This document shows positions 1-64,000 of a stretch of DNA of 64,000 nucleotides, piece by piece. Source of the stretch: Chrysomallon squamiferum (taxonomy: Eukaryota; Animalia; Mollusca); assembly GCA_012295275.1 (NCBI GenBank), contig CM022674.1:2728001-2792000 (forward strand). The letters run 5' to 3'. The first letter of the stretch is position 1, and each line of letters opens with the position of its first letter. The notes beneath the pieces were generated by a model that had not been told where the DNA came from, searched no databases, and saw only the letters and a list, made by a program, of their open reading frames with translations. The translations under genes and the position numbers were made by a program.

Positions 1-1802
1 GTACTTGGTACAGATTTGCTAATATTAATTTATATACGTGCATTTAAATATTTTGTATATTTTGTTCATATATATGGCCCTGTCTAAGTTTCTTATGTTA
101 AAGTGTCACAAAACTTTTTGTCTATGATTGTTAGGACAAGACAAGACAATATATATATAAAACCCACATAAAATTAACAGTATTTTCTCTAGTGGTACAA
201 AACATATATTTTTACTTAACCCTGAAGACTGACTATCAGTGACAAAAGTGATTTTTAAAAAAGAAATTTGGTTGCTATTGACGTAGAAAATAAATGTTGA
301 AATGTTACTGCATTTGATCTAAGTGTATAATAATACAGTATATATTCTGAAAATAAAGAAATAAAGATGTACAATTAAAAATGCATCACCACTATCAGAA
401 TTACATCAATCATTAAATGACACATTGAGCCATCTTTCAATATTGAACCAGCTACCAGTTTCTTTAAGGACACTTAACATTAGTGGTTCTAATATTTTTA
501 TTTGTTAGCACCTTTAACAGATAATGTTCCAATTTAAATTCATCTTTAAACACTCTGTAATTAATGCCTTGAGATGGCTCATGTTTGTATCTATTCCATT
601 TTTGTAAGAACCAGTCAGGTACATTTTTTAAGAGTTTATTTTGTCCACAAGACATTCACTTGGACACATGAAGGTATGCTTCATAAAACAAAATAGATTC
701 ATCTAGTACAGCTTTCATAGGAGATTTAGCATTTATACTACAGTTGTATGATAAGAAAATGTATAGAATAGCAGACAATTTAGATGTTTTACTTTAACAC
801 TTATGGACATAAACCATAAATCTTGCTGTTGTCTTGTTAACACATAATATATATTTGACAAACATATCTAAATTACTAAAACCCCAGATCTGACAGCCAT
901 ATAATAATATTGGTTTTATAGTTTTTTCAAACAAATCTGATAGTCGATGATTAAGTTATATTGATCTGCATTTTGTTAATACAGTTTTTGTTTCTGTATA
1001 AATAATGTATCTACACCATATTGTATAATTTGTTGTATCTATTCAAATGCTGTATTATTATTACTATATAGTTTTGCGCTTCTATTCAGCTATTATAATA
1101 CTGTGCATATTTAAGAAATTTTGACCTAAGTTTTACTTTTCACTGAAACACTGTGAAGGATTTATTGCACATATCAGTTTAAAAAGATGTAACTATATGT
1201 TATGGTTCCCTGTAATAAAACAATAGTAAAACCAATGCTAATTTTGAACAGGTTATTCAGTCGGTGAAAAGTCAAGCAGTTTAAAACTCAGATTTGTTAT
1301 ATTATTCATGATGACTTGATTTATTACTGGTGGTTATATTAGACTGTTTATATATGAAAATATCTGTTAAATAGGATATAATAATTAAAGCATGTATTTT
1401 AATGTTGAGCACAACATTTTTAATTTATATATTTTTTTCATTTCATAAAATGCTTGCTTTTTAAAATAAATTTGTATTTTGAAGTAAAATGTAATTTTTC
1501 AATATAATTATAATTTTAATGTATATTGTACTTTTTTTTTTACTTTCATTTGTTTTATTGTCAGACAAAATGAAATATCTGCATTTTTTTTTACTTGTTA
1601 ATATTGTTAATATAGATATATATATATATGTATATGTATGTATACACATACACATAATAATTATAAAATAGTAGTTAATAGCAGTTTAAATTAGGAATAC
1701 CCTTATTTGATGCATAATATTATTTTATTATTTAATATTTCTTTTTGTTGGCTGAGGTAATTTTAGATTTATTAATGATCGTTATTAATGTTCTTATTGC
1801 CA

Positions 1803-1837
<35 letters not shown>

Positions 1838-2316
1838 TGGGAATCTATTCAGCTTATTTCTTTCTTTCTTTGTTTGCTTTTACTTTTATCTGTTTAATCA
1901 TTAGAATATAATGAATGAATTTACATAACAAGATACTTGTACATATTTTTAATTACATGGTTTATTTCTTGATAATTTGCGTGGCAGAACGTTTTTGTTA
2001 CCTTTGTTTTGTGTGATAACTAATTTTAGATCACACTTGAACTTAGTTCAAATTATAATTAACTGTATCTTTAATTAATAAATGAAAAGGAACAAATCAG
2101 GTTTGCTTCTCATGTGTTACACACCCTGTTCTTACAGCTGGACGAACTAATTAAGCCAATTCCAGTAATGGTAGTGTAATAGTCACCGATGACCTGGTGT
2201 TTTTCATTTTATTCTGTTACTAAATACATTGATAATAAAGAATAAAAAATAGGAAGAAGGAAAATACTAATTACAATAATAATAATAATAATAATAATAA
2301 CAGAAAAATAAATAAT
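1..2316. repeat. Copy A of a ~2.4-kb tandem duplication (begins before the window)
   Basis: The sequence at 1 (gtacttggtacagatttgct...) recurs at 2411 and stays colinear with few substitutions and small indels. Homology ends at about 2316 versus about 4756 (...agaaaaataaataat). Confidence 0.95.
370..990 (-). mobile_element. Degenerate 3' fragment of a LINE (non-LTR retrotransposon) ORF2
   Basis: Minus-strand translation gives SDLFEKTIKPILLYGCQIWGFSNLD (post-RT 'PILLYGCEIWG'-type motif), then GINYRVFKDEFKLEHYLLK...RTTNVKCP/KETGSWFNIER, typical of a LINE ORF2 C-terminus. Stops and frameshifts are present. Confidence 0.75.
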
Positions 2317-4708
2317 CAGAAAATATCTTCTAGTACACAAAAATAAAAATCCTAATATTTATATAGTTGAGACACGTTTATGTACTTATGAATTTGGTAT
2401 GTATATTTATGTACTTGGTACAGATTTGCTAATATTAATTTATATACATGCATTTAAATATTTTGTATATTTTGTTCATATATATCGCTCTCTCTAAGTT
2501 TCTTATGTTAAAGTGTCACAAAACTTTTTGTCTATGATTGTTAGGACAAGACAAGAAAATATATATATAAAACCCTCATAAATTTAACAGTATTTTCTCT
2601 AGTGGTACAAAACATATATTTTTACTTAACCCTGAAGACTGACTATCAGTGACAAAAGTGATTTTTAAAAAAGAAATTTGGTTGCTATTGATGTAGAAAA
2701 TAAATGTTGAAATGTTATTCCATTTGATCTAAGTGTATAATAATACAGTATATATTCTGAAAATAAAGAAATAAAGATGTACAATTAAAAATGCATCACC
2801 ACTATCAGAATTGCATCAATCATTAAATGACACATTGAGCCATCTTTCAATATTGAACTAGCTACCAGTTTCTTTAAGAACACTTAACATTAGTGGTTCT
2901 AATTTTTTAAAATGTTATCAGCTTTAACAGATAATGTTCCAATTTAAATTCATCTTTAAACACTCTGTAATTAATGGCTCATGTTTGTATCTATTCCATT
3001 TTTGTAAGAACCAGTCAGGTACATTTTTTAAGAGTTTATTTTGTCCACAAGACATTCACTTGGACACATGAAGGTATGCTTCATAAAACAAAATAGATTC
3101 ATCTAGTACAGCTTTCATAGGAGATTTAGCATTTATACTACAGTTGTATGATAAGAAAATGTATAGCACAGCAGACAATTTAGATGTTTTACTTTAACAC
3201 TTATGGACATAAACCATAAATCTTGCTGTTCTCTTGTTAACACATAATATATATTTGACAAACATATCTAAATTACTAAAACCCCAGATTTGACAGCCAT
3301 ATAATAATATTGGTTTTATAGTTTTTTCAAACAAATCTGATAGTCGATGATTAAGTTATATTGATCTGCATTTTGTTAATACAGTTTTTGTTTCTGTATA
3401 AATAATGTATCTACACCATATTGTATAATTTGTTGTATCTATTCAAATGCTGTATTATTATTACTATATAGTTTTGCGCTTCTATTCAGCTATTATAATA
3501 CTGTGCATATTTAAGAAATTTTGACCTAAGTTTTACTTTTCACTGAAACACTGTGAAGGATTTATTGCACATATCAGTTTAAAAAGATGTAACTATATGT
3601 TATGGTTCCCTGTAATAAAACAATAGTAAAACCTAAGCTAATTTTGAACAGGTTATTCAGTCGGTGAAAAGTCAAGCAGTTTTTAACTCAGATTTGTTAT
3701 ATTATTCATGATGACTTGATTTATTACTGGTGGTTATATTAGACTGTTTATGTATGAAAATATCTGTTAAATAGGATATAATAATTAAAGCATGTATTTT
3801 AATGTTGAGCACAACATTTTTAATTTATATTTTTTTTTCATTTTATAAAATGCTTGCTTTTTAAAATAAATTTGTATTTTGAAGTAAAATGTAATTTTTC
3901 AATATAGTTATAATTTTAATGTATATTGTACTTTTTTTTACTTTCATTTGTTTTATTGTCAGACAAAATGAAATATCTGCATTTTTTTTTTTACTTGTTA
4001 ATCAGGAGATACATTAACATATTGTTAATATACATATATATATATATGTATGTATGTATACACACACAGATAATAATTATAAAATAGTAGTTAATAGCAG
4101 TTTAAATTAGGAATACCCTTATTTGATGCATAATATTATTTTATTATTTAATATTTCTTTTTGTTGGCTGAGGTAATTTTAGATTTATTAATGATCGTTA
4201 TTAAGGTTCTTATTGCCATTATTATTATTATTATTACTATTATTATTATGAATATTATTATTATTATTACTTTGGAATCTATTCAGTTTATTTATTTATT
4301 TCTTTGTTTGCTTTTACTTTTATCTGTTTAATCATTAGAATATAATGAATGAATTTACATAACAAGATACTTGTACATATTTTTAATTACATGGTTTATT
4401 TTTTGATAATTTGCATGACAGAACGTTTTTGTTACCTTTGTTTTGTGTGTTAACTAATTTTAGATCAAACTTGAACTTAGTTCAAATTATAATTAACTGT
4501 ATCTTTAATTAATAAATGAAAAGGAACAAATCAGGTTTGTTTCTCATTTGTTACACACCCTGTTCTTACAGCTGGATGAACTAATTAAGCCAATTCCAGT
4601 AATGTTAGTGTAATAGTCACCGATGACTTGGTGTTTTTTATTTTATTCTGTTACTAAATACATTGATAATAAAGAATAAAAAATAGGAAGAAGGAAAATT
4701 CTAATTAC

Positions 4709-4742
<34 letters not shown>

Positions 4743-4756
4743 GAAAAATAAATAAT
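2317..4756. repeat. Copy B of the ~2.4-kb tandem duplication
   Basis: Colinear with copy A. Differences include a 10-bp deletion near 2976, extra sequence (atcaggagatacattaac) near 4001 and different microsatellite lengths. Confidence 0.95.
2780..3390 (-). mobile_element. Second copy of the LINE ORF2 relic (duplicated with the 2.4-kb unit)
   Basis: Same motifs as 370-990 (KPILLYGCQIWGF encoded at about 3280-3320), with a 10-bp deletion. Confidence 0.75.
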
Positions 4757-4817
4757 TCTTTTTCTTCTAATTTTTCTTTTCTTTATGTTTCTCATCTAAC
4801 TCTTTTTCTTTTTTCTT

Positions 4818-4849
<32 letters not shown>

Positions 4850-5192
4850 CAATATTATTTTGAATCGTCCATATCTCTACTTCATCACTTCTTCCTATTT
4901 TACATATTTTTCTGATTAAAAAGTTGCTTCTTCTTCTGTTTATTTATTTATTTTGTTTCCCCACTTCATTCTCCTTGGATTTTACATCAGACTAAAATAT
5001 AACTAGAAAACAACAACAACAACCAAAAACAAAACAAACTAAAAAACATAAAAAAAGTAAATAAACTGAAATATTCTATATATGTAAATAGTCAATAAAA
5101 GGTACGTGATAAAATAAGTTTGAAAAGTTATGACGAAGAATTTTAATAGTTCGGTATTAAACTAAACTGTGAAGCAATTGGTTAATTTCTTT
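4850..5192 (+). repeat. Diverged dispersed direct repeat, copy 1 (homologous to 16830-17246)
   Basis: Shared colinear blocks include cttcatcactt.ttcctatttta, ttttacatcagactaaa.tataact, tattct.tatatgtaaa, gaatttta...gttc.gtattaaactaaa and tggttaatttcttt. Confidence 0.8.
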
Positions 5193-5629
5193 TATTTTTA
5201 TTATAATAAACATGGCTCACCCTCAGGCGGTACTAATTTTAAATTTACAATGTTAATGAAACAGGTGGGTCCAAGTTTGCCACATCTGGGTTAGACCTAA
5301 TTCTTTTTTGTTTTTGTTTTTACTTTTTTTCTTCTATAAGTTAGAACACAAGAGCCACTATTAATAATTTTATCACAAATATTTATTTCACACAAAATAA
5401 AACAAGTTAATGCTAATGGTTAGAAGCTAAAAAAACCTGTTAACTGAATATATAATAGCATTAAACCATTCAATGGGATGGGAAAAAGGTTGCTAGATTG
5501 TGTAAGCTGATAAAATGAAGATAAACCTGATCAATATTATATTGCATATTGCCAGTTTTGGGTTCACTGAAAATTATAAATGAATGTTTAAACAGCAACA
5601 ACAACAACAGTAATGAAAACATTTTCCTA

Positions 5630-6570
5630 CATGACAAACCTCTTCAGAGAAATAGCTACAAAAATCTTACCCACTCTTGGAGCTAAACCAAAATCAAAGA
5701 CTAATGCCAAAACCTTCCAAATCTTTTATGAAAAAAAACTCTCTTCAAATAAATAGTTACTAAAATCTAGACATACACCTGGAGCTAACCCAAACCCTAA
5801 CCTTAACCAGAATCCTTAATCCTAGCACAAGCAATGACATTTTTTCTGACAATATGATAAATTAAGGAAATATTAAAATAAAATTTATTTTAAATTTTAT
5901 CCTGATCATAAAATTTCCCATGTTAATTTATGAAAGACAGACACTATGAAATTTACCATAATACTCATTAAAAACTATCCCAAGCTAATTTAACAAATAA
6001 AGTAATTAGGAAACGATAGCTTAATACTAATGACAAAATTTGGTTAGGTCTTAAATGAAAAGACCCTTCTGAACCTAAATTTAGACATAAACCTAGCCCA
6101 AAACCTAACTCTAACCCTAGCCTTTAACATAACCCTAACTGTAACCCCAGATCTTAACCCAAGCTAACACCTTTCTTGTAACAAGATGATAATGTGAGAG
6201 ATTTGATGAAATACATGTTGTTTTTAATTTTATCACTATATCATTAATTAACAAATAAGGTCATTATCAATTTTTTCCAACACTAATAACAAAATTTTAG
6301 CAAGGCTGATATGAAAAGTCTGCATGATAAATAACTACAGAATACAAAACTTACCTCTGGAACTAAATCTAAACCTAAACATAAATCTAATTATAAATTA
6401 ATGCCTTGCTCAGATAAGTCATTTTCAGTTTAATCCTGACACTGAACATAAAGTTTAAGAAACAAAGGTATTTTGAAATTTTATATAACACTAGTGCTAT
6501 AATTTTTCCAAGTCTTACATGAAGAAATCTCTTCAGATAAATAATTTGTACAATCTAAACTTATTTGAAA
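5630..6570. repeat. Old, diverged tandem repeat (~5 units) with (CCCTAA)-like telomeric tracts
   Basis: A recurring unit, ctcttcagataaata..tac.aaatct...ctggagctaa, starts near 5637, 5738, 6057, 6313 and 6521. Several units are followed by cctaaccctaacc-like runs (5785-5825, 6090-6165). Confidence 0.6.
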
Positions 6571-6869
6571 AGCAAGTACTGTTACTTGTGAATGTTGGGG
6601 TATGATTTGTAAATCTTGCTTTCAGTGAACTGACCAATGGAAACAGGTGATGGGGACATATTCATAAGGAATATTTTGATCAGTAATTTAATTTACATTA
6701 ACCATCAGCTCTTTATTATTACTTCTGTTTCAATCTGTTTCTGTCAAAATGACACCTAATTTTGGAGCCTGTCCTAAACATTCAGAAGTAGATACTTCTA
6801 GTTTTATACAAGTATTTGTTTCTCAAATGCTTTTGAATCTATGTTTAGTAATTATATAAATTCAGTTTG

Positions 6870-6907
<38 letters not shown>

Positions 6908-6941
6908 CACTAAACATTAATTTTACAATAAAACATACCTG

Positions 6942-6982
<41 letters not shown>

Positions 6983-7429
6983 ATAAAAAACACTTGGTGA
7001 GGATTCATTAAATGTAATGTAATTATGAATGTTGTAATAAAACAACTAAAAATCCTAGTTCCGTTTTCACTTGATGACAAAGTTATAAGAAACAGACTTT
7101 GTAATGATTTTCTCGTTTATCATTACGTAAAGCAGTTTTTATTTACTTAACAGTTGCGAATGCTAAACTATCAATTCTTATTTCTTACACAAATTTTTTT
7201 TTTTTTTTTTTTATCATAAAATAAGCATGAAATAAAATAACAAATACCTTTAACAATTACTTCTCACTTTTTATTAATCTCTGTAGAAAATGTAGACAAT
7301 TACAGTAGTGCCTTATTCTTTGAACTGAATCCATTTCAGGAAGTCATCTGAACTTTAAATTGCTCCAAGCAAAATAAAATAAAATAAAATAAAGTAAAAG
7401 TAAAAATGAGCAAAACTGAAAAAAAATAA

Positions 7430-7800
<371 letters not shown>

Positions 7801-7959
7801 GTTTATTGAATCTGGCAGTGAGATTATAACATCTTAACTGGACACACCAGTTGTTCCATTTCTGGCAGTTTATTTCTCACCCTTGCTAATTGGTGTTCCG
7901 TCACCTTAACTGATGTACTTTTGTTAAACTGTATTTTGTCCACAATTTGTAGGACAATC

Positions 7960-8295
7960 AGTCACACTTTACACATGAAATGTCCCAGAAAGCACTGCAA
8001 CGTGAGCTGACAAGTAGGAAGCTGTGTCCCAGGTACATGTGATGTACTCCAGTCCCAGCAGGAAGAGCTTGTGCTTGTCTTCTTCGGTGTGGCAGGACTT
8101 TGCTGATTTTGGGACATTTTTCACTCTCTGTCTGTACAAGCTGCATTTGATGCCTTCAAACATACTCAGCATGGAAGCTATGTCCTGTGATGTTGTGTCT
8201 CCACACCCAGTAAACAACTTCTTCCTCTCCTCTTAATTTTCTTGCAATCTCTATTCCGGCTCACCTCTGCTCTTCACTGCTCATTAAAGTTAATC
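7960..8295 (-). mobile_element. Degenerate Mutator-like (MULE) transposase fragment
   Basis: EERKKLF...DIASMLSMFEGIKCSLYRQRVKNVPK resembles the 'LPxFxSIRSSLYRxRxKxxPKLP' block that precedes MULE DDE domains. A downstream SGTFHV resembles the DGTF motif. It is interrupted by stops and flanked by microsatellites. Confidence 0.5.
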
Positions 8296-8307
8296 TTGTT
8301 AATCGTT

Positions 8308-8310
8308 ATA

Positions 8311-8361
<51 letters not shown>

Positions 8362-8420
8362 ATGTATGTATATATTTATATATGTATATATGTATGTATA
8401 TATGTATGCATATATGAATG

Positions 8421-8469
<49 letters not shown>

Positions 8470-8505
8470 ATATATATATATATGTACACACACACACTCA
8501 CACAC
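8308..8505. repeat. (TA)n/(TATG)n/(CA)n microsatellite
   Basis: Direct inspection. Confidence 0.95.
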
Positions 8506-8681
8506 AAACAATTCAGATAAAAAAATAAAATATACTGAACTGTTTAAAAAGAAACAAATGTATCAACATTAATCAGATGCATATGCAATAATATTAATAA
8601 TAATAATAATATTTAAAGTATTTTAAACATTTATTAGTAATTTACACTAGTATTTTATAAAACGTTATACAACATTCACAT

Positions 8682-9457
8682 TTAAGGATCAGCTCCATGT
8701 TCCAAAAATAGACAAACTACTTTGGAATGTTCATCATTCATGTATGAATGCTGTTGACAATCATAATTCAGAGCTGTAGGAAAACGAAATTTCACCTCCA
8801 TTGTTCTTAACACCTGTTTTAATCCGTGCTCTCACAATTTCTATTCTTTCATTGTTCAGCTGCTGCATGAAGTACAAACTTGTTACATGTCTGTTAATCT
8901 CATACTAGCTCCACGTTCCAGTAAGTACAGAGCCACTTTGTTCTGTTTGTAGTTTACAGCTGTAAGAAGAGGAGTTTCACCTCTACTGTTTTTACATTTA
9001 CATCGACACCTTTTTTAATCAGACATGTCACAATTTCTACATCTCCCTGCTCAGCTGCTGTGTGTAAAACAGAATTGTTATCACTGTCTGTTAAATTAGG
9101 ATCAGCTCCGTGCTCCAGCAAATACAAAACTACTTTGTTCCTGTTTGTAGCTGACAGCTGTAGAAAGAGCAGTTTTACCTTCACTGTTTATACTGTTCAC
9201 ATTAATACCCTTGTCTACCAGTGCCCTTACAACATCCACATATCCTTTTTCAGCTGCTAGGTGTAAAGCTGAATTCTTATTATTATCTGTAATGTTAATG
9301 TCTGCTCCATTTTCTAGTAAAAACAAAGCTAATTCTTTTCTGTGCTTCTTCATAACTACAGCATCATGAAGTGGAGTTTTTCCCTTACTGTTCACTGCAT
9401 TAATATCAGCACTTCTTTTTACTAGTGTATTCAACAAAGGTAAGTTATCACGCAGGA
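8682..9457 (-). pseudogene. Frameshifted C-terminal ankyrin-repeat array of the NLR-like gene (real decay or assembly indels)
   Basis: Ankyrin repeats continue across frames: SPLHISV/LRDNLPLLNTLVKRSADINAVNSKGKTPLHDAV..., NSALHLAAEKGYVDVVRALVDKGINVN, NSVLHTAAEQGDVEIVTCLIKKGVDVN, GETPLLTAVNYKQNKVALYLLERGA, ...KVVCLFLEHGADP* (TAA 8684-8682). Indels: +1 near 9455, +1 near 9140, -1 near 8990, and more between 8770 and 8890. Minus-strand AATAAA at 8635-8630. Confidence 0.8.
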
Positions 9458-12400
9458 ACTGAAATGTGGAGAGGCGAGTCAGAAGGCAATAGATGCAATC
9501 TTGTCTCTGTTGACCATCGAATCACATCACATGTACAATTTTTATTGACAAGGTTAAACCAATGAATCAGTGTCATATTAACGGCTACATTAGCATTAGG
9601 ATCAGCTCCTTGATCAAGTAGACACTGAACAACATCTGCATTGTTAAACATCACAGCTACTTTCAGTACCTGACTTCTCTTCCAGTTTTTCTCATCTGTA
9701 TCATTTCGTCTCTGGTCAATGAGAAAATTCACTGTGTCAGCAGAACCCCATATAGCTGCTGCTAAAAGAACTTCATCTCTGTTCTCATCATTTAAACAAT
9801 CAGGTTTTACTTTCACTATTTCTTTTATAACATTTGAACTCCTCTGACCAGCGGCAATGACAGCAATGTTTTCAATTTTATTTATTATTTCAATGGTAAA
9901 AAGTTTCTTAAAAAGATGGCTCATGTCAACATCTTTATCAATTAGTGATTTTTTGATATATTTGTCAGAAATCGCGTGACGTACATGTGTATGGAACCTA
10001 ACCAATAAAAGTTTCACAGCCTTTTCTCTGATTTCACATTCGTCTTTTTCAGTATTGATAATGTCAACAACCAAGGAACAGGCTATGTTCATGTTACACG
10101 AATAAATAGAAAGATACAACAACTGTAAGCAATGATTAAATTTTACCCCCTTTTCAAAACATAGCTGTTCTTTGAGTATGGTAACATTATCAGATTCTGA
10201 ACATGCAGCTACACTGAATGTATCAGCTGTTGGCAGAACACCTGACTGTAACAAAAAGCTCACAGCATCTTCATCACCAAACAAACAAGAAATATTCAAA
10301 AGTTCTTTTTTCTGATCTGTAAATTCCATTGTACACATTTTTGATGTGAAATATTTCGACAACATTCTTAGTCCATTTGCAACACACTCACTTGCGACAG
10401 ATGATGAATTTATACTTATTTCTTTAACTTTGAATACTGTCTGAGGCTCAGAATGACTGTCACAGAAATCTACAATTTCGTCAAATAAATCAAGGAAGTT
10501 TTCATCTACCTCACATGCACAAGAATGTTCTATTCTATTCAGTTTCTGATTCAGTATTTCAGACAATTTGCCATAAAAGTGTCTTTCCTCTATCATATAC
10601 TTCACAAATTCTTCATCTTTCAGTGATGGATGTAAAATGATTTCTCTGGCGTTGCTTGATGCCATCAGGTCAGTGAATCTGTGAGCAAGAACATCAAAGC
10701 AGTCTGGTTTCAGTGTCATGGTAATGTGACTTTTGTTAGACACTCCAGGTGTCACAACATATTCTAACAACATGGAGACAGGACAGAATTCTAGCAACTC
10801 TGCTGCTTTCTTTGGAAACTCTGATGAAAAGATCAGAAACAAACAGTCAAACACTGACTGGTGAATAAATGTGTATCTGTTGTCATAAAAATTTAAGTAG
10901 GTACCACACATTACATCAGCTGCTGTCTTTATATGTGTGAGACTTGTGTGTTTCAAACTCAGACAGGCACTCTCCAGCACTCTTACTAATTTCATTATGT
11001 CACTGTCGATGTCATTTTCAAATGGGTTCAGCAAATCAATGCTGAGACTGCCTTGCTGGAACATGATCACCAGCAGAACCAGATAATTGATCTGTGAGGA
11101 CTGATCACTTTTCATATTGTTCAGCTGTTGTGCGAGATATTCTACAGGTTTCTTAAAAAACTCAACTCCTCTTTCTTGTGCATCACTTGAATTAACATAA
11201 TACACACACACCTGAGGGAATCCTAGCTCTGCACATGAACTGACAATGACAGTGTCTTTGTCAATTAGATCCATTTCCATTTTGTTTTTTTCTAGATATC
11301 TGTTTAGAATTATTTTCTTTTCATCATGAAGCAGGCAACAGTCATCACTCTGCAGGTCAAGGAGATGATTCTCATTAAACAGTTCAAACTCCTTCAAACT
11401 GGTTTTACTTTTTGCAAATATTTGATTTCGTAAGGTAATAATACATTTGATAGAACCATCCTGAACAAGACTCAGCACCATTGGAAATTTCAGTTGCCAT
11501 GACGACATGAAATCTGAAATGAGATTAGTCTTACCAAATATGTCATCAATGAGAACAACACATTTCTTATTTCTTGACAGAGAGATGTCATTGAATTCAG
11601 TGTGATGTGTCAGGAAGTAAGATTCTCTTTTCTCTTCATTTTCTATCTGTCTCATTATGCTCAAAGCTAGAGTTGTCTTCCCTGAACCTGGACATCCTAC
11701 TACAATCACAACACCAGTCCTCTGCAAAAGTGTCACACCTCTTTTCTCTGCTCTTGTTTCAACATAGACATTCCAGTCAACAGACTGAATCGTTGATCTG
11801 GTAGACACTGTATCAAAACATGTTAAAAAAATAACATCTATTATAAAGTAAAGTGATTTGAATAGGGTTTTGCTATTTAAATATGTGGCATCAGAATTTG
11901 AAGTTCTTTAAAAAACACAATAGTCTGTTGTCATAATACTTGTTCATCAGAATTTATGAAAACATCAGTGATAAGATTAAAATCAACTAGATGATTATCT
12001 TGTTATTAACGAACATTTTTCTAAACTTGACAAGGAAAAAAATACGTACCTTTAATATTGGATGTTCTTCCATCAATCTTTGCTGAAATAATACATAAAT
12101 AAAACAAGTAAGTTTCTGTTACTGAAAAGTAAACATGAAATATTAATAAAAGTGATCTCTACAAATATTCTGCAGTTTAGTCATAAAATTAAAAGCCTGA
12201 AACATTATTATAGTCTAATTGATTTTACTATAGTTATTACTATTGTCAAACTACTGCCATGGTTGCTGTTTCTTCATAATATTGTTATTTGTTTATTTAT
12301 TGCTATTGCTATTGTTATTGTTCTATATACTTTGTATAATATTTTAATATTTATAGCTGATAATAACGATACTTTTGTATAGTGTTTCAATATTCAGTGG

Positions 12401-12783
12401 TGATAATAATCACAGATATATAGACTGAATTAATGACTTGCATGAAGACAGTCTAGTTCTGTACAACAGTCTGTGTGTCTGCCAGTGGTTCAATGATAAT
12501 GCAAATTTGCACAACTGCATTGAATAATTTTTGAATGGTTTAATAACCTGCAATTTCTGAAAACCTTGTGTGTGAGTGTTTGTGTACGTGTGCATGTATG
12601 TTAGTATATGTTTATGTGTGTAAATGTTCAGAGAAAAGTAAACAGCTATAATAGGAATTTTGAATTGAAACCAGGACATAATTACATTAAAAAAAATTAT
12701 GTGTTTATGTCCTGCATTCAATTCAAAATTTCTATTATAGCTGTTTAGTTTTCTCTGAAATTTTATTTATAAATCATAAACCA

Positions 12784-12826
<43 letters not shown>

Positions 12827-13496
12827 GTTTACATAAGATACCGATAGAAAATTATTAATGATTACTGGGCTGTGTAGTTCTGTTATCTATCAAACTTACA
12901 AAGGAAAGAAAACTTTCAGTTTTTAACTTACTAGTTTTAACAACCTGATCTCCAAGCACAACATTCTTGCCACCATGGATGCTGTAATTGTGAACTGTGT
13001 TAAAAAGAATAATTACAGTTATCATGATGGTAATCAAACAGTAATTAGTGTGTCTTTTGTTTCACACTTTTCAGGTATCAAAACAAACAGGACATGAAAC
13101 TCTTTAAGTTCTTTATTTGTTATCAATATAAGTCAGAAAACTGTGTGTGCAGAAACCAAAGTAATTCTTTGTTTCGTACAACAGTTATAACCATAAAGGC
13201 ATCGAGCATACACTTTGAAGTGAAAGTAAAAGAAAACAGAAATAAATTATAACTCTCTTTTGTCAGAGTGGAACTGTTTGACGTCAAACAATATATTAAA
13301 AAACAGCACTATTATGCACACAAATAAAAAAGTTTTTTAAAATTCTGTTTAGATCTGCCCATCAAAATAGTAAACTACATAGTAGAGAACTACTGTGTTA
13401 TTAATTACCTGTAGGAGATGATTCTCTGGTGTTTTCAGACAAACTAACAGCTGCAGTGTTAGAACTGACTTCTGAATGCTCCTTTTCATCATCCAT
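9448..13496 (-). CDS. NLR-like protein: RHIM-like N-terminus + nSTAND3-type NTPase + ankyrin repeats (847 aa as assembled; about 1100 aa if the 3' frameshifts are errors)
   Basis: Exons 13496-13409 (MDDEKEHSEV...SSPT), 12994-12932 (VHNYSIHGGKNVVLGDQVVKT), 12082-12050 (TKIDGRTSNIK) and 11807-9448. All three introns are GT-AG, phase 1, and join in frame. Motifs: Walker A GCPGSGKT (11697-11674), Walker B VVLIDDIFG, sensor IITLRNQIF, GFP motif, winged-helix YTFIHQSVFD, then ankyrin repeats (VLKVAVMFNNADVVQCLLDQGADPN). Confidence 0.88.
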
Positions 13497-15987
13497 ATTT
13501 GCTGAATAGTAAATTATCAGTTTTAATACAAATCTTACCCTTATATATTATTAATATTACATTTGGTTCTGTAGATAGACTTAAAAACAACATAATCAAT
13601 ATAAAGAGTTAAAAGTTTTAATGAATGTTCTAGTTTTTAAATTGTTAGGTGAGATTCTGTTAAACACAGACACACATACATTTTTTTTTTTTTTTTTTTT
13701 TTTTTTTGGATTCTAGATTATCCTATAAGGAAACCAGCTTAACATGACAGTAAACTTTCAAAAACAAAAAAGACAAACAAAAAAGACCAAAAATATTAAA
13801 AGAAAAGACAATATTGACATCAAATATTTCAAATGCTAAGAGTATTTTGGACCAAAAAATTCCTTTTGATGCTGACTTTGTTGAGTTATTGTATTGCTCA
13901 GAAAACTGAAGCTATCTTCTGACAAGACATGCATATGTGCAGATATATACAAACATCATTGTAAACTGAAAAGAAAAGAAAAATAAATAACTGAAAATGA
14001 AAAGTACTAACTAGCGACTGGGAACTTATTTCTGAATTCACTGTTTAGCTGCTGGTTCTTGTACAGGTCCCAGCCTACTGAGTTAATAAAAATTAGACTT
14101 TGGAAACTGCAACTGCAACAGTGCTTCAGCTATTGTGTCCTTTGCTAAGCACAAAACAATGGGTCACTGATTAAACAGAACAAAATATGCCTGTCTCCTT
14201 TGGTTTTATGGTATCTTTACATAACAGGGAACTAAAGACAGACTTCGAAGAAAAGTTAAATTATAAAGTTCACTGACCGATATTTGTTCTGCTTACAAAT
14301 GAATGTATTGTGTCAAACATTTTATTTGCGCCATTTAAATAGCAGTTAATGGTTATACCTATTTTGAATGTGAACATTCTCATAAAGTTTTCCTTACCTG
14401 GTATGTAATTTCTGTTAAAATGAGCTAATTTGCAGTTTTGGTCAATTAAAAGTAGGATACTTCAAAGATTTAGAGGTAAATGATGCAGTTTATTTGCTGT
14501 GAGCAGGCTGAAATGAGTACGCTTATTGACCAAATAGCACAGTCTGCACACTTCAGGTTTTGCTGATTACAATCTCTTTCGCTCCAAACAATATATTCTG
14601 TGAATCCAAGTTCCTATAATATTGCACAAATAGTGAATAAAAAACTAATAACTTTTTCTTCTTCTTCTTCTTCTTCTTTTTTTCTTGTTAATATCATAAA
14701 TTTCTTACTAAAAATCGGTTTCTTTTTGCTTGAAATTTTTATTAGCACAAGTAGTGAAAATGTCCATAAATGGTCAGATGAGGGGTAACTTTTGTTTTGC
14801 ATTCAAAGCTATATTTCAGTTTCATATATATACAATTTATCACAGCTGGAATTTGAACTGAATTTTGTTTCATGAGTAGAGACATTTTTTTGTCACTAAT
14901 AAGTATCTGCAACACTATACTAGAGTAGACTTCAAGGATAAGCCAAGTTTGTATTTTGTAGAGGATTAGGGTTGAACATCAAATTCTTGAAGTACTTTTA
15001 ACAAATATATACATCACAGTATTTTGTTTTATGCATGTTACCTTTGATTATTTAAAATACATAAAAGTGAAAAATTAAGGTACATGGTAAAGAAGGTTAT
15101 GGTGTGCTGTTTACAGATTTTAACACCTATCTCAGTTTTGGTTTTAAATAGCATTCTGTGTCATTTTAACCAACTTATAATTCAGTGATCAGTATTATGA
15201 CTAAATATTTTAAAAATACAGAATTTCTAACATATCATGTGATAATACAATGTGAAAGAAAGAAAAAACAACAATAACAATAATAATAAATAAATAAAAA
15301 CATAAATAAAAAAATGTAATTCAATAAGGACAAAAATGGGAGATTGGTCACTCTTTAAACTCCTTAAAAAAAGCATTGTGCCAATGTACTTCAGGAATGA
15401 ACACAAGGGGAGACTTCAAAAGCCATTTTCCTCAATTAATGATTCTGAGAAATTCAGCTTTTGACATCACCAAAAGGGTCGTAGCTCAATCAGTTTAAAT
15501 GGTAATTTACTAAGATTTTGGTAGGATTTTTTGTTTGTTTGTTGTTTGTTGTTTTTTGAGTATATCTTCTTTTTAAACTAAAATAAATGAGCTAAAGATA
15601 ATTTCCAACCTCATTTTGATGCCTAGAAAAACCCAGTAACACGCGGAAACAACTTTTGTAAACAAAGTGAAAGTAAATTGACTGATTTGCCTGTCGTTTG
15701 GATTGTTTGTATTTATGTGTTAATTACACGATACGTGTAAACTATTAGAAGTAATAATTAAGTAAATATTTGACTTTTATGTTTTAAATATATTAATGGT
15801 ATGTAATAGTATTATGTAATATTTAGTGTAAAAGAACGAAATTGTTCTTTAAACTATCGGACTTAGTGTCACACTTTCCGAGACAAACGACATCCTAGTG
15901 ACCTATAATTAACATTAATTGTAAATACAGTGATATACTATAACAATTCACACTGAATATGAAGAAATAGATTAAATACAGCCTCAC

Positions 15988-16150
15988 CTCCAAAATAGAA
16001 GCAATTAACTAATCAATTCCTTCTTGTGCTGTCATTTTAATTTGCGATGCGACAACCGTCTAACAACCACCCGACATTTTAATCACGCGTGAATTCTCGA
16101 GATTATTATTTCGTACGGTTACGTCACTGTGTCTGGTTACATGCGATTAC
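15988..16150 (-). promoter_or_regulatory. Candidate first (non-coding) exon and promoter of the NLR-like gene
   Basis: Minus-strand donor GAG|gtgagg at 15987. A locally CpG-rich block holds palindromes TCACGCGTGA (16083-16092) and TCTCGAGA (16095-16102) and a CRE/bZIP-like TTACGTCA (16119-16126). A second donor, CAG|gtaagg at 14397, may end another 5'UTR exon. The ATG exon has an acceptor at 13503-13502, so upstream exons are expected. Confidence 0.4.
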
Positions 16151-16235
16151 ATTCGTTATATGATAATTATTTATTTATTGCCATTCATATCGAGATCAAA
16201 AGCAGTTTAATAAATATCGTTAGACTAAATAAACC

Positions 16236-16277
16236 TTAGGGTTAGGGTTAGGATTAGGGTTAGAGTTAGGGTTAGGT
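16236..16277 (+). repeat. Interstitial telomere-like repeat (TTAGGG)7, three units variant
   Basis: TTAGGG TTAGGG TTAGGA TTAGGG TTAGAG TTAGGG TTAGGT. Confidence 0.9.
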
Positions 16278-16682
16278 GAAAAGTTTGTAGTTAAACTTAA
16301 AAACTCTGCTCTCTTATAATCTTCTACTTCCTGATATACTAAGAATGTTATTGCCATATTACTAGATTATTCTACAATGACATGCAAAGAAAATAAATAA
16401 GACTGTTGATATAATAATCAAAGACTGATCAACAAATGTTCTGTGATGTCGGTCAATACAGTTACTCAAATGAAACACATGAAAAAACAAAACAAAGATG
16501 ACATTAAACTTTTTTAATAAGAAAAACAATAAAAGTAACTGCACTTTCTAAAGGAAATGTACTACTTGAAAACTAATTTTGTAAAAGAAGTGGTACTTGC
16601 AAGAAAAATAAAAATTAGCGAATATCTTACATTAATTTCAAGCTATCACTTCTATATTTGAAGGGAATATGTGTTTGCCGAT

Positions 16683-16783
<101 letters not shown>

Positions 16784-16829
16784 ATCCGAGTTTCTAATTT
16801 CTTTTTTCAATTTTGGCATTTTATCTTCT

Positions 16830-17246
16830 AATATTATTTTTAATCATCGTGATCTGTCCTTCATCACTTATTCCTATTTTATATATTTTTCTAATTCTAA
16901 AACTTGCTTTTATTATACATTTTTTTCAGCTTCTTCTTCTTCTTCTTCTTATTTATTTTGTTTCTGCATTTCATTCTTCTCGAAATTTTACATCAGACTA
17001 AACTATAACTTATAAATAAAATTAAAAAAAAAGAAAAAAAAAAGAACAGAGAATAAGTTAATAAACAGCAATTATTCTGTATATGTAAAGATGCTGCGTG
17101 TTTCTACTCTTATTTGAGTTTATGCCAAGGACGGCAACGTTGTCGAGGACTGCACGATAACAGGCTGTGAACACGGCGGCACTCTCTTCTGCGAATTTTA
17201 CTGGTTCAGTATTAAACTAAATCGTGAAGTAACTGGTTAATTTCTT
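16830..17246 (+). repeat. Diverged dispersed direct repeat, copy 2 (homologous to 4850-5192)
   Basis: Colinear shared blocks with 4850-5192. This copy carries a Cvsi-like exon relic where copy 1 has unrelated sequence. Confidence 0.8.
17119..17195 (+). pseudogene. Orphan, truncated exon-2 relic of a Cvsi-2-like inhibitor gene
   Basis: Translates as VYAKDGNVVEDCTITGCEHGGTLFCE, which aligns with VYSETCTSVQDCVVTGCSSGGQLVCD of the neighbouring gene. The first Cys is replaced (GGC), homology stops after the fourth Cys position, and no other exons were found. Confidence 0.75.
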
Positions 17247-17260
17247 TAACTTTCCATATA

Positions 17261-17320
<60 letters not shown>

Positions 17321-17692
17321 TTTGCATGCAAGGGTCGAAATGGCCAAAGTTCCGTTTGGGCGACTATGTTTAATAACGTTATGGGTCAATGCAATGTTCT
17401 GCCTCTTAGTATTGTTGTGCTCATTCAGTGTGTGTTTAAACAAATAAACACATTACAACCAGGTTTATAAAGGTCACTGGTTCTCGCAAAAAACATAACG
17501 ATCCCTTCACGCAACATGCGTATTCGTACGTAAGTTACTTTCTGTATCTGAAAACTGTGACGATTGTTTACGTTTAATTCTTATCAGCAGACGTCATTAG
17601 AGGATTAATCTGAAAACAGGCAAATGTGTTTTATCTCACATCTTGTGACATCTAACGTAAAACGTACTTTCACGTTTTTATATATCTTTCTT

Positions 17693-17723
<31 letters not shown>

Positions 17724-18433
17724 TTATTATTATTATTATTATTGTATTATGTCATTGTATTTAAAAAAAGACAAAAATAAAAAAAGCCAAATAAATAAAC
17801 CAATAAACAAATATTACAACTTACATACTGATTTCTATAAAATTTTTTTTAATCATTTGAAATTATAAACCCAACAAAAACACATGTGTAAACACCAAAA
17901 ATTATCCGGAAAAGAAATCCCTAAAAAAACAAACAAAAAAAAAAAAAAAATAATAATAATAAAATAAATTAAAAAATGAAAAAAAATTGGGCGTGGCAGA
18001 CATTGAGGACAATTCTTTCATAGCCTCTGTCCCTTATAAAAAAAAAAAGGCTTTTTTTTTTTTAAGTAAAAAAGGTTCCAAATTAATTCCAAATATCTTC
18101 TGTTTTCTTTTTTCCCCTTCTTTAATTTAGGGATTCAAATTCTTTTTGAATTTTATTTCCAAACTGTTTTAAATTTGCAAAATAATTTCTTTCAAATATT
18201 TTTAATTTCCCAAAAAAAAAAAAAAAAACGCTTTTTTTTTTTCTTAAACAAGCATATCCAGTCACAGTTCAGAGACAATCTAATAACAATGATTTTTGTA
18301 ACTCCAGTTTCCCTGTAACAGTTTATCAAAATCCTGTGTGTGCAAGTGTAACGGGTTCTTATATAACATTACGTCTTTTGTGCGTGTGTGTTTTTCTCTC
18401 ATTCTCTTTCCATATGTTTTTTTCTCTAAGAAG

Positions 18434-18466
<33 letters not shown>

Positions 18467-18496
18467 ATTTAAACAAAAAAAAAAATTCCCTGTTGC

Positions 18497-18524
18497 AGAT
18501 AAGAAATCTCGACTGCTATAACTT
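18497..18524 (+). promoter_or_regulatory. GATA site + TATA-like box of Cvsi-2-like gene A
   Basis: AGATAAG at 18497 and TATAACTT at 18517, 61 nt before the ATG. The spacing is identical in gene B. Confidence 0.6.
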
Positions 18525-18577
18525 TCTGACAAACGATTTATATTTGTCATATTAGTCAATACTCGACAACGTTCACC

Positions 18578-19441
18578 ATGAAGTTTTAATCGTAGCTCTG
18601 TCTTTGACTGTAATCGCCGTTTCAGGTTAGTGTATTCTGTTTATCCGGTGAATATTTCTCATGTGCTCTAAATGAATGTTGTTGTTGCTGATGCTGCTGT
18701 TGTTGTTGTTGTTGGTGGTGGTGGTGTTCCTGTTGTTGTTATTACTGGTATTGTTATTAATGCTTTATGCTTTTCGGATACTCATTCACTCTTGTCGAAG
18801 TGAAACAAATTTCTATTAATAGTACAAAGCGTAAACATTTAATAAAGTATTACTGGTATAAATGATAATTAAATATTGGACCATGTATCCATTGATGTAA
18901 AATATTGTTAGACTTCTTTTCTTGGTATGATCGTAATTTCATGTAAATTTAATAACGTATTTATTTTGTACAGTATACAGACAAACGTTTGTAGCGTAAC
19001 GTGAATTTTATAGCGTATTTATTTTGGTACATTATACAGTGAAACGTGCATAACGTAACGTGAATTTTTTCACGTATTTTTTTGTACAGTATACAGTGAA
19101 ACGTTCATAACGTAACGTGAATTTTATAACGTATTTTTTTGTACAGTATACAGTGAAACGTGCATAACGTAACGTGAATTTTATCACGTTTTTTTGTTTT
19201 GTTTTTGTACAGTATACAGTGAAACGTGCACCTCGGTGCAGGATTGTGTTGTTACTGGATGCAGCTCAGGAGGGCAGCTTGTTTGCGATGATGAAGGGAA
19301 ATGCACGTGCATGACTTCTCACACCTGCACAGACGGAGAGAACGTCGGTGGTAAGACAAGATTTTGCGTTTTTCCTTCTTTATTTGTGTTTTTATTATCA
19401 TGTTTTTTTTGTTTTTTTTATATATATATTTTTTTTCTTCT

Positions 19442-19504
<63 letters not shown>

Positions 19505-19561
19505 TTTATTTATATATATACATGTATGTGTTTATTTATGTACAGACAGAAACACACCCAG

Positions 19562-19594
<33 letters not shown>

Positions 19595-20185
19595 GACACA
19601 CACACAAACTTAGTATTTTGTGTGCATGTGTTTTATATGATAATTAAGAATACACATAACTCAATATATATTATTCTTTTTTCTCTTTACGCATTTTTAT
19701 TTTTAAAATTTTTAATTTCTTGAATTATTTATTTATTTATTTATTATTTTGGTTGTTGTTGTTTTTGTTGTGTTTTTTTTTTTGATGTGGGTTTTTCTTC
19801 AGAGTAAACACTGTTATTTACAATCACTTGCAGTATCATGTCGAAGTGCCAGAACATGCAAGCAGTGGTACGACTCGACAAGCGATCACAACTGCGAATG
19901 TGCTGACACTCACAATTTACACTGCATCGACGGCCAGTGCAAATGTGGCTACCCTCCAAACTGTTAGTGGTTTTAGCGTCGCCAATCTCAGTCCTTTCAT
20001 AACGTTCATCATTACTCCTAGGACAGTCTTATTTCGATCATATCTGTCTCACTGTTTCTGTCACTTCGTCCGTCCGTTTCTTTATGTCTGTTTGTGTTTT
20101 ACCATCCTCCTGTGTCCGTCTGTCTATCAGGCTGTTTCTCTTTTTTTTTCCATACTGGTCAGAACATCTGTTTGTCTCTCAGTCA

Positions 20186-20221
<36 letters not shown>

Positions 20222-20505
20222 CTTTTAATAACTGTTTTCTCTCTTTCTCGGCCTTCATTTAAAAGTTTTCTGCATATTTATTTTGGCTATTTTATCCACG
20301 ATGGTATGCTGATAATATTAATATTATTATTTTTTTATCTATTAAATAAATTTAATTTAAATTTCCAAACAGCCAAATTGTATTATCCATCGATATGAGT
20401 TGTAGTACTTGATTTATACCGTTTCCTGTGTTATTTAATATTTTTCAGTTAGCAATTTAGTTAGATTTTTAATTTTCCTGTATTATGATTATTTTCTTTT
20501 CAGGA
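18578..20505 (+). CDS. Secreted Cys-rich Cvsi-2-like serine protease inhibitor, paralog A (1-nt frameshift in exon 1: pseudogene or assembly error)
   Basis: Exons 18578-18625, 19213-19350, 19834-19962 and 20504-20505 (stop split T|GA). As assembled it reads ATG AAG TTT TAA. Restoring one base gives MKFLIVALSLTVIAVSVYS-ETCTSVQDCVVTGCSSGGQLVCDDEGKCTCMTSHTCTDGENVGVSCRSARTCKQWYDSTSDHNCECADTHNLHCIDGQCKCGYPPN (105 aa, 14 Cys). The HCIDGxCKCG C-terminus is typical of molluscan Cvsi-2-like proteins. AATAAA at 20577. Confidence 0.8.
18952..19230 (+). repeat. ~58-bp intronic tandem repeat (4 full + 1 partial) built from the exon-2 splice acceptor
   Basis: Unit: ataacgtattt(t)tttgtacagtatacagtgaaacgtgcataacgtaacgtgaatttt. 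The last, partial copy is the real acceptor plus the start of exon 2. Confidence 0.9.
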
Positions 20506-21327
20506 GAAGTTTATGAAAAAAATGAAGGAAAAATAATCGTAGTAATTAAACTCTGTGATCTCTGAATATTAATGGAAATAAAATATTTAAAATTAAACTA
20601 TTTTTGTTTCTTTTATTATCCTATTATTTCTGCTGTATTCAGTATCCACATTAAGTGCCAATTTACTTTTAACTGGACATATTGTCCAGATGAGAAAGTT
20701 GAGAGTTCGAGACACAACATAGGTAGACTATTCTTTACTCACACATACACACAGACACACACACACGCACGTACACACAGCACGCACCACAAAGAATCAT
20801 CACTATAACAGCTTTGGAAAATGGACTGTTTTCATATTAATGAACATATTAACGTATTTAAAGTAAACTATTACCATGTTAAAATTTAAATTTAAAAACG
20901 ACTAAAAAAAAATATCAATAAAATTATAAAATAAAATTGATAAATTAAATTATAAGGAAAAGTAATGATGAATAAGAACAACAAAAAAAAAAACAATTAA
21001 AAAATAACACAAACAAAATAAATCCACCAAATATAAAAAAAATAAAAATTTAGCTGCAAATAAAAATAATAACAACAACAACAACAATAAATAAATAAAT
21101 AAATAGATAAATAAATATTGTTCAGAAAATATCAACAATACAACAATGAAACAATGAAATAAATAAATCATATCGTTCAGAAAAATCAAATAATCCAGAA
21201 TTAAAGAATGAAAAATAATCCATCGTTAACAACAACCAAAAATAATACAGGATTAACAACAATTTAAAATAATACAGGATTAACAACAATTTAAAATAAT
21301 AAGTGTTCAGTGCTTTTTGTTTCTTCT

Positions 21328-21364
<37 letters not shown>

Positions 21365-21625
21365 CAGAAAATTAAGAAAGAATTCGGACGAACTCTAACC
21401 AAATCACACTTCTTTATAAAAACTTAATATCAGATGACTGTCGACCTTCATAAGCACCCTCATAACCTATTTAACTAATAATAGGAATCCCATAAGAAAC
21501 ATCTACGTGATTTACTCGTTTCTTGGTCTTGGTTTTGTGGCCCAGATTTTAGTGGGTTTTGTTCATAATCGTCATGTTATTTCGTGATAAACGCATATGT
21601 TCTTTCGGTAATCTTCCCATTTCAA

Positions 21626-21653
21626 AGATAAGAGGCAAAGACAGATATAACTT
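21626..21653 (+). promoter_or_regulatory. GATA site + TATA-like box of Cvsi-2-like gene B
   Basis: AGATAAG at 21626 and TATAACTT at 21646, 61 nt before the ATG; same geometry as gene A. Confidence 0.6.
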
Positions 21654-21706
21654 GTACGTGATCATTTTAAACTGCCACTTGTTCTTACAGACACGGTACC
21701 TTCACC

Positions 21707-22569
21707 ATGAAGTTTGCAGTTGTTCTTGTACTGGCTATTGTCCTGGTCGTAGGTAGGTAATACACGTCATATATACCACACGCACACACATACATACATA
21801 TATAATTATATTTATTTAATTATTTTGTAATATTTTCTGTCGTACCGAATGAAATAATTAACACCATTAAAAATAATACAGGATTAAAACATTCAAAAAT
21901 AATATAGTATTAACACAGTTTAAAAATGTCAATCTTAAACAACATTTGCTGATATCGTTCCTAATTTTCTAAGTGGTGAACAATTTTGGCTGTCAAGATT
22001 AATTAATATATATATTTTTTTGTGATGAATATATAAGAGCGTCATATTTTTTTGTTGCATTGGAATGATTAATAAAACTAACTAAACGATTTTAAATTTC
22101 TTATGTACCACTAAATGTTTAGGATAATGCACATTTCATTCTTAAATCACGTTTTTTTGTGTGTGTGGGGGGAATTCTTCTTTTTTGCAAAGTGATAGTA
22201 AAAGTTTTATTATTATTATACATTGTTGTGTTTCTATGGCATGAATGCACCAAAGAAGGCCTATTAAAACACATCACATTTTCTAAAACGTTACATGAAC
22301 TATCCGATCTAAAAATATTAAATTTTATACATAATCAAAGCTTTACCTACTAAATGTTATTATCATTACTCTTCCTATTACTTCTGCTAGTACTACTGTC
22401 ACTGCAATTTTAAACCTCTCTATAGAAAATATTAATCTAAATCTTCATTTGAGCAACAACAAATATCAAATTTTACACATACAATTTATCCATAGTATCT
22501 CAAAGCGTGATAATAATGTAATAATTTAAAAAGCACAGGAGCTGAAGAAATGATACTATTTATTTTATT

Positions 22570-22604
<35 letters not shown>

Positions 22605-23165
22605 TTTGTTTGTTTGTTTGTTTATTTATCTATCTATCTATCTGCTTGTTTAATTATTTATATGTTTCTTTATTTGTTTGTTTATCTATATATCTATCCA
22701 TCTGTTTGTTTATTTATTTATATATTTAGCTGTTTGTTTATTTGTTTGTTTGTTTATTTGTTTGTTTGTTTATTTGTTTATTTGTTTATTTATTTGTTTA
22801 TTTATATATTTATTTGTGTTTTATTTATTTATTTATTTATTTGTTTATTTATTTATTTGTTTGTTTGTTTGTTTGTTTATTTGTTTGTTTGTTTGTTTAC
22901 AGTGAACTCAGAGACGTGTAAAACGGTTCACGACTGTGTTGTGACTGGATGCGCGTCTGGTGGAAATCTTGTGTGCGATGATGAAGGACGATGCACGTGC
23001 GAAACCTCTCACACGTGCACTGATGGTGAAAACGTAGGAGGTAAATAAGAATTACTACTACTACCACTACCACCACTACAACTACTACCACTACTACTAC
23101 TACTACTGCTACTACTACTACTACTGCTACTACTGCTACTACTACTGCTACTGCTACTGCTACTG

Positions 23166-23223
<58 letters not shown>

Positions 23224-23679
23224 CACTACCACTACTACTACTACTACTACCGCAATTGCTGCCACTACAACTACTACTATTAATGCTACTACTTGCTACT
23301 GCTACTCCTACTCCTACTACTACTCCTACTGCTACTGTTGCTACTACTACTACTACTACTACTGCTACTTATATTGCTGTTGTTACTGCTTCTGATACTG
23401 ATAGTATAGCCAGTATTGCTACTGCCACCATCATCAAAACCACAACCACGTTTTTCTAACAGTTTACTTATTATTCTACCACTGATATCACAATACTTAC
23501 AACTGCTGCTATTAAAACTACTCTTACTGCTACTACTACTGCTACTACTGCTATTACTGCTACTACTACAACAACCACTACTACTACTACTGCTGCTACT
23601 ACTGCTACTGCTGCTACTACTACTACTACTCTTACTACTACTACTACTGCTATAACTACTACTGCTACTACTACTACTT

Positions 23680-23765
<86 letters not shown>

Positions 23766-24479
23766 GCTACTACTACTACTGCAACTACTACTACTCTTAC
23801 TACTGCTGCTACTACTACTACTGCTGCTACTACTACTACTGCTACTACTATTACAAACTACTACTATTTGCAGTGAACTGTCACAGTGGAAGACACTGCA
23901 GAACGTGGTACGAGACGACACCGTCTCACAACTGTGAGTGTGCTGACACGCACAGCCTCCACTGCATTGACGGCAAATGTAAATGTGGTTACCCTTCAAA
24001 CTGTAAGTACCTCTTTCTACGCTTCTAGTTAAGCATTATACAAAACTATATATTTCTTCCAAGAACTGACGAACAATAGTAAAGAAACTGAGCACAAAAC
24101 GCGGAGTCATAGAATACAAGATAAGGAATATTTATATATTTCGCCACTCGCTCTTTAATTGAATCATATTAGGTCAGATAAGGAATGATAAACGATATGA
24201 TGTCATTGTCAGTGAGGAAAATTTAATAAGTGTGTGTGGTTGGTTCTTAACTAGGTTTGTCACTGTAGTAAAAATAAAATTAAAAATTTAAAAAAAATTA
24301 AAATTAAAAATTACAAAAATTGTTCGTGATTCATTCAGGAAGGAAAACCAAACATTGCATACTTTATTATTAACATAGTTTATTATATTATAATGAATCG
24401 ATCATTTGGATGTATAATTATGATTTGGCTTTACAAACATATATGCTACTCAGAATAGTATTTCTACTTATTTTATTAA

Positions 24480-24522
<43 letters not shown>

Positions 24523-24586
24523 CATTATTATTATTATTATTATTATAATTATTATTAATTTTAATTTTTTTTTTGAATTTACAGGA
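21707..24586 (+). CDS. Secreted Cys-rich Cvsi-2-like serine protease inhibitor, paralog B (intact, 104 aa)
   Basis: Exons 21707-21752, 22903-23040, 23874-24002 and 24585-24586 (stop T|GA), all GT-AG phase 1. Protein: MKFAVVLVLAIVLVVVNS-ETCKTVHDCVVTGCASGGNLVCDDEGRCTCETSHTCTDGENVGVNCHSGRHCRTWYETTPSHNCECADTHSLHCIDGKCKCGYPSN, with a signal peptide and 14 Cys. AATAAA at 24674. Confidence 0.9.
22555..22899. repeat. (TTTA)n/(TTTG)n microsatellite running into the exon-2 acceptor of gene B
   Basis: Direct inspection. Confidence 0.9.
23053..23866. repeat. (CTA)n/(CTG) trinucleotide microsatellite filling intron 2 of gene B
   Basis: Direct inspection; it produces the poly-S, poly-V and poly-L ORFs. 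Confidence 0.95.
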
Positions 24587-24743
24587 AGTTCCTCTTCCAG
24601 ATTTGGTGCCTTACATGGTCACACATTGAATAATTTATATTTTCTTGTATGTTTCATCTCTTTTAGAAGTCTGAATAAAATATTTTAAATTTATCTTGTT
24701 GTTAATTATATTGTTCTGTTTGTTCTCTGAAAGTACGTATATA

Positions 24744-24808
<65 letters not shown>

Positions 24809-25129
24809 CGTAGACACGCATGCTTATACAAATGTATGTAACTAATACATGCGCGTGTTGTTTGAAACTGTTTGTCTGTTAAAAACACATACTAAATTAT
24901 GATTCTATTTAAATAAAAATCAGTGATTTTTACCATAACATGTTTATTACGTATGAATGATTATTATTTTAATATACGTGAACTGATAAATTATCGATAG
25001 GAAACCAGATAGAGTAATTTGAAGACGATCTCTAAGAATTAACCGGCAAATTAATATGTCGAAAATTAGTAGAAACTCACAAGCACGTAAATACACACAC
25101 ACACACATACATACATACATACATACATA

Positions 25130-25166
<37 letters not shown>

Positions 25167-25509
25167 TAGTAAAGGTGTGTGTGTGCGTGCGTGTACGTGA
25201 GAATATGAATATTTGGGCCACAGATAAAAAACTATAAAATGTGTACATATTCACACACACACGCACATTGGCTACACATGTTATAGTCTTTGTTTACTCA
25301 TATTTACCTTAATTTTAAATCGTTGATATAAGCACACAGTCGGACTTAATGTGCTTGCCGCCCCTAATGCTAAAGAAATTGTACCGCCCCCTCCTCTAGG
25401 CTCAAGACCCCCCGACTTAGTTTATATAATATGAATGGTTATAACTTATAATCTAGTTGAAAGCAAAGACATGTATAAGAACAAAGTAAAACAACAATAT
25501 CAGTCTTAG

Positions 25510-25581
<72 letters not shown>

Positions 25582-25786
25582 CAGCTGAGATTGTTATTAC
25601 TGCTAATATTATTACTTCTCTAACTATTACGACTACTATTATAACTACTACTACTACTACCACTATTATTACTACTACCAACTCCAGCACGATCATTCAA
25701 AATGATCAAAAGTGAAATTAAAACTGTAACGTGAGACCTGTTATAGACGAAGAAAATAAGAGTTATCGTTCGTATATTTAGTGCAA

Positions 25787-27071
25787 ATGGCAGCGGAGGG
25801 AAGCCCGATTTCGGGCAATCAAACCCAACTGTCTCAAGGAGGCGCAAATCCACCGATACAAGAGCCAAAAACAGCAGGAATGCCTCTTAGTGACTTTGTT
25901 TTACAACTGGAAGACTATGCTCCAACAGTTAGTTAGATTGTCATTTATGTATTCATAAAACAATATACCATTATTCACGACTCGGCAATTCAAATTTGAT
26001 TTAATGTTTATTTTCAATGTTTATGATTTTGTCTGTACCATAATTTTGCGTAAACAAAATATTTTCGAAAAAAAAGTGTATTATATTATTTTATGTTTTA
26101 TATATTATTATATAGATAGATAGATATATATTTGGTGTATGTACTCACATGATTATTTATATAATACTCAGATACCAGATTCTGTAACAGCATTCTACTT
26201 GAACCGGGCTGGTTTTGAAGCTTCAGACCCAAGAATGTAAGTGGTTTTTTTTTTTGTTAAATACATAATTACAGTAAGCTTGTTTTAAACTTTAATATTT
26301 CATTGTTATTCTTTTTAATATTTTCATTTTATGATAGTATATCAGTGTCATTCTAATTTTGCTTCATTTCTCTTAACTGTTTAAACGAACGTATTGATTT
26401 TTAAGATATATAAGTAATATTTATATATCCTTTTTTTTTAATAAGTTGTTTATTATTTAATATTAATTTTTTAAATTTTATTTTAGAGTTCGACTAATTT
26501 CTCTAGCAGCACAGAAATTCATATCAGATATAGCTAATGACGCACTACAGCATTGTAAAATGAGAGCATCAGGTCAGAGTTCAAAGAAACAGGGAAAGGT
26601 AAACAACATGAAGTTTAACTATGAATTATCGAATAAAACAGATTATTAATGCCACATAACATAAACAAAATATGTAAAAATGATTCATAACGGCACTCAA
26701 GACCCATGAAAATGAAAAGTTTGAAAAATTTATCAAATTTAAGTATTTAAATAATCTTGAATATAGAAAAAAAAATGTTCGAACTAAAGTCAATGAAAGT
26801 ACATGAAAAAAAAAAATATTTCGTTGCTTATCAAAGATTTTTTTCTTGATTTTTCCTTGTACTGTTTATTTCATGTGAAATAATTTCTTTTTTTTCAAAA
26901 TCTTGAGGTCAGTGTGTTGTATTCTCAAAATCAGTGGAATCTCATCAGTGGCTGATATTTATCATTTTTTTTTATTTCCAGGACAAAAAGCACACACTGT
27001 CGATGGACGATTTAGCACCTGCATTGGCAGAATACGGAATCAATATAAAGAAGCCTGCATATTTTGTTTGA
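25787..27071 (+). CDS. TAF10: Transcription initiation factor TFIID subunit 10 (135 aa)
   Basis: Exons 25787-25927, 26172-26236, 26487-26598 and 26982-27071 (GT-AG). Protein: MAAEGSPISG...PLSDFVLQLEDYAPT IPDSVTAFYLNRAGFEASDPRI VRLISLAAQKFISDIANDALQHCKMRASGQSSKKQGK DKKHTLSMDDLAPALAEYGINIKKPAYFV*, the canonical TAF10 histone fold. Confidence 0.97.
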
Positions 27072-30000
27072 GGTTGTTTTTTTTGTTTTGTCATCAGTTT
27101 TGTAAGTGAAAATCAAGAACAGTCTGGCATCCATGTTAAAAAGTTTCACAGATTATCATGAAATTTTTAGTGTTTTTCAGATTTTTCATTAATACTTACA
27201 ATTTAACAACTTTGGGAATTTAATAGTGATTTTTGTTTTGTATTGTGTGTTTGGTCATGGTTAAAATTAATTTAAAACAAAAAAAATATATATATATATA
27301 TATATCAAATGGAATTATAGATCTTAAAAAGAAAGAAAGAAAGAAAAATTGTTTGGTCATGCCCTAAAATGTTTAAGAATGAACATACTGGAGATCCTTA
27401 TTGATAAGACAAAGAAATATAAATAAATAAATATCTGAAATTTAAAAAAAACATGAAATAAATTCATATATCATCTGGGACAATTAAAATCTTTATAACT
27501 GTTACACGACAATTTATTTATTTTTTTCATTTATTTATTTATTTACTTTTATTTCTTTATTAAGGATATTTGGAATATGACTAAAAGGGGCATTATATCA
27601 TTATAAATTTGAGGTCAGTAAACTTCACTAATTAATTTTTGGACACCACTGACCAGGGGCTAGAAGTTAATTTTAAGAAATGACCAGTGACAGAATTTTG
27701 ACTTTGACTTCGTCTTCGAAGTAATATTAAGTTTGTGAAGAATAGTTATTTGTATTTAAATATTATATTTTGTTATTTTATATAAATATTAACATAATAC
27801 TGACAGTATTTTATAACCTGTTTTATTCATTGATGTAAAAAGTTGCTGTGACATTCACCATATAGTTTAGAATTAAGCAGTAATGATGTATTCTGTGCAT
27901 GTTTAAAACAACTTTAATAACTTTGGTTCTTTTTTCTTCTTTTTTTTTTTCAATGTTACTAAATTGTTAAATGAATGATTTAAATTTTTAATAAATAACT
28001 GCCATTATTCTTGCCAAAATAAATAACTTGTACTCATATTAAAATTTAATGCAGTTGTGTTTGTCAATCATTTTAAAACTTGCATTCAGTGTTTTTAGTA
28101 TTTCAGAACATTTTCAATAACTAGATGTAAAGAATATGAAAAACAACTGTCCATTTCCTGCTCTTTTCTTAGTAGCAAGTCTAACATTTCGTTTTTTTAA
28201 AAATATTTTATAGGCATATTAAAATAATCAAATTTTATTTTTATTTTTATCGGATATTAAAGAGATACGATACAAAAATTAGGCAGCAGCAGAGCTTTGT
28301 ATATATCAGTGTAAATGCTTTCGATATGGTAGTCAGTAAGGTATTATTCATATTATCAAACTTAAAGACACATTTAACAGTCAAGCTTAGATCATTTTTC
28401 ATTCAAATTGTATAAAGCTGTTACCACTGTCAGATTGTGGGACAACATTAAATAAACTTTCCCTCAAATAGACAAAGTGATTCACTGATATAGAAGTTTT
28501 TAATTGTTAAAAAGTTTTTGTTTAAAAGAGTATGGTTTATAATGGTTATAGTCAGCTTTCCTAACTTTCGATTGCTACAGCAAACATGAAATTCAATGCG
28601 ATCGAAACAGTCTTGTTTTGTAAATTAGAAACAGGAGGCAACATTCTGATTAAATCATTTGTTCATTTGTATATTTAATATTCTGGTATGTGTTGTTAAA
28701 TATTCATTCCCTCATCTTTTAATATGAACTGGATTGGGGAAAAAAAAGAATTGTACATAATTATTTGCTGTAATATAGTACTTGTAACAAATAAAATGGT
28801 CATGTAATTGTTTGGTGTAGTTTATTTTGATGCTTTTTGTGTGTGTGTGTGTGTGAGACAGATTTTTGACAGATGTACAAACTTGCCTACATAAACACAG
28901 ATTTGTGTTAAAGCTGAACTTAAAAAAAAAAAAAAGAAAAATAAATGTGTACTATTTCTGATGTAAAATGAATGTGCATTGCATAAAGAGTGTGTTCACT
29001 GTATTTTTCTTTCTTGGTGGTGTAAAAAATTGTTCAGCCTCTGTCTTCTTTTGTTTTGTAAGACTGTTTTGTTTATCAGTGTTAAGAATCAATTGTTACA
29101 ATAATCCATCCCTACTCTGTACTGCCCATTTTTTTTTATAAAAAGAATATCGCAATTCTTTAATACTTTCCAGCTTTGTGCAGTAATTTGTCTGTCTATC
29201 TCTATATCTGTGTGTGTGTGTGCGTGTATATATGTAGTATATATAATCACTTAAAGAAACGCACACTTGCAAACAATAATAATTAAAAATTTAAAAAAAA
29301 ATAAAAAAATACCAATACTGGAAAAGATGTAAAGTCGTTTATGGTGTCAAGAATTAATTCACTAGACTTTTACTGTTGCATATCAGTAATTTTACAGCTA
29401 GTTAATTACCGTCAGTCGAAACATCAAATTAAATTTCGCATAATTGGATTGCGTTTTATTCCAACTGTAGCTTTAAATGTGTGCGTCTATAAGAATAGCA
29501 ATTTATACAAGAATCTTATTTTCTCATATATATATATATATCAGTATGTATGTATGTATGTAATAAAAGGCCAAAAGTGAGAGGCAAAAATATAGTTATG
29601 ATCTAAATGGCATTATTCAGAGTTTTGATTTGCTGGTCAAAAATTAATAAAACGAACAGTTAAGATTCGCTAACATGCATAAAGATCACTTATCCAGTTT
29701 GGAAGAACTTCGATGATTCAGAACGGTAATGTGATATACCGCTTAAAATCCTAGCTACTTTCTGTGTCCGAGTTCCAGTAAGCTGTTAATATTTATATTA
29801 GTCATTAGTAAACATGAATAACACAAGTTCACTACGTGGCTCTTATTTTTGGTTTCCGAAAGATTTCGGAAATGACTCCGAATATGACCGATCTTTAATA
29901 TATTCAGGACACATTCCGTTACAATATTACCGATACGACTAATAATAATAATAACAATTATTATTATTATTAATTTATTTAATATTTACTTTTTTTCTTT

Positions 30001-30324
30001 TTTATTATACATTTATGTGAGAGAAAAAAAAATATATTGCGTTTATTTTATTAATTTGCGAAAAGAAAATAGTTGTCTGACATCCTTATATTTACGTTAA
30101 TAATAATATGACGTCATACCATCATCATCATCATTACTATTATGTTAATGTATGTATACCTGAATTGAGGCTATGGGTGTTTATGCAGGTTAGAATTTAT
30201 ACATGAATTCTGTTTGTATATAGTGCAAAAGATAACGTTTGTGTATTTTTGAGTCTTTATTACTTGAAGCTTTAAACTGTTTCAGACAAACACTATCTCC
30301 TCCTCTTAGCTATTTCTTAAAAAA

Positions 30325-30356
<32 letters not shown>

Positions 30357-30533
30357 CGAATTTAAATTAAGATGACAATTCAATCGTGTAAAATAGCGAT
30401 GGAAAATAAACAGTTCGTGAAATTGAATACTGATTTTTTACTTTTTATAATTTTTACATATTTTTTATTTTTTTGAAAAAAAACAACAAATAGTTAATTT
30501 GAAACAGATTTTTTTTTTTAATAATTTCTCCAT

Positions 30534-30579
<46 letters not shown>

Positions 30580-31792
30580 CTTCACTTGTTTTCGTAATTT
30601 AAATTTTCTCTTTATGTGTCACGTCAAAAATACAGATTCATTTAAAGATACTAATGAGACGAACGAATGAAAAATATGGAAACAGTTTTTTTTTTCTTTT
30701 TCGTTTTTTTGCTTCTTCTTCTTAAATGAGATATATTTTTTATAAAATTGATTGAAATACTTTATCCTTTGGCTTTAACTATTCTTGAATCTATCTTCGG
30801 TAATCAAAGTTTATTTGAAATAAGGACACTTTTAGAACGCATTGGTTAGTACTCTCTTACTGGCTAGAGAATGTCGGCCATTTTATAATTCTCAGTCTTC
30901 CGAAGAAAACAGACTATTTCTGGTAGTAGAATCTGTCTGTATGTGTATCTACTTACTTATCTACCCATCCATCCATCCATCCATTATCCATCCATCCATC
31001 CATCTATCCATCCATCCATCCATCCATCCATCCATCCATCCATCCATCCATCTATCTATCTATCTATCTATCTATATTGAGAAAACAATACTATGATATT
31101 ATACGTCTTAAAGCACAGAATTTTGAGGAAAAATTTGAGAAAGCATATAAAGAATTAACCACTGTGCTAAATATTAAATACAGTACTTGGCGAGAGAGGG
31201 AGTACACACGTACGTACGTATATGATTAGACACATGCATTAACTATAACGACCACAATAATCTTTTCTCTCTTTAGCTGTTTTGTTATTCAAACCGAACT
31301 ACGGGAGTATAAGCTTTAATAACTAAAATGAATGTAACTTAAGTGAACAATGAGTAAATACAATCGCAGAACTGAAGTAAAGACATTTAAAAAAAAAAAA
31401 AAATTAACAATCTATTTAAAACTTCTGAAGTACACACACTGGTGGAAAAGTAACTTCATGCCGCCTCGCCGGAAGGGCTCTTTTTCTGAGTTCACAGCGA
31501 GAGTTCTTTTTTGTACACACAGCCTGCCTGTGTGGAAATAATGAGACGTAGACGACTGAAGACGTATCTGAAGCGACTCCCACTGGCTAGGACTTCATGT
31601 GTAGGACGGTTTTTTTTTTTTGTTGTTGTTTTTTTTGTTGGTTCTGGAGATATATTTGTATACTTTGAAACAAGTTACTTGGAGCCAGGGGGCTTAGGGA
31701 AATGAAAATTTAAAATAAAAAATTAAAGATTCCTGCTGTGAGTTATTGAATTTAGTGAGTGAGTAAAGCTTGACATCACATTTTTATCTGAT

Positions 31793-32101
<309 letters not shown>

Positions 32102-33981
32102 GTTCCGTCTTGTTACAATGAAGAAGGTTTCGCGTATATCATTTGTTTCTGTATTTGTCCTATTACTGTTATTTGATGGCAGGGCAGATTGACGCACAGG
32201 CACTGAGCCGCACTCAGTCTGTAAAGGTTTTGTCAATCCAAGAGTTAGTTCCCTTACAACAATCAACAAATGAATCCTCTGCCTGTTTCATAGCGACAAT
32301 AAATTGTTGCTGTTGTTGTTACCATTGTTTCTGTTGTTGTATTCGCTATTATTATTATTATTGTTGTTGTTGTTGTTATTACTATTGCTTTTGTTGTTAT
32401 TACTATTGCTGTTGTTGCTATTACTATTGCTGTTATTATTATTACTATTGATTTTGTTGTTATTACTATTGCTGTTGTTGCTGTTGTCACGGTATACTTT
32501 TAATCATTTTACAACATCGTATGATATAGTGTTTACATTCGTATGTATGCGTGTATGGACATAGATATATAAATGCATGCATGTGTGCATGCTTATACGT
32601 ATATATGTTTGCATATGTGTATGTCTTGTTTGTCATCTTTGTATATATATATATAAATATGCGTGTGTGTGTGTGTGTGTGTGTGTGTGAACGTGCGTGT
32701 GTCTTTTCCGTTTCTTTTGAGAAATTATATTATAAAAGAAACCAGGAAAAAAAAAAAAAAAAGAAGACGAAGAAGACGAAGAAGAAAAGAAAATCTGTTA
32801 AAGTACACTGCCATTTAATAACCGAAGCCTTTAGCAGAAATTAATTTCCTTTTTTTTTTTTTTTTGGCGTTTAATTTTTTTTCTTTTTTCTTTTTCTTTC
32901 CTTTCGGTAAACTCGACTCTTTAAATGCCAGTGAAACGTGAACTACTGAACTGAAGACGTCGTGGAAATTACGATGTCGTTACGTTTACAGCGAAAAAAA
33001 AAAAGCGAAGAGTCAGAAACCATTTATTAAGAAGAGCCAGTTTTGTAAACAGCTCTTGAAATAAAAAAAACCCGCAAGCAGTGTATTTGCATTTTGTTAT
33101 TCATCGAGAGTGTCGTGTTGTTTTTCCGCTTAATGTAGTCGTAGCTGTTGCTGTTGTTATTTATTATTACATCAGTAGAACTACTAGCAGTCGCAGTAGA
33201 TAGTAATAATAGAAGCAGTAGTAGTAATAATAGTAGCAGTAGGAGGAGTAGTAGTAATAGTAATAGTAATAATTACGCAAGCAAATGTTTTAGCAGCAAT
33301 AGCAGTAGTGGTAAAAAAAATTAATAATAAAAGTTTAAATAGCACGTGATCCAAATAGCGACTTTGGAACCAGCATTAGGAGTAATAGTGGTGGTGATGG
33401 TCGTAGTTGCAGAAGTAGTGATAGCAGTGGTTGTCTTTAAAGAACTAGTATAAATAATATAAGCAGCAGAAGTATATTTAAAGTTATTGTGATAGTAGTA
33501 GTAGTAGTAAAAGTAGTGGTATTAGTAGTACCAATAATGAAAGCAGCACTGAACCAACATTGCAATATTGGTAGTAATATTAGTAATATAGAAATAATAG
33601 TCGTAGTATAGTAGTAGTAGTAGTAGTAATAGTAGTAGTAGTAGCAGCAGCAATAGCAACAACGGTAGCAGCAGTAGTAACAAGAGTAGTTAACGAGCCT
33701 ATTCGTAGTTGTGATTTGTTTATAGCCATGGAGCAATTTCTGGAACGGGAGAAAAACGGGATAGATGCATTACCCGATGAACTCTCGCACTTTGACATAG
33801 GCTCACGAAGATGTAATTATCAGAGCTTATTTACTGCGACAGTGTTTTAGATCATTCGATATTTCTTGCGTGTCTCAGTTTCTTTATCGCCTAGAATTCT
33901 CGTAATTCATTCATGTTTACCGATGTCACAGTAAGTTATTTTCAGATTTGTAATGACTATTATTATTATTATTATTATTAC

Positions 33982-34063
<82 letters not shown>

Positions 34064-34569
34064 CAACATTTATCTAGCACCTAAGTAAGTTCAAGAATGC
34101 TTTACAGTGTAAAGTAATCAACAAAAACATAAAAAGACACGGACATAAATGTATTACAATAAATGTAAACGTAATGGTGAATAGGTTAAAATGGTGGTAA
34201 AAATGATCTGTATCCGATTTGTTACTTTTCTTTCTATCAATCGCAAATACGTTTTTATTTGCATCTTTTCAGTAACTGGAAAACATGTCCTGTTTAACAG
34301 CAATAGCTATATTCGTCTGAATCACAAACAGTTCAGCTAGAACGTCAAAAAGTATCGATTCTAAGAGCATTCATATACATACATACATTCATGCATACAT
34401 ACGTAAGTACGCACGCACATAAATAACAAACAAACATAACTACGTATGCATACATATATTTCCACAAACAAATAAACGGACGCAAAAATGACGAAAGGCA
34501 AATAGCAGCGTGCTTCATAAGGAAGCGATGATTACCTTCGGTTATTCAGTAAATTACATTTTTGGGGTT

Positions 34570-34680
34570 CTTTTGATGGCGAAGCGGTAACGTCATTCGC
34601 CTATCGGAGTGCGGGGCCAATGGGTGCCTTACGTTCGAGTCTCGTCAGCGGCATCTGTGAGTTTATGATTGAATTTTAAA
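34570..34680 (+). mobile_element. tRNA-derived SINE head (Pol III A and B boxes)
   Basis: A box TGGCGAAGCGG (34577-34587) and B box GTTCGAGTC (34633-34641). The segment 34605-34657 recurs almost identically at 56929-56980. Confidence 0.7.
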
Positions 34681-35339
34681 GACGTTGTCATCAAAGGCAG
34701 TCAAAACACATCATCAACAAAAACAAAGAAAAAAAACAACAACAAACAAACAAAATACAAAAAATGTATTTGCTCTTCAAAAACCAACAACAGCAAAATA
34801 CAAAAAAAAAAAAAAAAAAAAAAATGTATTTGCACCATTTATGTTAGAACGAATTACGTCAAGATCTTTAGACGATCGATATTTTGTTTTGGTTAATCGA
34901 TTTTAGTTAATGGCTGTTATGCAAGCATTGTTAATATAGGCAGTGAGTTTTTTGAAACATATTATTTCAGAAAAGATATTAACGTAACCTATATTTTGTT
35001 TTCTTTAATCGATATTTTCCCTTGCCCCAGATATTAGGACAAACTGGTGAAACATTTCGAAAATGCAGCAAGTGGCAACAAAAGACAATTTCAAAGAGAC
35101 TGTCCTCCCCGGAGACATTTAAATAAATTGGAACCATCTGCAAATTTAATTATTTTCTTTCCTTCTTTTAAAATTTATTATAATTTTTTCTTTCTATGTA
35201 ACGACAAGCAAAGAAGGGTTGAAAGTTTTAAAATGAAAGGTTTTGAAACATGCACGCGTACATTCATACATACATACATACATACATACATAAATACATA
35301 CATACATACATACATACATACATACATACATACATACAT

Positions 35340-35374
<35 letters not shown>

Positions 35375-35563
35375 TACATACATACACACATAGATTACAT
35401 AACACATAAATATAGAAAGGGAATCATATTATAAAGAAATTGCATAATATTAAGTTCGTTACAAAATAAAAACATATTTTCAAATTTAAAAACAAAACGA
35501 TAGATTGATTTTAAATTTTTTATTTCTAGAAATTAAATATATATATGTATGTATGTATGCACA

Positions 35564-35639
<76 letters not shown>

Positions 35640-36285
35640 AATATTACATTTTTTAAAAAGAATAATGGTTCTTCTAGCTTTTTTTTAAAGAAATATTTTT
35701 ATATCTTTGTTATAACTTCGTAATTTTTACATTATATAAAAGTCTCCAGTCGGCAACATTATAAAATATTAAAACCGGTATTCAAAACCTTTTCATTTCA
35801 AGAAAAATAATAAAATAAAATAAAATAAAATAAAATAAAATAAAATAACGACGTGTCATCCTGAGACAAGATAATTACAATGCAAAATAGTTAAATGTAT
35901 GCGTGTACGTGTGAGTGTGTATGTGTGTACAGTTCTTTTCTGTTTATACAGTTTATAAACCTTATTTTTGTGATGAAAAAGCAGCAGACACAAGCACTGA
36001 TTAAAAAGAAAAGGAGTTCTAAATTGACGTATCATCCTTTTTTCTTTCTTTTTTCTTCTTCTTCTTGGTTTTTTAATTTTTTTTTAATTTTGTAAAAAGA
36101 GAAAAAAGTGTCTGCTAGAAGTGATTATTGAAGTGTGTTTGAGAAACGTGTCAGCCAGTGCCCACGGGAAATACTGGGTCAATGTGGTAGCAATATTTTA
36201 TATTTTTTAAGTTGATTATGTCGGGGAATGCAGAAAATGTTTTCTTCTTCTTCTTCTTCTTTTTTTTTCTTCTTCTTCTTCTTCT

Positions 36286-36367
<82 letters not shown>

Positions 36368-36453
36368 ATCTCTATGTCTCTCTGTCTATTTCTCGTCCCC
36401 CTCTCTTTCTTTTTCTCTCTCAACTAAATACTAGTTTAGTTCACATAGTGACA

Positions 36454-36490
<37 letters not shown>

Positions 36491-36615
36491 TATGTAAACA
36501 AGTTGCTATTGATAAAATTACACATCTTATTGTAACAAGTATAAAAGAAAATTCTGGAAAAGACGACAAAAAGATAATGAAGTAATGAGACCAACTAATG
36601 GAGAGAGAGAGAGAG

Positions 36616-36692
<77 letters not shown>

Positions 36693-37925
36693 CGAAAGAA
36701 AGAAGATGGAGAAAACAAAATATATGAACATGCTCCTTTCCTTCCCATTATATATGACGTCATTAGCACACGACGTCATTTAAACAGCGGATTAGAAACA
36801 CACCGAATGCATCCTCAGATTAAATGGCACTTCTTCTTTCCTTATTACTTTTGCTTTAACATAAATATTACCCTGCTTTGCGCTTGGTCGTTTATTATCA
36901 TTCATTCTTCGCAGTTTAGTTCGCTATTTTTGCGCACCAGAAATTCGTGCGGTGATGACCAAACACGATATCGGTCAATTAAGCGCAGTTTAATAAGAAA
37001 GAGATTAATGGTTCACGTGGCAAGGAACGATCCCATAAGGCATCAGTGTCGAGAGAAAACGACGAAGACGATTCATCATCGGACACTCCCAGATCTAGAA
37101 AGGGTCAGGTTACTAAGGTGACAACACAGAGACAATGGATAATGCATTCGAAGACGGTTGTTCTATTTCTAAGGCAACTGGTTTACGAGAATCGGTTATA
37201 ATTAAAACCCTTTTTTTTCCGTTCAAGAAAAATTGTTCTGTGAATGTATATCGTGAGTGATGCCTCTTAAGTGGAACTGGTAACAACACGTGTTATTAGT
37301 TATTGTTGTTGTTGTTATTACTATTAATTAATTAATCAATCAGTTTATTATTATTTTATTTATTTATTTATTTATTTATTCATTTATTTATTTATTTATT
37401 CATTTATTTTTTTAAATTTATTTTGTATTATATTATTTTATTTATTTATTTATTTAAATATTTATTTATGTAGTCATTCATTTATTTATTCATTTATTTT
37501 ATTTTGTATTATATTATTTTATTTATTTATTTAAATATTTATTTAGTTATTTATTCATTAATTTTAATTTATTTATATATTTATTCTTTCATATATTTTA
37601 TTTTACTTATTTATTTATTTATTTATTTTACTAACTTATTTATTTATTTAAATATTTATTTATTTATTTATTTTAATGATACTAAGTACTACTTTTCCCG
37701 TAGACACAGTAACCCAATTGTTTAAATTGTTTTATTATTTTTTTTTTTTATTATTTTTTTTTTTTTGTTTAACCATTTGTCGCAGATGTCTCATTCTTTT
37801 TATCTCCTTCCAGTGAATTCAAAATAATTTCGTTGAATTCGGTCAAGCTATAAAACAAACGACAACAACAGCAACAAAACAACAACGATGATGATGACGA
37901 GGAGGGGGAGAAGGAGAAGAAGTAT

Positions 37926-37958
<33 letters not shown>

Positions 37959-37979
37959 AATAATAATTATAACAATAAC

Positions 37980-38020
<41 letters not shown>

Positions 38021-38021
38021 C

Positions 38022-38096
<75 letters not shown>

Positions 38097-38696
38097 TAAT
38101 AAACTCGTTTCAGTTATAAATAATGACAACCATCATCATGATGATGATGATATCGCTGATTCTCTTGCTACATACCGATCGCCCGAAAAACGATCCATCA
38201 TTTTGAAGATTTTGTATCACACACACACACATAAAATTTCTATCAGTACCATTTCGCTGTTTCAGTTTGTGAGTGGGAAATAAAGACATAACACACATAA
38301 TGGTGATGCTTCCAGCTAATGACCTCCGTCTTTCAGTTCAACGTGAACTGAAAACGTGTGGGAGACAGGATCTCACATACACCTTCAAATGTAATTGCAT
38401 TTACAATCGCTGCGCCGTTTTATTCTTGTCCAGGAGAAAGATTTTTCTTTTCATATAGGGTTGCAGTTTATTAAATTATTTGTTGTCATTCGTGATAAGG
38501 TGGACCTATTCAACCCGTAGACACACTCTGCAAGCGCATTAGCGAGGTGAATAACGAATAGTTGTATTAAGGTGAGACAGAGAGAAAGATTTTAACGAAT
38601 AAATAAAAGAATATTTTAAACCTGTTTATGTGCATTAATGGTTTGGAATTGAGCTGTGTAATCGTTATATACTTAGTCTTTGTTAAACGTTGTCTG

Positions 38697-38845
<149 letters not shown>

Positions 38846-39095
38846 TTTACACCTCCTTTGAGTTAGCTACTGCTCGCTAAAAAAACAGATTTTTCAGTGA
38901 GGCTGTTTAATTTAAAAAAATATTGACACAGTGAGAACGTAAATCAGTAGGAACCAATTGATACCAGCTTATTGTTTGTTCTCAAAAACGTCCAGAGAGC
39001 TGTCTCTGTGCATTTGAACTGTGATGGAGCTTTTGTTAAAATGGTAGAGAGCAAGTTAGACAGTTTAACTAATGATGATTATTCAAGATGATGAT

Positions 39096-39134
<39 letters not shown>

Positions 39135-40041
39135 GCCTTAAAAAGCCTCTGATTAATGTACGAATCATTTACCTATTTCGAATAGGTTTTTAAAAAACAA
39201 TAAAAAACAAATAAAACACCATCACCAACAAAAAAACAACAACAACATATATTGTTATATAGATACACTTTGCGTTATATCTGGGTAATATAGTAAGTAT
39301 TCATACCACAGAATGTTCTGAACAAAATTAAAACTTTTTGTCTCTCTATCACACTCTCTCGCTTTCTCTCTTTTCCTCTCATCATCATCATCATCATTAT
39401 TAATCATTATCATTATCATCTCTTCTCTCTCTGGCAATGAAACAAAATTGACATAATTCATCTCTCCTTTTAGATATAATTACAAGCTCTTCTGAAAATC
39501 AAAACAAAATATATATATATATTTTTAAAAAAAACGGGGGGAAAAAAAAAATTAATTAGTATTAAAGTTATTTTCCTCCAACAAAGCTTAATTTATTTTA
39601 TTTTTTTTTTTTTCTTCCCTATTTCTTTTCCACATCTGAGGTTTTTTTTTTTTTTATTATTTTTTTTTTTTTTGATTCCTTAATATTGCGAACGTAATTT
39701 GTTATCCTTTTTCAGACAACGAATTACGGGCAAACCGTAAATTCACAGCTGACTTCGAGTTGGGCCGCCAGACTTCAGACGTAAAAGTTACCACAGAATT
39801 CTGCTCGGCTCTGTCGAAAAAAGGAATCAACAATGTTTCCCCCAGGCCTCCTTGGGCATCATCATCATCATCATATTTAATAGTCTCTTATTTAAGGCAG
39901 ATTGTATGTGATAAGCTCAGAGGCTGGTGACTCCGCTATTAACTGCCGTATGTTAAAGTGAATATGCCTGTTATTTGTTACTGATGTTGGTAGCACACAC
40001 ACGATCATTAATGCAAGATTTATGGACACAAAAGGTAGAAA

Positions 40042-40081
40042 GTGGGGGGTGGGGGCGGGCGGGTCGCGGGGGGCGGGGCGG
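40042..40081 (+). other. G-rich tract: potential G-quadruplex / GC boxes
   Basis: gtggggggtgggggcgggcgggtcgcggggggcggggcgg: six runs of three or more G with 1-4 nt loops. Confidence 0.6.
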
Positions 40082-40379
40082 AAAAGTCGTGTATGGGTAT
40101 GGCTTCCATAGAAATCGAGTGAAACCTTTATTCTGTTTGTTGAGACGAAACAAGCTAGGTGATTTTAAAGGGTTGTGGTTGTAGAGCGGAATGACAGGCG
40201 AGTGATTGCAGTTCTGTTCTTTTGTAATTATTAATCAGAGTCTTTTGTAGGCGTCCATTCCGTAACATTACCAAGAATGATGTTTAAAAAAAAAAAAAAC
40301 AACGAAAGCCGTTTAATATGTGACAAATAAAATAATTTTTAGAAACTGTTATTATTATTGTTGTTGTTTTCTTTTGTTC

Positions 40380-40426
<47 letters not shown>

Positions 40427-40472
40427 GTTATTGTTATTATCATTATTGTTATTGTTATTATTATTATTGTAA

Positions 40473-40522
<50 letters not shown>

Positions 40523-42766
40523 GGTGTTGTTGTTATTATTGCTATTTTAGAATTATCATCATCATCATCATCATTATCACGCCACCATCGTCATTGTTTT
40601 AATCGAAGAACAAAAGATTGATTTATTACTAGATATACATTTACCATTTTTTAACTTGTATTTAAAAGAAACCAATCGATTACGGAAACGGGGTAGAAAA
40701 AAAAAAAGCTCAATATTAGTTACTGGAATAAAAATAACGAATTTCTGAAGATGGGACTTGTTTTGTTAAAAAGAAGCAAGAAGCAAAATGAATAAACGAA
40801 AAACTAATAAATGAACGAACAAACAAAATGAATAAATTAAACTCTAAAAATAAACAAAAAACCGTACAGAGGCAAAACGTAACAAAAATCCCCAAGAATA
40901 ATAAACACACACACAACCATAAAAAAAAAAAAAAAAAATTTTTTAAATAAATAAAATAAAATAAAAAAAAATAAATTAAAATAAAATAAATAAATAAATA
41001 AATAAATAAATTAAAATAAATAAATAATAAAATAAATAAATAAATAAAATAAAATAAAATAAATAAATAAATAAATAAATAAATATATAAATAAATAAAA
41101 CAAAAGAAACAATGTGATTGAAAAAGCATCACTTAAAGTAACTAGTCTGCTGAAGCCTTCTCCTTTGGAGAAAAGATTCAAAATACTAGCTGCCTAACTA
41201 TTCCTCTGTCTTCTCTCTCATCTGGCATCTGATTATATATAAATATATATATATATTTAGTGTATGTAGATGTTTATATAAAAGAAAAAAAGTCCGAAAG
41301 GTTTGTTTTATTACTATTTTAAATTTTTTCTTTTTGCTCTTATGCTACTCATACTGTGAACTTAATTTTTTTCATTAGAATATTTTGGCTGCTAGTTATT
41401 TTCAGTAATGATTTCCTCTTCTGTCGGTTATGTACATTTCTGGCAGAATAAAGAAATAATGAGTTAATCTGCTTTGCTTCCTGACAAAAGCAATATGAAT
41501 AAACGAAAAAAAAAAAAAAAAAAAAAAAAAAATGAATGAATAAAAAATAAATAAATAAATAAAAAATAAAAAATAAAAATTATAAATATAATCCACCCCA
41601 CTGAACCTACTTGAATATTATAATATTACCGAAGAGAAAGGCCGTCTTTGTACTTGAAACCTCATTTTGGCGTCTACAGTTTCTATTTTCTTCAAATCTT
41701 CGTAACTAGATCAGACAGAAACATGAATGAAAGTTTGTTTTATATGTTTTCAGGCGTTCAGAAGCTCATGCTGTTATGTTTCCCTTGTAAAACACAAACA
41801 AACGAAGACGGCAACCACAAAAAAGACGAACATGAAGACGTTTTAATTCCAGTTAGTCTTGTTGGCCTTTTATTACACTATACACGTTATCATGTTAGGT
41901 ATAGGCTAACGACTAATAGGTAAATAATAAATATATTACTTACTGTAGTGTATGTTATTTATTGCTGTTTCAACTACAATAAACATGTCCGTATACAAGA
42001 TGGCTGCCACTGAATCCAAGAAAATTTATTGGAACTACTAGTAAGATAGAAACATAAATAAAAAGTGGTTTTATATGTTTTCACGACTAGAGAATCGAAT
42101 GCATTTATGATCTGAAAAAAAAAAAAAAAATAAAATAAATAAAATAAAATAAAATAATAAATAAATAAATAATAAATAAAAAAAGATGTAGAAAATGCAC
42201 ATTCTTAAGAAGCCTTAACCGTTTTTACATTTTAAATGTTTGGCTTGTTGAACTATCTCAATTGTGTTCTTGTCTTTTCCTGTGCTTTCTGAAGTAGCTG
42301 AGTTTATAATTTAATAAAACGAGTTTTGATGTTTATTGGCACTTGCAAAGTAACCTTTAGCTTCTGAATGTAACGTAACGTGCACTCAACATTTGAAGAA
42401 TTCACAGCTAACTTAAATTTTCCTTAGCTATTTTTCACTTTATTAACGACAACGTAAAATCTGCCTAGCTACGTGTTTTAAATGTTGAACTATTCAGAAA
42501 ACACGAGATTGTAAACTTAAATAAATATATGTTGTTTCGTGAAATAAAACAAGAATATTGTAATTTAAAGTCAATGGGTGATTTGTACAAGATTATTTAT
42601 ACAAATAAATAAATAACCATTACCTCTCCACCGGAAATAATATTAGCTTGTAGGTTATTGTAAATTCCTCCAGGACAGGACGCACCATAGACGTAGTTTA
42701 TATTTGTTGTAAAACAAATCAAACAAAGAAGATGATTAGAAACAAGACTAAATATTCCCCGAAGGC

Positions 42767-42799
<33 letters not shown>

Positions 42800-43441
42800 C
42801 TGAAATCAGTTTGATAACGAGGCTCTGTGTGCTGAAATTACGGATGAACCTACACATTCACATACCAAAGCACAAGGAAAAAAATGTTTTTTTTTTTTTT
42901 TTTTTTCACGTGTAATTTTGAGTCTTTTTTTTTTTTTTTTTTTTTTTCTTCGTAATTTGTGTTTTCTTACAGTTTTTCATGTCAATTTGTTAATAATGAT
43001 GTAATACATTTCATGTTACTTTGCACAAAAAAGAAGCTTCATTCTAGCTACTAATTTTTCTGCTATTCACTTACGTTTCACTTACTATATGTATATTATT
43101 TTGCCATCAATCAGACGTAGGGTATTTCGTATTCTTGTTTTCTTGTTCAAACGTAAAAAAAAACACAAAAAACCCAGAGACACCAGTAGAAGAGAAACAG
43201 GAGACAGACGATATTACCAGAGATAATAAATAACTTGGAAACCAATTAAAGCAAGTGAGAAAGTCTGTTGACTGAGAAAGGATAAAACAAATATTTCACA
43301 CAGAACAGAATTCGCGTTAAATTCTTCCACAGCAAAACACGACATGGACGAAGTTAACTGAGGAAAATGATTCGTGAACATGTGTGAACGTGGGTGTTTG
43401 TCTCAGTATCCTGTATGATTGTGTTTTTGTTTTATTAGTTC

Positions 43442-43484
<43 letters not shown>

Positions 43485-43669
43485 TTTTTCTCAAAGGCAA
43501 TTGCCTGTTTGTTCGTCTGGCAAAAACTTAATCATGCGGCAAATGACGTCAAAGAAAATGAAATTCAAAATTTTGCTGAGTGCATTTGGGTTTTGTCATA
43601 GATTTTGTGAAAACAGATTCTGTTTAAGTTAAGATTAAGTGATAAAAATTAAATTTATAATAGTAAGTA

Positions 43670-43717
<48 letters not shown>

Positions 43718-45830
43718 CTGTCTGTCTGTGTATATGTGTGTGTGTTCAGTATTAATGACCGTTAGAGACCGTAATGAAATTTAAATAATTATGATGCAAT
43801 GGATACTCATGCAGATATCATTCACACTACAAATGTATCTAAGTAACTGAATATTTAAAAACACATTCACGAAACACACAAAAACAAAAGTGTGAATTCT
43901 AATAATTCAGTCCTTAAGGAACTGGCTGGAGTGTGACACAGAAATCAGACTCGAAGTCATGAATACACGCATCCTCCTCATCTGTGGATTTTGATTCAGA
44001 AATCATACCCACTGTCCGGCCGGTCCATCGCGAAGAACCGGACAACGGTCACTCTGGGATGCAGAACTGTCCGAAATTAAGGATGGTTGGTTAAAGAGAT
44101 AGTGGAACTGGTTACTGAAGGAAAAAAAAACCACAAAAAAAAACCCAACCTAAGTTCGTCACAAACAGAGTATGAGCTGGACGTAAATCTATTGATCCGA
44201 ACATCAGTGCGTTTATTTAGCTTACTCCATCCAGCCTCCTTCACTTCTTAATACGTTTGTCGTTTAGGCTTCCCCCGGGGGACTCACAACAGTGGGTGGC
44301 GCATTTCTCTGTATCACTCCCAGACCGCCCGTGACCGACAGAGCAACGCGACAAATTGGATTCCGCCGAGAAGAGCGAAGTAAGGCCGACAATTCGTACG
44401 AGTTCATTAGATTAATTGTTTGCAGAGGGAAAACAACCATGCTTATCGCTGGCTCCGTCTGGCTGTCTTTACTGTACCAGTTTTTAAATCGCTGCGAACT
44501 ACAGGTGCTAGAGTCGACTCTGGCGGATTTGAGTATCATTTGATAACGTTAATCAGTGCGACTGTTTCGTTGTTGTTGTTTTTTTTTTTTGTTTCGCCTC
44601 GTTTAATCATGATTTATCGTCTAATTTCGAACCTCTGGGTCGGCTGGATGTGAACAGTTTATTTAACAGCTTTCTCAAGGATGTTTTGATCAGCATTTCG
44701 AGGCAAAAGGAAATTGTTTTTAATTTTTATAATTTTTATTTTTAATTTTTTTTTAACCACACTATAGGTGTATAATCCTTTTTTTTTTGTTTTAAAAATT
44801 TTATAATTCGATTTGGATATCTGGAGACACACAGTTATATAAATTTGTTATGTAATTAATAATATATCATAATACGTACTGTGTGACGTGAACAAACTGG
44901 GATACAAGAAAATCTGATTCACAGATTAACTTTATTTACGTCGACGTTTGTTCGCATACGTTTTGAAGACGTCCGGATAATCGTAGTTTCACACCAGAAT
45001 ATCGGAACGCGCATTCCATACTGGTGCTAATTATGTTACATTACGAGAACAGAAAATTGGAAATAATTTAACACAATTAAATAGAAATAAAGTTGAAATA
45101 TATTTCTGACTTCTTCGAGCATGAATTTTTTTTCTCTAATACCAGCATTCTGGTAAAGCAAACAGAAAAAAAAGAAGAGGAAATTAACAAATAATAATAA
45201 TAAAAAAAAAAATACAGTTCGTGTGCTGAAAGAGGTGAAATATCTTGATGAATTGATTCCGAAAATTAATATCGATTTTTGTATCACGATTTCAAAAAAA
45301 ACAACAACTGGATCGATATTTTTGACTGATCAGTTAACCATTATTTTCGGTTGGTTGTTAATCTGAAATATCTACAGCTGCTAGGAATCGACAGTGTGAT
45401 CTTTAATGTCTGTTTCTTTGTATACTGTTTTTGAAAATGTGTTAATACTCTTAATAGCAGGCAGAGGTAGACACAAGTCGACAAGAACAGCACACAGTGT
45501 TCGTTGTTACTGTGCGACTTTCACAGAGAAATTAAAGGAAGATTTCACGTCGATTCGCTGTTGTTATTCCGTATTTACATCACAAAGTACCCATCAATCA
45601 TGCTGAATTATTAATGTGACTTCTTCAATTGGATTCGTAAAGACAGCTGTCATTTCGTTTTGTTACTCTGAAACAACAAACTTCCGCCTTGCATTTTTCT
45701 TTTAAACATTTTCCTGTTTTAGATTCAAAGACTTCAGTAACGAAACGGTAAGATATTTTTTTATTTCCCAGTTAACGTTCTTTTTATCTTTTTTTTAATT
45801 CTTTTTTTAAATTTATTAATATTATTATTA

Positions 45831-46105
45831 TTATTGATTTAATAATTTCTGTTAAAACTGTGCTAAAGTCTACTTTTTATTTAAACTTTCTTGTTAAATT
45901 TAATAATTTCTATTAAAACTGAACTAAAGTATTTTTCTTATTTAAACCTTATTATTAGATTTAACAATTTCTATTGAAAACATTTTGAAACTTTTGCTTA
46001 TTGGATTTAATAATCTCTGTTAAAACTATTGCAAAGTATTTTTGTTATTTAAACTTTCTTATCAAATTTAATCATTTCGGTTGAAAACAGTGTAAAAGGT
46101 TTCTG
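45831..46105. repeat. Diverged ~61-bp minisatellite, about 5 units
   Basis: Unit ttattagatttaataatttctgttaaaactgtgctaaagtatttttgttatttaaactttc, starting near 45831, 45891, 45952, 45998 and 46058. Confidence 0.8.
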
Positions 46106-46628
46106 CTTTACAGTAAAATGTTTCTTGTTACGTCAACTTTCCTTATGTTTAGATTTCGGGTGATGGATTAATTTCATTTTCTTTTGGATTCACCTTCTGA
46201 AGATCTGCATGGAAATAATGTCGGTGTATTGATTAATTATCTAAGTTGGCGACCTTGTGTTTAACGCCATAGTAAGGTTTCACTGTGTTGTTGTTGTTGT
46301 TGTTGTTGTTGTTGCTTTTCCTGTCTTCTTCTACTGACAAATCATGAGATCAATTTTTTGAAACGATTCCGTGCTGTTTTGTTTAGAAATTGACTTAATT
46401 ACGGAATGACAGAGTACAGAAAGGCACAAAAATACCATCATGTGTTGTGTTTATAATGAATTTTTTTTTCAGGTTATTCCTTTATGGAAAACCGTATATA
46501 CACACAATTATATTGATGCAGAAAACTGTATTTTATGAGCTTGTCTTTTTTATTTTTTTTTCTGTATTTCTTTCTTTTTTTTTACCTTCATGGATTTTCA
46601 TAACTAAATACGCTGGAAATACGTTTAC

Positions 46629-46671
<43 letters not shown>

Positions 46672-48834
46672 ATTTTCTTGATTTAATATGCACAACTGTT
46701 CTTTTCTCTCTGTAACCAATTGGAGTTCGTGAGTCTTAGTAACACAACGTCTTTTTTTTTTTTTTTCTTCATTTTCTTCATCGTAACATATCGTCTTATT
46801 GGATTTTTTTTTTTTTTTTTTTCGTTTTTCGTTGCTGTTTATTTCAACGCTATAACATTACAAATAATTAGTTTGGGAACAAGTTTTACGCCTGGCTGAA
46901 ACCTTACAAGAAATATTTCAATCACGAATAGTTAACACTTGTTATTTTCTGTTTTTTACGCAACCAACAAACCTGGATTTCGTTACTATAACGTATCATC
47001 TTCATTATTTATTCTTTTCTCAGAACTGTGGTTTCTCGAATAACTGCACTGGCGTTGCGTTTTTTACGAATATACAGTCGCAAAGCTTTCTCGCTAATGA
47101 CGGTATTTCTGGGCGATTTGCTTTCCCGTTATCTTTGCTATCATTGATAATTTACGGAATTCGTTTACTCGGTCTTTTCCTTCGTTTGCGATAAATCACT
47201 GGAGCTTTAAACGTGTTATTACCATAAACAGTTAACGTCGTTCTTGAAACACGCCGTTCTGCAGTTCGTTGACGGAACAACGGAAAGATAATGAAACTGG
47301 CTCCAAAAAAGCTGTCGGTACTGTCTTTGGTGGCTTTAATGGAGTTAGAACGTATTACTGCGACAAAGGCAATGTATTTTCTAGTGTTCGTTTAAACTGT
47401 ATAACTTCAGCATTGATAAAAAATATATATAAAAAAAAATAGAGCAAAAATATTAAAAGTGGGTAATATTCTATTTTTTTTTTTTTTTTTTTTTTTTACA
47501 GTCAGTATTTATCATTATACGTAAAAGATTTTTTTTGACTCATAAACTGGTTCTGTTGCTGTTTGAGACACGTAATATATTAACAAATAATATTAGAAAA
47601 TATTAACAAAAGAAAAAAAAAAAAACTAAATTTTTACGATTAAACACGAATTAATACAATTCTAAAAACAGCGATTCTTCTCTCATGAATCACTAATAAC
47701 GATTTGAAGAAATATTAATCGTTTTAACTAATTATTCGCGTATTAAAGACAATATTTTAATATCTTGCTAAAAGAATCAATTGTATCACGACAAAGGGAC
47801 TTGTTAGTGAGGCTTAGTGACTGTACCGTAACAAGCTTAATCTGTTAATCATATCAGATCATAAAGCCCGGCAAGAAATCTTTCATGTCTGGTAAGTCAA
47901 TACTGAAACGAGCCAGAGCTTCCAACATTGCGCACTGGAATCTGCGGGCATCTTTCACAAGTGTCATCAAAGCTTGATGAGTTAAAATCACATCTGCCTG
48001 CTTTGTTAAATACTGTTAATTCGTTCGAACGATTTCTGCGACTTCGGAGGACGCGGAGAGATATAATTAGCTGAATCTCCTGAAGCACGCAACGACGCTG
48101 TTACCAGTTTGGCCAACGTCATTGATGTAGCTTCTTCTGTCGTCGTCGTTTTCTGACGAGGATTTCAACTGAAGAGTGCCAGGGATGATATCCGGCATGT
48201 GTTTCAGAAAATAGAAAGAAGAATAACAACAAAAATTAACAACAAAAACAACAAAAAGAAAAGAGAAAAACATCAAAGACCTTAAATCAAAAGAAAGTGA
48301 CTAAAGAAAAGAAAGACGAGAGAAAAGTGCAAATCAAGAGGACAATTGAAGTGTTTGGTTCGAAAACGCTATAAATCCATTTTCTTTGTTTTGAGTCTGC
48401 TCTGGAGTTTATCACGTTATGGAACGAAGGTTTATAGTCTAATGAGGAGATTAGCTGCGGATATAGAAGTTTTGTTAAAATGAACCTGGGACGTTGAACA
48501 GCCGTCAAATGCTGAACTTTTGGTGCCGTTTTTTTTGAACAAAATTTATAATGGCGTTTGGCGCGTTTTGGATTTAAAGTCTTTATGAAACACTCATGTT
48601 ATAAAAGCTTGAATAACTAACAACAAAACGTATTGGTAAGAAAGGAAAAAATAGAAAAATAAAGGAAAGGTAATAAAAAAGCAACAGAAGAATTTTACAA
48701 TTAAAGAAAAAAAAATCCGAAAATTAAAAATTAACGAAGAAAAAAAAAATAATCGCTTGGTGAAATACTGATTTCAAATAAACTTGAAATGTAATGTTTT
48801 CAATCATTCTGTCTAAGCAACAGCAATGGATATA

Positions 48835-48869
<35 letters not shown>

Positions 48870-50454
48870 AACAAAAAACAAACATATATATTATTAAAGT
48901 TTTAATAGTTCTTTTTTTCTTCTTTTTTTCAGAAACAAGACGATCCAAAAAGCAATCAGTGTCACTGAACATTCCTGGGTGAATTATTGTGCCTAATATT
49001 CAATATCTGCTACTTTTTTTTTTTCCTGTGTTGAAGTGTCGACGAATATGTTTTTTACATATTACTGTGCCTTCACAAGAATATTGGATTTTCATATAAA
49101 ACTGCTCACACTACCCATATCAATATCAGTTACAGACACACATATTGTTTTGGAGTAAGTAATGACACAGTGTTTTATGGATACTGACGCCACGAAGAAA
49201 TATCTTGTGTCTAATACGGTAACAGAGAAGTTGGAATTTTATTTGCTAATAAGAGTATTCTTCAGTCGTAAGTTAGCTTAGTTTTGAAACTAGATACAAC
49301 GCCAGCGATCGTAATTGCGAATCCCGTTGTGTAAACTGTGAAGCACATTTTATGACGTAAAAACTGGAGACAAGATTTTTTTTTTTTTTTTAATTACGAA
49401 GGATCCGAGATTTAAATAAGAAGCTCGTTTATTAGTCAAATTATTTCAAGACGAGTGTGCGGGTTCGTTAAAAAAGAGAGTTTTAGACTGTTGAGTGCAG
49501 AGCGGATTCTTGATACAATTTTAACTCTTGAGTTTGACAGACAGTATTTGTGTTACCAAGAACCCCAAAAAAAAACGGCAGCGTATGACTTCAACGACGA
49601 CGGTGTACGTCATCAGGTATATTAAAAATAAAATCAAGTTTAATTTGGCACGATATTCCTTTTACCAGGCATCAGAAAAAAAAAAGAAGTAAAAAAAAAA
49701 AAAATAAATAAATATAATAAAAAGTAAAGATTCCCCTATGGTAAAATAAACATTCTGGTTACGAATTATCAAAATTAAGAGAGTGTTTTTTTTAGAATAC
49801 CGCAGCTGTGACTGCTGGAAGCAAAACGAGGTCTGTTTCTTAAAAAAAAGACAAACTACTTTCCGGTTACAAAACACTGAGAGAGAGAGAGAGCGAAAAA
49901 AAAAAAAAAAAAAAAAAAAAAACATTCTTCAGGCAGATAGGGATAGCTAATATTTTTACTTAAGAAAAAACAACACTCGTATTAGCAAATACCAAAACAG
50001 ATTTCTTGTCTCAGTGAAAAAGTACGATTCTTGAAACAAAACACAAACAAAATAAAAAATAAAATCATTTTCAAACACTATTCATATATTCAGCACGATT
50101 CATTTTCTGTGAAAGGTAAATATACTTCTGTCACCAAGAACCAAATCGAGGAAGAAGATTCTGGATGAAAGTCACCAAGGACGAAATCGGGCGAGATTTT
50201 CTATGAAGAACAACAAACCTCCTTGTCACCAGCAGTGTGGTCCACGTGGCGGTTGTGACGTGAAACGTGGCTGTTTGCTGGGTCAGTTCTAATCTCAATG
50301 AAATCTGCTTTGATGTTTCCACCGTGGAAAATGTTTTCTCAGACATCCACTGCGGCCTGCCTGTCTGGAATTTGGTGAGTACTTTTTTTTAATTTTATTA
50401 TTATTATTATTTTTTTTTTAAACTAATTGTTGTAAACAAACAGTGAATCCTAAA

Positions 50455-52300
50455 TACAGGTCGATTCCCGTATTATACAACTGTTATAGGTCGATTCTTC
50501 TATCGCATAGCTGGTATAGGTCGAATGTTGTATAATATAGCTGCTATAGGTCCACTTGTATATCACATAGCTAATAGAGGTCGACTCCTGTATCACATAT
50601 CTATTAGAGGTCGACTTGTGTATCACATATCTATTAGAGGTCGACCTGTGTATCACATAGCTGTTAGAGGTCGACTTGTATATCACATAGCTGTTAGAGG
50701 TCGACTCCTGTATTACATAGCTGTTAGAGGTCGACTTGTATATCACATAGCTGTTAGAGGTCGACTCCTGTATCACATAGCTTTTAGAGGTCGACTTGTA
50801 TATCACATAGCTGTTAGAGGTCGACTTGTATATCACACAGCTGTTAGAAGTCGACTTGTAAATCACACAGCTGTTAGAGGTCGACTTGTATATCACATAT
50901 CTGTTAGAGGTCGACTTGTGTATCACATAGCTGTTATAGGTCGACTGTTGTATCACACAGCTGATATAGGTCCACTTGTATATCACATAGCTGATATAGG
51001 TCGACTTGTATATCACATAGCTGTTAGAGGTCGACTTGTTTATCACATAGCTGTTAGAGGTCGACTTGTTTATCACATAGCTGGTACAGGTCGACTTGTA
51101 TATCACATAGCTGTTAGAGGTCGACTTGTATATCACATATCTATTAGAGGTCGACTTGTATATCACATAGCTGTTAGAGGTCGACTTGTATATCACATAT
51201 CTGTTATAGGTCCACTTGTATATCACATAGCTGTTAGAAGTCGACTTGTGTATCACATATCTGTTAGAGGTCGACTTGTATATCACATAGCTGTTAGAAG
51301 TCGACTTGTGTATCACATATCTGTTAGAGGTCGACTTGTATATCACATAGCTGTTAGAAGTCGACGTGTGTATCACATATCTGTTAGAGGTCGACTTGTA
51401 TATCACATAGCTGTTAGAAGTCGACTTGTGTATCACATAGCTGGTACAGGTTGACTCCTGTATCACATAACTGGTATAGATCGACTGTTGTATCACATAG
51501 CTGGTATAGGTCGACTGTTGTATCACATAGCTGTTATATGTCGACTGTTGTATCACATAGATGTTATAGGTCGACTGTTGTATCACATAGCTGTTATAGG
51601 TCGACTGTTGTATCGCATAGATGTTATAGGTCGACTGTTGTATCACATAGCTGTTATAGGTCGACTCTTGTATCACATAGTTGGTATATGTCGACTGTTG
51701 TGTCACATAGCTGTTATAGGTCGACTGTTGTATCGCATAGCTGTTACAGATCGACTGTTGTATCACATAGCTGTTATAGGTCGACTGTTGTATCACATAC
51801 CTGTTATAGGTCGACTGTTGTATCACATAGCTGTTATATGTCGACTGTTGTATCACATAGCTGTTATATGTCGACTGTTGTATCACGTACCTGTTATGGG
51901 TCGACTGTTGTATCACGTAGCTGTTATAGGTCGACTGTTGTATCACGTAGCTGGTATCCGAACATTTATAGAAAATACAGTGTTGTTTTCCAGACATGGT
52001 ACATAATGACTGACGTATCACATAATTTTAAAAATTTGTACTTGTCCACTGTTGTATTATAGAGATGGAACACTATTGTATCACAGATGTGGTACGCTTG
52101 GACTGTCGTATCACCGAAATAGTTGTATCACAGAATTAGTGTAGGAGCAATGTTGTATCACGAAAAAATACGGTCAGACTGTTGTATCTCAGAAATGGTA
52201 CAGATCACCTGTTGTATCATAAATATAGCACAAGCTCGATTGTTGTACCATCAGTTGATATGGATCAATTTTTGTATCACAGAGATGGTACAGGTTCACT
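50455..52300. repeat. 30-bp minisatellite (~50 regular units, 50455-51960) with a degenerate tail to ~52300
   Basis: Unit GTCGACTTGTATATCACATAGCTGTTAGAG on the left and GTCGACTGTTGTATCACATAGCTGTTATAG on the right. Strict 30-bp phase, no spacers. Confidence 0.97.
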
Positions 52301-52439
52301 AGCTAATATTCAAAATGTACGAAGGAAAAATGGTTCGCTGACTTTGTAACGGACAAATTAAATGAACCTAGTAGTGTAGAAAAAAAATGTTAATGCAGGT
52401 ATATACCCTCCGAAAACCCCCCAAAACAACAACAACAAC

Positions 52440-52538
<99 letters not shown>

Positions 52539-52843
52539 CATTATTATAAATAAATAAATAAATAAATAAACAAAACAGTGAAAGAAGAAATTTTCATCAG
52601 AATTAGGTTAATATGCTGTCGATGTTTGTAAAATTATTTTATTTTTCTTATTACTCAGATGTAAAACAGTCAAGTTATGTAGTTAGTTGTGCTTGGACTG
52701 TAAATAAAATAAGGTAAATACATCTCTAGTATACAGTGTTAATATCAAAGTAATGACATATTTTAATTTTCTTACATTAGTGCAATATGTGATTTTTGAA
52801 ACAGATACAAAAAAATAAAATAATAATTATAAATAAAAATAAA

Positions 52844-52924
<81 letters not shown>

Positions 52925-53690
52925 GAACAACGAAAAAGAAAGCAAACTGAACAAATAAAATAAAACCAGCGAGAATAGTTAATTAATGATAATTTAAAAA
53001 AACAAAAAAACAAACAAATGAAAACAAATTTAATTCTCAAACAAAATTCAAGGACTGCGGGACCCGTAGGTTTTTAACTTGCTACTTTGTGCGTATACTT
53101 TCCTTCATTCATGGCTAACAGTCTGTCAGATTTTGGCAGTCAAAGAAAAAGCAAATTCATACAGTTTTAAATCGGAAAAGGAATAAAATTAATATGAACT
53201 GCCGTATCAAAATAATATTTTCAGTCTCACAGCCATATTTGTTAAAAATTGCTGCATAAATAAAATTGCAGTAAGACATATTTTTTGCCGTCGATTTAAA
53301 AAAAAAAAAAATTTGTTGAACCTACAGGTTTGATTTGAAGACAAAAAATAATAATAATAAGTGCCAGAAAACTGGCTCATTTTCTGGCACTGGTGTCAGG
53401 CAAAATTTTAATCATTGTAATTAATTCTACGGTTTGTTTTCTCTGTTTTCTCATGATTACTGTGTAGCATGGACGTACATTCCTAACGAGAGAACTGCTT
53501 TTAATTATTTTCTTGTACTGAGAAAATTTGCTATCTGAGTTAATTGGTGAATGCGTATAACCCGTGTTTTATTTTTGTGATCTGCTCTTTTTTTTTTTTT
53601 TTTTTTTTTTTGTTTTTTAAAGATCGAATGGGAAAGGTAGTGCAGTTGTAGACTCTGTTTGATGACAGTGTGTGTGTGTGCGTGAGTGTG

Positions 53691-53725
<35 letters not shown>

Positions 53726-53960
53726 TTCAACATTTTAAAATAAATAACACATGTAGTTCTTGGATTTGAAGCCTGTTCCGTACTTACGTCTATCTCAGAG
53801 TCGTAAACTTTACGTTCGAGGCGTATCTGGCGTCATATGTGTGTCTTATTAGCATCTTGTTTATATATATTCGCTTCTTCATTTATTTATTTGTTTATTT
53901 ATTTATTTATTTATTTGTTTGCTTGTTTGTTTGTTTGTTTGTTTTGTTTGTTTATTATTG

Positions 53961-53991
<31 letters not shown>

Positions 53992-54021
53992 TTTGTGTGT
54001 TTGTTTGCTTGTTTATTATTG

Positions 54022-54056
<35 letters not shown>

Positions 54057-54379
54057 TGCATTTAAAACGACCGAAACAAGAAATTCACTCGCAACACATT
54101 GATTCTTGCTGTCAAATCTGTTTAAAACGTTTTCTAGCCTTTTCTTGCACTAAACCGAGTCTAACAGGCTGACCCATGTGTTTTGATGTCCATTATCGCT
54201 CCCACTACATGTAACTGTAACTGTTAATCTAATACAGGCTTTACAGAGGTCGGTTCTTAACTGAAGATGTTGTTAATACAAACATTGCATGCAGTGCAGT
54301 GAATATGTGTATTTTTTCTATTAATGATTTGCTTCGGTATGACTGTTATAAAAAAATGATTTTATTAAAGGTTCGAGTC

Positions 54380-54615
<236 letters not shown>

Positions 54616-55416
54616 GAAGGAGATATCGATAATTTAATTCAATATCGATAATATTCCATAAGATCACTGCTTTTTCTTACGTTACTATTTTATAACACAT
54701 GATAGTTTTGTGTGTATCTCTGTTTGTGTGTATGTGTATGCGTGTGTACCTACATACGTTTCAAATACCTAATAATACAATTACACACTTTTCCCTCTTA
54801 AGTGACAATTCTGTTTACACTTGTTTCGTCTTTTTGTACTGCTGCATTGCAAACACGTAACATCACATTTGAGATATATCATCTCGTTTGACAGGAAATT
54901 CTAGCTGTACCTACTTTTAGAAATGTTTATAACAGTATTAGGTACTGCGGAATATAAGTGCCGTTTTATAATTCCTGTGCATGTGATACAGAATTAAAGT
55001 TTTAATACGTCGTATCATGTAACGGTATTACTAAGAGAATTGAAATTGTAGTAATGATTAATCCGATATGAAGCGGATTAATTAATCTTGTTGCGACACA
55101 GGATTCAGAGACACTGGTTTGCAGCTGTCAATAACAGTCTTGATTCTCTGTGTAGAATGACTATAATTTTGATGGAATTACAGAAAGAAAGAAAGAAAGA
55201 AATGAATGAATGAATGAATGAATGAATAACAACTAGAATAAAAATAAATAAGCAAATATGTACATAACGATTACCTTATTGTCGCTCTCCAGTCTCCGTA
55301 GAAATACTTTGCAAATGACGTCATTTAATTATTACGTTGACGTCATATTGCCAATAACATTGCTTGTCTGTGTGTTTGTGTGTGTGTCTCTGTATTTCTA
55401 TATTTGTGTGCCTATG

Positions 55417-55452
<36 letters not shown>

Positions 55453-55932
55453 TGTGTGTCTGTGTATGTAACTGGTAATTCTAGCTATTTTCTTCTCATT
55501 CAACAACAACGTTATAACTGCAGCAACAAGAACAGCTATTCATACAACTACTGCTACTACAACTACTACTTTCATTACTACTGCAACTACTCCCAGCACA
55601 TACTACCACCACAACTACTACGACAGCACCTCCAATTACTTGTGTTCCTACTACTACAACTACATGACCTTTTGTAACAATCCCATCATAAAAAAAATAT
55701 ATATAATAAAACAAAATTCACGGTTTTTTATTCTCCAATGTGATTACGTAAGTCTGGCTTTTTCAGACTTAATGGTGTAATTGGATATAAACTTTGATTT
55801 TAATACGTAGCATCCAGACAGACGCAATTATTTCTCTTCCTTGTTCTTTTCTTTTTTTTTCTTAACCATTATCATCATCATTAGGACCATAATAATAACA
55901 ACACTACTACCACCAACAACAAAAACAGCAAG

Positions 55933-55968
<36 letters not shown>

Positions 55969-56010
55969 AATAATAATAATAATAATAATTTGTATTATTA
56001 TTATTATTAC

Positions 56011-56207
<197 letters not shown>

Positions 56208-56276
56208 GCTCTTACTTCTAATACTAATACTTTTATAACTTGTAATAATAATGAGGTGATGACGATGATGATGATG

Positions 56277-56334
<58 letters not shown>

Positions 56335-56799
56335 CAACAACAACAACAACAACAGCAGCACCGTCACAACGTTTTATAATGACAACGGAAACACCGTGAA
56401 CGCAATTTTACACGATTACCGGTCATTTGAAAATGTCTTCATAATTTAATTCAATAGAAGTCAGTCTGGAACATCAGTGACGTACAAGACGTCGTTAAGA
56501 AATTGAATTATGTATTTTAAATCAATAAACCTTCATGTTAGGATGCTGATGTGGCCGCTAGGATGCGGAAAATTAAAGACAGCGACAGTATTTAAACGAA
56601 TTATGAAGAGACATCTCTACATGCATGCATGCGGAAATGCCCCACATATATGCACACGTAATTTACGTATGTCTGTATGTATGTTTATCTGCCTGTCTGA
56701 CAACAATTTCCGTTTCTCCTTTTTGATGTGATGTTTCTATTTGGTATTACATTAGTCTTGTATCTAGACATATACACATATATATCTATATGTCTATAA

Positions 56800-56858
<59 letters not shown>

Positions 56859-56928
56859 TTCCCATACATACATATGTACATACACACACACATACACACA
56901 GAGACATATATACATATATATATATATA

Positions 56929-57010
56929 CGGAGTGCGGGCGAATGGGTGCCTTACGTTCGAGTCTCGTCAGCGGCATCTGAGGGGGTTTGTGAGATCGTG
57001 ATTGAACTTT
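56929..57010 (+). mobile_element. 5'-truncated copy of the tRNA-derived SINE
   Basis: cggagtgcgggcgaatgggtgccttacgttcgagtctcgtcagcggcatctg matches 34605-34657. The A box is missing and a (TA)n tract lies in its place. Confidence 0.7.
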
Positions 57011-57742
57011 GTCCTCCTCCTGCGCCAGTGCGTTCTCGAATATTGTCTATGTGCAGAGTCTAATCAGACGTACACAAGACAGAGATAATATTCATTCTTT
57101 CATACAGACGCACGCAAACACGCACACAGGTACGGACGTACTTCTATCGAATTCGTGCCACAGGTCCAGCTCCATACCATTGAGCGAGCTACGTACAGCC
57201 CGTTTTCTGAACTCAGAAATTTTTCAGATGATATTAATTTGTAAAACCGCTATGGCTTGTTCTGCGTTCAGGATTCATGCGGGCATAATTGGGTTCGTTA
57301 CGTCTTTGTCTGTCACTTCGACATCAGCAGGGATATCAATTTAACACGAGTCTCGTTTTAACAAAGACAGCCACACGTCTGTCATCTGAAAGAGTTACGG
57401 AACGTGCCAGAATTGCAGCTTTTGTTAATTAAAGAAAGTTAAAGACATTTGTGTCAAGTTCAAAGACAAATCTAATGGATGTGTTACGTATATAAGACTG
57501 CACACGCTTTTTTTGAAGCAGTGGTTGTGTAATGGTATGTAGAAGATAAATGGTCTAGTTTATACAGAGTTGTAGGTTAATGAGAGTTTTTTTTTATTTT
57601 ATTGCTGGTGATGTATTTTGTGCATACATGCTGCTGTCTACAACCAGTAAGAATAATCTCACTAAACAATGTGGTGGAAGTATTAACAACGGTTTGACCT
57701 TAACAACACACAATACAGAACACACATACATTTTGTTTTGTT

Positions 57743-57827
<85 letters not shown>

Positions 57828-58329
57828 GTCTCTCACTGTCTCTATCTATCTATCTATCTCTGTCTCTCACTGTCTCTATCTATATTTCTCTATCTATCTA
57901 TCTCTATCTATCTGTATCTGTCTGTCGTCTATATATATATATATTTATCTATTTATCTATCTATCTAGCTACCTCTCTATTGTCTGACTGTTTGTCTATC
58001 TGTCCATCTATACTTATCTCTCGCTGTATGTGTATCTATCGGTATATCTATCTGACACACACGTACAGACACACACACACTCACACACACACACTATTAC
58101 ATACTCACATACAGAGAGAAACAGCAGACAGACATCAAACATGTAATCAGTCAATGAATATTAACGTTATCTAAAATATTTATGCCAGCCACCGAAAACA
58201 CACAGTACACCATCTGCGGAGGTACCGAGGACATTTCTGTCTCCTAGTATCAGCACGCTGGACAGCTGAGGGTTGGTGAACACAAACAAACTATTGGATT
58301 TATCCCAGGATCGCTCAGCTTGTAACTGA

Positions 58330-59350
58330 TGAAGCGTGTTGATCCAAGCACTCAAATCTCTCTAATGGATTTATCCGGAGTTCATTCACTTGCTCTTCAC
58401 TGGCAACATTTTATAGCTTCTGCTTAAATACTGTACATGCCATGGACGTAGAATGTTTTCGGTACGCTTAAGAGGATTGTTTAAACTTGCCTGTCAAGGA
58501 TACGATGACCTCTGACCTCGCCAGAGAATTGTATAGAAGGCGAAGATGTCAAGACTGTAATGATCAAGAAACTCATTGAAGGTTTTACGATGTCCCAAAA
58601 AACACAATTCCCGTTTTTTGTCTGGATTTAAGAGTTGATTGTTCAGCTGGAGAATTTGACATGTCTAAGGTTTCAGCCAAACTATATTTGTTTGTTATGA
58701 CAAAAAAAACCATGATCCCTATAGAAAAATATAGTGTCGAAAATAGAGTGCCCGTTTATATTGAATTATTTTGTACGTTGTTCAGATGGTAAAACACCCT
58801 CAACCCATCAATAAAAGGTGCAGTGATAAAACTTACAGTTCCCTTTTTTTTATTGGACTAAAGTGTGGGTTCTTAAGATGATTTTGACAGCCTCTGTTTT
58901 GAAGTTGTTTTGATAGAACACCTTATAAGCAATGGATGAAGGTTACAAGCCCATTTTTGTCAGATTAAGCAGTAGATTTTTTCAGATGACTTGAAATCAC
59001 TGGGTTTATTTCAGCATGTGTATGAAAGGTGTTTTGATAAAACGAAGGTTACACGTATCAAAATTTACAAAACCCATTTTCACTATATTTAATCAGAACC
59101 GTGTTCAGATCACTTGATATCACTGCATTTCCTGCCTTAATAAGCTTTTTAGATTTATTGACTGAAATATTTATATCCAGGACTGGACAACACTGGCCAA
59201 AAAGACTGCAGCTTCAATCGAATCATCAGCAGATTTGTAAAGATAACCTGAAGTGAGCTACACTTGCAGTCATACTGGACTTTGTTTGTAAGCCAGTGCG
59301 TAGTACAATATAATTTGCGGAACAAACGCGAGTTCAAGGCCAACATGAAA
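58330..59350 (-). mobile_element. Highly degenerate DNA-transposon relic, probably hAT
   Basis: Stitched minus-strand frames give LWRGQRSSYP*QASL / TILLSVPKT / STSM, resembling the hAT C-terminal dimerisation motif (WW...YPxLAxLA..xLSxPATSxxxER). An upstream ACNLHP resembles ATxLHP/LDPR. There are many stops and frameshifts, and no TIRs were identified. Confidence 0.4.
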
Positions 59351-59773
59351 GCTTTTACAGTCCGTGTATTTAAAGTAATACGTGAATAGTATATTATCTC
59401 CAGTCCCTGAGGTTCGCGTTCATTGATTTCTCAACAAGTGCAAATCATTATAAAATCATTGGTAAAAATAATTATATGCAAGAGAGATAAATATAATAAT
59501 TCAGGAGCGCTGAGAACGTACGTATAATTAATTTAGTAATACGTTTCAAAATGTTTTGCAAATTTGTTTACTTATTATTATTATTTTTTTTTTTTGTGTT
59601 GTTAACAATAACTACAAGTTTAAATACAGAGACGTTTGCAATGCTGCTAAATTTTATACCCTATAGTAGTAATAGTAAAATTATATAAAAAAATTTTATT
59701 AAATAGATTTCTTTATAATTATATGCGAATGGCTAAAAATGTCCCTTTCTCTCTTTTTTCTTTCTTTCTTTCG

Positions 59774-59825
<52 letters not shown>

Positions 59826-59886
59826 AACATACGTATATATATATATAGATATACAAATATATATACACACACACATATATACGTGC

Positions 59887-59953
<67 letters not shown>

Positions 59954-60630
59954 GTCTCTTATATATATATGTATGCATGTATGTATATTCTAATAAATAC
60001 AATTACCTAACTCTTGCACCATGTTACACATTTTCAAACGCTTACTCTGCTACATGTAAACAACTAGTTATCGAAATATAAATATTTATTTTTGAAAATG
60101 TTAAGTACCTATATATAGTACACTGCACGCTGTAATAATAAAAACAAAGACAATTAAACTACGCTTGTACCAAAAATGTACATTGTAGAGTCTTTACATT
60201 ATACACGTGTTTGTTTGGAATTAGATTATTAGTATTTGTTTTTGTCTTTTAGGAAACTTTGCCTTAAGGATTTTTGTACTAAAATATTCTTTTACTTTCG
60301 TCATAAGAGAGCCGCAGTAAATTTCATTATTTACACTGAAACATTTAACAGTTCAGTCTACTTTGAGTGATGATAATAACAACAAAAACAATAATAATAA
60401 TAATAATAATAATATAGCAACATTCTAAATTTTATATAAACAAAATCGTTTATATTTTTATTCGTCCAGTTAGATATAATTTTTTTTCTGCGTAATATTA
60501 ACATAGTGCGGAAACAACAGCACTATCGATGACGTCACGACAATTGCATTACGTCATTTCAACAAAGAATATGGCATTGTTGCGAAGTAAGTAAATTATT
60601 ATTATGTTTAATATCATCATCATCGTCATC

Positions 60631-60662
<32 letters not shown>

Positions 60663-63376
60663 CATTGTTACGATCAATATTCTTCTTCTTCTTCTTTTTC
60701 TTCTTCTTCTTGATCTTCTTCTTATTATTATTAATGTCATCGTCGTGGTAGTTAGTGTTGTTGTTGTTGTTGAACTTTAAAGATCCGATACTTACAATAC
60801 TATAACCTACGATGACGTACGCTAAAAACAGAATTTTAAATCAGTGTACACTCAGTCACTTCTGCTTGCGGCAGCTTTTTACCCACAGGTTTTGTGTAAA
60901 ACTGACTTTGCTGTTCGCGTACGAAAAACGAAACAAACGTGACGTAAAGTTCAGTCTAAGAGGTTTTACAGAGTAAACGTCCCTCTGGCAAAATACAGAG
61001 ACATAGAGACGTTGTTGTTTTTTTGTTTTTTTTCTGAGACGAGCAGAAAACGTCAGGGGGGTACAGCACTGTTTAGAAAAGATGGGAACTCGCTGAAGGT
61101 GATTTAACTTTTGCAAACTGAATTTGTTTATTTATGCAGATTCAGGGCCTCTTCCAGTAAAAGTGTAAGGTAATGTGTATGAACAAGCGGCGAATGCCTC
61201 GTTCTGAAACCGCCTGTGGCGGCGGGGGGGGGGGGCGAGAAGGACAGAGGTCACTGTAACTGTCTGGAGGAATAGTCGTAATTTTATTATAAACACAAAA
61301 CCCCCCCCAAAAAACAACAACAAAAAAACAAAAAACAACAACAACAACAACAACAAAAAATGAATAATAATAAATAAATAAATAAATAAAATAAAATAAT
61401 AATAATAAATACATTGCTAAATAAATTAAAAAAACATATATATATATATATTAATTATTTGTAACATGAGTAGAAAAAACTGCAAAAACAAAATTAAAAT
61501 TTAAAAATATTTACCAAAATAATTTAAAAAATTTATAAACGAATAAAATAAACATTTATAAATAAATAAAGCAGAAGAAACAGATAAAGAAACAAAACAC
61601 CACACAAAAATTAATAAAATAAAATAATAAAATAAAATAAAAAATCCCGATAAATAAATGTAATTTTTTCTTCATAAAGTGTTGATCTTTGAAAACACAC
61701 AGAACACACATATTATATATAGACAGATAAATATACAGAAAAAAAAAAATATATATATATATATATATAGATAGATAGATAGATAGATAGACAAATAAAT
61801 AGATAGACAGATAGACAGACAGACAGACAGATAGACAGACAGATGACTGCAAAGTACTTTCGCTAATTAATACAAAAATCTGGAGGGTTTCTGTGTGTAG
61901 TTATTGCAGAAGACTGAAGGGCACAGTTCGCTGTGTCTTTGTTCAGGTGTGTAAAAGCTTGTGGTGAGTTCTTTCCTGCAGAAATCTTTCTTAAACTGAA
62001 CACGTCGAGTGCTGCTCTTATGGAGACGTAATGGTAGCAGCAGTAATGGTAATTTGAGGCAGGTAGTCGCTGTAGTAGTCTGGTTAATGGTGAGGGTGTT
62101 GGTGGTGATGGTGATGTAGTGGAACAGACGTAATAGATGTATCAGGAGAGGTGGTAGTAGTTGGAACAATCACTGTTGTACCGTTTATTATTATTTCTAT
62201 TATTTTACTTAGCTGAACTAGTAGTAGTAGTAGTAGTCGTAGTAGTCGTTGTAGTGGTAGTAGTAGTGGTGGCAACGGTGCTGGTAGTAGTTGTAGCAGT
62301 AGTAGCTTTGTAATATTAGTTCTATTCCTGTTTTTAATTGTTGTCGCGGTAGAGTTGTAGCAGAAGTAGTTACGTAATGACAGAGTTGTGTAGTAGTAGC
62401 ACTAGCAGTAGTAGTAGTAGTACCTGCAACAGCAGCAGCAACAACAACATTAATGGTAGAGCATATTTTAAAATATAATTAATAGTAACATTGACGTTAG
62501 CAAAATGGCTGTTGGTAGCGGTCTTACTATTAATTATAGGTGAGCATATAATCAGTGATAGTGATTATGGTAGTTACTGCAGTTATTACGTAGTGGTAGT
62601 GGTAATAATGACGTAGGCTGTGCAGTAGTAATGATAATAGCCTGTATGGTAGACGTAGTAGTAATACCAGCCGTAACAATAGTAATAATGTTGCCAATAA
62701 TATTAATGGCAACCGTAACAGTATCTCATTTATCAACGAAAAGCGATTTATGTATGTCTGTTATTATTCTTTCTGTAAAAAAGTTATTTCTAATCCAACC
62801 AGTGTATTTTTTCTTTTGTATCCAATGACTTTATTTCATCCCACTGTACTTACTGTCCCTCTCTGACACCTTAAGCGTTCGCTTTTTTTTTTTTTTTTTT
62901 TATCACGTTTAAGGATTCCATGATTTGTCCTTCCACGATGCACGAACTAAATTACTTAATGTATTTTGTAAGCCAGACTTCGATCTGTAACATAACACTC
63001 TAGTGTTTGTTTTTAGCGTAATCCTGTTTCGTGTATAACTGCAGTATTGGATTTTATTCCGTAATTTGCTCAAGACAAGTTAATGTAATTTTGTAAACGC
63101 GGTGTATTTTATTTTAATGCATCTGTTAAGGTTTGTTATTGAAATGTTAAATCGATGTAGTAATAGAAGAACAGTTTGTAAAATAGACAGTGTGGGATGC
63201 TGGAATATTCATAACAAAAAAGCGGATTTAAACCAGCTCTGTCATTGCTTTTGTGGATGGCGTTTTCTTTGTTTTCTGGAGGGATGTAATTTAGAAGGTT
63301 GATGTTAATAGTCTAAGCTGTCAAATGTCGCAGGATCGATCTTTATTGTGTCTCTTGTGTACTGGCAGACTTTCTT

Positions 63377-63489
<113 letters not shown>

Positions 63490-64000
63490 GTCTGTCTGTC
63501 TGTCTGTCTGACTGTTTCTGTTGATAACATTGTTTTCCACCACACAACAATGTTACACCACAGACATGTACTATTAAAATGCACCGACAGGGGTTAAATA
63601 TCCATCTATTTCACTGGACAGCACAATACATCTTTGAGAGGTGAAATATTCTGAAGAACCGTTAAACTAATATTCATTCATTCTGCTTAAACTTTGCTAT
63701 TACTGACTGCGACTCCAGCGTGCTAGAATAGCTATAATTAGCCCAAAAATGAATGTCCTGGGTTATTACGATGAATCCAAGCTGACCAGCATGTAACACA
63801 CCTATCTGTCTGTGAGACTACTATCAGTCTATTCCTACGAACGTACGAACGTAAGTATTTACATCTATCAGTGTAAATAGTAGCCTTTAAATAGTAGCGT
63901 ATCTCCTATAAGCCTAACCAACCTAACGATGGACCTACTGGCCTATTTGTTTACCAGCCTAAAGTCTTACCCACCTACTTGCCTACCAGTCTGATTATTT

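Follow-up and report, generated by a model that had tools for sequence, protein, structure and literature searches.

The gene on the reverse strand of the window (the whole 64,000-nucleotide stretch of Chrysomallon squamiferum DNA analysed here) is a real member of a family of nSTAND3-ankyrin NLR-type receptors that has expanded in molluscs. We consider the chance somewhat better than even that the N-terminal signalling element of this copy is an amyloid motif of the cryptic-RHIM type, supplied by a small exon. At the level of the family, comparison of the sequences makes an amyloid-type signalling motif likely. What makes the finding valuable is the family, of which this copy is a truncated member with a weak motif.

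Identity of the receptor

Pfam analysis of the large exon gave an nSTAND3 match of 83.1 bits against a cut-off of 27.2, and ankyrin repeats were present. What we take, from general STAND anatomy, to be Walker A (11697), Walker B, the sensor-1 T-x-R, the GxP motif and the winged-helix His were all intact. An AlphaFold model of 430 residues (pLDDT 93) had an NBD-helical-winged-helix fold, the fold matches of which were NB-ARC (NRC1), Avs5, NLRP (NLRP2), MalT, SAMD9 and Apaf-1. The top PADLOC match was PDC-S73 (E 1.6e-10), and a PDB search with the NTPase alignment had ankyrin matches among the matches listed. The closest homologues were Gigantopelta aegis proteins (44-47% identity), followed by those of Haliotis and bivalves. 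The first-pass annotation had described an nSTAND3-ankyrin NLR-like receptor; the Pfam match and the AlphaFold fold support the STAND identity, whereas the ankyrin sensor is truncated here.

Structure of the gene

Joining four reverse-strand segments in silico (13496-13409, 12994-12932, 12082-12050 and 11807-9448) produced an open frame of 847 codons, in which all three introns were phase 1 with AG/GT ends. The proposal that a 63-nt exon and other small phase-1 exons lie in frame with the NTPase exon was therefore borne out from the sequence. The predicted first coding exon (13409-13501, reverse strand) contains an ATG at 13496 (A at -3 and G at +4) that is closely preceded by in-frame stops, and encodes a polar/acidic linker for which conservation in homologues was undetectable. 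The 63-nt RHIM/cRHIM-like motif exon (12932-12994, reverse strand), the splicing of which is predicted from the splice scan and the frame, was phase 1-1 and free of stops; its acceptor is a pyrimidine-rich ACAG and its donor is GTAAGT. It is followed by a 33-nt phase 1-1 exon (12050-12082, reverse strand), encoding a conserved pre-NTPase segment that could be aligned to 7/7 Gigantopelta relatives. The large exon (9448-11807, reverse strand) encodes the nSTAND3 NTPase, a helical region and approximately three ankyrin repeats, and ends in a stop at 9450-9448.

Both strands of the 64 kb were scanned with simple splice scores for phase-1, symmetric, stop-free candidate exons. Just 12 candidates passed. 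Three of them, 12994-12932, 12082-12050 and 13568-13539, lie in the 1.8 kb preceding the NTPase exon; the 88 coding nucleotides of the first exon did not qualify. Two weaker alternative acceptors were found for 12082-12050. The predicted segment at 13539-13568 (reverse strand), separated from the first exon by a 37-nt gap, may be a separate phase 1-1 exon of 30 nt or may belong to the 5′ end of the first coding exon; it had gone unmentioned in the first-pass annotation. Two further reverse-strand features are predicted only: a candidate non-coding 5′ exon with a strong donor and no ATG (14398-14496) and a CpG-rich candidate first exon or promoter region (15988-16160). A longer N-terminal domain upstream was not supported, as there was no suitable open frame and in-frame stops lay 5′ of the ATG. 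The best model predicted from these data is a 62-residue N-terminus without a folded domain, because the context of the ATG at 13496 is good, in-frame stops precede it and the farther-upstream candidate exon has no ATG. Given the predicted splicing, the motif occupies residues 33-44 of this polar 62-aa N-terminus. No folded effector domain was present in it, which agrees with the earlier description of an N-terminus without a death fold or TIR domain.

The motif had also been proposed to lie on a skippable exon. Skipping is unsupported because the small exons are all phase 1-1 and none of eight pairs of annotated isoforms compared, from four homologous loci, dropped the motif alone. One long Haliotis isoform was without the entire N-terminal 820 residues. 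Three short Haliotis rufescens isoforms (P0159, P0160 and P0163; 198-219 aa) kept the N-terminal motif and were missing the NTPase; these may be soluble decoys or adaptors, or may reflect annotation noise.

A RHIM-like motif without glutamine

The core motif, YSIHGGKNVVLG (12951-12986, reverse strand), has aliphatic positions 1, 3, 9 and 11 followed by Gly, with a VxxG core. Counted from the Gly, Y, I, V and L lie at G-11, G-9, G-3 and G-1, the same spacing as RIPK1 Y531/I533/I539/I541/G542 as given in a preprint, which upholds the gap-free alignment to RIPK1 that had been claimed. A mutational scan described in that preprint (10.64898/2026.02.19.706818) found Y531, I533, I539 and I541 of RIPK1 and their RIPK3 equivalents to be needed for nucleation. 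The tetrad plus Gly occurred in 141/20000 shuffles of the 62-aa N-terminus (0.7%), and 5/8 features of an 8-feature RHIM score were present; the p values for these two tests, 0.007 and 0.034 respectively, are modest and were computed after the motif had been selected in the first-pass annotation. Among 270 loose pseudo-exon frames of the window three fitted the tetrad pattern, the motif exon and two others.

Protostome cRHIMs are described as having a VxxG core (PMC13506858, PMC10268257), which the VVLG of the motif fits, including the conserved Gly, although a four-letter pattern has low specificity. The shrimp IMD core is VHIG, compared with VHVG in the close homologue P0014. As the first-pass annotation had stated, the core Gln is replaced by Val and the downstream Asn is absent: VVLG does not conform to the canonical (V/I)-Q-(V/I/L/C)-G, and the downstream Asn-x-apolar strand, present in three Solemya homologues, is missing. 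The window peptide matched 0 families in Pfam, so that the suggested check against a RHIM profile went against the motif, and a PDB search with the peptide alone returned no match. At E up to 10, with the HMMER filters on, none of 17 motifs matched the Pfam RHIM family. A four-copy complex prediction for 30 residues, of which 20 were from the exon and 10 were intron-encoded, gave an uninformative score of 0.02. The description as RHIM-like thus holds for the tetrad plus Gly and the VxxG core, but not for the Gln and Asn. Because these are missing and there was no Pfam or PDB match, the motif is not a canonical RHIM; judged by its sequence, it may work like one.

Related motifs across molluscs

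A total of 1050 cluster representatives were obtained at E <=0.001, of which the best 150, together with five from another search, made up the 155 homologues examined; the 79 with at least 30 residues before the NTPase supplied the N-termini tested. A quick tree placed the window in a clade with seven Gigantopelta proteins (SH-aLRT 99). A similar gap-free motif was picked by eye in the same slot in six of these seven closest relatives, lying 15-75 residues before the NTPase in otherwise unalignable linkers and having cores such as VQFG, VHVG and VQIP. Similar motifs were also picked in unionid and scallop clades. On the tree, the motif label required 7 changes versus 15.6 when shuffled. Comparison of the motif exon with the seven closest homologues gave a combined p of 0.022 (uncorrected), and it was the sole one of six N-terminal pieces below 0.05 (the other five, p 0.29-0.98); against all 79 N-termini the value was p 0.21.

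In four Solemya proteins, a blind search for a shared motif returned x-Q-[IVL]-G, with 0/60 shuffles at width 12 and 2/60 at width 16. The pattern Q-h-G-x-x-N-x-h was found in 3/79 N-termini, all from Solemya, in 0/2000 shuffles and nowhere in 84,751 downstream residues. In six Gigantopelta proteins a blind search at width 16 placed four in register (3/60 shuffles), and in the window, which had been held out, the best site was its motif (39 vs 18); at width 12 the Gigantopelta search settled on other sites. Across the 79 N-termini, RHIM scores of at least 8 bits were reached by five versus 1.29 expected (3/300), and a looser tetrad pattern by 11 versus 5.7 expected (25/1000). The strict tetrad pattern was not enriched (2 versus 1.08 expected; 296/1000 shuffles), de novo EM over the same N-termini did not converge on the motif, and an automated search started from the motif of the window was not above chance (16/100 shuffles). 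A profile of 16 hand-picked homologue motifs ranked the motif site top of 50,560 stop-free 17-mers, a rank that is inflated because the training motifs were chosen by eye for resemblance; just 3/63 of the remaining N-termini reached p 0.05 with it. Conservation in nSTAND3 relatives, a check put forward in the first-pass annotation, is seen as same-slot motifs in Gigantopelta and Solemya, while several blind tests were non-significant.

The null results de novo, with the strict pattern and with the seeded search bear on the possibility that the resemblance is due to chance, the exon being a drifting linker and the homologue motifs a product of selection by eye. The modest window p values and the two additional pseudo-exon frames point the same way. 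We regard this explanation as unlikely, since the motif was recovered by blind searches inside two NTPase-defined clades, it clusters on the tree, the Solemya signature was never produced by shuffling, and the neighbouring N-terminal pieces had no comparable match to homologues.

An alternative in which the exon is real but its motif forms no amyloid, being instead a hydrophobic beta-strand patch of a generic kind for docking on the receptor itself (autoinhibition) or on a partner, or a short linear motif, was judged just as improbable as chance. It would account for the absence of a Pfam RHIM match and for the diversity of the homologue motifs (mean column identity 24%). A profile of 17 motifs had 6JPD, a mouse RIPK3 RHIM fibril, among its five matches in 177,635 PDB sequences, at a non-significant E of 6.2, and it also matched beta-helix carbonic anhydrases and an endoglucanase; these latter matches favour the docking reading. 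Against such a patch are the Solemya members with a fuller RHIM signature (Gln, Gly and Asn) and the gap-free spacing identical to the RIPK aliphatic tetrad; diversity is also described for receptor-side amyloid motifs (PMC7889193, PMC12881547). We conclude that some clades of the family, probably including that of the window, have genuine RHIM-like motifs, and a fair reading is that the version in this copy lies at the weak end of the family.

In other homologues, inspection by eye suggested different occupants of the same N-terminal slot: a caspase-like domain in P0018 and folded death-like domains in P0051, P0060 and P0066. P0018, a Haliotis nSTAND3-type receptor, has an apparent N-terminal caspase domain with QSCRG, an all-in-one form. 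Two types of short Gly/Asn/Val/Ile-rich motif, both non-RHIM-like by score, were also seen in this slot, one in P0036, P0037, P0038 and P0043 and the other in P0004, P0005, P0029, P0030 and P0034 (P0004, P0005 and P0037 are named Haliotis); they are candidates for new amyloid motif classes.

RNA contigs and truncation of this copy

Four sequencing runs, three RNA runs from one study plus a run designated X5, were compared with the region 8660-14620. The intron 11808-12049 was spliced in contigs of 3/3 RNA runs (one study) and unspliced in X5; this joint belongs to paralogue transcripts, because the contig letters were divergent. Of the three junctions that had been put forward for checking, 12050/11807 was thus present, in paralogue RNA contigs, and 13409/12994 and 12932/12082 were absent among the 15 joints listed (118 further joints existed). 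The X5 contigs covered the introns almost without differences. That 1479/1963 of them were <95% alike points to many paralogues, and the gene is one member of a large paralogue family, which the first-pass annotation had not recognised. Near-identical RNA contigs had a depth of 2-6, introns included. One X5 contig joined 13585 back to 12324 at a depth of 206, with only 33 letters on the short side; such a joint would be expected if the block carrying the motif exon (12324-13585) were tandemly duplicated in a paralogue.

The end of the open reading frame (9450-9448) falls inside an ankyrin repeat, after approximately three repeats, and more repeats continue in shifted frames to approximately 8860, a truncation overlooked in the first-pass annotation. 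In this decayed ankyrin-repeat tail (8860-9447, reverse strand) the frame shifts three times or more, near 9455, 9130 and 8985, and further stops are present. A full C-terminal repeat sensor was not found in this copy, which encodes 847 aa compared with 1087-1963 aa in the close homologues used for mapping. One base was missing at 9455 in contigs of all four runs. An assembly error at this position was considered; depth subtraction indicated that an X5 contig (depth 47) would match the window letters without the one-base deletion of the paralogues. It may be that X5 represents the source sample, and a single indel deeper in the tail may be allelic or an error. The 2.36-kb exon was open versus several lesions in the 0.6-kb tail, and this confinement of the lesions to the tail suggests that the upstream frame was maintained after truncation. 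The truncated copy could act as a helper or decoy, or could be a gene in recent decay.

If the family signals as proposed, this copy could still be a dead pseudogene, with its motif, now without the Gln, a decaying relic. The frameshifted tail, a terminal branch of 0.75 that is the longest in its clade, and the absence of own-copy spliced RNA among the joints listed are in keeping with this, but the 2.36 kb exon and the three small exons carry no lesion, and the STAND motifs and splice sites are intact. We rate it as improbable, slightly more so than either chance or a docking patch.

Other features of the window

On the forward strand, two paralogous genes lie in tandem, in head-to-head orientation to the nSTAND3 gene (19213-19350, 19865-19968, 21691-21756, 22903-23040 and 23905-24008). 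They encode small, secreted proteins rich in cysteine, with a signal-peptide-like exon and two Cys-rich exons. One of these exons was checked against Pfam and had no match. A tandem array with a 30/60-nt period and several open frames (50453-52027) is probably a minisatellite. The segments 1-2316 and 2411-4756 form a direct repeat of approximately 2.4 kb with 95% identity.

Putative signalling mechanism

By general STAND biology, the NTPase would be released, and oligomerisation driven, once the repeat region binds a ligand. The nSTAND3 ring would then cluster the motifs, by analogy with NWD2/HET-S and PNT1/HELLP, bringing them together on flexible linkers so that a cross-beta stack could nucleate and serve as the template for the matching motif of a separate adaptor. 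Our guess is that the partner would more likely be an IMD/RIPK1-like adaptor than an MLKL-type pore former, because MLKL was undetected in molluscs (PMC11476962) and protostome cRHIM amyloids are described as signalling through IMD to Relish (PMC13506858, PMC10268257). No effector with a matching motif was found within the 64-kb window. Homologue searches, which are insensitive for motifs of 12-20 residues, returned 11 candidates with the frame of the motif exon, none at E 10, and three with the motif region of P0016, none matching; the ESM Atlas, equally insensitive at this length, gave no usable match with the P0092 motif.

Amyloid-templating NLRs are established in fungi and bacteria. We put it at a little less than an even chance that molluscs run such a system at scale, through a gastropod and bivalve nSTAND3-ankyrin family with diversified RHIM/cRHIM-like motifs on small phase-1 exons, interchangeable with caspase/death-type domains, each motif class templating its own adaptor. 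If true, this would provide a testable animal NLR family that signals by amyloid with motifs beyond the canonical RHIM, and would bear on a question left open in PMC7889193. The family offers a graded motif series, from a near-canonical RHIM in Solemya to the Gln-less version of this gene, as short peptides for fibril and cross-seeding tests. It bears on whether metazoans use any signalling amyloid other than the RHIM, and on the role of amyloid signalling in animals reported to have no MLKL.

Relation to known systems

A literature search for RHIM paired with nSTAND3 found no paper (subscription papers lay outside its coverage). Among the matches listed, no nSTAND3 paper concerned animals by title and none described mollusc STAND proteins with such motifs, and the accessible parts of PMC8195603 and PMC12261475 do not describe a mollusc RHIM-nSTAND3 architecture. 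In the literature searched, animal amyloid-templating NLRs were represented only by an in silico remark on one amphioxus protein.

The bacterial Avs5 (10.1101/2025.07.08.663546; PDB 9JAP), which ranked third among the fold matches, likewise has an nSTAND3 NTPase with C-terminal helical repeats, but is described as carrying a fused Sir2 enzyme effector and TPR-type repeats. Mammalian RIPK1/RIPK3 RHIMs, as given in the preprint cited above, share the identical spacing of the aliphatic tetrad and Gly; in contrast, the motif here is missing the core Gln and the C-terminal Asn strand and is not joined to a kinase, and MLKL is unreported in molluscs in the literature available. The cRHIMs of protostomes (Drosophila PGRP-LC/LE and IMD; shrimp SRB2 and IMD) likewise have a Gln-less VxxG core and are described as signalling by amyloid, although the receptors are PGRPs or scavenger receptors (PMC13506858, PMC10268257) whereas here the receptor is a STAND NTPase.

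In the fungal pairs NWD2/HET-S and PNT1/HELLP, oligomerisation of the receptor is described as folding a short motif into an amyloid seed that converts the effector (PMC7889193, PMC12881547). These fungal systems and the bacterial BASS-NLR/Bell pairs have, like the gene described here, a short N-terminal amyloid-type motif without a folded signalling domain; in contrast to the window, where no such gene was found, the gene for the effector with the matching motif is reported to be adjacent.

The closest animal parallel in architecture is BF82280 of amphioxus (Branchiostoma floridae), a RHIM-NACHT-repeat protein noted in silico only (Kajava et al. 2014, PMC4262963). Because this protein had already been noted, an animal RHIM-NTPase-repeat architecture is not new. 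Both combine an animal RHIM-type motif, in the usual position of the death fold, with a STAND NTPase and C-terminal repeats. They differ in that BF82280 has a NACHT and is from a deuterostome, whereas the receptor described here has an nSTAND3 NTPase and belongs to an expanded mollusc family, in which the motifs are diverse, often Gln-less and encoded on small phase-1 exons.
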